64,000 nucleotides of DNA from a virus. Under the pieces are notes generated by a model. The model worked only from the letters and a program-made list of their open reading frames with translations. It ran no database searches and was not told the DNA's origin. Shown here in pieces: positions 1 to 64,000 of this stretch (position 1 is its first letter; each line of letters begins with the position of its first letter). The position numbers were made by a program, and so were the translations under genes. The stretch spans positions 25,960 to 89,959 of IMG/VR virus record IMGVR_UViG_3300020202_000066, one strand, 5' to 3'.

Positions 1-918
1 TGGACCGGGGACGTGCGGCTGGTGAAAGAGCGCTTGGCAGATCCGCTGCGCTGGCGGGAGTCGCGGCGCATCTTCGTGAACAGCATGGCGGATCTGTTCC
101 ACGAGAGGCTCAGCAACCAAGACATTGCCGAGGTCTTTGCGGTGATGGCGCTCGCCAAGCATCACACGTTCCAAGTCCTGACGAAGCGCCCGCAGCGGAT
201 GCTCGACTGGTTCACAAAATGGATATCGTTCGGGGAGACAGACCAGGCGGCGTTCATGCGCCAGCGCAAAACGAAGGGCGGCGTTTGGGATGCCGCACAT
301 TGGAAGGCCATTCCCTGGCCCCTCCCGAACGTCTGGCTTGGCGTCAGCGTCGAGGACCAGCGCGCCGCCGACGAGCGGATCCCGCTGCTGCTGCAGACGC
401 CCGCGGCGGTGCGGTTCCTCAGCATCGAGCCACTGCTTGGGCCGGTTGTTCTGCCGGTCGCTTCGAAGCACCAGTGGCCCGACCAGATCGTCGGGCTCGC
501 CAACGGTGAGGAGCCGGACGACTGGAAGTACTGGGCACAGCGGGACGGCGGCATTCGGTGGGTGATCGTTGGCGGGGAGTCAGGCCCGGGTGCTCGCCCG
601 ATGCACCCCGGCTGGGCGAGATCGCTGCGGGATCAGTGCGCAGCGGGTCAAGTTCCGTTCTTCTTCAAACAGTGGGGAGAGTGGCGGCCGCAGCTGGCGT
701 CTGTCGCCGGAGCTCCCACGCCTCTCTGCACGGCCACCAACTGGGGAACGCTGAAGGACGACGGGCGTTTCATGCCGGGGGTTTCGCCGTGGAATGGCCG
801 ACAGCTGGAGGACTCCAGCGACGAGGCCGAGTGCGTGATGGTCCGCGTCGGCAAGAGCGCGGCCGGCGCACTGCTCGACGGGGTGCGGCATGTGGCGTTC
901 CCGGAGGTGCCAAGATGA
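1..918 (+). CDS. Phage Gp37/Gp68 (DUF5131) family protein, 5' truncated by window
   Basis: Motifs RIFVNSMADLFH, HTFQVLTKRP, NVWLGVSVEDQ, RFLSIEPLLG, WVIVGGESG, VPFFFKQWG. Confidence 0.9.
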   Translation, partial: WTGDVRLVKERLADPLRWRESRRIFVNSMADLFHERLSNQDIAEVFAVMALAKHHTFQVLTKRPQRMLDWFTKWISFGETDQAAFMRQRKTKGGVWDAAHWKAIPWPLPNVWLGVSVEDQRAADERIPLLLQTPAAVRFLSIEPLLGPVVLPVASKHQWPDQIVGLANGEEPDDWKYWAQRDGGIRWVIVGGESGPGARPMHPGWARSLRDQCAAGQVPFFFKQWGEWRPQLASVAGAPTPLCTATNWGTLKDDGRFMPGVSPWNGRQLEDSSDEAECVMVRVGKSAAGALLDGVRHVAFPEVPR

Positions 919-1229
919 TGCGTCTCGACGAACTCTTCGAAGGTGTCCAGCTGGACTTCGGCAGCTGTGGCCAGCGGCGGTTCTTCACCCCTGACGGAGG
1001 GCCCATTTGCCCCATCGCTCACGCGGCGGTGGCAAAGGGATTCAAGCTGCCGAGCGAGAGCTGTCACCGGCGAACGGATCCGGACTTCGGACAGGACCTG
1101 ATCGTTGCTCACTTCGATCTGAAGAACACGGAGGTCAACCGCTTCACGAGGGAATGGGATGGCGACAGCGAGACTCCTCCCACGATTCGATTCGAGCGGG
1201 CTCTCAAGGCGGCGCCCTCGGGGCTGTGA
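915..1229 (+). CDS. Hypothetical phage protein
   Basis: ATGA overlap with upstream stop, GGAGG RBS. Confidence 0.6.
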   Translation: MMRLDELFEGVQLDFGSCGQRRFFTPDGGPICPIAHAAVAKGFKLPSESCHRRTDPDFGQDLIVAHFDLKNTEVNRFTREWDGDSETPPTIRFERALKAAPSGL

Positions 1230-1453
1230 TGAGCGGGCTCCCTGTTTACCGCCACTACAAGGGAGGCATGTACGAGGTGGTCGCGCTCGCGAAGGACTCA
1301 GAGACGCAGGAGATGATGGTCGTGTACCGCTCGCTGAAGGATCAGGGCGTGTGGGTGCGGCCCGCGTCGATGTTCCACGGGATGGTCGAGGTGCCGGAAC
1401 GCCGGATGGTTCCGCGGTTCGAGCGGATCTGGGGCTTCAAAGGAGAGGGATGA
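1229..1453 (+). CDS. DUF1653 domain protein
   Basis: YRHYKGGMYEV..A.DSET.EMMVVYRSL...VWVRPASMF. Confidence 0.85.
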   Translation: MSGLPVYRHYKGGMYEVVALAKDSETQEMMVVYRSLKDQGVWVRPASMFHGMVEVPERRMVPRFERIWGFKGEG

Positions 1454-1743
1454 CGGACCCGCTCTACGAGATCGAGATCCCATCCGGAGATTCCGACCTC
1501 GATCGCGTCGGAGTGCTGGTCGTTTGCTACAGCGAGCGGGCCGACCTGTGGAACCCCGGGCGGCGGTGCTGCATCCGTGCGTGCCAAACGGTCACAACGG
1601 ACGGATACAAATTCTTCATTCGGGCCACTGGGAAGGGCCAACGCTTCTACATGTGCGACCGGCATCGAAAGAACAGGTACATCAGGAATGCGACGATCTC
1701 ACGGTGGGCGGCGTCGCAAGGTATCGAGGTGGAGTTGAAGTGA
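1450..1743 (+). CDS. Hypothetical Cys-rich protein
   Basis: ATGA-coupled ORF with RBS. Confidence 0.55.
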   Translation: MTDPLYEIEIPSGDSDLDRVGVLVVCYSERADLWNPGRRCCIRACQTVTTDGYKFFIRATGKGQRFYMCDRHRKNRYIRNATISRWAASQGIEVELK

Positions 1744-2060
1744 GCGACGCGACGATCGGCTACATCGACAGCGGCCCGGTGCGCCCGATCCGCTATGAGC
1801 TGTTGTATTTCTGGTCGCCAACCTGTCATCCGTGCCGGGAGGTCTCGCTCCACGTCAGCTACCTGGAGCGACAGCTGGCCGGGCGTGTTGACGTCGAGCG
1901 CATCGAGGTGACGACGCAGCCCGACGTGGCGAACCGGTACCAGGTGATGTCCGTGCCCACCGTGCTTCTCCTCCGCGACGGCCGCGTGGTGCGGTCGGCG
2001 GTCGGGGCGCGGACCCTGCAGCAGCTGCGGGAGCTCGTGGAGGAGGGGATGGGGGAGTGA
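1740..2060 (+). CDS. Thioredoxin-family protein
   Basis: FWSPTCHPC active site, VMSVPT cis-Pro motif. Confidence 0.85.
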   Translation: MSDATIGYIDSGPVRPIRYELLYFWSPTCHPCREVSLHVSYLERQLAGRVDVERIEVTTQPDVANRYQVMSVPTVLLLRDGRVVRSAVGARTLQQLRELVEEGMGE

Positions 2061-5000
2061 GGCTCGCCACCGAGGAGGAGATTGCCTACGCGCGCATCTG
2101 CAGTGACCAGATGCTCAAAGACATTCAGGATACGGCCCGTCTGGGAATCAAGCTGGTCGACGTCCTGCGCCAAGCGCTGAGAGATGATCGACTGAAACAC
2201 CTGCCGCACGAGGGCAGGCTGTGGTCTGGATGTGCAGCGTGCCGGGCGATTGCATTGCTGCGTGAGGTGGTCGGATGAGCGACGAGAAAATCCAGCTGTT
2301 CGACCTGGCCTATCTGGATGAATGTAAGCGCGATGCGACACAGCTCGAGGGCTTCGATGCGATCGCGGTCTCGATGCCCCTCTCGTACGCGATGCGGTTC
2401 GAGGCCAACGCCCGGCTGGCCCGGGAACTCGTGTCGCTGGCGAAGGACGCAATCGTCGTGCTCGAGGAGCATATGGTGAGCGACAGCACGCTCGCTGCAC
2501 ATGCCGCTCTGCTGCTGACGGACATCCAGCGGCTGCTTGCGAAGGTGGAAGAACCATGAGCGACCGCAAGCCCTATCTCTGCGCCGAGGCCGAGCCCTGG
2601 CATCCGCCGATAGCCACCCCTGTCTGGCACCCTGACGCCGTACAGGTGCGCGAGTGCGATCACGAGTGCTGCGTCATCTGGCAGTGCCCGTGGTGTCACC
2701 TGGAATTCAGAGAGGAGCTGCCGCAATGAGCGACGAGAGAATCAGCATGCCGACGGCCGACGATCTGAAGCTGGGCGACTTTGCTTTTTCGCGAGTCGCG
2801 TTCAGTGAGAGGTGGGACTGGAAAGCGAGCGTCAGCCTCGCTCGCATGATCTCCGCCGCCCGCCTGTCGGTTGAGCTCGTGCGGCTACTGCGGCTCGCTC
2901 GCGACAACGACTACCACTCAATCGTGGCCATCCAGGCGCGCGCAGCTATTGACGCGCTCCTCGCGCGGGTGGAGGGCTGAGATGGGCGATGGAGCGTGTT
3001 GTCACTACTGCCGCAAGTACGTATGCGAGTGCGAGCGTGCGCCGGAGCCTAAGGCACTGCGCTGGAATGCGCCGGACAGCAAGCGCATCGCGTACCTGGA
3101 CAAGCTCGCCAAGGATTACGCTGCCCAGCTCGACGCCAACACCGCCCGCATCGCCGCGCTCGAGCAGCAGGTGGCGTGCAGTGCGAAAGAGCGAGAGAGG
3201 CTTCAGGTGCTGCTGCGGGAGGGCGTGGCGCTGATGTCCGCCGTCGACTACTGGGGGCCCTCCGTTCCAGACGCCGTCCATGACTGGGAGGTCCGCGCCC
3301 GGCGCGAGCTGGGGGGCGAAGGCGCATGAGCGACGTGCCGGTATGCGCAGAGGGCGGGCACCGCTTTGCTGGCGAGTCCTGGGATGCCCCGTGTGAGTCC
3401 TGCGGTGTCGATCGACACGACGCTTTCGTGAGCGGGTTGCGTCACCGCATCGCCGAGCTTGAGAAGCAAATGACTGAGATGGCCGAAGCCAGGGAGCGCG
3501 CGTCGCTTGCGCTCGAGATGGATCGGATTCTGATCCAGAGGAGATTCACGCTGAAGGAGCGGTACGTGGGTCGCCTACAGGCTGACCTCGCCGCAGCCAA
3601 CGAGGAGCGGAGCAGGCTGCGGGGGTTGCTGCGGAGGGGTCAGAAGCTGACGCAGTGGTCATCCTCCGGGGACATCTTGAGCTGGTCCAACGCCATCGAC
3701 CGCGAGCTGGGGGAGGAGGGGCGATGAGCAGGGACACGCACTTCCTGCTTGGCATCGTGCTGTGCTGCGTCGGCCTGCTCTGCCTGCTCGAGGCGGCCTA
3801 CCCGGACGAGCAGCAGCACCGGGTCGATGCGCTCTACCGGGAGCGGGACGCCCTGCGGGCCTTGCTCCAGGAGGGGGTCCAGGCGGTCCGTACCGGATGC
3901 GATTGCCCGCAGGAGCGCTGCTCGCCGGAGCTGCGAAGGTGGGCCGACGACGCTGTCCGCGAGCTGTGGAGGTAGGGCGATGAGCGAGACGCACCAGATC
4001 AAACAGATCGCCGATCCGCATCCGGGAGGTCAGCAGTGTGGCGCGCGGCCGCTCTATGCAGCCTGTGGCCGATGCGGTCGGACGTGGGCTCTACCGGACC
4101 GTGAGATCCACAACGCCGCGGGTCGGCAGTCGCTCCGGCAGCAGTGGGAGTGGCTGCAGCTGCAGCCGTGTCCGGGCACGTCGGGTCCGCAGGAGAGCGA
4201 CCATCGACGATTGGGTGCGGAGAGCGACAGGGAGGAACGATGAGCGGGGAGAAGATCAGGATGCCGACGGCGGAACAGCTGGAGCACTGGCGCATCATGC
4301 GGCTGACGAGTGGCGGGCCGCTTAAGGGCGCCGAAGTCGTGATGTCCACTGACGAGCATGTTTTGCTCTCGGACCTCGCGCTCCTGGCGGTGGAGCTGGT
4401 GAGGTTGCTGCGCGCGGCGGATCCAGCCACCGCTTACTGGCCATACCCGGGGTCAGATGAGCTTCGCGCGCTCCTCGCGCGGGTGGAGGGGCCATGAGCG
4501 ACAAGTCGGTGATCCAAAAGGTCGTGGAGAGCGCGGCTCAGGTGCATGCCGAGCGAGTCGCGAAGGACCGGCGCATTGCCAAGCTCGAGAAGCAGGTGGA
4601 AGAGCTTCGCAGCGAGCTGACCGTCAGCCGCGCGAAGATTGCGTTCTATCGGCGACGCCTCCAGCTGATCGCTGGGGAGCGGGACCGGCTGAAGCGCGGA
4701 GAGGCGGACCTGCTGGCGGACATCGACCGGATGCAGGCGCACGGGATCCAGCAGCAGGCGATGGTCGTCAGGCTGAGCGAGGAGCGGGGCAGGCTGCGTG
4801 GCCTTCTGCGGGTCGCGGACAGATTCATCAGGCACCGCGGGCCCTGTGACTGGAGCACGTCCAGCGAGTGTCACTGCATGTTCGTTCAGTTGCAGCACAA
4901 CATCCGGTGTGAGTTCGATCCCGAGCCCCACATGGATGCTGACGAGTTGCGCGAGCTGGGAGGGGAGGGGCGATGAGCGACGGCGCGTGCTGTCACGAGT

Positions 5001-5913
5001 GCCGCAGGTACCAGTGCATCTGCGGCGCGCCGGAACAGATCGACACCCGGCGACCGGCCTCTGATCGGGCGGCCGCGGATGGCGTCGGCTCTGGCGGCTC
5101 CCGGCGTCAGCGTCTGCTTGCTCTACTGAGGCGGGCGATCGAGCTGGTTGACCACGAGCCTCACTGTGGCTCGCGCCTCGGTGCGACTTGCCGGTGCCGC
5201 TACGGAGCATGGGCTTTGGACGTCGATCGCGAGTTCGGAGGAAATCCCGGCGAGCGCGCTCTTCACGCAACGACGTGCTGGACTGGAATGCAGTCGGGCG
5301 CGGCGTGCGACTGCGGTGGCTCGGTGATCACTCGGGGAGTGGATAGCCCGGCGGCCGCCAGCATTGTCGGCGAGTTCGGTGAGGTCTTGCGGTCGCACAC
5401 CATCGTTATCTGTCAGAAGTGCTACGACCTTGAGGGCCATATGTGCCACACGCCTGAGTGCGTCTTCTGCCGGCGCTCAATGAGCGAGGTCGCCGCCATC
5501 CTCGACACGCTGCTGATCCGTCCCCTGATCGACGGGGAAAGGCTGAAGCTATGAGCCACGCGCCGAAGCCTCTGCGACTCAAGATGGTCGGACGTTGGGC
5601 TGAACAGTGGGTGTCGGTCGCCAAGGCGCTGCCGCCGCCAGGGTTGCTAGTTCTGGTGATGATCCGTGGTGATGACTTCCCGGCTCTCGGGCACCTCAAG
5701 TACGGAGCGGGCGATCCGCTGTCGCCCTACTTCGTGTGTCCGCAGATTGGCGCTATGGCGCCGCGCGGTTTGAAGCACCCCGAGTGGGACGACATCACGC
5801 ACTGGTACGCGATGGAGAATATGCCTCCTTGGATCTCAGGGACGGGCTGGCGTCCGCCGGGCCACGCATCCTCCGAGTGGGGATTGGGCGGGCGCGGGTG
5901 GGTGAAGAGATGA
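2057..5913 (+). other. Array of ~12 small, mostly translationally coupled ORFs (2057-2278, 2275-2559, 2556-2729, 2726-2980, 2982-3329, 3326-3727, 3724-3975, 3980-4243, 4240-4497, 4494-4976, 4973-5554, 5551-5913) sharing modules
   Basis: ATGA/GTGA overlaps; shared MS.E.I.MPTA, DGACCH.CR, EER.RLRGLLR, RELG.EG and LLARVEG segments. Confidence 0.7.
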
Positions 5914-6308
5914 TCCCGGTGAATCCCTTGACGCCCGAGGAGCCTGACGTGGCTGTCTCGTGCGCCGACATCCTGTCGGCCATTCGCCGGTGGCGATACC
6001 GGCCGGCCGGCGAGGCTGAGCTGCAGGAGGCTATCGGCCAGGCGCTCGCGGCGGCCTGCATCGCGTTCGAGCGCGAGGTCCCACTCTCCGCGGCAGACCG
6101 CATCGACTTCCTGGTGGGCAGCATCGGGCTCGAGCTCAAGGTGGACGGCGGCCCCGCGGCCGTCATGCGTCAGCTGCAGCGCTATGCCCTCAGCGAGCGA
6201 ATCTCCGAGTTGGTGCTGGTGACCACGCGGAGCCAGATGGCGCGCGTACCTTCATCCCTGGCGGGCAAGGGTATTCACGTGGTGGTGCTTCGAGTGGGGT
6301 TGCAATGA
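5910..6308 (+). CDS. PD-(D/E)XK-like nuclease
   Basis: E..LQ...FEREV...RIDFLV..IGLELK..Q..RY; coupled to the helicase gene. Confidence 0.65.
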   Translation: MIPVNPLTPEEPDVAVSCADILSAIRRWRYRPAGEAELQEAIGQALAAACIAFEREVPLSAADRIDFLVGSIGLELKVDGGPAAVMRQLQRYALSERISELVLVTTRSQMARVPSSLAGKGIHVVVLRVGLQ

Positions 6309-8023
6309 GACCGGTCGGAAGCGTGGTGCTGGACCCGGAGAAGCGCGCGTGGCGGATCGAGTGCGAGCCACACGTGATGCTCCGGTTGAAGCGCGTGTTC
6401 GCGAAGGTCAACCGCGGGAGTTACAGCACGGTGGATCTCGCGGACACGACCGAGAACGCGCGGGAGCTGCTGTGGTTCCTCGATCGGTACCCGATGACGA
6501 TCCTACCGAAGGGCTACCTGAAGGATAGAGCGGAGCAGCACATCGCCAAGCAGGCCCAGATCGCGGAGGTCTTGGCGCCGACGTACGTGCCGCGTTCGTT
6601 CGAGCTGGCGATCCCTCCTCGCGAATATCAGCGGCTCGCGGCGGACGTCGTGCTCAAGACCGGCGTGCTTCTCTTGGCGGACGATGTTGGGCTGGGAAAG
6701 ACTGTGTCGTCCATCACGATGATCTCCGATCCCCGGGCTCGGCCAGCGCTCGTAGTCACGCTGACCCATCTCCCTCGACAGTGGAAGGCGGAACTCGCCC
6801 GGTTCGCGCCCAACCTGCTGGTTCACATTCTGCGCAGTGGGAAGCCGTACGAACTCGAGCGGAAGCGCGCGTGTCGAGGCCGGACACCAGACGTGATCAT
6901 CACGAACTACCACAAGCTGGCCGGCTGGGCCGAGACGCTCGCCGGGCGAGTGAAGTCTGTCACGTTCGACGAGGCACAGGAGCTCCGCCACTCGGACACC
7001 GCCCGCTACGGCGCAGCGAAGCACCTTGCCGCGAAAGCGGCGTACGTCCTCGGCCTCACGGCCACGCCCATCTACAACTACGGCGGCGAGATCTACAACA
7101 TCCTCTCGTGCCTGCGGGAAGACTGCCTCGGGACGCCGGAGGAGTTCGGCCGCGAGTGGACCGGCGGCGCCATCTACGACAGCACCGCCAAGGTGATCGT
7201 GAAGGACCCTCGGAGTCTCGGTGCCTACCTCCGCACGTCCGGCCTGATGCTCCGTCGAACCCGTGCTGAGGTCGGCCGCGAGATTCCTCCGATCCAGACG
7301 GTGGTCCACGAGATCGATGCGGATCCCGACGCTCTCGACAAGGTCGCCGGTAACGCCGCCGAGCTCGCGCGGATCATCCTGGACCAGGGTGGCCAGAAGG
7401 GCTTCGTCAAGATGCAGGCCTCGGAGCAGCTCAGCTACCTGCTCCGACAGGCAACGGGCATCGCCAAGGCACCCTACGTCGCGGACTTCGTTCGCCTGCT
7501 CGTCGAGAGCGGCGAGCAGGTCGTGCTCTACGGCTGGCACCGAGAGGTCTACGCACTGTGGAGGGAGCGGCTCGCCGACCTGAAACCGGCGATGTACACC
7601 GGCTCGGAAACCACGTCCCAGAAGGAGGCAGCGAAGGCTGCGTTCCTCTCCGGGGAGGCGCGAGTGTTGCTGATCTCGCTCCGCGCTGGAGCCGGCCTTG
7701 ACGGGCTGCAGCGCAAGTGCCGCATCGTCGTCTTCGGGGAGCTGGATTGGAGCCCCGGGGTGCTTGAGCAGTGCATCGGGCGGGTCGCGCGTGACGGTCA
7801 GGAGGGGCAGGTTCTTGCGTACTACTTGGTCGCAGATTCGGGCTCCGATCCCGTCGTGTCCGACGTTCTCGGGCTGAAGAGCTCACAGTCTCATGCGATC
7901 CGCGATCCGGATGCCAAGCTGATTGAAGCCCAGACGGTCGATCCGGATCGTGTGAAGCGCCTGGCTCAGGCGTATCTCGAGCAGATCTCGAAGGCATCCG
8001 GCATGGAGGTGGATAGGTCGTGA
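6305..8023 (+). CDS. SNF2-family helicase/ATPase
   Basis: LLADDVGLGKT, DEAQ, LTATP, GLDGLQ, QCIGRVARDGQ. Confidence 0.92.
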   Translation: MRPVGSVVLDPEKRAWRIECEPHVMLRLKRVFAKVNRGSYSTVDLADTTENARELLWFLDRYPMTILPKGYLKDRAEQHIAKQAQIAEVLAPTYVPRSFELAIPPREYQRLAADVVLKTGVLLLADDVGLGKTVSSITMISDPRARPALVVTLTHLPRQWKAELARFAPNLLVHILRSGKPYELERKRACRGRTPDVIITNYHKLAGWAETLAGRVKSVTFDEAQELRHSDTARYGAAKHLAAKAAYVLGLTATPIYNYGGEIYNILSCLREDCLGTPEEFGREWTGGAIYDSTAKVIVKDPRSLGAYLRTSGLMLRRTRAEVGREIPPIQTVVHEIDADPDALDKVAGNAAELARIILDQGGQKGFVKMQASEQLSYLLRQATGIAKAPYVADFVRLLVESGEQVVLYGWHREVYALWRERLADLKPAMYTGSETTSQKEAAKAAFLSGEARVLLISLRAGAGLDGLQRKCRIVVFGELDWSPGVLEQCIGRVARDGQEGQVLAYYLVADSGSDPVVSDVLGLKSSQSHAIRDPDAKLIEAQTVDPDRVKRLAQAYLEQISKASGMEVDRS

Positions 8024-8319
8024 CGTCTCAGGTAGCGGTGACCCAAGACGAAGGCTGCGCTCTTCCAGGTCATCTGACCCTGGAGCAGGCCATCGCGTAC
8101 ATCGGGTGCTCGAAGACCTGGTTCTTTGCCAACGCCCGTAAGCATCTTCCGATCGTCCGACTCCACCGGGTGTTCTACCTCCGCTCCGATCTGGACGCGT
8201 TCATCGCGGCCCAGCGCAAGGAGCCGACGGTGGTCCCGATCAAGACCGGCCGCTCCCGGCGGGCCAGACGTCACGCAGACGCGAGTTGGCAGGACCTCGC
8301 GAAGAAGCACCGGCTGTAG
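8020..8319 (+). CDS. Excisionase-like HTH protein
   Basis: LT.EQA..YIGCS HTH and Y.RSDLDAFI motif, directly upstream of the integrase. Confidence 0.7.
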   Translation: MTSQVAVTQDEGCALPGHLTLEQAIAYIGCSKTWFFANARKHLPIVRLHRVFYLRSDLDAFIAAQRKEPTVVPIKTGRSRRARRHADASWQDLAKKHRL

Positions 8320-8364
8320 CAGGGAGCCGCTCACCGGCGAGGTGACGGAGATCGGAGTGGACAC

Positions 8365-9618
8365 GTGGGCGAGAAGTGGAAGAAGCAGCCGTACCGCATC
8401 ACAGCGCGGGGCGAGTCCTGGGAAGTGAGCCTCTACGTAGACGGACACCGGGAGCGGAAGTCCTTCAGATGGGAGACTCCCAACGACCCGGTTGCGCGTA
8501 AGAAGGCCGAGGAGTGGGCGATTTCCTTCAAGGCCGACGCCTTCCGCGGACTCATCGGCGCCAAGAAGAAGCATCCACCGCTGCCGTTCCGGGGGCTGGC
8601 GGCGCTCTTCCTCGACGACCTGGAGTCCTCCACGAAGAACGCGAAGGGGGCGGAGAGTAGGTCTCGTCGGACCTACGTCTACTACCGCGACCGGCTCGCC
8701 CTGTACATCAGCCCGGAGCTCGGGGACATCGAGGCTCGCGAGGTGCGACGGGCTGACATCCGCCGCTACTTGAAGAAGATGAGTGACGCTGGCCTCGGGC
8801 AGGACGAGCTGAACAAGCACGTCCAGATCATCAAGCGGGTGTTCAACTGGGGGATCGAGCAGGAGAAGGTCGACGCCAACCCGGCGGCCCTACTCAAGAA
8901 GGAGAAGGCTCCCCGCAAGGTGCCGATCCGGTTCTACACGCTGGCGGAGCAGGCGGTGATCCTCGAGAAGTTGAAGGGGCCCGCGTACGGGCTGATGCTG
9001 GTGGCCTTCAAGGCCGGACTCCGGCGGCGCGAGCTGATGGGGATGCAGCTCTCCTGGATCCACTGGGACGCGAACCTCATCGAAGTGCCCTTCACGCAGC
9101 AGTTTCGGGACAAGAGCAAGGAGGGCCGGTTCGTCCCGCTGGACCCAGCCATCCGCGACTGGCTGGAGACACTCGGGCGGAAGGCCGGCCCGGTGTTCTT
9201 GACCCGGCGCTCCTACAAGTCATCGAAGGGCTTGGTCCGTCCGCTCCGCGATCCGCGGAAGCTGCTCGCTGAGATCGAGCGAGCCGTCGGCTTCCACGTG
9301 AAGCTTCACGACTGCCGGCATAGCTTCGCGTCGGTGCTCTTGGGCCAAGGGGTTGACATGCGCGATGTGCAGATAGTCCTCGGCCACGCGAGCATCACGA
9401 CCACAGAGATCTACAGCCACCACGAGCCCGAGTATCTGGAACCGGTTCGGAAGGCGATGGAGGCCGCTCGGCAGAAGGTGGCCAACCGCCACAAAACCGC
9501 CACAAGCGGGGAGGGGCCGCCGGAAGCGGCAACGGGATCAGCGGTCCAGAAGCCAGACCAGGAGCGAGAAGGAGAGGAGCGCCCTCGACTGGGATCGAAC
9601 CAGCGACCCACGGATTAG
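8365..9618 (+). CDS. int: Tyrosine integrase
   Basis: GLRRRE, K, LHDCRHS, LGHASITTTEIY catalytic residues. Confidence 0.92.
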   Translation: MGEKWKKQPYRITARGESWEVSLYVDGHRERKSFRWETPNDPVARKKAEEWAISFKADAFRGLIGAKKKHPPLPFRGLAALFLDDLESSTKNAKGAESRSRRTYVYYRDRLALYISPELGDIEAREVRRADIRRYLKKMSDAGLGQDELNKHVQIIKRVFNWGIEQEKVDANPAALLKKEKAPRKVPIRFYTLAEQAVILEKLKGPAYGLMLVAFKAGLRRRELMGMQLSWIHWDANLIEVPFTQQFRDKSKEGRFVPLDPAIRDWLETLGRKAGPVFLTRRSYKSSKGLVRPLRDPRKLLAEIERAVGFHVKLHDCRHSFASVLLGQGVDMRDVQIVLGHASITTTEIYSHHEPEYLEPVRKAMEAARQKVANRHKTATSGEGPPEAATGSAVQKPDQEREGEERPRLGSNQRPTD

Positions 9619-9748
9619 AAGTCCGTGAATAAGCTATGTCATTCTGGCTCGATGCTGATCTGGAGCGGCCTCGCCGGTGTCAATCTGTCGCAATCGGTCC
9701 CGATCTCTCCGCTTGAAGGCTGGGCAACCGCCACAAAACCGCCACGAG
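9481..9748. mobile_element. attP: core = 3' half of tRNA-Arg(UCU) on minus strand (~9579-9627), flanked by arm-type repeats
   Basis: Minus strand reads cacggacTTCTAAtccgtgggtcgctggttcgatcccagtcgagggcgc with no D-arm; caaccgccacaaaaccgccac occurs at ~9483 and ~9725. Confidence 0.85.
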
Positions 9749-9778
9749 CGCCTCCGCTGACTGGTGGTCTTTTTACAT

Positions 9779-10543
9779 TCACAAGTCAGGGCGGCGAGGG
9801 CCGGGCCGTCTGCCTGCGCCGCGCACCGGCCGGCGCGGACCGGTCTGCTGGCGGCCGCGGCCGCTGGTATTGGCCCGCGGCGGCAGCCCGAGAGACCGCA
9901 TCCGGCCGCGCACCGATCGTTCCGATCGACGCAGGCGCGCCCCTATTTCCCTCAGAGTGAGGGACTTGTCCCGGAGCATGGCATCTTCCTCCCGCGTCCA
10001 CGTCCTCCGCCCAGTCCCGACGTGAGGGTCACGCGCTCGCCGTGCGCGCGCGTACTGCGTGCTCGAGTGCGGATGACGCCGGCGCCACGCAGCGTTGCTC
10101 CACCGGCTCTGACACGGACGACACGATTTGAGTCCCCGGGCTGGCCGGCGGCGGCCGCACACCGGACAGAGGCCGGCGGCTGTCCTCTCGGCCCTCCGCC
10201 GATCGAGGGCCTCTCGCGCGCGCTGGCGCGACTCGTCCGGGGGGAGCGCCTGGCGGAGTCGGATTATCCCAAGCAGGTGGGCACGCATGGCGCATGCTTG
10301 TTCGCTCCGGCCGATCGTCTCGGCCACCTGCGCAAGCGTCAAGCGCGTGTCCGCCAGCGTGCGGTCCTCCGCCGCGGACCACGGACGCGGCGGCGGTCGT
10401 AGGAGCGGCAGGCCGAGCTTGTAGCGTCGCTGGATGCAGGCGACGCGGCTGCGCCCGATCCGAGCAGCCAGCGCGTTGATGTCGCGCGCGCGCCTGAGCG
10501 CGGCGTCCTCCGTTGCGGTCCATGGTCTACTCGATGATGTCAT
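9779..10543 (-). CDS. Repeat HTH/Myb-like DNA-binding protein with Zn-finger
   Basis: Three W[TS]..ED..L...A..IGRS repeats; CPVC..C..C. Confidence 0.6.
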   Translation of the reverse strand: MTSSSRPWTATEDAALRRARDINALAARIGRSRVACIQRRYKLGLPLLRPPPRPWSAAEDRTLADTRLTLAQVAETIGRSEQACAMRAHLLGIIRLRQALPPDESRQRAREALDRRRAERTAAGLCPVCGRRRPARGLKSCRPCQSRWSNAAWRRRHPHSSTQYARARRARDPHVGTGRRTWTREEDAMLRDKSLTLREIGARLRRSERSVRGRMRSLGLPPRANTSGRGRQQTGPRRPVRGAGRRPGPRRPDL

Positions 10544-10793
10544 TCCCTCACTCCGACCTTCGCCGGGCTGCGTGCCCCGCCGCCCCCCCCATCATCTTCG
10601 CGGGGTGCGCGCCCGCGGCCACCCCCGAGCCAAGGAGGACCGCATGCCCGGCGACACCCGCGCCCTCCGCGGGGTCGCCCGCCTCACCGGGAAGGACCCC
10701 GCCGCGCTGCTGCCCGCGCTCGTGCGGAACGGGCTGCTGAGGCAGGCGAGGGGCCGGTTTGGACGTATCGGGAGCGAGCCGGGCGCGCCGGGC

Positions 10794-11296
10794 TCAACGA
10801 GCCGGGCGTCCGCTGTCAATCTCGCCCCTGACCTCGATGCCGGGGGATTCGATCACGGTGAACACGCCAGAACACCGCTTGGCGTACTCGACCGCCTCTT
10901 CTCGGCTCGGGAACGCCAAGCTGTGGCCAGGGTCGTAGGGAAGTCCGCCGACGTGCACCGCGATTCGCCATGTACCGTTCTGCTGCACGCCGCTATCGTC
11001 ATGGATCAGCGGCATCTCGAAGATGAAGAGCCGCACCTGATCCTGCCCTCGCTTCATCGCTCCTCCTTGTTCGTCGCGCACCCACACTCGACCGCGGGCA
11101 CCAGCGAGCAGCACGGCGGCAGCCGTCGGGCGTTCTGCTGGTCGCGGCACCACAGCACGTCGTCTGCCACCTCGGCGCGGGTGCCTACGAGCTGGTGCTC
11201 CGCCGGGTGCCGACCGGTGCAGCGCAGGCACCACCGCTCGAGGGTCGACTCGTCCTCGATCCGGGGAATCTTGCCGCCGACGCCGGTCCAGGTCAT
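10794..11296 (-). CDS. Two small hypothetical ORFs (11054-11296; ~10794-11057)
   Basis: RBS and ATGA coupling. Confidence 0.45.
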
Positions 11297-11412
11297 GTTG
11301 CTCCTCTCGCCCGGGTCTCCGCCCGCGCTTCGCCTACTTCTTCTCCCACGCCCCTCGGAGAGGGGCCCGCGCCTGGCTGGCGCGGGCTGTGGACTGGGCT
11401 AGTCAGGCCCTG

Positions 11413-11493
11413 CTACACTCGGACTGTCACCCTCCAGGTGATCGCGATCTGGCCGACCTTCACCGTCAGCTGGATCGTGTAGGTGCGCCGCAT
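11413..11493 (-). CDS. 26-aa peptide MRRTYTIQLTVKVGQIAITWRVTVRV
   Basis: GGAGGGAG RBS, first ORF after the promoter at ~11620-11648. Confidence 0.5.
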   Translation of the reverse strand: MRRTYTIQLTVKVGQIAITWRVTVRV

Positions 11494-11587
11494 AGGCTCC
11501 CTCCTTTCAGGGGCCCCAGTGGCTGCTGGGGCTTCTGTGACCCGGGTGTCGGGTCAACGGGATGGGGCCTTTTCCTTTTCTCCTGCC

Positions 11588-11648
11588 CGGGGCCGCGTCG
11601 CGCGTCCCTCACACTCTTAACTGTAACGCGAGAGTTACTGATGCGCAA
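11588..11648 (-). promoter_or_regulatory. Sigma70-type promoter copy 1 (TTGCGC-17-TACAGT) with GTAAC-N6-GTTAC palindrome
   Basis: Exact 17-bp spacing; duplicated at 12391-12450. Confidence 0.7.
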
Positions 11649-11651
11649 GCG

Positions 11652-11987
11652 TCATCGCGAACTTTTTTCGCGCGGCCTTCGGGCGACCGGCTGCGCCCTG
11701 ATCTCCGCCGACCGCTGACGCTCGCCTGGCGTCAGATCCTCCTCGTCGACTGGGACCTCCACCCGGCCGGGCTCCTCCAGGTCGAGCGCGAGGGTGAGCG
11801 TCCCGCCGAGGGCTCGCACGTACCGGTCCAGCGCTGCGACGCCCGCGCGCCAGTCCCGCTCCAGGCGTAACACCGCCTGCGGCGTCACGCCCAGCCGCTC
11901 GGCGACCTCCACCCGGTTGAGTCCCGCCAGATGCCGGGCGGCGTCCAACCCGTCGACACGCTGCGCGCCGCTTCGTCTCGTCGCCAT
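11652..11987 (-). CDS. XRE-family HTH regulator
   Basis: LDAARHLAGLNRVEVAERLGVTPQAVLRLE..L.RYVRALGG. Confidence 0.85.
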   Translation of the reverse strand: MATRRSGAQRVDGLDAARHLAGLNRVEVAERLGVTPQAVLRLERDWRAGVAALDRYVRALGGTLTLALDLEEPGRVEVPVDEEDLTPGERQRSAEIRAQPVARRPREKSSR

Positions 11988-12021
11988 TGTCTCCTCCTCT
12001 GGGCAGCGCCCGGGCCTCCCG

Positions 12022-12371
12022 CTACTTTGCCGGCGCCAGCTCAATCGCGGCCTTCCCGGCCGGCCCGTCTGTAGCCAGTGCCTCTAGCAGCTCGTCGAGT
12101 TCTGCGTCCCGCGGCGCGGGCGACGGCGCTACCAGCCCAGCGATCGCCGCCATCACCGCGTCAATTCCATCCCCGTCCAACTCGTCCATGTTGCCCTCCC
12201 TCCCTGCACGCCACCACGACCCAAGCGCACCGGGCCCCCTCTCGGGGGCCCCTCCGGCTACTTCGCCCGCTCCCTCTCCATCACCTCGATCAGGTGGTCC
12301 AGCGCTGCGTCCCTCTCCGGGCTGGCTTCGGTCGCCATCAGGGCCTCGAGCACTTCCTGCATCTCGTTCAT
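12022..12371 (-). CDS. Two small acidic paralogous peptides (12258-12371, 12022-12189)
   Basis: RBSs present; PERDAALDHLIEV vs PRDAELDELLEAL. Confidence 0.5.
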
Positions 12372-12390
12372 CTTGTCCTCCCTCACCGCC

Positions 12391-12450
12391 GGGGCCGCGT
12401 CGCGCGTCCCTCACACTCTCAACTGTAACGTGTGAGTTGTAGTTACGCAA
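12391..12450 (-). promoter_or_regulatory. Sigma70-type promoter copy 2 (TTGCGT-17-TACAGT)
   Basis: About 40-bp near-identical repeat of 11588-11630. Confidence 0.7.
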
Positions 12451-13168
12451 GAGATTTCGCGAATATTTTTCGGAAGCCCGCCGGCCCCGCCTGGAACGCT
12501 GTCTCGCTGCCGCTGCTGCTCCCGCTTCGCGACCGACGTGAGCCCCCCGACGCAGCGTCGGAACAGCGCGTCACCGCACACCGACGGACATGCTTCTCAC
12601 CTGGAGCGCCGCATCCGCTTCGTCCGCTGGACGGCCTCTCCTACAGGTAGCCGTGCCGCTGGACCAGCGGCCGCCGGGACTCGCGGGGCCACTGCCGGCC
12701 GTACCACTTCCGCTTACCACGTACCCATGCCTCGCTCCCGCCCTCGTTCTGGGCCGTCCTCGCGTTGTGCGCGGCTACGGTGAGTCCAAGGGTCGCGCAT
12801 CAAGACTTGGCGCGATCTTCGGCTGACACGTGGAGGTCGCGCGTGGGGAACCTGACGGATAGCGGCATGGTGCGGGCGGCGACGTGGATGTGTATCGCGT
12901 GCGCCTTGGTCACAGCGTGCCTGGTGGGGTGGCTGGAGTATCGCGTCCGAGGGGGACGGCTCGACGCACCAGCGCGCGACGTGGAGTCCGTCCCGCACGA
13001 TGGACAGGGCGGCGCCGTGCCAGTCCTCCACCGGCCGGAGGACTGCCCGGCGAGCTTTCGTCTGCTCTCCCCGTCGATCGCCGCGCCGAGCGACTCGGAC
13101 GCCTTGGTCTGCTACGGCCTGACGGTCGGCGCGGCGACCTTCAGCGGCAGCACGGGGATGACGGGGCT

Positions 13169-13663
13169 GTGAGGGTCGAGGAGCTCCTCAAGAGGGCCCG
13201 TTCCCAGATCGGACGGAAGACCATCTACCGCCTCGGGTCCGGCGGCATGTGCCCCGGGGCCGACCGGCCGACCGGCGATGACGGCGCCTGCGACTGCTCC
13301 GGCTTCGTGTGCTGGGCGCTGAGGCTCTGCCGAAACACGAACCATCCGTTCTACATGAAGCAGACGGGCGGGTGGATCAACACCAACGCGATGGCGGCTG
13401 ACATCAAGGCAACCGCCGGGTTCTTCGAGAAGTTGTCGAAGGCGAAGCCGGGCTGCATTGTGGTGTACCCGGGCGGTATCCCTGGTCACAAGATCGGGCA
13501 TGTCGGCATCGTCGCGTCTGTCTCCGGCGGCCGGCCAGGCACCGTGATCCACTGCAGCTCCGGCAACTTCCGGACTCACGGTGACGCGATACGGGAGACC
13601 GGGCCCGAGGTCTTCGACACCCCGCACTCTCTGTTCGGCTGGTACTCCGGTCTCGAGGGGTGA
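13169..13663 (+). CDS. NlpC/P60/CHAP-like peptidoglycan hydrolase
   Basis: DCSGFVCWAL, PGCIVV, GHVGIV, IHCS. Confidence 0.8.
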   Translation: MRVEELLKRARSQIGRKTIYRLGSGGMCPGADRPTGDDGACDCSGFVCWALRLCRNTNHPFYMKQTGGWINTNAMAADIKATAGFFEKLSKAKPGCIVVYPGGIPGHKIGHVGIVASVSGGRPGTVIHCSSGNFRTHGDAIRETGPEVFDTPHSLFGWYSGLEG

Positions 13664-13729
13664 CCGTGCCCCGACTCGCTGCCGCGGCCGTGCAGGTGAA
13701 CGCGGACTGCGGCAGCGCGGCGCGCTGAG

Positions 13730-13918
13730 ATGTTGATGCCCCGAGGACTTCCGCCCCGCCCGATCACAGTCCGATCCCTCGTCCGGCTCAAGGGCGGTGG
13801 CCCGCTGATGGTGGTCCACGTGCTGATCCACAAGCGGGCGCACTGCCTCTGGCTCGCGGACGGTCGTACGCACGCTCGGTGGTTCCCGCTCGTCGCGCTC
13901 GAGCTCGAACGTGACTGA
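13730..13918 (+). CDS. YodC/DUF2158-like small protein
   Basis: VRLKGGGPLMVV..C.W..F...LE. Confidence 0.6.
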   Translation: MLMPRGLPPRPITVRSLVRLKGGGPLMVVHVLIHKRAHCLWLADGRTHARWFPLVALELERD

Positions 13919-14816
13919 CGCTAGCGTCAGAGCGGCTATGCTCTCCCGCATGAAGTTCCCCGCCATCCACTCTCAGGTGCATCACACCGCTGCCGGGACG
14001 CCGTACCTCCGCGAGCCCGGTATTGTGCTGATCGCGCAGCCGCAGGTCGACCTCTCAGGGCTCCGCGGATTCCTGGAGGGCTTCGATCCGGAGCTCGAGT
14101 TCCCCGCCTACCTGGACGACCCCGTGCAGCTGCCGCCGGCGGAGCAGCTCGTGAAGGTCGCTGGCCAGCTGTGCTATGCGTCCTTCGGGCCGAAGCGCAC
14201 TCTGAACGAGCGGGCGCAGGCTTACCTGGACCACATCAAAGAGTCAGGTCACGGTTCCGTGTGCGAGCACGCGAACTTCACCTTCCTTCTGTACGGAGTT
14301 GATCGGGCTCTGACGCACGAGCTGGTCCGGCATCGAGCTGGCGTCGCGATCTCGCAGCTGAGCCAGCGATTCGTGGATGGGAAGGTTCTGCGTTTCGTGG
14401 AGCGGCCGGAGTACCAGGGCCATCCGCATCTGCACGAGCGCTTCGAGCTCTGGATCGATCTGGCCGCCGAGGAGTACCGGATCCGCACCGAGATCCTGCT
14501 CGAGCTCCAAGGCGACGGAGTCGAGCTTCTGTCGGACGAGGACCGCACGGGGCGACGGAAGAAGGTTCAGCAGGCGTCGCGATCCTGTCTGCCGAACGAG
14601 ACGGAAGCCCCCATCATCATCACGCCGAACGCGCGAGCGCTTCGCCACATCATCGAGATGAGAGGGGCGGGCGCGGCCGACATCCCGATCCGGCTCGCGG
14701 CAATGGGGATGCTGGAGGTCATGCAGCAGTTGGCCCCGATGCTGTTCTCCGACTACGACGTTGTGCAGCACACGGACGGCACGCAGGTCGCATCGACCAA
14801 GTGGCGCAAGGTCTAG
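13911..14816 (+). CDS. thyX: Flavin-dependent thymidylate synthase
   Basis: GHGSVCEH, THELVRHR..SQLSQRF, LPN, N.RALRH.I..R. Confidence 0.92.
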   Translation: MTDASVRAAMLSRMKFPAIHSQVHHTAAGTPYLREPGIVLIAQPQVDLSGLRGFLEGFDPELEFPAYLDDPVQLPPAEQLVKVAGQLCYASFGPKRTLNERAQAYLDHIKESGHGSVCEHANFTFLLYGVDRALTHELVRHRAGVAISQLSQRFVDGKVLRFVERPEYQGHPHLHERFELWIDLAAEEYRIRTEILLELQGDGVELLSDEDRTGRRKKVQQASRSCLPNETEAPIIITPNARALRHIIEMRGAGAADIPIRLAAMGMLEVMQQLAPMLFSDYDVVQHTDGTQVASTKWRKV

Positions 14817-15144
14817 GGCCCCGATCGAGGCCATCACCAGTGCGGGTGCTTTCTCTTGGCTCGTCGGCGTCGGCGAGCGCGCGCTTCGGGCGACTGAGAC
14901 GCCGGCGGCGCGCCAGAAGGGAAGGGGGGCAGCCTGCGAGGCTCGGGCTCTCGGGGTGCGCCGACGAGCGAAGGAGGCAGGACGCCAAGTGCGATCGCGG
15001 CCAGGATCAGCTGCGTAGATGGCGGAAGCGGCGGCGAAGGCCTGATCAAGGTCGTCTGGCCGGGGATGCTTTCGGCGACGAGCTGGCAGTCGCACGGAGA
15101 CACCACGTGGCCGCAGACGAGCACCATGTTCTCCGCTTCGTCGT

Positions 15145-15680
15145 TCATTCTGCACTCCCGCTCTCGATGTCCAGCCGGCGCGCGATCGCCTCAGCCTTCT
15201 CCTCCTCGCGCTCGTAGCGGTAGTCGATCCAGCGGAGGCGGATGGACGCAAGCGCCGACGGGATCATCGAGACGAACAGCAGCGCAAACACGAGCGGCTG
15301 CGACACGCCGAGGAAGACCAGTCCGAGCGCCGCTCCTGCCAGCCAGCGTTCCGCCTTCTCCCTCAGTGACCGCCGCTGCTCACGGTGGCGGTCACGGCGC
15401 CGCACTTGGGCGACGGCCAACTTCACCAGGGCCGAGCCGCTTCGGTCGACATTCAGATCTTGGCTCGGGGGCGCGGGGATCACGCCGTGCTCGAAGCTCA
15501 CCGGCCCCACCACCCGTCATCGGAGGGGATCTCCGGCAGGGCGGTAGCGATGAACAGTCCCGCTGCCGCGGCGCCCGCTACAGCGCAGGCGAGCTCCCTG
15601 GCAGGGCCGGCCTCAAGAAGCGCGTAGCTGCAGGTGGCCGCGCACAGGATGCACCCGAGGAGAAAGCTGATCGGGTTCAT
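15145..15680 (-). CDS. Two small membrane proteins (15498-15680; 15145-15513)
   Basis: Hydrophobic segments. Confidence 0.45.
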
Positions 15681-15726
15681 GGGTCCTCCCTTCTCGGGAG
15701 AACCCTAGCCGCGATCGAGAGGAGTT

Positions 15727-16191
15727 CTAGGGCTCGGGCGCGATCTCACTCCGGGCAGGTTCGCGCTCCGCCCCGGTCTCGGTCGAGCCGTCGGGGAACA
15801 CCACGATGCAGGGAACGCCGCTTTTCCGGGCGAAATCGATCGTGTACCACGTACCGCCGCGAGCCTGGTGCGTGGACTCGCGCGGGCAGCCGATGATGAG
15901 GTCGACACTCCGCACGATCGCCCGATTCCGAGCGAAGTGAGTGGCTGGAGGGGCGACCTCATCGTTGAAGGAGAAGCAACCCTGCCATGGGTCGCCGTCG
16001 GGACCGGGCATGGAGTGGATCCGCGGGCGCGGCTGCATCTTGTCCGCGATGGCGGCTACCTCGACGTCGACGCCGCTGCACTGCCCGTGGACGAACAGTG
16101 CCGGGCGGTGCTCCTGAAGGAGGTCGAGCACGCGCTCGCGCTGCGCAGGCGTCATCCCGTAGCGGGTTCCGGTGATTCCGATTCGGGTCAT
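15727..16191 (-). CDS. SLOG-superfamily nucleotide-binding protein
   Basis: IGITGTR, HG.C.GVD, ARNRAIV, GGTWYTI. Confidence 0.75.
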   Translation of the reverse strand: MTRIGITGTRYGMTPAQRERVLDLLQEHRPALFVHGQCSGVDVEVAAIADKMQPRPRIHSMPGPDGDPWQGCFSFNDEVAPPATHFARNRAIVRSVDLIIGCPRESTHQARGGTWYTIDFARKSGVPCIVVFPDGSTETGAEREPARSEIAPEP

Positions 16192-16489
16192 CGCTGCTAC
16201 CTCGCGATCTTGGTTTCGAGAGATCACGATAGCATGTCGTTCAGGTGGCGGTCGCTGGCCTTGGACGGCCGACGCGCTTGCACGTCACCTTGAACTTCCG
16301 GAACTCCTGGATGCTCAGCAGCTCTGGCGCGGCCGCGGAGAGGTACACGATCAGCACGTCTCCGGCGCCGACACCCACCGAGACCAGCCCACGAGTGCCG
16401 GACTTGTCCAGGCTGGCGTAGAGTTCACGTGCGGCGGTGGCGGCCGTCATAGCTCGAAGCGTACCAGCTCTGGCGGCAAGCGAACGCGA

Positions 16490-16571
16490 TGGGGCCGTGC
16501 CGAATCGAACGGCCAAGCGCGGCGGCATCTGCTCTACAGGCAGACGGTGGATCCCACTCCCCAGCAGCCCC
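16490..16571 (-). tRNA. tRNA-Tyr(GTA)
   Basis: tctgc-ctGTAga-gcaga; long variable arm. Confidence 0.8.
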
Positions 16572-16582
16572 GGGAACCGAAG

Positions 16583-16657
16583 TACCGCCAGCGGGATTCG
16601 AACCCGCACTGTCACGACTCTCGATCGTGTGCCTCTGCCAGGTTGGGCTACGGCGGC
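16583..16657 (-). tRNA. tRNA-Leu(GAG), short variable loop, C33
   Basis: cacga-tcGAGag-tcgtg. Confidence 0.75.
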
Positions 16658-16664
16658 AAGAAAG

Positions 16665-16748
16665 TACCCGGGGTGGGAGTCGAACCCACAAATGGACTCG
16701 CGTCCGCTGGGTCTGAGCCAGCTGGCTATCCCGTTCGCCTACCCGGGC
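16665..16748 (-). tRNA. tRNA-Leu(CAG)
   Basis: gctgg-ctCAGac-ccagc. Confidence 0.85.
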
Positions 16749-16764
16749 AAGATGAACCGCACCA

Positions 16765-16837
16765 TGCCGACCCGCGGGATCGCACCGCGTTCTCCCGCTC
16801 TTCAGGCGGGCGTGAGGACTACCTTCACCAGATCGGC
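16765..16837 (-). tRNA. tRNA-Phe(GAA)
   Basis: cccgc-ctGAAga-gcggg; TGC T-loop. Confidence 0.8.
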
Positions 16838-16848
16838 GAGAGATCGCG

Positions 16849-16922
16849 TGCCCGCCCCGGGATTCGAACCCGGAACCTTCCGCTTTTGAGACGGATGCCT
16901 CTACCGGTTGGACCAGGCGGGC
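16849..16922 (-). tRNA. tRNA-Leu(CAA), short variable loop
   Basis: tccgt-ctCAAaa-gcgga. Confidence 0.85.
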
Positions 16923-16927
16923 GAGAG

Positions 16928-16998
16928 CAGGCCCTGACGGATTCGAACCGCCACCCGACGGGTTGGAGCCGTCGATGCTGCCGTTACACCAAGGACCT
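16928..16998 (-). tRNA. tRNA-Trp(CCA)
   Basis: gacgg-ctCCAac-ccgtc. Confidence 0.9.
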
Positions 16999-17014
16999 GA
17001 GTGGGGAGTGCAGC

Positions 17015-17090
17015 TGGCTCCGGGAGCAGGGATCGAACCTGCGGCGGACCGGTTAACAGCCGGCTGCTCTGCCAACTGAGCTATCCCGGA
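17015..17090 (-). tRNA. tRNA-Asn(GTT)
   Basis: Canonical cloverleaf with encoded CCA. Confidence 0.92.
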
Positions 17091-17096
17091 GCGAGC

Positions 17097-17168
17097 TGGT
17101 TGCGGGCCCGGGTGTCGATCCCGGCATTCCAGGCTTATGAGGCCCGGCTGATCGCCGAATCGCCCGCA
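17097..17168 (-). tRNA. tRNA-Met(CAT), initiator-like, reduced D-arm
   Basis: ccgggc-ctCATaa-gcctgg; ends cccgcaacca. Confidence 0.75.
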
Positions 17169-17187
17169 ACGAGTTAGGGCTGGGCCG

Positions 17188-17364
17188 TCAGGCCCCGGGA
17201 TTGAGAAGGCGCAGAAGGCACCAGGCCCATGCGGGCCCGGTAAAGAGGGGGAGCCGCCACAAGTGCGGCCGTGCAGCGGGATAACGCCGAGGGACGGACG
17301 TGGTGGTCGGGAGCGCAGCACCGACCGCGGGCGCTGCCGGGCGGATCGAATGCTGTCCAGTCAT
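17188..17364 (-). promoter_or_regulatory. Putative leader ORF (58 aa) for the Met/Asn/Trp/Leu/Phe/Tyr tRNA sub-cluster
   Basis: GAGGAG RBS; 3' half contains TAT, TTG, TGGx3, CTC/CTT, TTT, CTG, AAT. Confidence 0.65.
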
Positions 17365-17435
17365 CGGTGGCTCCTCGGGGCACGTCAGGCCCTCGGGGTC
17401 GACGTAGGATCCGACGGCGGCGGTGGGTGCAATAA

Positions 17436-17506
17436 AGGCCCCAGAGAGAATCGAACTCTCGCCACCGGGTTACAAAGCCGGCGCTCGACCTTCGAGCTAT
17501 GAGGCC
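17436..17506 (-). tRNA. tRNA-Thr(TGT), imperfect stems
   Basis: ttTGTaa loop; T-arm gagag-ttcgatt-ctctc. Confidence 0.7.
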
Positions 17507-17510
17507 GAAG

Positions 17511-17582
17511 AGCCCTGACGGCGGATCGAACGCCGGTCTGCTGCTTACGAAACAGCCATCCTACCAACTGGACGATCAGGGC
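17511..17582 (-). tRNA. tRNA-Thr(CGT)
   Basis: gctgt-ttCGTaa-gcagc. Confidence 0.88.
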
Positions 17583-17585
17583 TGA

Positions 17586-17657
17586 AGCTCTCGCCGGGGG
17601 TCGAACCCGGGTTTCGGTCTTACCAAGACCGCGTGCTACCAGCTGCACCACGGGAGC
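17586..17657 (-). tRNA. tRNA-Thr(GGT)
   Basis: cggtc-ttGGTaa-gaccg. Confidence 0.88.
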
Positions 17658-17661
17658 GGAG

Positions 17662-17733
17662 TGCGGGTCGAGCGAGTCGAACGCTCTCATCCAGTTTGGA
17701 AGACTGGCATGCAACCACCAACATCTGGCCCGC
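17662..17733 (-). tRNA. tRNA-Gly(TCC)
   Basis: ccagt-ctTCCaa-actgg. Confidence 0.85.
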
Positions 17734-17743
17734 ATGAAACTGA

Positions 17744-17816
17744 AGTGCCCGGCGGGGCTCGAACCCGCGACCTCCTCGTTGGCAACGAGGCGTTCCGCCA
17801 ACCGAACTCCGAGCAC
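17744..17816 (-). tRNA. tRNA-Gly(GCC)
   Basis: cctcg-ttGCCaa-cgagg. Confidence 0.85.
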
Positions 17817-17820
17817 AGGA

Positions 17821-17893
17821 TGTGGCGAGAGGGAGTCGAACCCTCGTGACCGGATTCACAGCCCGGCGCCTGTACCGCTCGGCCATCGCCACC
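17821..17893 (-). tRNA. tRNA-His(GTG)
   Basis: ccggg-ctGTGaa-tccgg; G-1 encoded. Confidence 0.88.
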
Positions 17894-17911
17894 ACGATCA
17901 GCACTCGAACC

Positions 17912-17988
17912 TGGCGAACATGATGGGACTCGCACCCACTTTCTCCGGCGTGACGGGCCGGCGTCTCGACTGCTTCGACCTCATGTCC
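17912..17988 (-). tRNA. tRNA-Asp(GTC), C33
   Basis: ccggc-ccGTCac-gccgg; encoded CCA. Confidence 0.8.
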
Positions 17989-17992
17989 GTAG

Positions 17993-18066
17993 TTCGCCCG
18001 GAGGGACTCGAACCCCCGAAATGGCTGGGTGTAGGCCAGCTGCCTTTGCCGCTTGGCGACGGGCGA
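17993..18066 (-). tRNA. tRNA-Val(TAC), C33
   Basis: gctgg-ccTACac-ccagc. Confidence 0.82.
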
Positions 18067-18071
18067 ATGGA

Positions 18072-18142
18072 TGGAGCTCCAGGGAATCGAACCCTGATCT
18101 GCCGGGTGCAAGCCGACCGTCCTCCCGTTGAACGAGAGCCCC
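18072..18142 (-). tRNA. tRNA-Ala(TGC)
   Basis: GGGGC 5' end, G3:U70, ctTGCac loop. Confidence 0.88.
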
Positions 18143-18143
18143 A

Positions 18144-18183
18144 GAAAGAGAAACCCCCGGGCCAGGTGAGTGGTCCGGGGGCC
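18144..18183 (-). terminator. Intrinsic terminator (attenuator) immediately 5' of tRNA-Ala
   Basis: cccccggacc-loop-ggcccggggg then tttctctttct. Confidence 0.85.
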
Positions 18184-18206
18184 TTGAGCGCGCTCTTCAG
18201 TTCGCG

Positions 18207-18284
18207 CTACAGGGCGGACCACCCGCCGGCATCGACGCCGGCCGCGTGTGCGGTCGTCCCTGTGTGCACAGTGAAGAGCAGCAT
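18207..18284 (-). promoter_or_regulatory. Leader peptide MLLFTVHTGTTAHAAGVDAGGWSAL
   Basis: gatAGGAGacgaccATG; rich in T/V/H/G/A/D codons; gggtggtccg can pair with terminator arm cggaccactc. Confidence 0.8.
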
Positions 18285-18323
18285 GGTCGTCTCCTATCAC
18301 GGTCGTGGCTATCGCGGTGCAAG

Positions 18324-18395
18324 TCCTCGCGGAGAGATTCGAACTCCCAGCCGTCTGGTTCGAAGCCAGCCGCTCTTCCGCTGAGCTACGCGAGG
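18324..18395 (-). tRNA. tRNA-Arg(TCG)
   Basis: ctgg-ctTCGaa-ccag. Confidence 0.85.
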
Positions 18396-18399
18396 ATGA

Positions 18400-18472
18400 T
18401 GTACCCGGCAAGGCTCGAACTTGCGGCCGCCCTGGTAGGAACAGGGTGCTCCTCCGACTGAGCTACGGATGC
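18400..18472 (-). tRNA. tRNA-Arg(CCT)
   Basis: ccctg-ttCCTac-caggg. Confidence 0.85.
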
Positions 18473-18491
18473 AGGAGCCACACACGGGAAC

Positions 18492-18569
18492 TGGTCTGCG
18501 CGGAGGGACTCGAACCCCCGGTCTCCTGCTCCCAAGGCAGGCGCTTTCGCCAGGCTAAGCTACGCGCAG
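18492..18569 (-). tRNA. tRNA-Pro(TGG)
   Basis: cctgc-ctTGGga-gcagg; encoded CCA. Confidence 0.9.
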
Positions 18570-18572
18570 AGA

Positions 18573-18643
18573 TGCACCCACGTGGAATCGAACCACGGGC
18601 TCGGTCTTCGGAGGACCGCATCCTTCCTCTGGACGATGGGTGC
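18573..18643 (-). tRNA. tRNA-Arg(CCG)
   Basis: cggtc-ctCCGaa-gaccg. Confidence 0.88.
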
Positions 18644-18647
18644 TGCT

Positions 18648-18718
18648 TGGTGCCTCTGTCGGGAGTCGAACCCGATGGGCAGCCTTCGCAGGGCTGCCTC
18701 CAATCCCCTGGCAGAAGC
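18648..18718 (-). tRNA. tRNA-Arg(GCG), reduced D-arm
   Basis: cagcc-ctGCGaa-ggctg; encoded CCA. Confidence 0.72.
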
Positions 18719-18725
18719 ACGGAAG

Positions 18726-18797
18726 TAGGCCGTCGTGGTGCTGCCCCACGCTCCTCCGACTTATAAGGTCGGCGCTCTGCTGATGAGCTAACGGCCC
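18726..18797 (-). tRNA. tRNA-Ile(TAT)
   Basis: ccgac-ctTATaa-gtcgg; atypical T-loop ggcagca. Confidence 0.8.
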
Positions 18798-18818
18798 AGA
18801 TGGCCGGGAAGCGTGGAG

Positions 18819-18905
18819 CTATATACGCCGTCGGGGAGACGGCACCGGGGGTGGGCAGAATGGTCGCCTCGGGGCGAAGCTGGTGAGTGCGATGTGGGCG
18901 ACCAT
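18819..18905 (-). promoter_or_regulatory. Putative leader peptide MVAHIALTSFAPRRPFCPPPVPSPRRRI
   Basis: Contains AGG, CGA, CCA/CCG and ends CGA CGG CGT ATA TAG, matching the six downstream tRNAs. Confidence 0.7.
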
Positions 18906-18946
18906 GGTCCAGCGTAGCGCGCACGCGCGGTGGCTGGTGCAGATGA

Positions 18947-19033
18947 CGGAGAGCCAGAGACTCGAACTCTGACGCGGTGAACCGCCCGCCGGGTAGCAAC
19001 CGGGGCCCGATACCAGTTACGGGATAGCTCTCC
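18947..19033 (-). tRNA. tRNA-Ser(GCT)
   Basis: GGAGAG 5' end, ttGCTac loop, long variable arm. Confidence 0.88.
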
Positions 19034-19041
19034 AGGAACAG

Positions 19042-19122
19042 AGGAGGGCGGAGGTGTCGATCCCCGAGCCCGAAGGCCCCACCGTTTTCAAGACGGCTTG
19101 CCGCGCCGGCGGCGCGCCCTCC
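19042..19122 (-). tRNA. tRNA-Ser(TGA)
   Basis: gccgt-ctTGAaa-acggt, long variable arm. Confidence 0.8.
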
Positions 19123-19136
19123 AGGAACAACACCAG

Positions 19137-19206
19137 AACGCTGGCCGGGAATCGAACCCGGGCCGGTACCTTTGCAGGGCACCTCCGCGCCACGCGAATC
19201 CAGCGC
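19137..19206 (-). tRNA. tRNA-Cys(GCA)
   Basis: gtgcc-ctGCAaa-ggtac; U73. Confidence 0.8.
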
Positions 19207-19246
19207 AAAGAGAAAGCCCCCGGCGGTCCTGTGACTGCCGGGGGCT
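19207..19246 (-). terminator. Intrinsic terminator (attenuator) immediately 5' of tRNA-Cys
   Basis: agcccccggcagtc-loop-gaccgccgggggct then ttctcttt. Confidence 0.85.
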
Positions 19247-19264
19247 CTCGATCCTGCGTCGTCG

Positions 19265-19333
19265 TCAGGGCGTCGAGACTCCCGGCCAGCCGGCGCCGCG
19301 GGAACTCGACGAACAGGTGACGATGCGGATCAT
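19265..19333 (-). promoter_or_regulatory. Leader peptide MIRIVTCSSSSRGAGWPGVSTP
   Basis: gatAGGAGcagaccATG; TGT TCG TCG AGT TCC control codons; antiterminator complementarity. Confidence 0.8.
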
Positions 19334-19409
19334 GGTCTGCTCCTATCCGCGTCGGGACGCGGTGGGTGCACGCTCGGGCGATCGAAGGAGGTTCACGGGG
19401 GGGAAGAGG

Positions 19410-19712
19410 CTAGACGCCGACGGAGACGACCTTTCCCAGGATCGCGGTCCGCTTGACCCAACCGTTGATGCGGCCGATGTTGTTCCCGATGAGAGCTCGG
19501 TCTCCCTGCAGCTGCTTGACCAGATGCAAGAGGAATCCTCCACGCCAGCGGACGAACACCGCGTCTCCGACCGCTACGGCCATGGGATCGACCGGCGCGA
19601 TGGTCACGAGCTCGCCGCTCTCGATCCGGCCGCGCATCGACCCCCCGAGCGGACGAACCTTCGCGACTCGACCAGCAGAGATCTCCCGCAGCGCATCCGA
19701 TGCCCAGCCCAT
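19410..19712 (-). CDS. Peptidase S24/S26-like domain protein inside the tRNA array
   Basis: G.SM...I..GE.V..P..GD.V...LH.V motif. Confidence 0.65.
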   Translation of the reverse strand: MGWASDALREISAGRVAKVRPLGGSMRGRIESGELVTIAPVDPMAVAVGDAVFVRWRGGFLLHLVKQLQGDRALIGNNIGRINGWVKRTAILGKVVSVGV

Positions 19713-19801
19713 CGCCTGACTCCTCCGGCGACCTTCGTGCGGCCGCCACCGATGCCGGGCGAGTAGGTCGCGCGCTGCGATTCGGGTGCGCGGATCTCGA
19801 G

Positions 19802-19887
19802 AGGACCGGAAGGGGATCGAACCCTTCGTGCGCCTCGCGGCGCGACGGCTTAAAAGGCCGCTGCCGACACCAGTCGGCCACCGGTCC
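19802..19887 (-). tRNA. tRNA-Lys(TTT) with long variable arm
   Basis: gcggc-ctTTTaa-gccgt; variable hairpin gcgcc-gcga-ggcgc. Confidence 0.75.
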
Positions 19888-19889
19888 GA

Positions 19890-19960
19890 TACCCCCGCCA
19901 GGAATTGCACCTGGGTCTCCACGTCATCAGCGTGGCATCCTGCTGTTGAACGACGGGGAT
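19890..19960 (-). tRNA. tRNA-Ile(GAT), G37
   Basis: ccacg-ctGATga-cgtgg. Confidence 0.8.
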
Positions 19961-19965
19961 GCGGA

Positions 19966-20037
19966 TGAACCCGCCGGGATTCGCACCCGGATGCCCGGAT
20001 TAAGAGTCCGGTCCGTTGCTGTTACGGTCACGGGTCC
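19966..20037 (-). tRNA. tRNA-Lys(CTT)
   Basis: ccgga-ctCTTaa-tccgg. Confidence 0.85.
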
Positions 20038-20049
20038 AGAGGAGGGGAG

Positions 20050-20122
20050 CAGCTCCTGATCGTGTCGAGCGATCACCTTCCGGGTCAAAGCCGGACGTGC
20101 AGAGCCGCTACACCAAGCAGCC
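20050..20122 (-). tRNA. tRNA-Gln(TTG)
   Basis: tccgg-ctTTGac-ccgga. Confidence 0.75.
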
Positions 20123-20131
20123 GGGGGAGAG

Positions 20132-20202
20132 CAGCCGCCCAGGGAATCGAACCCCGACCCTCTCGGTCAGAACGAGGTGTGCTGCCACTACACCCGGCGG
20201 CT
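20132..20202 (-). tRNA. tRNA-Gln(CTG)
   Basis: ctcg-ttCTGac-cgag. Confidence 0.82.
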
Positions 20203-20397
20203 TCGGAATTGATCCAGCTGGTTGACGGTGGGGCGGTGAAGCGAGAGCAGCGCCTCACTCTTACCCGCCGAGCGCCCTCGGCAGACCCCTCCGCCGACCA
20301 GCTACGCCTGGCGTTGCTGGATGGGTTTGGCCCGTCCGGGCCCGGGAATGCCGGCACCCGCGACGGGCCGACGCTTGAGCAGGAAGGAGCGGAGGAG

Positions 20398-20470
20398 TAG
20401 CCCGCCAGGGACTCGAACCCTGCTTTCCTGGCTGAGAACCAGGTGTCCTGGCCGGATAGACGAGCGGGCC
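20398..20470 (-). tRNA. tRNA-Glu(CTC)
   Basis: cctgg-ttCTCag-ccagg. Confidence 0.9.
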
Positions 20471-20476
20471 ATGAGA

Positions 20477-20548
20477 TAGCCCGCCGGAGACTCGAACTCC
20501 GCTTCCCCGTTTGAAGGACGGGGGACTTCACCCATAGTCGAGCGGGCC
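20477..20548 (-). tRNA. tRNA-Glu(TTC), C33
   Basis: cccgt-ccTTCaa-acggg. Confidence 0.85.
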
Positions 20549-20674
20549 GCGAGGAACGCGAGAAGGGCCCCGAGGGGCCGGCGTTCGAGCGGACCGGTGA
20601 GCGAGGGTGAGGAGTGCATGCGCCGGCATAGCGCTGCCCGGCCGGCGCGGGTGCATGTCGAGGACGACTGCGAG

Positions 20675-20941
20675 CTACTGGCCCGTCGACGTCGGATGCG
20701 GAGGCGGGTTGGTTTCGAGGTGCTCGAGCAGCGCGCGTACTGCGCAATCCTTCGACTCGATCAGCTTCCTGAGCGCCACGGTGCGCTCCGCGCTGCCGGG
20801 GAGCATCTGGACGAGCTGGTGAGCTAGCACGCAGTACGGCTCGCTGGCCTTCTGCAAGAAGAACGGCAGGTGCGCGAAGCGGAAGAACTTCAGCAGGGGC
20901 TCGGGGGGCGGTGCCGCGGGGACTTCGGTCGTGTCGGTCAT
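20675..20941 (-). CDS. Small helical phage protein (possible Acb2/Tad1-like hairpin)
   Basis: FF.F.HLP..LQ..S...LP..AERTVALRKL.E.KDCAVRA; GAGGAG RBS. Confidence 0.6.
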   Translation of the reverse strand: MTDTTEVPAAPPPEPLLKFFRFAHLPFFLQKASEPYCVLAHQLVQMLPGSAERTVALRKLIESKDCAVRALLEHLETNPPPHPTSTGQ

Positions 20942-21452
20942 AGGCAGACTCTCCTCGTGGTCGGAGCCAGAATGACTTGGGCGTCGGTGTGAGCCGCTGG
21001 AAGCTCCCCGGCGTCAGGGCCCCGCGTGCGATGGAACCGGGTCTTGTCCCCACGGGCCTGTGCTTCGGCCAACCTCGACCGTCAGCAGCTCGGGCGAACC
21101 GTAGGCGCGCCGGGGCGCGGGCGCAAGCACTGTCAGCCGGGGATAGCGAGGGCCACCAGGCTGACGACCGCGACCGACTCCAGGATCGCGACGAAGTCGA
21201 ACAGCAGGATGGCTCGCTCCGTCGGCTCGAACGACCTTCCGTCGAGCCAACGGGCGATCAGGTACGTCACGGATACCTCCCTTCAGCGCGGCAGCACGAC
21301 CTCCGTCGGCGTGTGTCCGTTCACCAGGTAGTAGATCAGCCCGTGCCAGCCGTAGCAGTGAACGATCCACGCGAGGATCGGGATCCCGATGAGGATGAAG
21401 AGGATGAGCACGGCGGCTTCATCGGATGATTCGCCGCGTCGGTTGAGGCGGG

Positions 21453-21728
21453 TCACTTCGCATCGTCTCCCACACCGGTGAACTTCACCGAGCAGCGGAG
21501 GTGCTTGCCGGGCGTGCTGGCCCACCAGTCGTAGAGCCACGCGACGAGGGCGAACGGGGTCACGAGGAGGGCGCACACGCCGGCGACCAGCAGAGGTCCG
21601 CCGATCAGAAGGATGACCAAGAGCCACGGGAAGGCCAGCGGCGTGCAGCCGAGCGCAGCAACCCACCCCGGCCAGATCTGAAAGCCCCATCCGATCAGGG
21701 ACACGATCGCGAGCGCATATGGCATCAC
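21453..21728 (-). CDS. Small membrane protein
   Basis: Two to three hydrophobic segments. Confidence 0.5.
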   Translation of the reverse strand: MMPYALAIVSLIGWGFQIWPGWVAALGCTPLAFPWLLVILLIGGPLLVAGVCALLVTPFALVAWLYDWWASTPGKHLRCSVKFTGVGDDAK

Positions 21729-21936
21729 GTGCCTCCTCAGCAGCTACTCGTCCCCGGCCTGCGGCCAGTTGGGCAACAAGGCACTGGCCAGTGCAGTGGT
21801 TTCACCGTAGCCGAGGTACGGCCCAGCGGGGGACGGTCAGTCTCGGCGGAGGGGACCGCGACCAACTCCTTAAGGAATTGCAAATTCAGCTGGGATCATG
21901 GTTCCATGTCCGCACGGGGGGGCATTGGAGGTTCGC

Positions 21937-22893
21937 ATGACGGATCCGGGAACAACGAAAAGATCCATCTACTTCTTTCGGGTGAGGGTAGCTCCGGACA
22001 CGAACGGACGAGCACAGGAGTTCAATCCGGACGAGGCTGTGCGACGCATCGCAGAACTCTCATTCGCGCGGAACATCACCGGTGCCAGCAGCGCCTACCA
22101 CACTTACCAAGACGGTTCTGCGGTCGCTGTATGGCCCCTGCCGCAGACCCCGGCCCCGCGGGTTGGTTTGAAACTCGGGGGGCTGCGGAGGCAGAACCTA
22201 CCTCACCTTGAGGACGGTGGAAATCTTGACGCGCTGAATCTGCAGGTCGGAAAGAACTTGGCGGAGTTGACTCACATGGTCTTCTTCAAGGAAAAGAAGC
22301 AACTAATCGTGGCTTCGGAGGCCAACTTTTTTGGTCCAAGGCCAACCAGATTTCCGTATTATCTTCAGGCGAAGTTTTCGGATATGCCCCAGATCTTCCT
22401 GGAGCTGCTCGTCAATGAACACATGGCCAAGAAGTTGAACACGCTCGAGGATATCCGCCTGCTTCGCCTCAAGCTGCGACGGAGCAACGCCGATGTTCTG
22501 AAAGAGGCCAGCCCGAGCCTGGCTAAAGCCCTCCAAGCGGCATGCGAAGATGCAGACGCGCCCGTGTTCGAACTCACTCTGCGCGCCGATGAGCGCTCGC
22601 GCCAGGCGCTGAACCCTTCCTTGATCGACATGGTTAAGAACATCATCGGCTTGGGTCTTGTCGATAGAGGTAGGGAGGAGATTGTTGTCCGAGGCTATAG
22701 CAACGAAACTTCCCGAGTGGAGGAGTTCGACCTCCTAAAGGACCGCGCTGTGGTGAAGACTGTGGTCATGAAGGAGTCCGAGAAGTCTCGGAATGTTGAC
22801 TCTGAGGACATGATCTCTAAGATGATCGAGTCCTACGAGGGAGAGAAGTCATGGCTGCTGAAGGCCCCGTCGCTCGCATCACTTCGGCAGTAG
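21937..22893 (+). CDS. Uncharacterised soluble protein of a two-gene moron
   Basis: Opposite strand to neighbours, visibly lower GC, GGAGG RBS. Confidence 0.7.
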   Translation: MTDPGTTKRSIYFFRVRVAPDTNGRAQEFNPDEAVRRIAELSFARNITGASSAYHTYQDGSAVAVWPLPQTPAPRVGLKLGGLRRQNLPHLEDGGNLDALNLQVGKNLAELTHMVFFKEKKQLIVASEANFFGPRPTRFPYYLQAKFSDMPQIFLELLVNEHMAKKLNTLEDIRLLRLKLRRSNADVLKEASPSLAKALQAACEDADAPVFELTLRADERSRQALNPSLIDMVKNIIGLGLVDRGREEIVVRGYSNETSRVEEFDLLKDRAVVKTVVMKESEKSRNVDSEDMISKMIESYEGEKSWLLKAPSLASLRQ

Positions 22894-23402
22894 ATCTCTT
22901 CCTCCAACGCTGGTTCCTGGCGATTGATTTTTGCGTCTCTTCGGGCGCTTTCCTGATCCTGCTCGGAATCAATGCCTGCAGACCGTTCGTCTCAGTCCCG
23001 GCCGGGATGAGGTCGATGCTCTACAGCACCACCGTTTCGCTCTGTGGCTCGCTTCTTGGGTTTCTCATATCAGCTGTCTCTATCATCATTGCCTTGGCCT
23101 CGCTGCCACAGTTCCAGATTCTGAAGGACAGCGGTGCGCTGCCACAGCTGTACCAAGTCTACTTCCAGGCCATATTTTGGCTTGGCGCAGCCACCGCTTG
23201 GGCCTTTGCGGCGATGCTCATCGACACGGATGCGAGCCCGCATCCCTGGGTTGGATGGGTGCAATTCTGGCTGTTGCTCGTGGCTGCGATCCGGACGTAT
23301 CGATCGGTCCGGTATCTTCGAAAGATGACTGTGGCGGCCGCCGCAGCACCGGCCGATGCTGACCGCGCTAGAGCACCGGAGCCGGAGTCGGCCTTCGGCT
23401 AG
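22851..23402 (+). CDS. 4-TM membrane protein of the moron
   Basis: Four hydrophobic helices; overlaps the upstream gene. Confidence 0.7.
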   Translation: MAAEGPVARITSAVDLFLQRWFLAIDFCVSSGAFLILLGINACRPFVSVPAGMRSMLYSTTVSLCGSLLGFLISAVSIIIALASLPQFQILKDSGALPQLYQVYFQAIFWLGAATAWAFAAMLIDTDASPHPWVGWVQFWLLLVAAIRTYRSVRYLRKMTVAAAAAPADADRARAPEPESAFG

Positions 23403-23845
23403 CCGATCGGTGCCCGCTTCGTAGGGCAGGAAGAGTGGTCAGCAACTCTGGTTGACCCGATGGAACATCGCCGGATCGGCCGGCAAGCGCGCTAGGAGGA
23501 GTGGACGTCGCGACGGTGGCGGGTCTCACTTCCTCCGGATCGGGATCGTGCGCCATCCGCTCTCAGGCTTCGAGTCGACCCACACGACCTCGCCCTCGAC
23601 GCCGCAGCGGAGGCACTCCCAGCCATCGAGCACCAACGGCCCGGCGGTCGTCGAGTGCCGTGCGGCCTCCTTCAAGCGCTCCGCATCGCGGTGGATCCAC
23701 AGGTGATCCCAGAGCCAGCACCACACGGCCGTCACCTCGCTGTTCTCACTTCGGCCCGGTGCTGAGAACACCGGGCTCGCCGTTCTCAGCGCGGCAAGTA
23801 CGGGTGGAGCGTGGGGAGGCGAGGCGTTCGGCCGGCTGCGGGATG

Positions 23846-24169
23846 TCAGTCCACGAACTCCGCCGGCCGGTCATCGACCTCGACGGGCTCCCGCTCCGCC
23901 ATCGCCGCGGTCCGATCGATCTTGAACCGGTCGCCGTTGCCCCATGGCGTGGCGGTCACGAGCCAGTTCCGGTGCTCGCAGCCGGCGCAGTCCAGGTACC
24001 GTCGGCCGTCGACCTCCCCGGCGGTGAAGTGGCGATCGAGCGTGGGCTCCCCGCCGCGCTTCTTCGGCACGTGGTCGACGAAGAGAGGACCGCCGCACCC
24101 GCCGCACTCGGGCGAGCCGACCAAGGTGAGCGTGGAGTCGGGGGTCAGGGTTCGCGGGAGCGCGGGCAT
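23846..24169 (-). CDS. Zn-ribbon hypothetical protein
   Basis: CxxC...CxxC; GGAGG RBS. Confidence 0.5.
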   Translation of the reverse strand: MPALPRTLTPDSTLTLVGSPECGGCGGPLFVDHVPKKRGGEPTLDRHFTAGEVDGRRYLDCAGCEHRNWLVTATPWGNGDRFKIDRTAAMAEREPVEVDDRPAEFVD

Positions 24170-24260
24170 GGGGATCCTCCTTGGGGTTGCGGTGTAGGTG
24201 GTGCGGTACACCCGTGAGTGTAATTTGGGTGTGCGCCGCTGTCCACCATGATCGGAGGGA

Positions 24261-25208
24261 TCACCCGGACCGGAGCCCCGGCAGCCGGCACCGGGGGCAG
24301 ACCTCGTACAAGCGGGCGTCTTTGCACACTGCGCAGGGCAGCTTGAGCGTGTCGCACTCCTGCCGGTACCGCAGCGCACAGGGATCGCAGAGCTCGAATT
24401 CGTCGGGCACCGAGGTCCTGAGGTCCATCGATGCGCAGGCGGCACAGAGGTGACTCGTGCATGCCTCCACCGCGAGCGCTTCCTCCGCACGGTTCGGCCG
24501 CGGCCGGGGGACCTCCCACCCCTTGCCGCACTTCTCGCAGCCGACCTGCCTGCGCTGGAAGCCGATGGAGGGTCCGTCGACGAGCTTGTGGCGGATCACG
24601 GCCGCCGCGGCGGTGGGTGGATCGTTCGGCTGCGCGGACTCCTCGACAGGGGGCAACGGATCGGTGGAGCTCCGAGGAATTTTGGGGGAGTCCTCCGCCG
24701 CGGGCGGACAGCGAGGGGGGCGACCGGCCTGGTCGAGGGGCTCGTACACGACCACCCGGACGTCGGGGAGCCCGGCGAAGGCGCGCTCGATCAGGGGGCG
24801 GACGTCGGACCAGGCGAGCCCGCCCAAGCCGCAGCCCAGTGCGGGGATGGCGATCGATGGGATGCTCCGCTCCTTCACCTCACGGACCAGCGCGGCCAGC
24901 CCGGTCTCGATGTAAGCCAGAGTGCTCTTGCCGGTCCAGCGCCGCTTCGTCGGGAAGTTGATGATGAGGGAGCGGGGCCCGAGTCGACCCAGGTCGAACA
25001 CGAACAGGCGGCCCGGGTAAACGTCGCCGCGGTCGCACGCTGCGACGTAAGCCTTGAAGTTCTCTGGATACGCGGCTTTGAACTTGGCGGCGAGGCCCGC
25101 TCCCATCACGCCGAGGCAGTTCACGGGGTTGACCAAGGCCACGACGTCGGCCCAGAGAATGTCGCCTGTGTTGAACTCGATGTGGGACGGGCTGGGCTGG
25201 ATGTTCAA
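24261..25208 (-). CDS. Macrodomain (DarG-like ADP-ribosyl hydrolase) with C-terminal Cys-rich region
   Basis: GDI..LVNPVNC.GVMGAGLA, IINFPTK..W, SIAIPALGCGLGGL.W. Confidence 0.88.
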   Translation of the reverse strand: MNIQPSPSHIEFNTGDILWADVVALVNPVNCLGVMGAGLAAKFKAAYPENFKAYVAACDRGDVYPGRLFVFDLGRLGPRSLIINFPTKRRWTGKSTLAYIETGLAALVREVKERSIPSIAIPALGCGLGGLAWSDVRPLIERAFAGLPDVRVVVYEPLDQAGRPPRCPPAAEDSPKIPRSSTDPLPPVEESAQPNDPPTAAAAVIRHKLVDGPSIGFQRRQVGCEKCGKGWEVPRPRPNRAEEALAVEACTSHLCAACASMDLRTSVPDEFELCDPCALRYRQECDTLKLPCAVCKDARLYEVCPRCRLPGLRSG

Positions 25209-25277
25209 GCGGCACGACCTTTCGGGACGGGACTGGAGCCAGGGAGACCACCCGGCACCGTAGCCGCTCCGTGAAGT

Positions 25278-25844
25278 TCAGTCGACCTCGATCGCGGCGC
25301 GCAGCGTCACCCGCGCCCGACGCAGGGCCGACCGGTGCGCCCCCGAGTGAACTCCCGTCGCCGCGGTGATCTCCCGTTCCTGGTGGCGCTGGATCGGCCC
25401 GAGAATGACGGCGGTCCGCTGCTTCTTCGGCAGCATGTTGATCTTCGCCACCAACCGGGAGAGCACGTCCCGTACCTCGACGGCGATCTCCGGTCCCCGC
25501 TCCGGCCGGTCCGGCGGCTGCACACCCACAGCATCCAGGCTCTCGCACGTGGTCTGCGCAAGGCGCCGGGCCTGCCGCCGGTACCGCATCGACCGGATCA
25601 TCGCGGTGTTCAGCGCCACGCGGTAGAGCCAGGATGAGAAGAGGCTCCGGTGCTGGAACGAGGGGAGAGAGCGGTGGACCTGCAGCCACACGTCCTGCAC
25701 GGCGTCCTCGAGCTCGAACTCAACCACGTACCGTGTGCAGGCTCGCCGGACGAGCGCGACGTGACGGCGGTACAGGGACGCGAAGGCGTCGTGGTCTCCG
25801 GCTGCGGCGAGAGCGACGGCATCGTGGTCCGGGTCGGGCGTCAC
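25278..25844 (-). CDS. ECF-type RNA polymerase sigma factor
   Basis: GD.DAF..LY.RH, EDAVQDVWL, FSSWLYRVALN, region-4 HTH. Confidence 0.88.
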   Translation of the reverse strand: MTPDPDHDAVALAAAGDHDAFASLYRRHVALVRRACTRYVVEFELEDAVQDVWLQVHRSLPSFQHRSLFSSWLYRVALNTAMIRSMRYRRQARRLAQTTCESLDAVGVQPPDRPERGPEIAVEVRDVLSRLVAKINMLPKKQRTAVILGPIQRHQEREITAATGVHSGAHRSALRRARVTLRAAIEVD

Positions 25845-26158
25845 TGCTGGACCACTTCCTGAGAATTCCGGAAAATTTTGGGGAGGAGAGAGGGGGACCG
25901 ATTTTGGAAAAATGGGATGTTACGAGGGGGGGCTACCGGGACCCCCTCCGAGGCGGTAATAATTCCCCACCCTGCCGCGGTGGCCCGCGCCGCCGAGGCA
26001 CGCCCGCCGGACCGAGCTGTCGGCTGCTGCCGACACCGAGCCGCGCTCGGCGCGGTCGACTCGGCTGGCCTGTCGAGGTCGAAACCTGTTGCGCACACCC
26101 CGAGAATCGGGTATGAGAATGGTACTTCTGGTTTGAAGTCGACGAGAGGAGTGCGGCG

Positions 26159-27112
26159 ATGGAGACCCGACCTGTCCCTTCCGAGCTCGTGGTCACCCAC
26201 GAGATCCCCGCCGACCGGAACCCGGCGCTGGTCTATCTGGGCAGCCTTGGGGCCGGCAGTCTCCACTCCCAGACCGGCGCGCTCGAGCAGATGGCCCGCC
26301 TCCTCAGCGGCGGACTCGTCGGCCTGCGGGAACTCAACTGGTCCGCCGTCCGATACCCGCACGTCGCGCGCCTCAGGACATTGCTGGTCGACCAAGGCAA
26401 GGCGCCCGCGACGGTGAACCGATTCCTGGCAGCCATCAAGGGAACTGCCCGGGAATCCTGGCGACTCGGGTACATCGATGCCGAAGAGCTGCGGCGTGTC
26501 GAAGACGTGAAGTCCGTGCGAGGCTCGACCCTCCCCGCAGGCCGGGCACTTTCCATCGCCGAGGTTCAGGCGCTCGGCAATGCGTGCGACCGGACCACCC
26601 CCGGCGGGGCGCGCGATGCTGCGATGATCGCAGTCCTGTTCGGCGGGGGCCTGCGCCGGCAGGAGCTGGTCTCGCTTGACCTCAGCGACTACACGCCCGT
26701 GACCGGCGAGCTCCGCATCCGCGCTGGCAAGGGGCACAAGGAGCGGCTCGTGTACGCGACCAACGGCAGCGCGACCCTCCTGGCCGCCTGGCTTGCGCAT
26801 CGCGGCGGCGAGCCGGGGCCGCTGTTCGTCCCCGTGAACAAGGGCGGTCGGGTGACGATCGCTCGCTTGAACCCACAAGCGGTGTACATGATGCTGCGAG
26901 CTCGTGGCGCCGAGGCGGGCCTCGCCCCCTTCAGCCCGCACGACCTGCGCCGGACCTTCATCGGCGAGCTGCTGGACCGTGGGGCCGACCTCGCTGCAGT
27001 GCAGCAGCTCGCCGGTCACGCGAACATCACCACGACCGCCCGGTACGACCGCCGCGGAGAGCGCGCCAAGCGCAAGGCCGCCGAGCTCCTGCACATCCCG
27101 TTCGGCCAGTAG
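26159..27112 (+). CDS. Second tyrosine recombinase (Xer-like resolvase)
   Basis: RD.A..GLRRQE, GKG.KER, PHDLRRT, AGHANITTTARY. Confidence 0.92.
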   Translation: METRPVPSELVVTHEIPADRNPALVYLGSLGAGSLHSQTGALEQMARLLSGGLVGLRELNWSAVRYPHVARLRTLLVDQGKAPATVNRFLAAIKGTARESWRLGYIDAEELRRVEDVKSVRGSTLPAGRALSIAEVQALGNACDRTTPGGARDAAMIAVLFGGGLRRQELVSLDLSDYTPVTGELRIRAGKGHKERLVYATNGSATLLAAWLAHRGGEPGPLFVPVNKGGRVTIARLNPQAVYMMLRARGAEAGLAPFSPHDLRRTFIGELLDRGADLAAVQQLAGHANITTTARYDRRGERAKRKAAELLHIPFGQ

Positions 27113-27114
27113 CA

Positions 27115-27723
27115 TCACGCCGCCTTCGTGCCGGCAGCCGCGGCGGCCGCCTTGGCAGCTTCCTTCGCCCGGGCCGCGGCCTTGCGCGCCTGGCGCTTCT
27201 CCTCGCGGGTGAGCTTCCTCGCGCGATGCTTCGGCTTCTTCGGCCGACCGTGCGGAACAGAAGCAACGCCCCGCAGCACGCCGAGGCGCTTGGCGTTGTC
27301 CCCGAGTTCGCGGTCGATCTGCTCGTCCGTGAGCTTGTCGGGGTCCGCGTCCTGGTCCACGACCTGGATCTTGCCGGTGTCGATGCGCAGCTTGATGCGC
27401 GACTGCCGCGCCTCGCGCGCCTGCTTGATCAGCGCCGCCTGCTGGGTCGCGGTGATGGGCCGGGGCTTGCCGTCTGCGTCCTTCGCGTCGAGCTCCGCGA
27501 GGGCTCGCTCCTCCAGCGACACGAAGAACGCCTCACAGCCCGCGAGGAACTCGGCGGGCTTCTGGTTCCAGCTGTCGCGGTGCCGCGCGCGCAGGCGCTT
27601 CTTCCAGACGCGAACACTGTCGGCGTCGGCCTGGAAGTGGTCCTCGATCTGGGAGTTGCGCCAGCCGGCGAGGACCATGCGCTCGAGGTCGCGCATCTCG
27701 ACGTCGGTCAGTCTGCGGGCCAC
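27115..27723 (-). CDS. HTH protein, possible terminase small subunit
   Basis: N-terminal HTH, helical core, D.LTDEQ motif, basic tail; GGAGG RBS. Confidence 0.5.
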   Translation of the reverse strand: MARRLTDVEMRDLERMVLAGWRNSQIEDHFQADADSVRVWKKRLRARHRDSWNQKPAEFLAGCEAFFVSLEERALAELDAKDADGKPRPITATQQAALIKQAREARQSRIKLRIDTGKIQVVDQDADPDKLTDEQIDRELGDNAKRLGVLRGVASVPHGRPKKPKHRARKLTREEKRQARKAAARAKEAAKAAAAAAGTKAA

Positions 27724-28670
27724 GGAGACCTCCCGGTCGACCGGCGGCGCGGCACCTGGGGGTTGCAGGTGTTCCAGCCTCGGGTCGATCCGAGGGGCAC
27801 TGTACACGCTTCGACGTCGAGTCAAGCGGACCCGCGAGAAACCACCGGGCGAGGTATGACTCGGTGAGTCAAGACGACCCGCGCGCAGGCGCGCGCGCAC
27901 GTGGGGAGGGGGGAATTCCAAGATGTTGCCCGCAACTTCACATGAAGCGGCCGGTCGTTTCCTCCCCTCTCTTCTCCACGCGCGCGCGAGTACTACTAGC
28001 GAGCTGAGTCCCCACTCGGCCGAAGAGAATCCGAGGGCCCGGTCGGGCTCGTGGCGTGCCCTCCCTCTTGGGCTTCCCGCTTCCTGCGCCGCTCTCCGCC
28101 CCTCCCGGCCGGCTTTCTCCCGCTCCTGCCCTCGCCCGCCCCTCCCGCTCCGCTCGGCTTCGCCCTCGCTCCTGGCCGTCGTTTCAGCTCCGCCCGACGG
28201 ACCCGGTACGGGGGATCGGACCCCCTCCGGGTCCCTTGCCCTTCCGCTTCCCATCTAGGTTTCCGCGGGTTTCATAGCGCCACTTTGTGCACGCTGAAAC
28301 CAAGTGCTCTCACGGTGCTCCTGTTCTGCCCGGCCGGCCGGTCTCCGGATGCACCTCTGCCTGGTCTGTCTTGCGCGGGTGGTTGTCGTTCCCTCTCCGA
28401 CCGGAAACGCGCAGTTGAGGGACGGGGATGGGGGCGAGAAAAGTGCGCGCATGGGTTGCGAGGGGGGTCAGAGCTGCTAGGGTCCGGGATGTGGGCGGTC
28501 TGGCCGGGACCGCCGCTGGTGGGGGGAGCGGACCGCGGTTGCTTGGCCGCGGAGGGCAGGGGATGCGCGCAGTGGGGCTTTCGCGGGGTGGGGTTCCTCG
28601 CGGAGTCGTTCGCTGTGTGCCGCTGGTCCCGATGCCCTTGAGCCCGGCTGTCGTCCTGACGGGAGGCCCT

Positions 28671-30257
28671 GTGACTGAGCCTGTGGTGATCGCGCAGCAG
28701 AGTGATCGATCCGCGGAGGAGTACAACGACCCCGACACGAAGCGCTACGTCGTCGGAGTCGTGCGCGAGGTCCTGTGTCAGGCCGGGTCCATCCTCGGTG
28801 AGGTGGCGCTCGCGGCTGACCGGCTCGATGTCGTGGTGGACGGCATCGCCTGTGGGAACAGCCTCCTCGACGACCTGAAGAAGCTCGGGGACGGGGCGGC
28901 GGACATGACGGCCGCGGGGGCTGCTGCGAGGGACCACGCGGCGACCATCGTCGCCCAGATCGTGGCGTTCTTCCACATGACGAAGCGGGACTTCGCTCCC
29001 GTGACCCCCGCGCCGCTGAGGAGCCTCTGATGTCGGAGGTCGTCGACCTCGCCCGGGTGCGCTCTGTGACGCGGCTCCGCTACGAGCTCGCGATCGCCGC
29101 GGGGCGTGTGCTCGGAGCTGTGCTCGCGCTCCGGTGGGACCGCCTCGACCTGTACGAGGCATGCGAGGCGGGCATCGTCCGGGTGAAGGTCACCAGCGGC
29201 GACGCGATGGTCACGCTGCAGACCTTTCGGCCGACGCGGATGCACATCCTCGCGGAGAGCACCGACATCGGAGGACCTACCGGGAACGAGGTGGACAGCG
29301 TGCCAGCCGACAGCCTCGAGGTGGGCATCGGTCTGGTGATGCTTACCCAGCTGGCCGTGCTCCGGAAGTCCGCGATGGAGCCACGGAGGAGTGCGCTGGG
29401 GGATGAGCTCAGGCGGATCATCCGGCGCGGGAAGGTGGCTGTCGGTGGGTAAGAGTCCCTACTGGCTCAGGAGCGGGTCACTGCGTCACGGGTCGGCTCG
29501 CCTTGATGCTGAGGGGTTGCCGCCTGAACCGATCGGTGCCGGCGCCGACGAGTGGCCGAAGTGTCGCAAGTGCTCCCGGCGGATGCCGGAGGGACGCTTC
29601 GGTTTCTGCTCCAACCGCTGCTCGATGCTCTACCACCAGTGTGGCTTCAACGCCTCCCACAAGCGGCCGATGGTGCGGGCCTTCTTCGAGAAGGTGGCGA
29701 GCCTGATCGAGTCGGATATGCCGCCGGCGGTCCGAGCTGCTCTCGAAGAGTTCCTCGCGGAGCACAAGGGCGCTGCATGGTCGGGGTTCGAGAGCTGGTT
29801 CACTGAAGAGCTGTGCCGCCGCATCACCGGCCGTAGGAGGGTCTGAGCTGTGGAGATCGTCAATGCCCGGCGCGGGCAGAACCCGTTCGCCGGCTACGCT
29901 GGCCAGTGGATCCTCCTCTACCAGGATCCGGGGTTCCGGCTCCCGTTCTGCTTCTGGGACGAGACGCGGCAGCGCATCCCCACCTTCAAGTCGAAGGACG
30001 ACGGCATTCGTGCGATGCAGTACCACGCCGTCTCTCGCGGCTTCTGGGCTATCTACGGCCGGTACGAACCCAAGTTGGTTCAGTACGAGAGCATGAAGGA
30101 GTTCGCGGACTACTACCACCAGATGCACTACACGCTGGAGATCCCCGTGGTCTGGTTCGGCTCCGTCGCCGAGATGGACGAGGTCGCCGAGTGCCGCCGG
30201 CTGATCACGCCCGGTGTGGTCCCGACGATGACAGGACTCATGGCGGTGGGCGAGTGA
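28671..30257 (+). CDS. Operon of hypothetical ORFs (~28671-29030, 29030-29452, ~29445-29846, 29850-30257)
   Basis: Abutting ORFs with RBSs. Confidence 0.5.
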
Positions 30258-30386
30258 CCCGCCACGAGGGTGATCCGGAGCTTGTGCGTGACGCCCGAGC
30301 CCTAGCCCTGTCCTTCGTCGCACTCATCCTGACCATCCTGACCGTGGCGCTGTGGTGCGCAGCGTTGCCTATCCCGGCGGTCTGAC

Positions 30387-31013
30387 GTGGGACGCCCGCG
30401 CACCCGCAAGCCCAAGACCTGCACGGCCTGCGGCCAGGTGTTCGAGGACAGGACGAAGGCCGGCGACCGCCGGCGGTGCCGCCTGCCCGGGTGCGGCTGG
30501 AAGTGCACCTGCTACTACTGCAAGGCGCCCTTCGTGAGCCACGGTCCTCGTCCGCCGACGATCTGTCGCGCGGAGGAGTGCCAGCTGAAGTACAAGCGCA
30601 ACCGGCAGCGCGCCTACTACCGGCGGCCGGAGAACGTCGAGAAGGTCAAGGGCTGGTGGGCGAACGCCCGCGCCAAGGCGCTGGCGGCCGCGAAGGCGAA
30701 GCAGGCAGAGCTCGCGAAGAAGGGGATCAAGAAGTGCCTGACTGCGATCCGTGACCCGAGCTACCCCTACGTCGACAAGCGCAAGAAGCGGCGCCGGGAC
30801 CGGGTCTGCGAGAACTACAAGATGGGCTGGTGCTACGCCGTGAAGCCCGAAGCCCGGTGCCCGCTCCGCCAGGCGGACCGGCCGGGATGTTCGATGTTCA
30901 AGCCGACGTCTGAGTGGCTCGCGAAACAGAAGCCCGCGCCGGACGTACCGCCGAAGAAGGCTAGAACGCCAGACGAGCCTGGTACTGGATCAGCTCCGGC
31001 ATCGGATACGTGA
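30387..31013 (+). CDS. Basic multi-Zn-finger protein
   Basis: Multiple CxxC motifs, K/R-rich. Confidence 0.6.
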   Translation: MGRPRTRKPKTCTACGQVFEDRTKAGDRRRCRLPGCGWKCTCYYCKAPFVSHGPRPPTICRAEECQLKYKRNRQRAYYRRPENVEKVKGWWANARAKALAAAKAKQAELAKKGIKKCLTAIRDPSYPYVDKRKKRRRDRVCENYKMGWCYAVKPEARCPLRQADRPGCSMFKPTSEWLAKQKPAPDVPPKKARTPDEPGTGSAPASDT

Positions 31014-31344
31014 TCCCGCTGCCGTAGTCCAAGACGATCTCTGCCTCGTACAGGCCGGGGTCGACCAGATCGGTGGCGGCCCAGTCGTAGTGGGCGAGCC
31101 CGCCGACCGCGTTGTCCACGTCCATCTCGGTGTCGTCGGCGTTGATCACCGTTGTGTCGCCGGCGCGGCGGAGCTTGAAATGCGGCGTGATGCTGGTGAG
31201 GTTCAGCGCTGTCCCGTCCGGGTTCGTGAACGCGAACTCCTGTCGCGGGCGCCTGGCTCCGGTGACGATCGGGATGACCACACTGCGGAAGTCTGCGCCC
31301 ACGGTCAGGACCTTCGTGGTGAGCCGGATCTCGATCGCGCTCAT
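30961..31344 (-). CDS. BppU-like virion protein
   Basis: G.ALNLT..G...Y.W...D..PG.YEAEI...G..TYP. Confidence 0.65.
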   Translation of the reverse strand: MSAIEIRLTTKVLTVGADFRSVVIPIVTGARRPRQEFAFTNPDGTALNLTSITPHFKLRRAGDTTVINADDTEMDVDNAVGGLAHYDWAATDLVDPGLYEAEIVLDYGSGITYPMPELIQYQARLAF

Positions 31345-32153
31345 TGAGGCCTCCGGTCCAGCCGGTCAAGGATCCGCTGGACGTCCCGTCCCATCCGCTC
31401 GACCTTCGCCTTGATCTCGGGCACACCTTGGACGACGGCAACGCGCTCGATGATCTGATCGCGGCACGTCGAGCCGAGCCACATTAGCGATGCGCCCAGC
31501 ACGGTCACGAGGCTCCAGAGCAGGAAGTCCCGACCTGCCCACCATGCCTTCGCGAGCGCCGGAAGGGTCATCCCTGCGATCTGCTGCTTCGCCGTGCTCA
31601 CTGACTTGGCCAGCTGGAGAACCTCTTGATCTCGGACTGCTGCGCCGTTGTTGACCTGCCTCACGGTGCTGGAGATCAGCTCACTCAGGCTCTCGATGCC
31701 GCCGGAGACGTCGGCGAATCCCTTGCGAGTTTCCTCGACAAACGCGTCGAGCCCCTTCTGGATGCTGTCGATCCGGTAGGCGGTGTCCGCGTCCATCATC
31801 GCCTTGCGCACGATGCCGACGAAGCTGTAGCTGTCCCCAACCAGCTGAGGCTTGTAGAACACCGGCAGATGACGCGGCGCGCGGAAGTGTTGGTCCGCAG
31901 TGAGGAAGATCACACGGATGGACGGGTGGTGCTCGATGATCCAGGCCGCGAGCGCCTCCCCATTCATCCCTGGGAGGGTTACGTCGGCGACCACGACGCT
32001 GATGGAGTTGCGCTTCAGCCGCTCAATGGCCGCCGCGGCCGTCGGGACACCCTCAGGATGCAGACCGGCCTCAGTGAGGATGTGTTGCATCAGGTCGAGC
32101 ACGTCCTGATCGTCGTCGACTACCAACACTGTGCGCGGGCCGGTGCTGGACAT
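31341..32153 (-). CDS. Response-regulator receiver domain fused to coiled-coil and TM
   Basis: VLVVDDD, ADVTLPGMNG, IFLT, KP; C-terminal hydrophobic helix. Confidence 0.8.
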   Translation of the reverse strand: MSSTGPRTVLVVDDDQDVLDLMQHILTEAGLHPEGVPTAAAAIERLKRNSISVVVADVTLPGMNGEALAAWIIEHHPSIRVIFLTADQHFRAPRHLPVFYKPQLVGDSYSFVGIVRKAMMDADTAYRIDSIQKGLDAFVEETRKGFADVSGGIESLSELISSTVRQVNNGAAVRDQEVLQLAKSVSTAKQQIAGMTLPALAKAWWAGRDFLLWSLVTVLGASLMWLGSTCRDQIIERVAVVQGVPEIKAKVERMGRDVQRILDRLDRRPQ

Positions 32154-32178
32154 GGTCTAGGCCCTCCGGGGATGCGCG

Positions 32179-32610
32179 CTACTGGTTCATACCGCGGCCC
32201 GTGAACACAGCCGCCGCGGCGTCGTTGTTCGTGATCCGGTACTTGCCCCACCCGGATGGAAGGAGCTGGAGGTCTGACCCGCCCTGTGCGGTGTTGATGG
32301 TGATGGTGTTGACGGCAGTGGTGCCAGCGGCGCTGGTCGCGGCCCACTTCGTGAAAGGGCCCGCCTGCGAGTTTGACTGCAGCACCTCGATCGTTACGTT
32401 GACGCTCCCCACGGTCGTGACGACCCAGTCCACGCCGTGGATCGTCGAGTCGCCGATGTAGAACGGCTGCGTGGTCGTGGCTGACGTGCCGGCCGCGACA
32501 TACTGGCTAGTGAAGAGCCGGTCGATAGACGGGGCGTAGACCTTCGAGTGAGCGCTGCTGACGGCCGGCAGCGCGCAGAGCAGGAGTGCAATCAGCAGCC
32601 ACCGCGTCAT
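32179..32610 (-). CDS. Beta-rich protein with signal peptide
   Basis: MTRWLLIALLLCALPAVSSA. Confidence 0.6.
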   Translation of the reverse strand: MTRWLLIALLLCALPAVSSAHSKVYAPSIDRLFTSQYVAAGTSATTTQPFYIGDSTIHGVDWVVTTVGSVNVTIEVLQSNSQAGPFTKWAATSAAGTTAVNTITINTAQGGSDLQLLPSGWGKYRITNNDAAAAVFTGRGMNQ

Positions 32611-32675
32611 CGCACCCTCCCTTTCGATGGTGTAGCACTGGGCGAACTTCTTGGACTTCATCGCTCAACCTCTCT

Positions 32676-33887
32676 TCAGTGCAACGGCCGGATGACGATC
32701 CGCTCGCGTACCAGAGTGTTGCCTGCCGCGGCATCGCCCCACTGCACCGCTACGCCGAGGTTCTTGGCGGTGGTGGTGTCCGCGGCGGTGCTTCCGCGCT
32801 TGGATCGGCCCGCGTCGCCTGTCCCATTGGTGATCGAGCCTGAGAGGCTGCCCGCTACCGTGCCGCTCGCACCTACCGCTCGAAACTCAACGAGCCCCTT
32901 CACCGACCACGCCGCATCGGTCAAACTTGCGTCCACATCGAAGGCGGGGGTTCGCGCAACGACGGTGCTCCCGTACATCAGCGCAAATGTGATGCTCGTT
33001 GGCGATGCGCTCGTAGAGAGCTTTCCGGATGCGAGGATCTCCCACGCTTGGCCCAACACTGCCGACGATGCTGCCAGCGAGAGCGTCGGGGTCAGCATCG
33101 TCTCCGTGGTAGTGTTGGCGATCGGGCTCGTGTCGTCGGTGCTGACGTACTTGTCGGCCCGGAGGGCAAGGATCCCGCTCCATGCGGAGTAGCTCCCAGT
33201 GCCGGTGAGTGCGCTGATCGTCGGCGCATCGGCGTCGACCTCGATCGTGATGATCAAGTCTGTCGGCGATCCTGGTGTCGTGCGTCGCACCAACAAGATT
33301 GCGTCGTGAGAGGCGTTCGACTTAAGAACGAGGGCGAAGTCACCTGCGCCATTGTAGTCGTTGAAGCCAGCGTCAGAGATCGGCGGGATGGTGCGGTACT
33401 CGTCTGCCGTGAGATCCATCCGCACTGAGAAGACGTAGGACTTCGCAGCCGCCAGTGCGCTTCCGCCGGCGGGGGGCGCGATAGACACTCGAAGCGTCTG
33501 TCCACCGAAATTGTGGACGAAGTTGGCTACGAACGCATAGTCGTCGGTGTTGCCTCCGAGCGTTCTGCTGTACTTCACGATGCGCTTCGTGCCCACGATG
33601 GTGACCACACCGTCGGAATTTGTGATGTCAGCATAGGCGCCAGCCGGCCCGGTTGATCCGGTTGATCCGGTTGCACCCGTCGCGCCCGTGGCTCCGGCAG
33701 AGCCAGCGGGGCCTGCTGAACCTGCCGCGCCGGTGCTTCCGGTTGCGCCTGTGGATCCCGTCGCGCCCGTGGCTCCCGTAGCACCGGTAGCTCCGGTCGC
33801 GCCGATACCACCGCCGGCCCCAGCTCCCGCCCAGCCGAATGCGGAGGAGTGAAGGACGAGGAGCAGAACTGCCGTGCGGATTCTCAT
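32676..33887 (-). CDS. Collagen-like fibre protein
   Basis: (GAT/GST)n triplets; signal-peptide-like N-terminus. Confidence 0.75.
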
Positions 33888-33914
33888 AGCGCCTCCATCC
33901 CCCCGGGGTTCCAA

Positions 33915-34313
33915 CTACTGGTCCACTCGGTTTTCGGTGATGTCAATCTGAACCGTCGTGTCCGCGCCGTTGCCCGCATCGTCCGTGACTCGCACTCGGA
34001 TCAATGGGAGCCACGTGTCCGGGATGTTGACTGCGTGCGGACTAGAGTCCGAGATCGTGATGAGAGCTCCTTGGACTTCCAGCTCCGGGGTCAGTGCTGT
34101 GTACTTTGTATCCGTGTCGGCGGTCGCACCCTCGACGAAGACCTTCAGGGCGGGGCTCGATCCGGCAGCCTTGATCCAGAGGGACATCTTCCCGATGCCC
34201 CGCTTGTGCCGGAAAGGAGTGCTTTTGATGTTCTGGCTGGCGCCCGGCACAGCAGTGCCGGCGGGCAGCAGCGTCTTGACGTTGTACTCAAGGTCGAGCA
34301 GGTCAACGGCCAT
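33915..34313 (-). CDS. Hypothetical beta-sandwich virion protein
   Basis: GGAG RBS, located in the late operon. Confidence 0.5.
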   Translation of the reverse strand: MAVDLLDLEYNVKTLLPAGTAVPGASQNIKSTPFRHKRGIGKMSLWIKAAGSSPALKVFVEGATADTDTKYTALTPELEVQGALITISDSSPHAVNIPDTWLPLIRVRVTDDAGNGADTTVQIDITENRVDQ

Positions 34314-34326
34314 GGCTCCTCCGTGA

Positions 34327-35133
34327 CTAGCGGTTCTGGCCCGCGTCCCGCACCGTGCCGGCGTATGGAATCGTGACCGCGAGCATCGTGGTGTCCCGCA
34401 CGACGGTCTCCGCGTAGCCTCCGACGATGCCGTGACCCCAGCGGGCGAAGCTGCAGTCCTTGAACAACGCGGAGGTCTCGCCAGCGCCGCCTGCATTGAC
34501 CCACGCGCCGTACGTCCCGGATCTGGTGACAGCCAGCGAGAACGAGCAGTCGGAGACCACGGTGCCGCCGGCACGATCCAGATGCAGGCCGACAACCTCG
34601 CCGCCCGCCGGTACCGTCATGCCCACCACGGAGCAGTGCTCGACCCGCATTCCGGGGCCAATCGCCTTGAACCCCATCGGGCGCGTCGAGCTGGCGAGTG
34701 TGGATCCGCCGGCGTCACTCACGGTGCAGTCACGGATGCGCCCGGCGCGACCATCGATCCAGAGACCGAGGTACGTTGGGGTGACCGAGAGGTTCGCCAT
34801 CTCGTGACCTGATCCGCCGAGATACCCGCAGCAGTAGAAGCCGCGAATCGAGCCATTGCGGACGCGCACGTTGGTGCGGCCGGAACACCACACGCCGAAA
34901 GCGATCGTGCCGGTACCGGCGTTGCCGACGAGCGCGTGGCCGCCGAGATCCAGCGTCACGTCGTTGGCGGCAATGACAACCGCATGTCCGGTGGCGTGCG
35001 GATAGGAGAGTGTGGAGGCAAGGCGGTACTCGCCCGGAGCCGAGATGCTGACGGGGAGGCTCGCGATCTGGATGGGCGCGGCGATGGCGCCTGCCGAGAG
35101 CAGCGCGATCAGCGCCAGGTGGAGCAGCCGCAT
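34327..35133 (-). CDS. Right-handed parallel beta-helix protein
   Basis: LP..I..PG.Y.L...I.ANDVTLDLGG...NV.VRNG.I.GF; signal peptide. Confidence 0.75.
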   Translation of the reverse strand: MRLLHLALIALLSAGAIAAPIQIASLPVSISAPGEYRLASTLSYPHATGHAVVIAANDVTLDLGGHALVGNAGTGTIAFGVWCSGRTNVRVRNGSIRGFYCCGYLGGSGHEMANLSVTPTYLGLWIDGRAGRIRDCTVSDAGGSTLASSTRPMGFKAIGPGMRVEHCSVVGMTVPAGGEVVGLHLDRAGGTVVSDCSFSLAVTRSGTYGAWVNAGGAGETSALFKDCSFARWGHGIVGGYAETVVRDTTMLAVTIPYAGTVRDAGQNR

Positions 35134-35277
35134 AGCGCCGCCTCCTCAGTAGTCGATCACCACCGTGGTGAGGATGACTTCCTGAGTGACCTCGGTGACG
35201 ATGGACTCAACTGTAGCCGCGGACACGACGACTTCCTGAGTCACCGTCGTCTCGATGATCGCTGACATTCAGATTCA

Positions 35278-35763
35278 CTACGCAGCTGGTGAGGGTGGCT
35301 TGGGTACCCCGATGCCGGGGCTCTGCGGTTGGGCGGCTTTGAGCCGAGCGTGGATCGCCAGCGCTAGGCTATCCAGCATCTCCTGGCTGAAGGCCGGTAC
35401 CGCTGGAGTCGACTGCGTTGCAGGCAGCGAGGCCTTCTCCATCTCCCGTCGATGCGTCCATTCTGCGAGAGCCTTGACGTCGAAGCTGGGAGGGCGAGCC
35501 TTGCCGAGGGCTCGCCAGAGGTCGTCGGCGTACTTGAGTCCCTTCTCCAGCCAGTCGTGGTCATCCTCCGGATTCTGGCGTCGGTACTTCGCGACCATGG
35601 CGTAGGCGCCAGCAAGGATGGTCTGGACGTCCTCCTGGAGCTCCTTGTTCTGCAGGTACTTGCCGAGACCCCAGTAGCCGAGGATCGCCAGGACGACGAA
35701 CGCGACGGCGTCCACATGCGCATGTAGAAACGCAAGTACCTGATCGAGAGACACTTGGATCAC
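35278..35763 (-). CDS. Holin-like single-TM protein
   Basis: N-terminal TM then charged helical domain. Confidence 0.45.
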   Translation of the reverse strand: MIQVSLDQVLAFLHAHVDAVAFVVLAILGYWGLGKYLQNKELQEDVQTILAGAYAMVAKYRRQNPEDDHDWLEKGLKYADDLWRALGKARPPSFDVKALAEWTHRREMEKASLPATQSTPAVPAFSQEMLDSLALAIHARLKAAQPQSPGIGVPKPPSPAA

Positions 35764-35855
35764 CTCCGGTCGAGGACAAGCGTTCGGGGGGCGAACTCTA
35801 TCTCATCGCGCCGCTGAGGACGAGGCGCTGTCGATGTAGTCATCGTAGCCGAGAC

Positions 35856-38489
35856 TCAGTTCAGTAGATGAACCTCGAACTGCTCGATGATGAGGGTTGA
35901 GAAGATGTTGGTGAGTACTCCGACGCTCCCACCGATCGTTGTGGAGCCAGAAGTATTGCCATTCGGGACGGAGCTACGTCCGGAGAAGTTGGGCGATGAA
36001 GTAGACCCGCCGAATTCTCCTCTTATCCATCCTGTCAGGTCTGCAGTTCCGGCACCCGATGAGCGGACCCATACGTCGAACTGGAGGTACCACGGTTTAT
36101 CGGTTTGATTGACCGGAACTGATACCGAGGAAGAAGACACGGTCATCGTACTGAACGTCGCATTGAAGGACGCCGTGGGCGCCGAGCCGGTCGATGTGTA
36201 CCTCCCGTACCATGTCGCTCTAAAGTGACGGCCGGTGAGATTAAAGGCTGCGCTTGGTGCGGCGAAAGTATTCGGGCTCGCGAATACATTCGTTCCGAGC
36301 GAATTGCCAAGGTTGCCGCTGTCCGAGTTGTTCTGGTACAGCAACGTGGGCACCACACCAGCGAACGACGTCCCTGTGCCCGGAATGACGGCACACCATG
36401 CCTGCTTGGCAGTGTCGTACCAGAGGTCACCATTCGCGGCGGTGGCGAAGGGACCAGTCCCGCCTGTCGAGTGGAGGCAGGTGTCCGCCGCGAGGTTCAC
36501 GGCTCGAGCGCATTCGAGGTTAATGTCCCCGCCAGATGCGATCAGGTTGATAGTCTTGATCGCCCCCGAGGAGCTCGCGCCTCCAGTGAGGAGGTCGATT
36601 CGTCCACCGGTTGCTCCGGTCCCGCCAGTTCCGGCGATCAGCTTGACCCGTCCCGAAACGCCCGTGCCTACTGCATTTCCGCCAGAGATCGTATTGTCGC
36701 CGCCATTGGCGTTGTTGCCTTGGCCGGAACCGCCAGAGACTGAAGCCGGTCCACCGTTGCCTGCGCTTGACCCGCCGTTGCCTGCGGCCGCAGAGAATGC
36801 CCCCCCGGCGCCAGTGACGCCGGGGGCGCCGCCGACCGCGTTGAGGGCGCCTCCCGTCGATCCGCTGTTGCTGGTGGCGCCGCCCTTGATGTTCGAGGAG
36901 TAGCCAGTCCCGCCGGTGTTCGTGGGGGGCTCGAGCGTGAAGTTGGCGGCAGACATCGTGGGCGAAGTGGCGAGCAGTGGGGCGGGAAGGGTGCCTGCAA
37001 GCGCGGCGCTCAGTGATCCCGAGTAGGATCCCGTGGCTCCGGTGGCGCCTGTCGAGCCTGTGGCGCCCGTGGCCCCGAGGTCGCCGGTGCGTGAGAATAC
37101 GAGGGCGATCGGGTCTCCGTTCGTGAACGGCGAACTCGCCGAGGCGCTCACATACACGAGCGTGATCTTGCGGTAACCGGTCCCGCTGGCAATGGATCCG
37201 GAGATTGTGAACAGGGCCCACTTCGATGGGTCGGTTCGATGCACAGCTCGGAGGTGGCCACGCACGGCGGATGTCGAGTCGGCAAGGGTGTCGACGATCC
37301 CGCTGATGGTCGTGCTGAAGGCGTCCGCGTTGTTGGCGTAGCTCTTGGTAACCGACGACATCGTGCCGTGGTCGAATCGTGCCTTGCCGGCCCCCGGATC
37401 GGCGTCGGTTGTGCCGTTGTCGAACGCGAACGCGAGCGTGACAGCGCCGCCAACGGCGCCAGTACTTCCGGTCGCCCCGGTCGCGCCCGTACTTCCGGTC
37501 GCGCCCCCAGCACCTGCGGAGCCTGCGGCTCCTGTGGATCCTGTGGATCCTGTTGCGCCAGTGGCGCCTGTTGATCCGGTCGCTCCAGTCGAGCCAAGGT
37601 CACCGGTGCGGCTGAAGGCGAGTGCAGTCAGGTCGCCGGGACCAAAGCTGGTGTCGCCACCTACCCAAGCGAGGGGGACCTTGACGTAGGTCGTCGCGTC
37701 GGTCACCGAGCCTGTGATGCGGTACTCTGCCCAGGAATCATAGTCCTCAAGATCGATCAGCCGGAGGGTCCCTTTCACAGCGCTCGAGCTGTCGTCGAGT
37801 GCGAGGAGGACGGACTCTAGATTTGTTCCGACGAAAGCGTTCTTGTTGATGTAGAGGAAAGTCGCGCTGTCCACGGCCGCATTGTTGAAACGAAATAGTC
37901 CCGCGCCGGGATTGCTATCCGCGGTGGAGCCGCTGTCGAACACGTACCGTCCGAGCTCTCCTCCGAAGGCGCCGGTCGCGCCCGCTGGGCCGACGAAGCC
38001 TGGACCGATAGGGCCGGTGGCTCCAGTGGATCCAGTTGCGCCCCTCGCACCCGTGCTCCCCGTCGCTCCGGTAGCCCCCGTGCTTCCGGTCGCGCCGGCT
38101 GGACCTGCCGAGCCAGTCGAACCGGTCGCGCCGGTTGGGCCCGTGGATCCCGCTGGCCCCGCAGCCCCGTCTGCGCCCGCGGATCCGGCAGGTCCAGTGC
38201 TGCCGGTGGCTCCCGTTGCTCCTGTGCTTCCAGTCGCACCTGTGGCTCCAGTGGCGCCTGTGGCACCCGTGGCGCCGGTTGCTCCGGCCGCACCCGCAGC
38301 CGCAGAGGCAGGTTCCCACTTCTGAGTGCTGCTGTTGTAGAGCAGGATCTGCCCGTTGGTAGGCGGGGTTTCCGATATGAGTCGCCCCATGATCCTGTCG
38401 CCGCGGGGAACGCCGCCGGCGAGCACTCCCGAGGCGAGGACGAGGAGCGCGAGAGTGCTCACGCTGAGGAGCGGGCGGTGCTGAGCCAT
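35856..38489 (-). CDS. Collagen-like tail fibre with duplicated internal domain
   Basis: Three GXY tracts; two [YF].FD..T.D..PGAG..RF....FSRTGDLG domains; Gly-rich region. Confidence 0.8.
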   Translation of the reverse strand: MAQHRPLLSVSTLALLVLASGVLAGGVPRGDRIMGRLISETPPTNGQILLYNSSTQKWEPASAAAGAAGATGATGATGATGATGATGSTGATGATGSTGPAGSAGADGAAGPAGSTGPTGATGSTGSAGPAGATGSTGATGATGSTGARGATGSTGATGPIGPGFVGPAGATGAFGGELGRYVFDSGSTADSNPGAGLFRFNNAAVDSATFLYINKNAFVGTNLESVLLALDDSSSAVKGTLRLIDLEDYDSWAEYRITGSVTDATTYVKVPLAWVGGDTSFGPGDLTALAFSRTGDLGSTGATGSTGATGATGSTGSTGAAGSAGAGGATGSTGATGATGSTGAVGGAVTLAFAFDNGTTDADPGAGKARFDHGTMSSVTKSYANNADAFSTTISGIVDTLADSTSAVRGHLRAVHRTDPSKWALFTISGSIASGTGYRKITLVYVSASASSPFTNGDPIALVFSRTGDLGATGATGSTGATGATGSYSGSLSAALAGTLPAPLLATSPTMSAANFTLEPPTNTGGTGYSSNIKGGATSNSGSTGGALNAVGGAPGVTGAGGAFSAAAGNGGSSAGNGGPASVSGGSGQGNNANGGDNTISGGNAVGTGVSGRVKLIAGTGGTGATGGRIDLLTGGASSSGAIKTINLIASGGDINLECARAVNLAADTCLHSTGGTGPFATAANGDLWYDTAKQAWCAVIPGTGTSFAGVVPTLLYQNNSDSGNLGNSLGTNVFASPNTFAAPSAAFNLTGRHFRATWYGRYTSTGSAPTASFNATFSTMTVSSSSVSVPVNQTDKPWYLQFDVWVRSSGAGTADLTGWIRGEFGGSTSSPNFSGRSSVPNGNTSGSTTIGGSVGVLTNIFSTLIIEQFEVHLLN

Positions 38490-38503
38490 GGCTCTCCTAG
38501 CTG

Positions 38504-39693
38504 CTAGCTATCAGCGAGCGTGATAGCGATCTCGCCGGAGTACACCTGCTCTCCAGGAGCTGCGCTGAATAGCAGGCGGAGTGTCACGTAGCCGCCCGCT
38601 GCGTAGGTCCCGGCAGTCACGGTGCAGACCGTTTCGGTCCAGCCCGAGCTCGTCAGAGCGCCGACACCCGACAGCGACACGCTGGCGTTGCTGGTGTCGA
38701 AGAGCTGGACTCCCAAGAACGTATCCGCATCGGTGCCGACCCTTCTGTTCCAGATGCGGATAGTCGCCACGCGTCCTCCGGATGGAGTTGACGGCGGCAT
38801 CCGGAATCGGATGTTTGTTTGCGCGGTCTGCGTGGCGTCATCGCGGTTGTCCAACTTCAGCGCGTTGTGGAAGTTTGCGCCGTCGAACTCCTCCTCGAAG
38901 GTGGAGATGACAGCGGAGGAGGTAAACGCAGAGACTTCGCCGGGATAGGTTGGGATCAGGACTATCGCGAGGTTTGCCACCCCGCCGAGCATCGGAACCG
39001 CTCCGGCGCCGTTGTTGATTTCCCAGCGCCCAGCCGATTCATTCCAGCGGACGTAGCGTGCTCCACCGAGGCGGTTGGCGTTGATCGTCCGATTGGAGTT
39101 GGTGGTACCGTCACCCAGGTTGATCGTCTCGGCATGTGGGTTCGCAGTGGACGTCGCGAGATGCTCACCCAGAAAGGCCGTGCGGAGGGCTTGGTAGTCC
39201 GGCTCGTCCCATAGGTCACCGACGAAACGGGAGGGGATGAGTACCATCGGAACTCCTATGTCGGTCGGTACGAGACGCCGAGCCGAAGTCTCGCAAAGCG
39301 CTCCGTGGAGAGCGAGGCTGGGAGCGTCACTCGCACATCAATGTCGACGAACTCCCTGGGAGCGAGGTCGTCGAGAGGGAAGTAGTTCCCGGACGGAGAG
39401 CCATTGCCGTACGGGCCGCCGATTCCCTGGAACGATCCGACACCAGCGAGGCGGACCTCAACCCAGTGCTCGGTCATCGCCTCTGAGCCCTCTTCGTTGG
39501 TACCCCCGTAGACCGGTCCTGTGATCAGCTTAGCCGCGATCCGAACTGCGGTCAGAGTAGAGCTCCCGACGCTCGTGATCCGGATGGTGCGGACATCAGA
39601 CGTCTGACCGGGAGCCAGATTTGCGAACACAAGCTCGCGAATCTGCTCCCCGTCTATCGTGAAGACCAGAATGTGCTCGATGCTGTAGGGCAC
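38504..39693 (-). CDS. Two tail-region proteins (38504-39247; 39256-39693)
   Basis: Position in the late operon. Confidence 0.55.
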
Positions 39694-42425
39694 TACGGGA
39701 ACTCCAAGGGAATGAACCCCCGGTAGAGCTGCTCGACGTCTTGGTAGAGCGGGCCGACTCCGGCGACTTCACTTGACGCGGTCAGCCCACGGAGTTCAAC
39801 GATGCCGGTGATGTTGAGGACAGGACGGGTGACGTCAGTGAGGTCGAGCATGTACCCGGACTCCGCAAGCAGGAGCGTGCCAGCTCGATTCAGGAAGGAC
39901 TTCCGGCGAGCGCCGATGAAGTAGGCCAGTTCGCTTTCATAGCTGGTGTTATCCGGCAGGATGGTGTCCTCGCTCGGCAGACTCTCGACTAGCTCCTCGC
40001 CCGTCGCCAGCGGCCCCCCTGCGGCGTCCAGAGCTGTGATCGTTGATCGACCCGGCACCCGTAGCTCGCACGGGCTGATGAAAGTGATCACCGGCTCCGA
40101 TCGATTGGTTCGGTCCACATAGTACATACCCGCGAAAAACCTGACGCCGAGCGGAGGGATCGTGAACCAGCCGTGCGCAGTGAAGAGCATCTTATCGCCG
40201 TTCGGGGTCACCGTAGGACAGGTGAGATAGCTTCCTGGGTTGGTCCGCGAGCCGACGATCAGCTGCTCGAGTTCCGCTCCCGTGATTGCGCTATAGACGC
40301 AGAACGTGTCGCCGTGCGCGATAGGATTTCGCGGGGCATCCCATGCGTACTCCGCGAAGTGGTCACCGACGTAGGCATTCGTGTCGCCGAGATAGTCTTG
40401 GTCGTAGACCTGTCGACCCTGGGGAGGCGCTGTCTCAGCCGCCAGCGTCTCGAGCCTCACCGTGTCCTCCTCTCCGGTCCAGACAAAGGCCCAGGCTGCG
40501 ACCGGAGCTGTCGGCCCAGGATCCATCGCCACCCAGTTGCCAGCTGGCACGTATCGCTGCCACGGATAGCCGGGCGTTCTTGGATTTCCGTTGACTGGAA
40601 AGTCCATCCCGCCGGGAGACACGAATGGTATCTGGGTGAAGATGTCAGGATTGACCGGGTAGCCCTGACCAGCCGGGCGGTTGATGGGATTCCACCAACG
40701 CGCGAGCGGTGAAGACGGTCCCGTTCGCCCGGAGCCCTGGACGTAGTTGAACACTCGCCGCTGGGATCGGGACTCCAGCTCCGCGAAGGTCTTCTGTCCG
40801 CGATTCTCATTGGTCAGCGAGGAGTCATCGAAAGAGGTGGTCGTCACGTCGGCGCTATGGACGAGCGTCGCGGAGCCCGACTCGACGTGGACGGAGTAGA
40901 GCCGCTGCGTGCGCAGCACCTCTCCGCCGAAGTCCATATTCTCTTTCTCTGGGGCCGCCTCGGGCGAGCTCGTCCCCGGGCTCCAGCCCGGCGCAGGATC
41001 CGGGTTGATGCCGAACTTGTATCTGCGATGAACGCACGGGATCAGCACGTAGGACGTCGATGGGCTGGTCGCGATCGGCGGGGAGGGGACACCGGTAAGT
41101 ACCTCCTCGTCGATCTCCGTGAAGCGCACCAGGTGTGAGAACGGCGAGTAGACGTCGAATGAGTATCCCCACTGGCTAAAGTCGTCCGGACCTATGGCAT
41201 GATTGCCGAAACCACCATCTGCGTCTCGTTCAGGAAGTGAGACGCAGCCGCTTGAGTCTCCGATGGCCAGTCCATAGGACGGGTCGCCCGGAAACCCCAG
41301 ATCGAAGTCCTCGTTCGGGTTCGGATCCGGCGCAGTGAAGCTAATGTAGTAGGGGTCAACGATGTGTCGCGCGCACGTTTTGAACTCTAGCTTGAACGTC
41401 GTCAGCAACCGACTGGCTGACGTTGGGCGCCAAAGCTGAGTCTTGGCTCCTGAGACCGGATCGACCAGAATCGCACCTGTGTTCTGAGTGCCGCCGATGA
41501 CTCCCATGACTACTAGCTTTCCGGTTGCCAAGCAGTACTGAAGACCGTTCCAGGTCCAACCGGGGATGGACCGATACTCAGCGAAGGTGGTGATGTACTC
41601 GATGAAGAACGGATCCATCGGGATACCCGCATCGCCAAGCTGAGAACTCACGGCGCTGAGGGGGAACTGCCTGACTGTGTCGGATCCGAGCGCCCCTTCA
41701 GAGGGTTGCACGTAGGGCGTTCTGAAGTCTTCCGGCCGCTGATGGACGTGGTTCCCATGTCGAGCGCCTATGACCGTGATGCTGACCCAGTCGTCAATAA
41801 GATCTTGATAGTCCCAACCGCAGGAGTGGCTCGATACGTTATAGAAGGCTGCGTTCGGACGGTAGTTGGTGACGCGACCTCGGTCGTAGCTATCGATGAT
41901 GTTCGGGCTGTACTCCATCGTGTAGGCAAGAGCACTTCCGCTTGCCGACAGCAGCCCTCCGACGTTTGTGTGGCTAGCGTACAGGTACGTTTCGTCGGTG
42001 AATCCGACCTGCACGAGCTGCAGGTTCTGCTTCGGTTCCGGAAAATCCGGGATTGCGGGATCGTGGCGGCCGAGGATGCCGAAGATCTTGGCCTCAAATC
42101 CGCACGGCCGCGGTCCCCGAGTGAAGCCGATCACCTCGGATGCTGAGACCTCGCAGTTGCGCGCAAATACCAGCACGTGGTCTCCGACGCGGAAGGCCTG
42201 CGAGTTACAGGTGCCGTATCGCACCGGAAGCTTCTTCGGCCCGCTCGAGAATGGCCATCGCACCATCAGGTGATCCACGTCGCCCGGAATTAGCGCAGTG
42301 ACGACACCCTCGGTGAACTGATGGATCTTGCGGCCGCGCTGGGCAGCGCCATAGTTCTTGAGGTATGTGAGAGCCCCGCGACCGGGAGTCCCGGCGTAGT
42401 CGCCTGGCTTGCGGCTTGAGCCCAT
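39693..42425 (-). CDS. Large tail-tip protein
   Basis: 910-aa ORF after the hub gene. Confidence 0.6.
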   Translation of the reverse strand: MGSSRKPGDYAGTPGRGALTYLKNYGAAQRGRKIHQFTEGVVTALIPGDVDHLMVRWPFSSGPKKLPVRYGTCNSQAFRVGDHVLVFARNCEVSASEVIGFTRGPRPCGFEAKIFGILGRHDPAIPDFPEPKQNLQLVQVGFTDETYLYASHTNVGGLLSASGSALAYTMEYSPNIIDSYDRGRVTNYRPNAAFYNVSSHSCGWDYQDLIDDWVSITVIGARHGNHVHQRPEDFRTPYVQPSEGALGSDTVRQFPLSAVSSQLGDAGIPMDPFFIEYITTFAEYRSIPGWTWNGLQYCLATGKLVVMGVIGGTQNTGAILVDPVSGAKTQLWRPTSASRLLTTFKLEFKTCARHIVDPYYISFTAPDPNPNEDFDLGFPGDPSYGLAIGDSSGCVSLPERDADGGFGNHAIGPDDFSQWGYSFDVYSPFSHLVRFTEIDEEVLTGVPSPPIATSPSTSYVLIPCVHRRYKFGINPDPAPGWSPGTSSPEAAPEKENMDFGGEVLRTQRLYSVHVESGSATLVHSADVTTTSFDDSSLTNENRGQKTFAELESRSQRRVFNYVQGSGRTGPSSPLARWWNPINRPAGQGYPVNPDIFTQIPFVSPGGMDFPVNGNPRTPGYPWQRYVPAGNWVAMDPGPTAPVAAWAFVWTGEEDTVRLETLAAETAPPQGRQVYDQDYLGDTNAYVGDHFAEYAWDAPRNPIAHGDTFCVYSAITGAELEQLIVGSRTNPGSYLTCPTVTPNGDKMLFTAHGWFTIPPLGVRFFAGMYYVDRTNRSEPVITFISPCELRVPGRSTITALDAAGGPLATGEELVESLPSEDTILPDNTSYESELAYFIGARRKSFLNRAGTLLLAESGYMLDLTDVTRPVLNITGIVELRGLTASSEVAGVGPLYQDVEQLYRGFIPLEFP

Positions 42426-42663
42426 TACACCCTCCGACAGGAGAAGCCGTTGGCGATCTGCAGAAACGCGGTCTCGCTGATACCGACGTAGTAGCAGCTC
42501 ACGGGTTCCGTGAGGTAGACGCTCTCCCCTACCGATGCCTCATCCGTCGTCGAGAGAAGCACGAGGCCTCGCCCCCGTGGCGTCAGACACAGCCAGAGGT
42601 AGGGCCCATGTTTGGCCAGGAGCTTGCCTCGCGGAGGTCCGCCAGAGAGCTGCTCAATGGTGC

Positions 42664-43893
42664 TCATTCGTCGAGGTCACCACCAAATGCGAACGAACCG
42701 CCGGGATTCGATCGCTTCCAGTCGAGGTGCCTCCATCGGACGATGAGCGTCTGGCCGTCCATGTTGGACCCGATCCCATTCACCTCGTCGTCCGAAAGAT
42801 CCACAGTGTCACCGGCGACCATCACCGGATTGATGGTCTTTGCTGTCACCGAGAGCTGCGCCATCGCCCGGAATGTGCGGTCGATCATCTCTTGGGCGGC
42901 TGCATCAGCCTCGGCCGCGGTGCCGATCTGATTGACCGACGACAGCGCCGCCTGGCGGTAGCCGAAGATGGCCTGCTTATCGGCATCGCCGTACTCCCGA
43001 TCCCCGGTGGTGGTGACGCCGATGGTGTTCACCTGGGTCACAAGAGCTCCTGATGTCTGGCCGGGCTGCAGCTCGGAGACATTCTTCGCTGTGTCGTACG
43101 TCCAAGATTGAGCGCCGACGGCGCCTCCGGCTCGTGCGACGAAGAATCCATACTCGTCCACGTAGTGGTCGAGCGCGGCGGTGTACCGGAACAGCTCAGC
43201 GATGGAAGCTTCGACGGTCGTCGAGAACAGGGTGACCGCGATGTAGCTGTCAGCGATCGGGAGATATGATTGTCGGATGCCAGCTCGAACGAGCAACGTC
43301 GTCAGCAGGTTGTAGAGGGTTCCAGAGAACGCGATGGAGCCATCCTGTGTCCGCAGGAATTCGGCGAGATTGGCGCCGGTCACGTTCATCGAGCTATTGC
43401 CGCGACGGAACGTCGGCCGGCTTGCCGTGATCGTGCCGGTGAAGACCCGGAAGGTGTGTGTGGCACCCCGGATCTTGAACCGGACGAAGAACTTGAGGAC
43501 CTTCGCCAGATCGCCGGCACGAAGAACGTCCGGGTTCACTGCGCCGAAAGGGCTCCAGGTAGGAGCGTCGGCGAGCACCATCGAGAAGCTGTCCTGGGCG
43601 CCTTGGCTGTTCCAGTCGAAGGACGCCTGAACAAGGGCTTCGCTCAGGTCGTAGGTGGTATCGGTGTTCTGATTCGTGACCGTCGCCAAGACGGTGAACT
43701 CGTCCATCGCGTACGAGTCCGGATCCTCCATCGCCATCTTCACTTCCGGCTGCACGATGCTGATCTCGACCGGCACCCATTCAAAACACCATCCGATGTA
43801 GCTACCGCCGATCACGCCGGAGGTCGAGAATGCCCCCTCAAGAATCCCCATCTGTGTCACCGCCTTCGCGGGACACGATGAATCGCCGGCCAC
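42664..43893 (-). CDS. Baseplate hub/tail-tip protein
   Basis: Y.DE.G.FV, D...IFGYR, NP.M.AGD.V motifs. Confidence 0.65.
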   Translation of the reverse strand: MAGDSSCPAKAVTQMGILEGAFSTSGVIGGSYIGWCFEWVPVEISIVQPEVKMAMEDPDSYAMDEFTVLATVTNQNTDTTYDLSEALVQASFDWNSQGAQDSFSMVLADAPTWSPFGAVNPDVLRAGDLAKVLKFFVRFKIRGATHTFRVFTGTITASRPTFRRGNSSMNVTGANLAEFLRTQDGSIAFSGTLYNLLTTLLVRAGIRQSYLPIADSYIAVTLFSTTVEASIAELFRYTAALDHYVDEYGFFVARAGGAVGAQSWTYDTAKNVSELQPGQTSGALVTQVNTIGVTTTGDREYGDADKQAIFGYRQAALSSVNQIGTAAEADAAAQEMIDRTFRAMAQLSVTAKTINPVMVAGDTVDLSDDEVNGIGSNMDGQTLIVRWRHLDWKRSNPGGSFAFGGDLDE

Positions 43894-44577
43894 CCATCAG
43901 CGGGACGAACACGACGAGCCGACCGGACTCGTCCCTCGCCCGCTGGATGGTAGCGCCCGGTGCCCACGGTTGGTTGAGAGCAAGGAGTTCTGGCGGGAGG
44001 GATGGGCTCGCAGCAGCCCCCGGCGGCGGGATGCCTGGTAGCCGCACCTGTGGGCGTTCACCGGGCTGTGGGACTTTCGGATACTCGACCGGGCCCGGCG
44101 GATCTGGGTCGTTGTACGGGCTTGCGCGCCAGCACATCTTGTCCCAGTGGGGAGAGAACTTCTTCACGCAGCGGTGCTTGTCGGGGCAGTTCGTTTCGAG
44201 GGTGCAGTACATGGTGGTCATTTGAGCTTCTTCACCACCATCAACTCCCAGGTCAGAGAGTAGTTGCCGCCCCCGATCGGGGTGAGCTCCCACATCTTGA
44301 TCCGTACCCGGTACGCGCTCACCCCATCCGAGAACTCCCATAGCGTCTTCGCTGAGTCACGGACGGCCTTGACGGCCGCGAGCTGGTCGCGCCGGATCGC
44401 GGCTGAGCCCTTCGGTACCACATCGGTCGGGTCGACCGGGGCCGCCTGATGGAAGGACGGCCCGGCGGCTCCGGGCTGGGTGGACGTGTACCGGACCGGG
44501 TTGTCAGTGTAGTTCGCCGGCGCGGCAAACCAGGCGTCAGGCCCAGCTCCGTCGCTCGCGGCGATGTGGAAGTCCAT
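43838..44577 (-). CDS. Distal-tail-like protein (44218-44577) and Pro/Cys-rich protein (43838-44221)
   Basis: Directly follow the tape measure gene. Confidence 0.5.
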
Positions 44578-44586
44578 GTCCTATAC

Positions 44587-47500
44587 CTAGCCGCAGCAGA
44601 GCTCCCCACCCTCGCGGCTCGCCTGCAGCATCAGGCGTTCGGTGACCTCTCGGACGAGGGAGGTCATCGCCGGGTCGGTGCCGTCCACCTTGATCCGGAA
44701 GGACTGCGCCACGCCTGCGGCGGTCAGCGCGCGCTTCTGACGGAGGTTCTCCAGGTTCTCCTGGTTGAGCTGCTTCTGTTGCTCGACGAGCTCCGCCTGG
44801 AGCTGGAACTGCCCGAGGATCCGGTTCGTGATGTCGTTGCCCATCATCGAGAAAGGGCGCGTGGGATCCATCAGGTCCTTCAGGACCGGGGCGGTGCCCG
44901 TGATCGAGCCGCTCACTGCGGTGAGACTTCCCTCGATGGCCTTCATCGAACCCGTGATCTGCTCCTCTGTGATCTTCGCCATGTCAGTCACGAACTTCGA
45001 CTTCAGTTCGTAGGACTTGGCCCACGACTCGAAGGCGAACTTCGTGCGGTCGAATGCATCCTTCTGCTGGTCTCCGGAGCTTTTGACCGCAGTCCCGACA
45101 GTCTTGTGGGCAGTGACGGCCGCGGTGGCGGCAGGGGTCATGTCATACAAGGTGTCCCGGAGCCGCTTGCTTGCACCGCTCGCTTTCTCTACGGCAGATA
45201 CCTGTTTCTCGATGGCATCAGCAGCCGACTGCGCGGCCGTCTGCTGCTTCAACAAGCCGGCGAGCTCCTCTTTCCGTGCGTCGGTAACCATCGAGGTGGC
45301 CTCGGTGAGGTTGCCGATTTTGACCTTCAGTTCATTCAGGCCATTCAGCCCGGCCTTCTGCTGGGCATAGAGCCGCACAAGGGCGGCAGCTGCGCCGGTG
45401 TCGATAGCCTCGCCGGACATTTTGAATGCGTTGGAAACCGACGCAAGTACGGGCGACATCTTCGCGAGCGATTCCGCTGAATCTCCAAGTCCTGCCTTGA
45501 GAAGCCTCTGCTTATCAGTAGCGTACGCAGCCGAGTCAGCGAGGTCCGTCTGGGCTATCTTCACCGCCTCCGCGTAGGGCACGCCCGCCCGCATCAGGAG
45601 GCCAAGCTCCTTCCACGCGCTGCCATTCTTGCCGAGCGTTCGGGTGCTCTCGATGAGCTGCTCGTCAGAGAGGCGGATAGCGCCAGCGAGCTCGCGCACC
45701 GTCTGCCGGAGCCGGACGTAGCTCTGGCTGGTGGCGCTGATGGTCGTCAGGGATGCCGATAGCTCCGCCTTGCCGGCTGCGATGTCGACGCTCTCCGCAG
45801 TCATCCCGGAGAAGAAGTCCTTGACGTCGCGGCCAAGGTCGACGAGCGCTCCTTTGAAGGCCACGCCGAATGTCGTTCCAATGAGCTTCCCCTGTGCGGT
45901 GGCCTGCTGTCCTGCATCAAGCAGGCCCTGAGAGAGCCCCTCTGGGATTGCACGCGAGAGTCCGGGGATCTTCTCCAGCTGACGGACGACGTGCGAGGCG
46001 AACGTCAGCGCCATCTCGGCCAGCTTGCCGAGGGCCGCGCCGACCGCGGCAAGTCCGGCGGTGATACCGTCGAGGATTCGATTCGCGATGGCTCCGAGGT
46101 TCGACATAATCCCGGTGCCTCCACCAACGGCGCCGATCATGTTCTTGACCTTCTCCGTCAGCAGCTCGAAGCCGTAGACCACGTTATCCAAGATGATCTT
46201 CCAGCCCTCCAGGGCTTTCGGAATCAGCTTGACGAGAAGGTAAAGCTCGGCGAGGGGCACGGCCACAGCAGCCAGAGTGCTGAAGCCAGCGGCTGCTGCA
46301 GAGGCGAGTGAGCCCGTACTCGTGAGCGCGCTGCCGAAGTTGACGATCATCGGCGTGATGTCGATGAACAGGCTCTTGATCACGGTGAGTCCGGCAGTGA
46401 GAGATCCCGCCTGGAAGCCCTTTGCTGCTCCCAGCGCGGACATCGCGAGCCCTGTTGCCGTCAGGACGCCGACGACCTCTTTGGAGTTCTTGATGGCGTC
46501 GCGGAGGTGGACGCCGAAGCTCAGCATCGCGCGAGCGCCGGCATCGATACTGGGCAGGAACACAGACCCTATCTCGACGCCGACCTGAAGGAACGCTTCC
46601 TTCATTCGCTTGAGGATGTTGGTCAGGGTCTCGCTGACCATCTTGAACTTCTCCGCGAGGGCTGTGCCGCGCTCGGTAGCGTCGCTGCTTGTCTTCAGCA
46701 CGGCCTCAAAGTCCTTGTAGTGGCCAGCGAGTTGGACAACCTGCCGGCCAGATTCCTCACCGAAGATCGCCTGCGCCGTGGTCAATCGGTCGACACCGGA
46801 TGTCATCTTTCCGAGCGACTGCAGCACGGAAAGCAGGGCTTGGTTCGCATCCGTCTCGAGAGCCGTCTTGAAGGCTTTACCGGTGATCCCAACTAACTGG
46901 CCAGCTTTGTCTATGTTCCTGCCCATGTTCGCCAGCATTTCATTGATGGACGGCCCAACGCTCTCGGCGGCGACGCCAAGGTTTGCGAATTCGGCGACCA
47001 TGGCGGCCACAGTTCCGGGCTTGATCCCGAGCGTGGCCGCGGATCCGACGCGGCTGACCGCCTCGGCAATCTGGCTGGCCGATGCGGCGCTCACGTCTTG
47101 GAGCGCGGTAAAGCCGGAGGCCAGCTGCATCAGTGCCTGTTGCGAATCGCCAAGTGAGTCACGGAAAACGCTCCGAAGCGTCGTGAACGTCTGAGCTGCT
47201 TCAGCGCTCGACTCTCCTGTGATGGCCGCGAACTGAGCAGCTGTCTCGGTAAACTGCGTCAGGTCGGCGCCGCGCAGGCCGAGCTTCGCGGCACTGGAGG
47301 CCACAGTCGCCAGAGCTGCAGCCGATTCTCCCGACGCGACGGCCGTATCCTCGAGCCGGGCGCGCAGCTGTCCGAGCGCATCGCCCGTGGTGTGCGTGAT
47401 GGAGCCGAGCTTTGCCATCGCGCCCTCGAAGGCGATCGCGGCCTCAACTGGCGCATTGATGAGCGAGTCTGCGAACGTGAGGACCTTGGTCGTCAGGCTC

Positions 47501-47688
47501 TGGAAGATTCCGGAGACAGCTCCTGCGGCCTTGCCCGCCGGCGCCATCGCCTCATCCCATTTGCTGGCCAGCGACTGGACCTGACCGCCGAACTTTTCGA
47601 AGGAGCTCTGCATCGACTGCAGAGTGGCGGTGAGTTGGTCTTGTGCGGAAACCGCTACGACCAGTTCTTCAACAGTCGTGGTTCCCAC
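44587..47688 (-). CDS. Tail tape measure protein
   Basis: 1033 aa, Ala-rich, FE.AMA.L and IFGEE.G TP901-type motifs. Confidence 0.92.
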   Translation of the reverse strand: MGTTTVEELVVAVSAQDQLTATLQSMQSSFEKFGGQVQSLASKWDEAMAPAGKAAGAVSGIFQSLTTKVLTFADSLINAPVEAAIAFEGAMAKLGSITHTTGDALGQLRARLEDTAVASGESAAALATVASSAAKLGLRGADLTQFTETAAQFAAITGESSAEAAQTFTTLRSVFRDSLGDSQQALMQLASGFTALQDVSAASASQIAEAVSRVGSAATLGIKPGTVAAMVAEFANLGVAAESVGPSINEMLANMGRNIDKAGQLVGITGKAFKTALETDANQALLSVLQSLGKMTSGVDRLTTAQAIFGEESGRQVVQLAGHYKDFEAVLKTSSDATERGTALAEKFKMVSETLTNILKRMKEAFLQVGVEIGSVFLPSIDAGARAMLSFGVHLRDAIKNSKEVVGVLTATGLAMSALGAAKGFQAGSLTAGLTVIKSLFIDITPMIVNFGSALTSTGSLASAAAAGFSTLAAVAVPLAELYLLVKLIPKALEGWKIILDNVVYGFELLTEKVKNMIGAVGGGTGIMSNLGAIANRILDGITAGLAAVGAALGKLAEMALTFASHVVRQLEKIPGLSRAIPEGLSQGLLDAGQQATAQGKLIGTTFGVAFKGALVDLGRDVKDFFSGMTAESVDIAAGKAELSASLTTISATSQSYVRLRQTVRELAGAIRLSDEQLIESTRTLGKNGSAWKELGLLMRAGVPYAEAVKIAQTDLADSAAYATDKQRLLKAGLGDSAESLAKMSPVLASVSNAFKMSGEAIDTGAAAALVRLYAQQKAGLNGLNELKVKIGNLTEATSMVTDARKEELAGLLKQQTAAQSAADAIEKQVSAVEKASGASKRLRDTLYDMTPAATAAVTAHKTVGTAVKSSGDQQKDAFDRTKFAFESWAKSYELKSKFVTDMAKITEEQITGSMKAIEGSLTAVSGSITGTAPVLKDLMDPTRPFSMMGNDITNRILGQFQLQAELVEQQKQLNQENLENLRQKRALTAAGVAQSFRIKVDGTDPAMTSLVREVTERLMLQASREGGELCCG

Positions 47689-47694
47689 AGCGAT

Positions 47695-48378
47695 TCACCT
47701 ACTCATCTGCGCCCGTGGGCGAGTCGTCGCGAGTCCTGCCGGCCAGCGGCGCCGGCTCGCCCCAATAGAACGCCGCCATGTCGATGAACTCCGCGAGCGG
47801 AAGATCGGCGACCGCAGTACCAGGCGGCGAGAACACCCAGCACTGCTTCTTGTCCGCGATGGCGTGCGCCAGCAGCAGGTGGCCGGATCGACTTAGACGC
47901 TGCCTGGCGCGCTCGAGAAAGGGGTACGGTCGCCCGCCTTGGGCTTCTCGATGCCGCTCAGGCGATTGACTGCTGCGAAGGCAGCGTCGAACTGGCCAAC
48001 GGTCCAGCCTTCGAACAGGTCCAGATCGGACATCGAAACCTGTGGCTCAACGAGGGCTCGGATCAGCATGAACTTCAGCTTCGCGCCTACGTCGAGGTGG
48101 GTTTGCCCAGTCCGAGGGTCGACCACACGCGTGGCCGCCCTTTCGGCCTCATCGATATCCCCGTAGGTCAGCCCGCGAACGAGCAGGCGGCCGATGCCGG
48201 GGACGTCGATGAATTCCGTCGGCAGACGGCTGCGGCTCCCGCGGGCACGGAGCTCGTGCAGGGAGACGCAGCCGGACACGGGCGCCGCGCCCGACGCCGC
48301 GAGCGGCGCACCCGCCGGGGCATCGTGAGTGAGCTGGTTGATCTGCCCGACCACCGTCGGGTCGAAGTCGCTTCCCAC
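47695..48378 (-). CDS. Tail assembly chaperone G (47893-48378) and G-T via -1 frameshift
   Basis: C CCT TTC slippery heptamer at 47917-47923; -1 frame open to 47695. Confidence 0.75.
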
Positions 48379-48389
48379 GGAGGAGCCTC

Positions 48390-49376
48390 CTAGTTACCGG
48401 TCGCCCGGCGAGTCAGCGGGCCGGAGCCCATGAGGGTGATCGACTCGGTCACGGCGCCGGTGACCGGGTTGGACGGCTTCCAGCCGGTAACGTGGGCGAG
48501 ACCCTCCCACTCGTACTGGTCATCCTTGTGGTGACGCAGGCGGATGAGCACAAGCCCCTGCTGGTTGAACCGGTCGAACCAGTACGGCGAGGTGACGTAG
48601 CCTTCCACGCTGGCGCTCCACGACTTCGTCAGGGCGACCGAAGTCTCCCACTCGTCGTTGGCGCCGCTGAGATTCGCGGAGCCCTTCTTGGTATCCACGT
48701 CCCACTTGGTGATGTCCGCGATCAGCTGCATCGACGCAGTGCGGTACGTCACGTACATGCCGCGGACCACGCTTCCCGTGTGGATGGTCGGCAGCGCGAG
48801 TGAGCACACGATCTTGCCATTGAAGTAGTCCGGGGTGGTGCCGGGGATGTCCGCGCGCTCCTTGCCCGCATTGTCGATCTCGACGGCGACGACCGCGGCG
48901 GCCGAAGTGCCGGCCAAGGTCACGTCGGCCAGCAGGATCGATCCCACCGGAATGAACGGCGGCCCGCCGGCCGCGCCGCGAGCTCCGCCGGGTGCTCCCT
49001 CAGTGCCGGCCAGCTTGGTGACCACGCCGAGGGAACTCATCACGATGGAGTTGATGACGACGTTCGGTGTGGCGGCCGGACGCGTGAGGCTTCCGACCGT
49101 GCCCGCGGCGACCGTCAGCGAAAGGCCGGCCATGTAGGCGGAGCCCGCCGAATACGCGATGGTGTTGTTCGCGCCGTTCGGGTCGACACTGACTTCCAAC
49201 CCGGCGAGAACCCCGTTGATGCGCACGACCGGCGGCGGCACATCCGAGATCGGACGGTTCGCGAGCGTGAACGTCCGGTGGTCACCGGAGTCGGTTGCAG
49301 CCTCGATGGGGAACAGCGCGCCGCTGTCGACCGCCTGGCAGTACAGCTGGCCGTAGAGTCCGGACTTCCGTCCCAT
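48390..49376 (-). CDS. Major tail tube protein
   Basis: C-terminal W..S.EG..G.A.VT...ESITL.GSGPL; position before the chaperone. Confidence 0.75.
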   Translation of the reverse strand: MGRKSGLYGQLYCQAVDSGALFPIEAATDSGDHRTFTLANRPISDVPPPVVRINGVLAGLEVSVDPNGANNTIAYSAGSAYMAGLSLTVAAGTVGSLTRPAATPNVVINSIVMSSLGVVTKLAGTEGAPGGARGAAGGPPFIPVGSILLADVTLAGTSAAAVVAVEIDNAGKERADIPGTTPDYFNGKIVCSLALPTIHTGSVVRGMYVTYRTASMQLIADITKWDVDTKKGSANLSGANDEWETSVALTKSWSASVEGYVTSPYWFDRFNQQGLVLIRLRHHKDDQYEWEGLAHVTGWKPSNPVTGAVTESITLMGSGPLTRRATGN

Positions 49377-49561
49377 GTGCTACTCCTCCTCTCCGGCCTT
49401 GCCGGCGCTGTGGTCGGTCTGAGGGGCCTCGGACTGGACCACGCCCTGCATGACCCATTCCGAGGGGTTCTCGAACGTCCCGCCGCGGGTGGCGACGAGT
49501 TTCCAGCCTTTCTGCTGCATCTGCCTGGCTTCCTGCAGCGAGTTGACGGTCTTGATCTCCA

Positions 49562-50065
49562 TCACTTGGTCACCATCTTGGTCAGCAGATCGATGATCTT
49601 CTGGCGATCTTCAGGCTGGATCATCAGGAACGGCCGCCCCGGGACGAAAACACCGCCGCGATGCTTGTTCCGGAAGCCGAACTGCATCGGCGCGGCGTAT
49701 GGACAAGAGACGCCAAATGTGAGACGCAGTGGCTCGACCCGGTTGATGCCGGTCGCGGAGTGCGCCTTGCCGTCATACTTCGACGTCTTGCCCTTCTGCG
49801 CGCGTGCGGAGCGGGTTCCTGACGCGCCGACGGCCGCGGCAAGCACGCCAGTGTCTCGCAGCGTCCTCCCGGACTGCTCCTGTGCCCGCTGGCTGATGGC
49901 CCATCCCGTGGGGCGGCCGCCTTGGGCGAAGTTCAGCCCGACGGACCGGATGAGCACCAAGCTGGCGAGCTTCAGCGCCGGCGTGAAGTCCTTGTTGAGT
50001 GCCTTCGCTTGGAAGCGCGCGAGGATGCGCGTGAGACCGACGAGCTTGACGCCAAGTCCTGCCAT
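49562..50065 (-). CDS. Virion morphogenesis (Mu gpG-like) protein
   Basis: F...G.P..W, L.DTG.L, YA..QFG, P.RPFL. Confidence 0.8.
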   Translation of the reverse strand: MAGLGVKLVGLTRILARFQAKALNKDFTPALKLASLVLIRSVGLNFAQGGRPTGWAISQRAQEQSGRTLRDTGVLAAAVGASGTRSARAQKGKTSKYDGKAHSATGINRVEPLRLTFGVSCPYAAPMQFGFRNKHRGGVFVPGRPFLMIQPEDRQKIIDLLTKMVTK

Positions 50066-50951
50066 CACGCCACCTCCTTCACGTTCTCGAGCCGGTTGCA
50101 CGCGAGCACTTCTTCCTCGAAGATCACGGGCAGACTCACCCGTGGCGCATCGGGATCACGCACGAACGTAGCAGCTCCGAACTCCAGGGCCTTGAGGAGA
50201 TCGTTCTTTTTGAACGCGTTCTCGATGGCTGACTTCACGTTCGCCAGCGCGTCGAGTTCCCCCAGCCGCCCGCCGCCTCCAAGGATCCTCTGTTCCGTTC
50301 GCTGCTCCCTCAGGTAGATGTCGATCGACAGGCTCCACTTGCAGGTCAGGGTCGAGCCGTCAGTGGTGCCTCCGGGGGTGAGTGGCTTGCGCGTATTCAC
50401 TGACTGCGTACGAGTGGATTCGACGTCCTGCTCTGCCAGGGGAACGATTCGAATCTCATCCTGAACGGGGTTGGTCGGCCCGCGATCACCGAGCAGGATT
50501 GCGTTGGGGCCGAACTGCCCCAGTCCGTGGCCGGACTTGAGGGTCGCGAGGAGCCATTTGACGCAAGATGCGTAGCTCACGGTGCGCCCGTCTCCAGTAC
50601 CGGCAGGGTGAACTTGCCTGCCGGCAAGGTCTGGCCGGCGCGGGCGCCGCTTGAGAATGCAACACGGAGCTCGAGGTACAGGACGCCTTCAACATCTAGT
50701 TGGCCAGCCGTGAGCCTCACCGCAGACTTGCCGTCTGATGCGTCGCCAACGGGTGCGCACACGGCCGAGAACAGCAGCGCGGTCGCCGAGTCCGGACTGA
50801 GCTTGGCGTAGAGCGTCACGGTTCCGCCGGTGAGGTCCAGAGGTTTGCCCTGCTCATCAGGGGAGACATCCACGCCACGCTTAACCACGCGCGAGGTGAA
50901 CGTGAGTTGAGGTGTGCTCCGCCGATACACCGGCTCGAGACGGGTGCTCAT
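50065..50951 (-). CDS. Tail completion protein (50065-50580) and BppU-like protein (50577-50951)
   Basis: Position; PLDLTG motif. Confidence 0.55.
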
Positions 50952-51430
50952 GAGCCACCTCGTCGAGCGCTGATGTCGTCCAGCTGCGCAGGGTCAATCC
51001 CGTGGTTCTCGGTGTCATCGAGACCCATGATGGGCGTGTATGTCTGGGTGTTGCTGTTCACCCGCTCCGCCATCGTCGCGCCTGGGATTCGCGACCTGCG
51101 ATCGCGCACGGCCTTGAGTGAGGTGAGCGCATCCTCGTAGTCCGCGTTGATTGCCTGGAGATCGACCGCCTGCTGGACGGAGAACTGGGGAGAGCGGATG
51201 ACGAAGTGCGTCGCCAGCCGCTCTGCCCACATCACGACTAGGTCGGGGTATGGAGCCGCGAACAGGTGGCTTCCCACGGCCCCTCCCTGCTGTGCGTAGG
51301 CTATGGCGCACATCGAGTCGATGATGGCGTCCGCATCTCGCTGGGCCCGGGCGAGCACACTCGGCGGCAGCTGATCCTCAGGAGGATCACCGAGCCGCGA
51401 GCGGATCGCGCCTGGATCGGAGTAGGCCAC
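50948..51430 (-). CDS. Head-tail adaptor (Mu gp36/DUF1320-like)
   Basis: MAYS..A..DA.IDS...YEDA...L. Confidence 0.7.
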   Translation of the reverse strand: MAYSDPGAIRSRLGDPPEDQLPPSVLARAQRDADAIIDSMCAIAYAQQGGAVGSHLFAAPYPDLVVMWAERLATHFVIRSPQFSVQQAVDLQAINADYEDALTSLKAVRDRRSRIPGATMAERVNSNTQTYTPIMGLDDTENHGIDPAQLDDISARRGGS

Positions 51431-51822
51431 GAGCTACTCCTTCTTCCTCCGCGGGGAGGAGGTGGGTGGCAGATCCACCGGGATGGCAGAGCGAGGCGGG
51501 TGGGTGCTCGCGAGCTCCCGCTCGTTGAGCTCGAGCGCTCCGGAGGAGCCATCGACGCGGTACATTGAGCTCGCGGCGGAGGGGGGCTCCGGCGGCTCCA
51601 CGTGGGGCTCGGCCATCTCCGAGGTGTACACGAGTCCCTTCTCGAGGATCTCCTTGTACAGTTCTTCCTTGGCGGAACCGAGGTCGACGGTCTCGTTGAC
51701 CCTGCGAACCTCACCATCGAAGATGAACGCACGGCGCACCTGATGGACTCGCGACATGGGGATCTCCGATCGATCGCCGCCGGGACTCGGTCCCGGCGGC
51801 ATCAGGGTTCTGCTGTTGGTGA

Positions 51823-52722
51823 CTAGCAGCCGGTGATCAGGAATCCGGCCGCGGCGGCGACGAGCTTCTCGGCCTGGATGTGACCGGCCTCGATGTACTC
51901 GCCATTGCGCTTCTCCTCGCGCCAGCTCTTGACCATGAACGGCTGGGCCTCGATCTGGTAGCCCAGCGACATGACCTGCAGGTCCGGAGAGGGCTCCACC
52001 TTCGCGATGAGGACGCTGTTGTTCCAGACGTCTGCGATCACGATGGACTGGCTCGGGTTGGCGGTGTTCTCGATGGACCCGCCCACCACGAGGGTGAGGT
52101 CCCACAGCATCGGCGGGAGCTTCGCGAAGCCGACTTCATCGGCGAGAGTCAGGCCCGTCGACAACTTCTTGAGGCGGCGGCGCAGGGACCGCGCCACCTT
52201 GCTCGACATCACCATGCGGTTGGCAATCCCTCCGCCGGCCTGGCGGATCGCCTCGCAAGCAGCATCGACATCCGATTCCGGGTCGGCGCTGCTGTTCGAC
52301 CACGCGGCGGCGGCGGCAGCGGTGTTGGTCACGTGGGAAGTGGACTGCGCGATGGCCTGGACCCTCTTCTCCTTGGCCAGGAGGAGGTGGCCGGTGAGCT
52401 TGGTCGTGGCCCGCATCCGCGGCTGGATGGGGGCGTCCGCGTTGTCCCGGATCCGGTCCGGCAGAAGGAACTTCAGAGCGTACTCCTCGGCGGAGTAGCT
52501 CGCGTTCGTCGGATTCCACTGGATCTCAGCCGCTTCGGCGCCAGCCTGGCGGCGCGCCTCAATCGGCGTGAGTTCCTCGCGGCCGAACACGTAGTACTTG
52601 TCCGACTCCTTCTTGACCTTGACGATCGGGAACACCGCATCGGCGATGAACCCGGGCTGCACGTACTCGACCGCCAGATTGCTGAGTGGCTGGTCGATAT
52701 GGATGTCCTGCGGGGAAGGCAT
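51823..52722 (-). CDS. Major capsid protein
   Basis: ID.PLSN.AV.Y...FIAD.VFP.V.V; E..V...AGFLI. Confidence 0.85.
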   Translation of the reverse strand: MPSPQDIHIDQPLSNLAVEYVQPGFIADAVFPIVKVKKESDKYYVFGREELTPIEARRQAGAEAAEIQWNPTNASYSAEEYALKFLLPDRIRDNADAPIQPRMRATTKLTGHLLLAKEKRVQAIAQSTSHVTNTAAAAAAWSNSSADPESDVDAACEAIRQAGGGIANRMVMSSKVARSLRRRLKKLSTGLTLADEVGFAKLPPMLWDLTLVVGGSIENTANPSQSIVIADVWNNSVLIAKVEPSPDLQVMSLGYQIEAQPFMVKSWREEKRNGEYIEAGHIQAEKLVAAAAGFLITGC

Positions 52723-52749
52723 TCTCCGTCACCTCCAGTGGTGCGGGCG

Positions 52750-53220
52750 TTAGAACGGCGAGCTGTTGATACGCACGAGGGCGTAGTCGTTCTGCGCCGC
52801 AGCCGCGGCGATGGCCTGGGCACGCGAGTCGCGGATGTAGTTCATCACCGCGGTCGCGTAGGTGGTGACGGCGTTCACCTCGGCCGCGGTCGGAGTGGCC
52901 GCCGGGGTCGGGGTGGACGGGACCGACACCAGTCGGCCCTTGCCGCGGTCGGCGGAGGTAGCGTGCTCGACGCCGATGTTGGCGCCGGCAGTCCACGCGA
53001 CGTTCGCGACAAGCAGCGAGGTCCCGGCGATCCGGACCACGACCGCCTTGCCGGCTGTGCCCTTGAACTGGGTGATGCCCCAGGTCTTGTAGGCCTCAGC
53101 GGCAGAGGTCGGAACCTTCACTGAGCCCTCCGCGGCGCCCTGGGAGGCGAACAGGTACTGGCCGATGTCCGCGTCCGCGATGAAGCTGACGTCGAGAATG
53201 GGAACCGGGCTGAGGAACAT
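52750..53220 (-). CDS. Capsid decoration/cement protein
   Basis: Small Ala-rich gene between protease and MCP. Confidence 0.65.
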   Translation of the reverse strand: MFLSPVPILDVSFIADADIGQYLFASQGAAEGSVKVPTSAAEAYKTWGITQFKGTAGKAVVVRIAGTSLLVANVAWTAGANIGVEHATSADRGKGRLVSVPSTPTPAATPTAAEVNAVTTYATAVMNYIRDSRAQAIAAAAAQNDYALVRINSSPF

Positions 53221-53232
53221 GTGGTTCGCCTC

Positions 53233-55404
53233 CTAGCTGGCCGACTGCCGGCCAGCCTTGGTCATTGCGTCCGCGTAGCTCATCCCGGGGTTCGCCTTCT
53301 GCAGATCCCGGACCTTCTGGTGGAGATCGGATCCGGCGATCGGGTAGGACCGGTTCTTCGGATCGGTGAAGGTCGCCGTTGCGCCCGCCGCCTGCGCCGG
53401 GGCAGCCGGCGTCGTGCCCGGCAGCACGCCCTCGCTCGTCGCAGCCGGGGACCGACCCAGCTCGTCGAGGATGACCTGCGGCTTCAGCGAGTCGACGAAG
53501 AGTTTGATCCTCGTCGGAAGGTCTTTCCCTCCGGCTGCAGTGAAGGCCTTCAGGCCCTCATCGCCCATCGCGTCCGTCGCGCGGTACGCGTCCATCAGGA
53601 TGCCGGTGAGCTCCGACTCCTGGGCCGGGAGGATGCGTCCCTCGCGCTTCGCCCTGTCGGTGAAGTTCGCGATCTCGTTCTGCCGCATCTGCTCCTGCAG
53701 CTTGCGGTTCTGCTCCATCAGAGCAGCGATCTTGCGATCGGCCTCCGAAGCGGAGGCGGGGGCGGCCGGCGGCGTGCGGGTCGGCTCGTTCTGGCTCATG
53801 GATCCACCTCCTGCGGTGGTGATCGTATAGGTCTTGACGGTCTGGCCTGCTGCCGGGGGGCGCCCGAACGAGTAAAGCAGGGCCACGTCCTGGAGGGTGT
53901 CAACGGCCGGCGTATCTCCGCCGAGCAGTGCGACTCCCCGCAGGACCTTCCCGTAGCTGCGGCGCTTTCCCGTCTCCGGCTCGGTGTCCTGGTAGTTTGT
54001 GAAGATCTCCGCCGAGACGCGCTTGTAGCCGCCCTTCTGGACCAAGTCATAGATCAGCTTCGGAACCTGGTCGAAGTCGGCGAGAAGGACTCCGTCCTGG
54101 GTGTAGACGCGAGTGGCCCAGCCGACCGCCGGGAGGCCCTCCTTGAGGACCAGGTCGTTCGAGTGGCCCAGTTTCAGCATAGGCTTCACCCGATCCCGGA
54201 GGAGCTCGGCGTTCTGGGCGAGTTCGTCGATGTCCGCCGCGGTGTACTCGTCGCCGTTCCAGCGTCCCGGCATGAACACCTGCACGCCCTTCAGCTGGTA
54301 GGTCGGCATCTGAGAGATGTCGATCGGCTTGGCGGCCGCTTCGAAGGCACGGAAGTGCATCATCCCGGCGGCGGACCCGTAGGTCGCCTGGATGTAGTCG
54401 CCGATGGCGACAGCGGGGACGTGGTCGAGCAGCGGGATCAGCTCGCCGAGCGCGTGCGGCAGATCGACTACGAAGTAGTGCACGTGGGGTTGCTCGACGG
54501 ACTCGGTCGTCCGCACTCGGATTGACGTAGCTGCCAGATTCTCCGGAGTGATCTCGTGATCGATGCGATGAACGTGCGCGGTTGCACCAGAGAACTTCGA
54601 CGGCATCACGTAGCCATGCAGTCGCGTGCGGTCGGAGGAGAAGTACAGGTTGTAGCGGTGCCCGTGTTTCTTGATGCCGGCGCCGGCGATCACGTCGGTC
54701 AGTCCGGTGAAGATCTTCCCGAGCTTCTTCGCATCGGCGGCGGTGAACTCCTTCGTGCGGGCGAACCAGAGAGGGCAACCGTGCGCTTTCGCCGCGGCGC
54801 AGCTGCGCGACTCGTCCAGTGCGAGTCCAGTGTCGCCGTCGCAGAACGCCCGCACAGAGGCGGGCGTGACTGGGCAAGTCCGCCCACTCGGGCACTGGTT
54901 GATCGGCCCAGGGAGCGCGGGCCAGATCTGTTCGGTGGACCGCTGGAAGGGGTAGAGAGTCTCGCCCTCCTCAGCAACGCTGAACACCTGAGCGCCGCCC
55001 GGCTTCCGGGTGTACCAGCCTATCGGGACATCGTAGCGGCCCGCGAGATAGATCAGATCGCGCAGCATTGCCAGCCCGGGATCCTGGTCGGCATGCAGCT
55101 TCTGCATCATGCCTTCCATCTTCTGGCGGTGTTCGACTTCTATCTCACCCATCTTCAGGAGCGTCTCCAGCACGGCGAGGATCTTGGACTTCGCCTCTTC
55201 GGGAGTGAGTTCGCCATCCGCCCCAGTCGCGCCCTCATCCGCGAACGCGACGAAGGGCAGGGGAGCGATCGTTGGCCCGGAAATCCGAGTGGCCACCGAC
55301 GAGGACGCGGCGGGGCCGTGGGCAGCGGAACCTCCGCCGCCCCCATCAGTCGGCGCGGAAGCCGAGGGGGTCGCTTCGGATGCTTCAGCTTCTGATGCGG
55401 TCAC
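53233..55404 (-). CDS. Mu-like prohead protease/scaffold with long N-terminal extension
   Basis: LKLGH, PAVGW, YKRVSAE, GVALLG..PAV..L. Confidence 0.82.
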   Translation of the reverse strand: MTASEAEASEATPSASAPTDGGGGGSAAHGPAASSSVATRISGPTIAPLPFVAFADEGATGADGELTPEEAKSKILAVLETLLKMGEIEVEHRQKMEGMMQKLHADQDPGLAMLRDLIYLAGRYDVPIGWYTRKPGGAQVFSVAEEGETLYPFQRSTEQIWPALPGPINQCPSGRTCPVTPASVRAFCDGDTGLALDESRSCAAAKAHGCPLWFARTKEFTAADAKKLGKIFTGLTDVIAGAGIKKHGHRYNLYFSSDRTRLHGYVMPSKFSGATAHVHRIDHEITPENLAATSIRVRTTESVEQPHVHYFVVDLPHALGELIPLLDHVPAVAIGDYIQATYGSAAGMMHFRAFEAAAKPIDISQMPTYQLKGVQVFMPGRWNGDEYTAADIDELAQNAELLRDRVKPMLKLGHSNDLVLKEGLPAVGWATRVYTQDGVLLADFDQVPKLIYDLVQKGGYKRVSAEIFTNYQDTEPETGKRRSYGKVLRGVALLGGDTPAVDTLQDVALLYSFGRPPAAGQTVKTYTITTAGGGSMSQNEPTRTPPAAPASASEADRKIAALMEQNRKLQEQMRQNEIANFTDRAKREGRILPAQESELTGILMDAYRATDAMGDEGLKAFTAAGGKDLPTRIKLFVDSLKPQVILDELGRSPAATSEGVLPGTTPAAPAQAAGATATFTDPKNRSYPIAGSDLHQKVRDLQKANPGMSYADAMTKAGRQSAS

Positions 55405-57908
55405 TGGTTCCCTCCTGCTGAGGTGCCACGTCGTCGTGGAGTCGCGGGTGACGTACGTACACGCTCGGATGTCGTGTATCGCGCGCTCTTGCGCGAAATC
55501 TCTGCGAAGCCTGCGCCGCGGGTGACCCCGGCCTTGGGCTCACGGGGATCCAAGTCCGAGTAGTCCACCTCATCGCCAGACAGCACCGGGATCACGGTAG
55601 ATCGGCACTGGTGGTGCGCCGGGGGGAACTCACCGTCAAGTTGCTCCGGGCGGAAGATCTGCATGTCCATCGCCTCGCAGTAAGGCGTCGTGCGGTCGTC
55701 CATCACGCTCGACCACTGGTATCCGATCACGAACTCGCGCACATCGGCGTCTTGGTACAGCTCCTTGCGAGCCTCGTTGTACGCCTCCATCAGATTCGTG
55801 CGCACGATCGTGTCGAGACGAACTGGCGCCAGGAACGAGCCCTTCTCGAGGTCTCCCGTGGCGATGTACTTGGAGAACACCGAGGCTACGTCCTGCCTGC
55901 CGCGCCGCGGGTCTCCGCTCTTTACGGCTTTCAGGAGTGCGGCCTGAACCTCTTTGAGGATCGACTCGCTTTCGACCTTCGCGACCGTGAACGCGCGCCG
56001 GTCGTAGAGGTCGTAGAGCTCGTCCCCGATCTGCACCGGGATGGTGTTGTCGCCAACAACGAGCCCCTTTCCCTTGAAGAAGCGGCGCGCCACCGCTGGG
56101 TCGACTGGCTCATCCAGGAGTTCGTAGTCAGCCTCGTCCTCATCAGCGAACTGGCGGGTGAACGTGGTCTTGTCCGGCACCCGCTGGGCCAAATCCTGGA
56201 GAGCCACGAAGCGCCCGTTCAGCGCCTGCGTGAACATGGCGTTGCGCAGCACCTTTCGAAGCGGCGCGAGGCTGACCTTGATCGAGTCGAGCTTCGCGAG
56301 TGGACTGCTCTTTCTCAGCAAGCTCTGGACCTTGTCCATCACTCGGTGCTTGATGGCCGAGAACACGGGGTTCGTGCGTACGAAGATCTGACGGGCCATA
56401 GCCTCGTGACTGTCGAGGATTGCGCTGAAGGGCGTCGCCCGCTCGTGAACGGTGAAGTCACGTCTGAAGCGACGCGCCTCCTTGGCTGGAGGCTCTACCT
56501 TCCGGAACGCGCGGGTGAGGTTCCGGGTGCTCGGCTCCGGAGTCGCTTCCGGCTCAACCGGTTCAATCCGTTCACGCGGTTCGGGAATGTTGAGGAAGTT
56601 CCGGATCCACGTCTCGTTCGGCGAAACCACCTTGTTCTCGATCAGCAGTCTGATGATTTCTCCGCGAGCACTGAGTCCCTCCTCAGTCACGGCCTGGAAC
56701 TGCGCCGTCGGATACTGCCTTGTGCCCGGGAAGTTGTAGTCTATGAGCTGCCGAATGGCCTGCTCGAGAAGCAGCTCCTCGATGGTCTTGTGGATCTGCT
56801 TGATGACCCAGATGAAGGTTTCGAACTGCGCCTTTCCCAACGCATACGAGCCCGGCGCTCCGGATCCGGAGAAGCCAAGCAGATCAGGTAGAAGGAATGA
56901 TCGAGAGATCGACACGTTGTGCATGGCGATCATCGATTCGAAGAGGTTCGACGTCGATGGATTGCCCTGCAGGAGGTCGATCGCAAAATCGGTCGGAATG
57001 GTGATCCCTGTTTGACGCTGAAGATTCTCGATGAGCTGCTGGAACTTACGGATCTCCGCAGGATCTGCGTTCCCCGGCACCTTGCCGACGGGTGTCGGGG
57101 CGGCGAACTTCTCCAGGTAGATGTTCCAGAACTTGATACCCCAGTCCTTCGAGAACCATGAGCGGTAGGCGGCCCGGCAGTCCGAGCGCCCATAGGGATT
57201 CCGGGCGAAGCTGTTGTGGGAGTGAATGATGAACTTGTCTGCGGGGAGCCGGAGCTCCGCGCCCACGTTCACTTGAACAACGCCGTTAGGGAGAATCCCG
57301 CCGAACTGGTCCTGCGCGAATCGGAAGGTCAGGGGGGACTTCGTGCGCCAACTCTTCCATCCGATGAGCCCGTTGAACTTCGGATTGGGTGCGTCGTCAA
57401 TGATCCTGAAGTTCTTCTCGGTGACGGAGAACCCGTATTGGAATGAGGAAAGGATCTCGTAGAGAGAGTCGTGGATGCCGCCGGCCATGTTCTGCGCATT
57501 CCAGCGGATGAACTCGCACTTCATCAGGTCGTCCGGCTCCTGCGTGGCCGGGACGAACTCAAGCCGAGATGAGAGGACCGCGTTGCGCTTGAGGTTGAGG
57601 ACGGCCGACACCTGGTCGTCGTTCCCCATTTGCTGATAGATCTCGAGTCCCTTGCGCCCTACGAGATCGTCCGGGTTCGGGAGGTAGGCGCCGGTCCCTG
57701 AAAGGGTGTTGAGTCCGAGGACTCCACGGGCGAGTTCGCCGCTCGAGGTCAGGCTCCGGAGGTCAACCGGGACGTCCGTGGAGCCGCGCGAGATCACCGG
57801 CCGCTGCGGAGCTTCGGCCGGAGGGGGATGGGCGAATGACTTTTTCCGGGCCACGACCGGACCATACGCGCGCGCGTGGGGTGACCCGTGCCGGGTTGCC
57901 GGGTTCAA
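55401..57908 (-). CDS. Portal (DUF935) fused to Mu gpF-like minor head domain
   Basis: YGFSV.E, NPYG.S, EKF..P; RL.TI.RTN, D.RTT..C, PP.H..CRS. Confidence 0.88.
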   Translation of the reverse strand: MNPATRHGSPHARAYGPVVARKKSFAHPPPAEAPQRPVISRGSTDVPVDLRSLTSSGELARGVLGLNTLSGTGAYLPNPDDLVGRKGLEIYQQMGNDDQVSAVLNLKRNAVLSSRLEFVPATQEPDDLMKCEFIRWNAQNMAGGIHDSLYEILSSFQYGFSVTEKNFRIIDDAPNPKFNGLIGWKSWRTKSPLTFRFAQDQFGGILPNGVVQVNVGAELRLPADKFIIHSHNSFARNPYGRSDCRAAYRSWFSKDWGIKFWNIYLEKFAAPTPVGKVPGNADPAEIRKFQQLIENLQRQTGITIPTDFAIDLLQGNPSTSNLFESMIAMHNVSISRSFLLPDLLGFSGSGAPGSYALGKAQFETFIWVIKQIHKTIEELLLEQAIRQLIDYNFPGTRQYPTAQFQAVTEEGLSARGEIIRLLIENKVVSPNETWIRNFLNIPEPRERIEPVEPEATPEPSTRNLTRAFRKVEPPAKEARRFRRDFTVHERATPFSAILDSHEAMARQIFVRTNPVFSAIKHRVMDKVQSLLRKSSPLAKLDSIKVSLAPLRKVLRNAMFTQALNGRFVALQDLAQRVPDKTTFTRQFADEDEADYELLDEPVDPAVARRFFKGKGLVVGDNTIPVQIGDELYDLYDRRAFTVAKVESESILKEVQAALLKAVKSGDPRRGRQDVASVFSKYIATGDLEKGSFLAPVRLDTIVRTNLMEAYNEARKELYQDADVREFVIGYQWSSVMDDRTTPYCEAMDMQIFRPEQLDGEFPPAHHQCRSTVIPVLSGDEVDYSDLDPREPKAGVTRGAGFAEISRKSARYTTSERVRTSPATPRRRGTSAGGNQ

Positions 57909-57927
57909 GCGTCAAACATCGACCGGC

Positions 57928-59493
57928 TTAGAAGGGGTGTGGATCTCGACCTGGGTTGAAGATCGTGTCGTCGTACGTGCTCTCGGTCGGCGTGGTGCTG
58001 CCATAGACGCGGGATTCACCGAAACCGCCGATCGCCTCCGGTGCGGCCCGGCGGTGCCGTAGGCCCCGTGTCGCCAGCCACGTCGCCATGAGCGTGTCGG
58101 AGTACTCCGCGAAGGGGTAGTCCGCGAGTTCGCGGCACAGCTGACACAGCTCGCACTTGCAGTCGGTCACGTGGCGTCGACCATCCTGCGGGATGACCCA
58201 CATGCCATTCTCGAACTCGACGGCCATCCCGGGAACGCCCATCTCAAGATCCGCCTTCTCAGCTCCAGTCGTCATGCCGACGATCGGCATGCGTTCCTTG
58301 GTCTTCTGGGTCCACTCGATCAGGGCCTGCTGGTAGGTATTGTTCTCGACGATCATCATCACCGGCTGGTGTTTCTGGAAGACCTCCACGAGGATATCCG
58401 CGGTCCGGGTTGAGCTGTAGTGTCCGCGTCGGATGTCGACCACATAACGCGACTGTGTCGCTGGGTCGATCGCGATCGTCACGAAGACGGTGTACTTGGC
58501 GCCTTTCTTCTGAGAGATCGCGAGGTCCACGCCCGTATAGCGGGGCCACTCCCGGGGGATCATCGCTCGGTGGACGTTGGCGCCCTTCGCCTTGGCCTCT
58601 TGGATGCTGTCGTCGGTGAAGACTCGGTCCTCATCGGACATCGCGAGGCCACGATAGGCCCGGTCGAAGTGCCGGGGGCTGAGCTCGCGCCGTACGGCGT
58701 GCAGTCGTTCCGTTGGCCACTTGTCTGGCCAGATCGATTCCAGGTTTGGACCAACGACGGTCTTCAGGAACTTCCATTCCTCGTTGGCCATCAGCTCGGC
58801 CGTGAGATCGGAGTTCGTCCACGGCGTGGAGATCCAGCGCGCGCGCCCGTCAGGCTCGAGCAGGTTCATCCAGACGTCGTGCCAGGCGCTCTTCACGACT
58901 TTCCTGAAGCCCGGCACGCGGATTGAGTTATTGAAGTCCACCACGTCATCGCCGATGAGGACGTCTGCCCGACCGCCGACGCCCGACGCCAGGATGCCGC
59001 GGGCCTCGAGGCTCGGGTCCGGGCTGATGATTCGACGGTTGACTGTGATCGCATACGCAGACCACTCGGCGTCACTCTCGCTGGCCACAAGCTCCGGGAA
59101 CACACGGTGCAGCCGCTTGTTCGTGTCGATGTGGGTTCGACACGCCTTCACGCGCTTCTTGCTGGTCTCTTTGTCCGCCGACACGATCTTGATTCGCAGG
59201 TCCGGGTTCCGCCCGAGATCGAAGAGCGTCCGGATGATGGAGACCTGCTCGGTCTTCCCGTGGTTTCGCGGAGCGATCACGCCGGCTCGCCGGTGTTCGT
59301 CGAAGTGCTTGTGCCAGGCAACATGGAACCACTGCTGCTGGATCGGTTCTTGGCTCTTCGGATCGACGAAGCAGTACTGCGCGAACGCGTTGACGTTGCG
59401 CCGGGCGAGCTTGATCGCCTTCTTCTCCGCGATCGCGAGCTCGAGGCGGCGCTCGGCGAGGAGCTTCCGCTTGTCCTTCAGCGGCAGGCTCAC
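57928..59493 (-). CDS. terL: Terminase large subunit
   Basis: APRNHGKT Walker A, G.RAD..I.DD, GVDLA and D..MA nuclease motifs. Confidence 0.92.
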   Translation of the reverse strand: MSLPLKDKRKLLAERRLELAIAEKKAIKLARRNVNAFAQYCFVDPKSQEPIQQQWFHVAWHKHFDEHRRAGVIAPRNHGKTEQVSIIRTLFDLGRNPDLRIKIVSADKETSKKRVKACRTHIDTNKRLHRVFPELVASESDAEWSAYAITVNRRIISPDPSLEARGILASGVGGRADVLIGDDVVDFNNSIRVPGFRKVVKSAWHDVWMNLLEPDGRARWISTPWTNSDLTAELMANEEWKFLKTVVGPNLESIWPDKWPTERLHAVRRELSPRHFDRAYRGLAMSDEDRVFTDDSIQEAKAKGANVHRAMIPREWPRYTGVDLAISQKKGAKYTVFVTIAIDPATQSRYVVDIRRGHYSSTRTADILVEVFQKHQPVMMIVENNTYQQALIEWTQKTKERMPIVGMTTGAEKADLEMGVPGMAVEFENGMWVIPQDGRRHVTDCKCELCQLCRELADYPFAEYSDTLMATWLATRGLRHRRAAPEAIGGFGESRVYGSTTPTESTYDDTIFNPGRDPHPF

Positions 59494-59494
59494 G

Positions 59495-60079
59495 TCAGGC
59501 GGGGAAGGTTACGACGCCCTGAGCGACGAGCGTCTTGAGAATTAGCGCCGCTCCGACTTGTTTGGAAATCGCTGTCGGAGACCAGACGTTGTCCTTGATG
59601 AACTTGCCCCGCCGGTACTGATCGCTGAAGGACCAGAGGTATGCGGTGGCCACGCCTCGCTTCCGGCTGCCGAAGCCGTTGAATGCCTCAAGCTTGTAGA
59701 GGCAGCCAGGCAGTGACCAGTCCTTCCAGCGGTGGAGCCCGTCGTATTGCACAGCATCGACGGCGCTGAACTCCCAATCGAAGGGAGGCGTTCCACGTGG
59801 CGGCCGGCCCGCTGGTTTGCGGTGGGTTCGGCGCGCCAGTGAGTCGCCGTTGTGGAGATGCTTCGTCCAACTCGAGTTGCACTCCAAGTTGTGGATGATC
59901 CCGATCAGCCACCACGGCACGCCGGTCTGATCTGCCACTCGCTCGTACCGGGCCCTCCCTGCCTTGACCGCATCCGCGGCCTCGCTGACCGCCGGGATCC
60001 TGCTCTTGGTGATGACCGCAGATGTGAAGCGCCTGTTGTACTCCGCCCTGAGCTGGTCATTGAGCTTCGGTGCGCTCAA
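59495..60079 (-). CDS. Lysozyme-like endolysin
   Basis: RY..V...GVPWW.IG.IH..E, HNGD, LE.FNGFG, YLWS. Confidence 0.8.
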   Translation of the reverse strand: MSAPKLNDQLRAEYNRRFTSAVITKSRIPAVSEAADAVKAGRARYERVADQTGVPWWLIGIIHNLECNSSWTKHLHNGDSLARRTHRKPAGRPPRGTPPFDWEFSAVDAVQYDGLHRWKDWSLPGCLYKLEAFNGFGSRKRGVATAYLWSFSDQYRRGKFIKDNVWSPTAISKQVGAALILKTLVAQGVVTFPA

Positions 60080-60481
60080 GCGTACACCTCCACGGAGTAG
60101 TCGCGGTCGGGACGCAGCCCGTGCTGGTATAGCCTGTTCTCGATCAGGGCTCGGAAGGCGTCGGACCCTACTGCGAAGGTCACGGCTCGCTCCAGCGTGT
60201 CCGCCCAGTAGAACGGGCGGCACGTCTTCCAGAAGTCCTCAGCCGAGGACCAGATATCCGAGACCGCAGAGCGAAGCGTCGCTGCGTGCGACTCCTTCAC
60301 GGTGAAGCGCCAGAAGCTAGATCCAGGCACTGCTACCTCCGAAAGAGAGGCCCGCCGGCCGGGGGTTGGGGGATGGGAGGTGGCCGGCGGGCCGATGAAA
60401 TCCGACGAGAGGCGAGGAGGTTGACCACTGGTTCGCAGTCGAACCCTAGGCGCGACGGGGAGGCGAGTCAAACGATGCCGG

Positions 60482-61027
60482 GTGGAGGTGGGCAGGCCAG
60501 TTTCGCAGAAAGATCAGGTCACACACGTGCTACGCTCGCACAAGAGAAAGCCCGCCGGGTGGCTCCGGCGGGCTGAGGCACGATGCGATTCCTGGAGGTC
60601 TCGCGTGCGAAGCATAGTAGCTGTAGACGACTCCGGTCAAGTGACCGAGCCGCCCGAGTACGTGAAGGACAACACGGAGCGGTGGGCAATGCGCCGTGAG
60701 TACATCCACCGCATGATCCGGAACCTCAGCGGTAGCGAGCTGAAGGTCTTCATGGCCCTGAGTAGCTTTGCTCACCAGCCCAAACCGGGCGAGGACGAGG
60801 AGAGCTGTTTCGCCGGCCAAGCGAAGATCGCCCATCGGGCTGGGGTTTCGGCCCGGCAGGTTCGGCGGGCCCTCAAGACTCTGGAGGATGCCGGATGGAT
60901 TCATCGCCGCCGAAGGGGTATGGGCCGATCGAACTACTACTGGTTCTCTATCCCCAGCGCTCGCTCGTTCTTCGAGCGCTTCATCTTCTGGGACGAGGCC
61001 AAGGTCGCGTCAAAATGCGGCGGCTGA
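60482..61027 (+). CDS. Winged-HTH replication-initiator-like protein (start uncertain)
   Basis: CF.GQ..IA...GVS.RQVRRAL..LE..GWI.R.RR...SNYY. Confidence 0.7.
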   Translation: MEVGRPVSQKDQVTHVLRSHKRKPAGWLRRAEARCDSWRSRVRSIVAVDDSGQVTEPPEYVKDNTERWAMRREYIHRMIRNLSGSELKVFMALSSFAHQPKPGEDEESCFAGQAKIAHRAGVSARQVRRALKTLEDAGWIHRRRRGMGRSNYYWFSIPSARSFFERFIFWDEAKVASKCGG

Positions 61028-61091
61028 GAGGACACCCATGTCCGCTCAGGAGAGGACACCCATGTCCGCTCAGGAGAGGACAGGGGTGTCC
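61026..61091 (+). repeat. 24-bp tandem repeats (~2.7 copies), iteron-like
   Basis: gagaggacacccatgtccgctcag; each has GGACA-N4-TGTCC. Confidence 0.8.
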
Positions 61092-61227
61092 TACAGAACT
61101 CAGATCTACCAGGGAACTCCTATCCAGATGAAAGGTCTAGCGTCGCACACGCTAGACGATTGAGCGTTAGAAGATTCCGCATCCGGAGGACCGAGAGCAG
61201 CTACCAGGTCGGCTATGCTCACCTCGT

Positions 61228-61298
61228 GCCTCCGTGGGCCAGTGGCTGGCCAGTCGGCTTCAAACCGATGCAGGCCGGTTCGATCCCGGCCGGGGGCG
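61228..61298 (+). tRNA. tRNA with UCA anticodon (opal suppressor-like)
   Basis: gcctccg/cgggggc acceptor, ggcca/tggcc D-stem, gtcgg-ctTCAaa-ccgat, gccgg-ttcgatc-ccggc; TATGCT -10-like box just upstream. Confidence 0.85.
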
Positions 61299-61312
61299 CA
61301 TAGGAGGTCCCC

Positions 61313-61663
61313 ATGGTCTTCACGTGAATCTCCGATCCCGCCTATGTGTACGTCCTAGTGCGCTCTGACCTCACGGTTCCGCAGCAGGCAGTGCAGTCTG
61401 CCCATGCCGTGCTTGAGGCATCCCGCCAAGGCCTGATCCCCGCAGGCATCGATCACCCGAATCTCGTCCTCTGCCACGTGTCCGGGTTCACCCAGCTTCT
61501 CGATGAGGCGGAAAATCTCCGCGCGCTGGGAGTTCAGCTGGCCGTCTTCAACGACTCGGATCACAAGTTCCCATCCACCGCTCTCGCAACGGAGCCGATC
61601 CGCGGCGACCGCCGCCGACTCTTCAAACGGTTTAGGCTTCTCAAGGAGGCCATCCATGCCTAG
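61313..61663 (+). CDS. Peptidyl-tRNA hydrolase 2-like protein with in-frame TGA at codon 5
   Basis: AGGAGG RBS then ATG GTC TTC ACG TGA; YV.VRSDL..Q.AVQS.HA...TALATEP...F..F.LL. Confidence 0.75.
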
Positions 61664-62126
61664 CGCCCAGCCCATCGAACAGCAGCCCGTCACCCATCGC
61701 AGCCGCTGGGGATTCCATCCCTGCAGCCATGCCACCTTCCTGAAGTTGAAGGCGCTCAAGAAGGCGTACTGGGAGGCAGTGCGCGGACTGGCGCGGTGGA
61801 TCCGCTGGAACAGGAAGCTGCCAGCGAACCAGGTGCGAACCGAGATCATCCGAGACACCCAGGGGCGTCCGTGCGGCCGGCGTGTGCTCGGCCCGATCCC
61901 GGAGCCGATCTACTGCCCGGTGTTCGGTCGCGTGACGAAGCTCAACCCGTCCCGGACGGTGCCGGGCCAGCTGGCGGACTACAAGATCGACGAGGCCGTA
62001 GCGATTGCTCGCCGGCCGACCGAGGAGCCGTTCGAGAAGCCACTGCCGATCTCCGAGGCGTTCATCGATGAGCTGTACGATCGGCTCGTGGAGTGGGAGA
62101 GACTGCCGAAGATCAGCGCCGAGTAG
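61656..62126 (+). CDS. Hypothetical phage protein
   Basis: AGGAGG RBS; SRWGFHPC motif. Confidence 0.6.
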   Translation: MPSAQPIEQQPVTHRSRWGFHPCSHATFLKLKALKKAYWEAVRGLARWIRWNRKLPANQVRTEIIRDTQGRPCGRRVLGPIPEPIYCPVFGRVTKLNPSRTVPGQLADYKIDEAVAIARRPTEEPFEKPLPISEAFIDELYDRLVEWERLPKISAE

Positions 62127-62165
62127 AAAGGAAGAGAACGCGCGGTGGCGGCGGCCGGACCGATG

Positions 62166-62759
62166 CTACTTGGTTGTAGCACGGCCGGCCGGGTGAGGAG
62201 CTGAAGCGGCCTCTGTATGGCCCCCCTCTACATTGAGCTGATCGGCGAGATCTCCCAGAGTCCGATCGCCTCGCCAGGTGCAGGCAAAATCGCCGAACAG
62301 CTCTGCAGCTTTCCGACGGTAGGCTTCGTGCGCTTCGATCTCAGTTGAATACGTTCCCAGGCAGAGTGTTTTTCGACGAATCGCAATCTGGGCCATGAAG
62401 CCTCTGCCGTTCTTGCGCACTCCCTTGAGGAACTTCCCGTGTCCCTTCATGTTCCATGCCTGCTGCTGGTGCGTGGCAATTCGTAGATTGGCTATGCGGT
62501 TGTCGTCGCGGATTCCATTGATGTGGTCCACTTCATCGGAGGGCCACTCTCCGTAGTGCAGGATCCACGCGAGTCGGTGGGCGCGGTAGAGCCGACCATT
62601 GACTTTGATTGCGAGATATCCTTTGGTGTCGAGGGATCCCGCAGCGGTGCCCGCGTACCGTGTGTTCCAGGTCCGGCAAACTCCGGCGCGGTATAGCCAG
62701 TAGATGACACCGGTCGATGCGTCGTAGCGTAGAAGCGCTCGCAAGGCCTCGGCGTCCAT
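62166..62759 (-). CDS. HNH homing endonuclease with AP2-like domain
   Basis: YRAHRLAW, VDHING.RDDNRI.NLR, LG.Y.T..EA..AY. Confidence 0.9.
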   Translation of the reverse strand: MDAEALRALLRYDASTGVIYWLYRAGVCRTWNTRYAGTAAGSLDTKGYLAIKVNGRLYRAHRLAWILHYGEWPSDEVDHINGIRDDNRIANLRIATHQQQAWNMKGHGKFLKGVRKNGRGFMAQIAIRRKTLCLGTYSTEIEAHEAYRRKAAELFGDFACTWRGDRTLGDLADQLNVEGGHTEAASAPHPAGRATTK

Positions 62760-63292
62760 CAGCGGAGAGGCTCCGAGTGTGCGAGATGGGTCTTGATGTT
62801 CTCGGCGTATACTGCCGCGATCGCGGTGTCGCGAAGAATGATGAGATTCTCGGCGTTGCGAACTTCCGCCGACTGCGTGAAGTTGTAACTTCCTGTGGAC
62901 ACGATCCCGCCGTCGATGACGATGACCTTGTTGTGCGCGATGGCGTGCTTTGAATCGATCCATACAGGAACGTTTCCGGCTCGGACAGTCCGCGACCTGG
63001 ACTTGGGACCACGCTGCGACCGATCGACGACAACACGCACATCCACCCCCCTGGTCCGTGCCGCTACGAGGGCTGAGGCGATCGGCGCTGACGTGAAGCT
63101 GTAGGCCTGGAGCAGGATACTTCTCCGCGCTCGAGTGATCAGACGCACGATCGCTTCTTGGCAGCCGCCACGTGGCGAGAAGTGAACCTCTACTGCGGGC
63201 GACTCCGGAGGGACGTACCCGCTGGGCGGAAGGGCGCTGGCCGTGCCGGCGAGCATTACCAGGAGCAGTAAGGATCGGCAGCGCATGACCAC
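62759..63292 (-). CDS. Phospholipase-D family (Nuc-like) endonuclease with signal peptide
   Basis: FSPRGG, AYSFTS, HNKVIVID, TGSYNFT, NAEN. Confidence 0.9.
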   Translation of the reverse strand: MVMRCRSLLLLVMLAGTASALPPSGYVPPESPAVEVHFSPRGGCQEAIVRLITRARRSILLQAYSFTSAPIASALVAARTRGVDVRVVVDRSQRGPKSRSRTVRAGNVPVWIDSKHAIAHNKVIVIDGGIVSTGSYNFTQSAEVRNAENLIILRDTAIAAVYAENIKTHLAHSEPLR

Positions 63293-63323
63293 CTCTCTTC
63301 GTGGAAGTCGTTGGGCCCGAACC

Positions 63324-63755
63324 TTACTCGCGACTATTGACCGCCCTCATCTTGAGCGCTTCCGGTCGACGGAGGCCCTTCCAGGACTTGCCCCGCTTCA
63401 ACCTCGAAACCACGTCAAAAGCCACATCGAGAAGGCCTGCGACATCCACGATTCGCTTCCCCGCCGCAAGCAAGGCCAGCGCCTGGCGGGCTTGGCTCTC
63501 GGTGAGCTTGGGGATGCCTCGCCGTCCGCTGCGAGTCCATACGCCCTTCTTGAGATGGTTCGCGGAAATCTCGCGCTGGAGGCACCCGCAGGACCGGGTT
63601 TCCCCGCGACGCATGTCGCGGCCGCGCACCATCACCTCGGTTCCGCAGTCGCAGACGGCTCGCCATTTCGTGGGGCGGCTACCCGGGACACGGGCGATCG
63701 CACATAGCCGGCCGAACTTCCAACCGGCGAGGTCGATGAGCCTACTGCCGGGCAT
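63324..63755 (-). CDS. Homing-endonuclease-associated DNA-binding protein
   Basis: DL.G.KFGRL, CDCG, T.SCGC, C-terminal HTH. Confidence 0.65.
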   Translation of the reverse strand: MPGSRLIDLAGWKFGRLCAIARVPGSRPTKWRAVCDCGTEVMVRGRDMRRGETRSCGCLQREISANHLKKGVWTRSGRRGIPKLTESQARQALALLAAGKRIVDVAGLLDVAFDVVSRLKRGKSWKGLRRPEALKMRAVNSRE

Positions 63756-64000
63756 TGCCGCTCAGCGCGGGCCGGCCATCGCGACGAGTCTGTGGATCGA
63801 GCCGATGGGCAGCTGATCGACCGACTGCTTTCCGGACTGCCTGCCTCCCGGGACAACGCACTGGCGACACTCCACCTCGCAGCCAGGGAACGCACCCTTC
63901 CGCCACACCATCGAGTGGCCACAGGTCAGCGACGCGACCTTGAACGCGCCCGGCGGCAGCTCCTGAACGTGCACCTTAACTCCCGTCATCATTCCTCCGT

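Follow-up and report, generated by a model that had tools for sequence, protein, structure and literature searches.

The window analysed here comprises the last 64 kb (64,000 nucleotides) of an 89,959-bp single-contig virus record (IMGVR_UViG_3300020202_000066), which is classed by IMG/VR as linear and estimated by CheckV to be about 72% complete. The DNA, from a soil phage, has a GC content of about 65% and encodes a terminase, a portal and a head protease, as well as an array of 29 tRNA genes at 16490-20548. A lone thirtieth tRNA gene is found far from this array, directly in front of a small gene interrupted by an early stop codon, and the locus is organized as follows, with all features on the + strand:

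61228-61299 (+), tRNA with anticodon UCA (opal suppressor type), with discriminator G at 61298 and no encoded CCA
61302-61307 (+), Shine-Dalgarno (SD) sequence AGGAGG, 2 nt after the tRNA and 5 nt before the ATG
61313-61324 (+), leader codons ATG GTC TTC ACG (M-V-F-T)
61325-61327 (+), in-frame TGA at codon 5 (the 'gate'), followed by A
61328-61345 (+), linker codons I-S-D-P-A-Y
61346-61663 (+), Pth2-like domain, 105 codons from GTG 61346 and then the stop TAG at 61661-61663; the GTG is a possible ungated start without an SD
61656-62126 (+), basic partner gene (156 aa), with an ATG that overlaps the end of the Pth2-like gene

The tRNA was placed at 61228-61299 by ARAGORN and scored 50.7 bits (E 4e-09) with the Rfam tRNA model RF00005 over its full length (1-71). 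The tRNA is 72 nt long and ends 13 nt before the ATG, with a 7-bp acceptor stem, a 4-nt variable loop and an anticodon loop reading C-U-UCA-A-A. A comparison with 166 tRNAs from related loci (see below) showed that it is closest to the CUA suppressors of the related cassettes and that the 16 most similar are all suppressors, the best being the CUA tRNA of locus L026 at 72% identity, while a blastn search of the tRNA against a collection of cultured phages gave no match. The frame opened by ATG 61313 stays open, apart from the TGA, through GTG 61346 to the terminal TAG. The 18 nt preceding the GTG contain no GGAG, GAGG or AGGA. The earlier note, which described a UCA tRNA followed by a UGA-interrupted Pth2-like gene with no comparable ribosome-binding site at the downstream GTG, was thus correct in its observation, except that the AGGAGG lies one base to the left of the place it implied. 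The layout is rare: an SD, an ATG, at most 10 codons, a stop and then at least 60 open coding-like codons were found at two TGA sites, no TAG site and no TAA site on both strands of the whole 89,959-bp record. The second TGA site (L171), which lies outside the window, precedes a DUF6283 gene that has its own GTG start behind an SD-like stretch, and was not accepted as a further client of the tRNA.

On its own, the window protein matched Pfam PTH2 (PF01981) only weakly (E 0.0056, 17.3 bits), below the 23-bit gathering cut-off, and a six-frame PF01981 search of the record missed the gene, as expected from this score. The assignment holds at the family level. The protein belongs to a large family, with 622 cluster representatives matching at E<=1e-3, and 23 of 27 aligned relatives matched PTH2 at E<=0.01. 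The family profile found solved Pth2 chains, 24bt_A at E 3.4e-05 and 2zv3_A at E 0.0019. The R-x-D-L and Q-x-x-H-A motifs and the overall length align with solved chains of the Pth2 peptidyl-tRNA hydrolases (PDB 24bt, 2zv3, 1rzw, 1q7s). The family is nonetheless very divergent, and in the alignment to 2zv3_A the G-K stretch before the Q-x-x-H-A motif aligns with P-Q-Q in the phage protein. We refer to the protein as Pth2-like; its fold was not modelled, hydrolysis of peptidyl-tRNA was not assayed, and we make no claim regarding Pth2 catalytic residues. The gene that follows encodes a basic protein with an S-R-W-G-F-H-P-C motif and gave no Pfam, PHROG or NCBIfam hit. A search of the Atlas gave no usable feature hit, and its structural matches all had TM values of 0.40 or less on a poor model. 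Homologues of this partner lie downstream on the same strand in 61 of 160 other loci and in 5 of 7 loci from GTDB genomes, and in three loci (L089, L105 and L123) the partner is fused in frame with the Pth2-like domain. Binding between the two proteins was not examined.

The earlier note had named a sequencing error or a unique mutation as findings that would overturn its reading, and the TGA proved to be neither. Contigs from three public soil-metagenome runs were compared with 60900-62100. One run may be the source of this DNA, but a second, from another sample and study, holds a 427-nt contig identical over 61206-61632, which covers the tRNA, the leader, the TGA and most of the domain, and a third covers 61065-61299 without differences. 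All of these are DNA contigs, and no RNA data set was listed for the stretch. The phage also uses the standard code. A crude codon-usage gene call gave 108 genes, ending in TGA (69), TAG (34) and TAA (5), making TGA the main terminator. Only three places have a TGA flanked on both sides by at least 40 coding-like codons in the same frame. One of these joins two separate families (a sigma-factor-like gene followed by a macro-domain or phosphatase gene) and two have no hits, and the three thus give no evidence of read-through. No RF-1-domain or class-Ib (Trp/Tyr family) tRNA synthetase gene was found in the 90 kb of the record.

To explore whether the arrangement is conserved, we retrieved 80 loci from IMG/VR, 80 from metagenomes and 7 from GTDB genomes that encode relatives of the protein (loci are numbered with the prefix L). 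After removal of identical copies, 146 loci including the window remained from the first two sets, and the equivalent position is a stop in 79 of these, spanning 31-71% GC. These 79 fit a strict definition of a gated locus: an SD-like motif, an ATG, a leader of 2-12 codons, an in-frame stop, at most 20 codons to the domain, and no ATG in between. The window fits with a 4-codon leader, TGA and 6 codons to the GTG. A further 11 loci fit except for an ATG after the stop. Among the 79, a TAG gate is paired with a tRNA-CUA in 38 loci, a TGA gate with a tRNA-UCA in 2 (the window and L016), and a TAA gate with a tRNA-UUA in 1 (L110). No suppressor was seen in the retrieved DNA of 37 TAG-gated loci, many of which are short contigs of 1-2 kb, or in one TGA-gated locus (L093), a 1.9-kb contig; complete contigs of the 37 were not searched. 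No locus pairs a gate with only a non-matching suppressor, and stop and anticodon thus match in 41 of 41 loci, an outcome expected from random pairing 1 time in 31,980. When counted by clusters at 70% identity, 30 of 30 with a suppressor match. L058, one of the loci with an ATG after the gate, is a further TGA/UCA pair, although non-TAG cases with a tRNA in view are still few (three strict cases plus L058). All 7 GTDB-genome loci, which include Gemmataceae, Planctomycetia, Phycisphaerales and Pirellulaceae metagenome-assembled genomes, carry an ATG leader followed by TAG, and 6 of the 7 hold a tRNA-CUA.

The nearest relatives of every non-TAG locus are TAG-gated: that of the window is L085 at 50.5% identity, that of L016 is L021, and L110 (TAA/UUA) is 84% identical to L105 (TAG/CUA). 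The gate codon has therefore switched several times, and in three of the four strict non-TAG loci a matching suppressor is in view. In 56 of the 79 gated loci, no ATG, GTG or TTG lies between the stop and the third residue of the domain. The residue just before the position equivalent to the window's GTG is Y in 53 and H in 19 of the 79, and this stretch therefore looks translated in the family. The last leader codon is most often ACG (30 of 79), the last two leader residues are most often F-T (15 of 79), and a purine follows the stop in 76 of 79, and the window conforms to all three. In contrast, only 1 of the phage's 69 ordinary TGA stops is preceded by ACG. A second in-frame TAG occurs inside the domain of about 24 relatives, but clusters in a variable loop (window residues 31-35) and not at a conserved Gln, and so does not tell which amino acid is inserted. 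The local coding density of 39 long gated loci had a median of 0.82 under code 11 and 0.86 with the gate codon read as sense, and this crude test gives no sign of heavy recoding around the cassette.

Relatives of the protein were found by tblastn in 14 records of cultured phages, among them XacN1 (44.8% identity), Xoo-sp13, RaK2 and K64-1. In XacN1 and Xoo-sp13, the annotated gene is preceded, four codons upstream and in frame, by SD-ATG-AAG-TAG and SD-ATG-AAG-AAG-TAG, respectively. XacN1 is a standard-code jumbo phage with many tRNA genes and two CUA suppressor tRNAs, and its authors report that in-silico read-through of 18 amber stops revealed no target and that the targets of the suppressors are unknown (PMC5852040). 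The window represents the UGA version of this arrangement in a 90-kb, 65% GC phage.

The combined results suggest that the locus is the opal (UGA/UCA) form of a conserved phage cassette, composed of a suppressor tRNA gene, a small Pth2-like gene locked by an early in-frame stop that matches the anticodon of the tRNA, and a basic partner gene. In this model, to which we assign a probability of roughly 0.7, ribosomes load at the strong AGGAGG/ATG and reach UGA at codon 5, where either RF2 releases a 4-residue peptide or the phage tRNA inserts an amino acid and translation continues into the domain. Output of the Pth2-like protein, and by coupling through the overlapping start probably of the partner, would then follow how well the tRNA competes with termination. 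The tRNA and the mRNA are probably one transcript, as only 2 nt separate the tRNA from the SD and no promoter-like site was seen on the + strand in 60400-62400 in a scan limited to sigma-70-type promoters. While the anatomy of the locus, its conservation and the co-variation of stop and anticodon are directly supported by the sequences, it is by inference that we take the tRNA to be made and charged, the protein to hydrolyze peptidyl- or aminoacyl-tRNA, and the lock to serve a given purpose. Aminoacylation, the absence of which the earlier note had listed as refuting, was not tested. Our guess for the inserted residue is Trp, based on the identity elements C35, A36 and G73, and because a tRNA with U34 would also read UGG.

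The main alternative is that the protein starts at GTG 61346, either directly or by re-initiation after the 4-codon mini-ORF, which would merely deliver ribosomes and make the position of the tRNA coincidental to expression. Such a start had also been named in the earlier note as a point against its reading, and a low level of ungated initiation cannot be excluded for this window. The GTG is in frame, 23 of the 79 gated relatives likewise have a GTG or TTG, and 33 of 155 database homologues begin exactly at this position, although gene callers cannot read through stops and the database entry of the window protein is itself called from the GTG. Distant relatives (for example L056, L061-L063, L068 and L074) have ordinary ATG starts and still keep a tRNA-CUA just downstream. 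However, the GTG lacks an SD, most gated relatives have no possible start there, the conserved Y or H lies upstream of it, and the co-variation of stop and anticodon is unexplained by this reading, which we consider unlikely. A single in-frame stop is the usual mark of a pseudogene, but a nonsense mutation or assembly error is very unlikely given the identical contig from a second study, the stop in 79 of 146 loci and the intact domain downstream.

A genome-wide use of TGA as a sense codon (as in codes 4 or 25) is similarly improbable. Recoded phages with suppressor tRNAs have been described (Borges et al., bioRxiv 10.1101/2021.08.26.457843), and with about 72% of the genome in the record, other UGA-containing genes could exist, but TGA ends most of the called genes and no supported in-frame TGA was found elsewhere. 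Least likely is selenocysteine insertion. The 'SeC' label given to the tRNA by ARAGORN rests on the anticodon only, the short variable loop and 7-bp acceptor stem do not fit the long variable arm and extended acceptor of tRNA-Sec, no SECIS-type Rfam match at E<=1 lies in 60000-64000, and relatives use TAG or TAA at the same site. What weighs against the main model itself is that TGA ends 64% of the called genes, and an efficient UGA suppressor should thus be costly, yet we found no excess of back-up stops behind TGA-ended genes compared with other genes. We also considered whether a 12-nt inverted repeat (61112-61123 with 61300-61311) would bury the SD until the tRNA is cut out. Duplex energies between the region upstream of the tRNA and the SD region were not better than shuffles in 11 loci with the same layout (mean z -0.43; in the window 0.17 of shuffles were as good), and the fold of 61100-61345 had a z of -0.96, and the idea was rejected.

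The interpretation offered in the earlier note is partly supported. Its core, that full-length protein from the strong ribosome-binding site requires the adjacent tRNA to decode UGA, is strongly supported by comparison with relatives, whereas its further proposal of a stop-codon sensor analogous to prfB autoregulation is a resemblance in logic only. In both cases, an early in-frame UGA makes the yield depend on competition at that codon, but prfB passes the UGA by a +1 frameshift and its product, RF2, is the factor that reads UGA. Here the domain lies in the 0 frame with ATG 61313, passage needs a dedicated tRNA, and the +1 frame, as read by eye, meets a stop within about 11 codons. Nothing shows that the Pth2-like protein acts on UGA decoding, and feedback by the product was not assayed. 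In the recoded phages of Borges et al., a phage tRNA with a stop-reading anticodon likewise allows genes with in-frame stops to be translated in a standard-code host, and these authors also propose regulation of gene expression. There, many genes, mostly late ones, carry in-frame stops and the stop is largely given up as a terminator, while here one small gene next to the tRNA carries the stop at a fixed early position. A resemblance in form is seen to lambda bar-type minigenes, ORFs of 2-5 codons with a strong SD that release peptidyl-tRNA and burden Pth, since without read-through the product is a very short peptidyl-tRNA and the gene behind it is a Pth-like enzyme, although there is no evidence here for drop-off or toxicity.

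Nonsense suppression by phage tRNAs and gene control by recoding are both known, but literature searches on suppressor tRNAs together with peptidyl-tRNA hydrolase or PTH2 and phages found no paper describing this cassette. The main text of the Borges et al. preprint has no occurrence of 'hydrolase' or 'Pth', and a 2026 jumbo-phage survey has none of 'peptidyl' or 'hydrolase', with supplementary files, including Table S2 of the preprint and the XacN1 tRNA tables, not covered.

Two readings of why this gene is locked fit the data, and neither was tested: the enzyme may be needed only when read-through happens, to clear its by-products, or it may limit the suppressor. One weak hint is that the structural block uses TGA as a stop less often than the remaining genes (13 of 30 against 56 of 78; Fisher p 0.0076, crude gene calls), but expression-linked stop bias would explain this as well. 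Our preferred purpose is to tie a clean-up or limiting enzyme to the level of read-through. A bolder and doubtful version is that the cassette is a self-measuring governor of nonsense suppression, in which the Pth2-like enzyme, with its basic partner, acts on the acylated or peptidyl form of the suppressor tRNA itself, or on ribosomes that ran through stops. As the enzyme is made only by read-through, suppression would be held at a low set-point. This would explain how a phage whose genes mostly end in TGA can afford a UGA-reading tRNA, and why the stop sits within the first few codons, where release factors are reported from work on minigenes to function poorly. If so, the 'orphan' suppressor tRNAs of standard-code phages are parts of a feedback circuit and not steps towards recoding.

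Suppressor tRNAs in phages that use the standard code have had no known target. A conserved, cis-linked gene whose stop codon changes in step with the anticodon of the tRNA gives these tRNAs a concrete client, and is a natural example of translation gated by a dedicated tRNA, in a module small enough for direct testing and carried in its amber form by the cultured phages XacN1 and Xoo-sp13. The independent switches of the gate codon amount to natural compensatory-mutation experiments. The opal case described here is the hardest one for the idea, because TGA is the main stop codon of this phage, and it therefore sharpens the question of how read-through is kept local or low.

The DNA in and around the cassette holds the following features, in window positions:

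61026-61092, three direct repeats spaced 24 nt apart
60482-61027, HTH_36 / replication-initiator-like gene
61656-62126, gene for a basic 156-aa protein of no known family
62166-62963 and 63324-63755 (- strand), two HNH-endonuclease-type genes
62759-63292 (- strand), PLD-like nuclease gene

The three direct repeats comprise two exact 24-mers and a 78% copy, and show dyad symmetry. They start at the last two bases of the stop codon of the HTH_36 / replication-initiator-like gene, and look like iterons or operators. The basic 156-aa protein is a conserved downstream partner of the Pth2-like gene, found in 61 of 160 loci, and is fused in frame with the Pth2-like domain in three loci. The two HNH-endonuclease-type genes and the PLD-like nuclease gene cluster just downstream of the cassette.

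Stop-codon usage was compared between the structural gene block (30961-60300, - strand) and the remainder of the called genes. In the structural block 13 of 30 called genes end in TGA, against 56 of 78 elsewhere (Fisher p 0.0076), although the gene calls underlying this comparison are crude. At 24264-25844 (- strand), a sigma-factor-like gene and a macro-domain or phosphatase gene lie in one frame separated by a TGA. The PHROG hits are to two separate families, and the stretch was thus read as two genes. Outside the window, at genome positions 20495-20920 (296-721 of the fetched locus, L171), a DUF6283 gene is preceded, in frame, by an SD-ATG, 8 codons (the ATG included) and then TGA. This gene also has its own GTG behind an SD-like G-rich stretch, making an ordinary start likelier. 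The tRNA array of the window (16490-20548) was found by ARAGORN to contain 29 tRNAs covering 19 amino acids, with no tRNA-Asp.

In both cultured jumbo phages, XacN1 and Xoo-sp13 (loci L001 and L002), the relative is the C-terminal domain of a protein of about 280 aa. Its annotated ATG is preceded, four codons upstream and in frame, by SD-ATG-AAG(-AAG)-TAG (locus positions 946-963). Among cellular genomes, the closest carriers of the cassette are Planctomycetota MAGs (Gemmataceae, Planctomycetia, Phycisphaerales and Pirellulaceae), represented by the GTDB genome contigs L164-L168, of which L164 lies on a 1.64-Mb contig at 65% GC. The host of the window phage may be a planctomycete.
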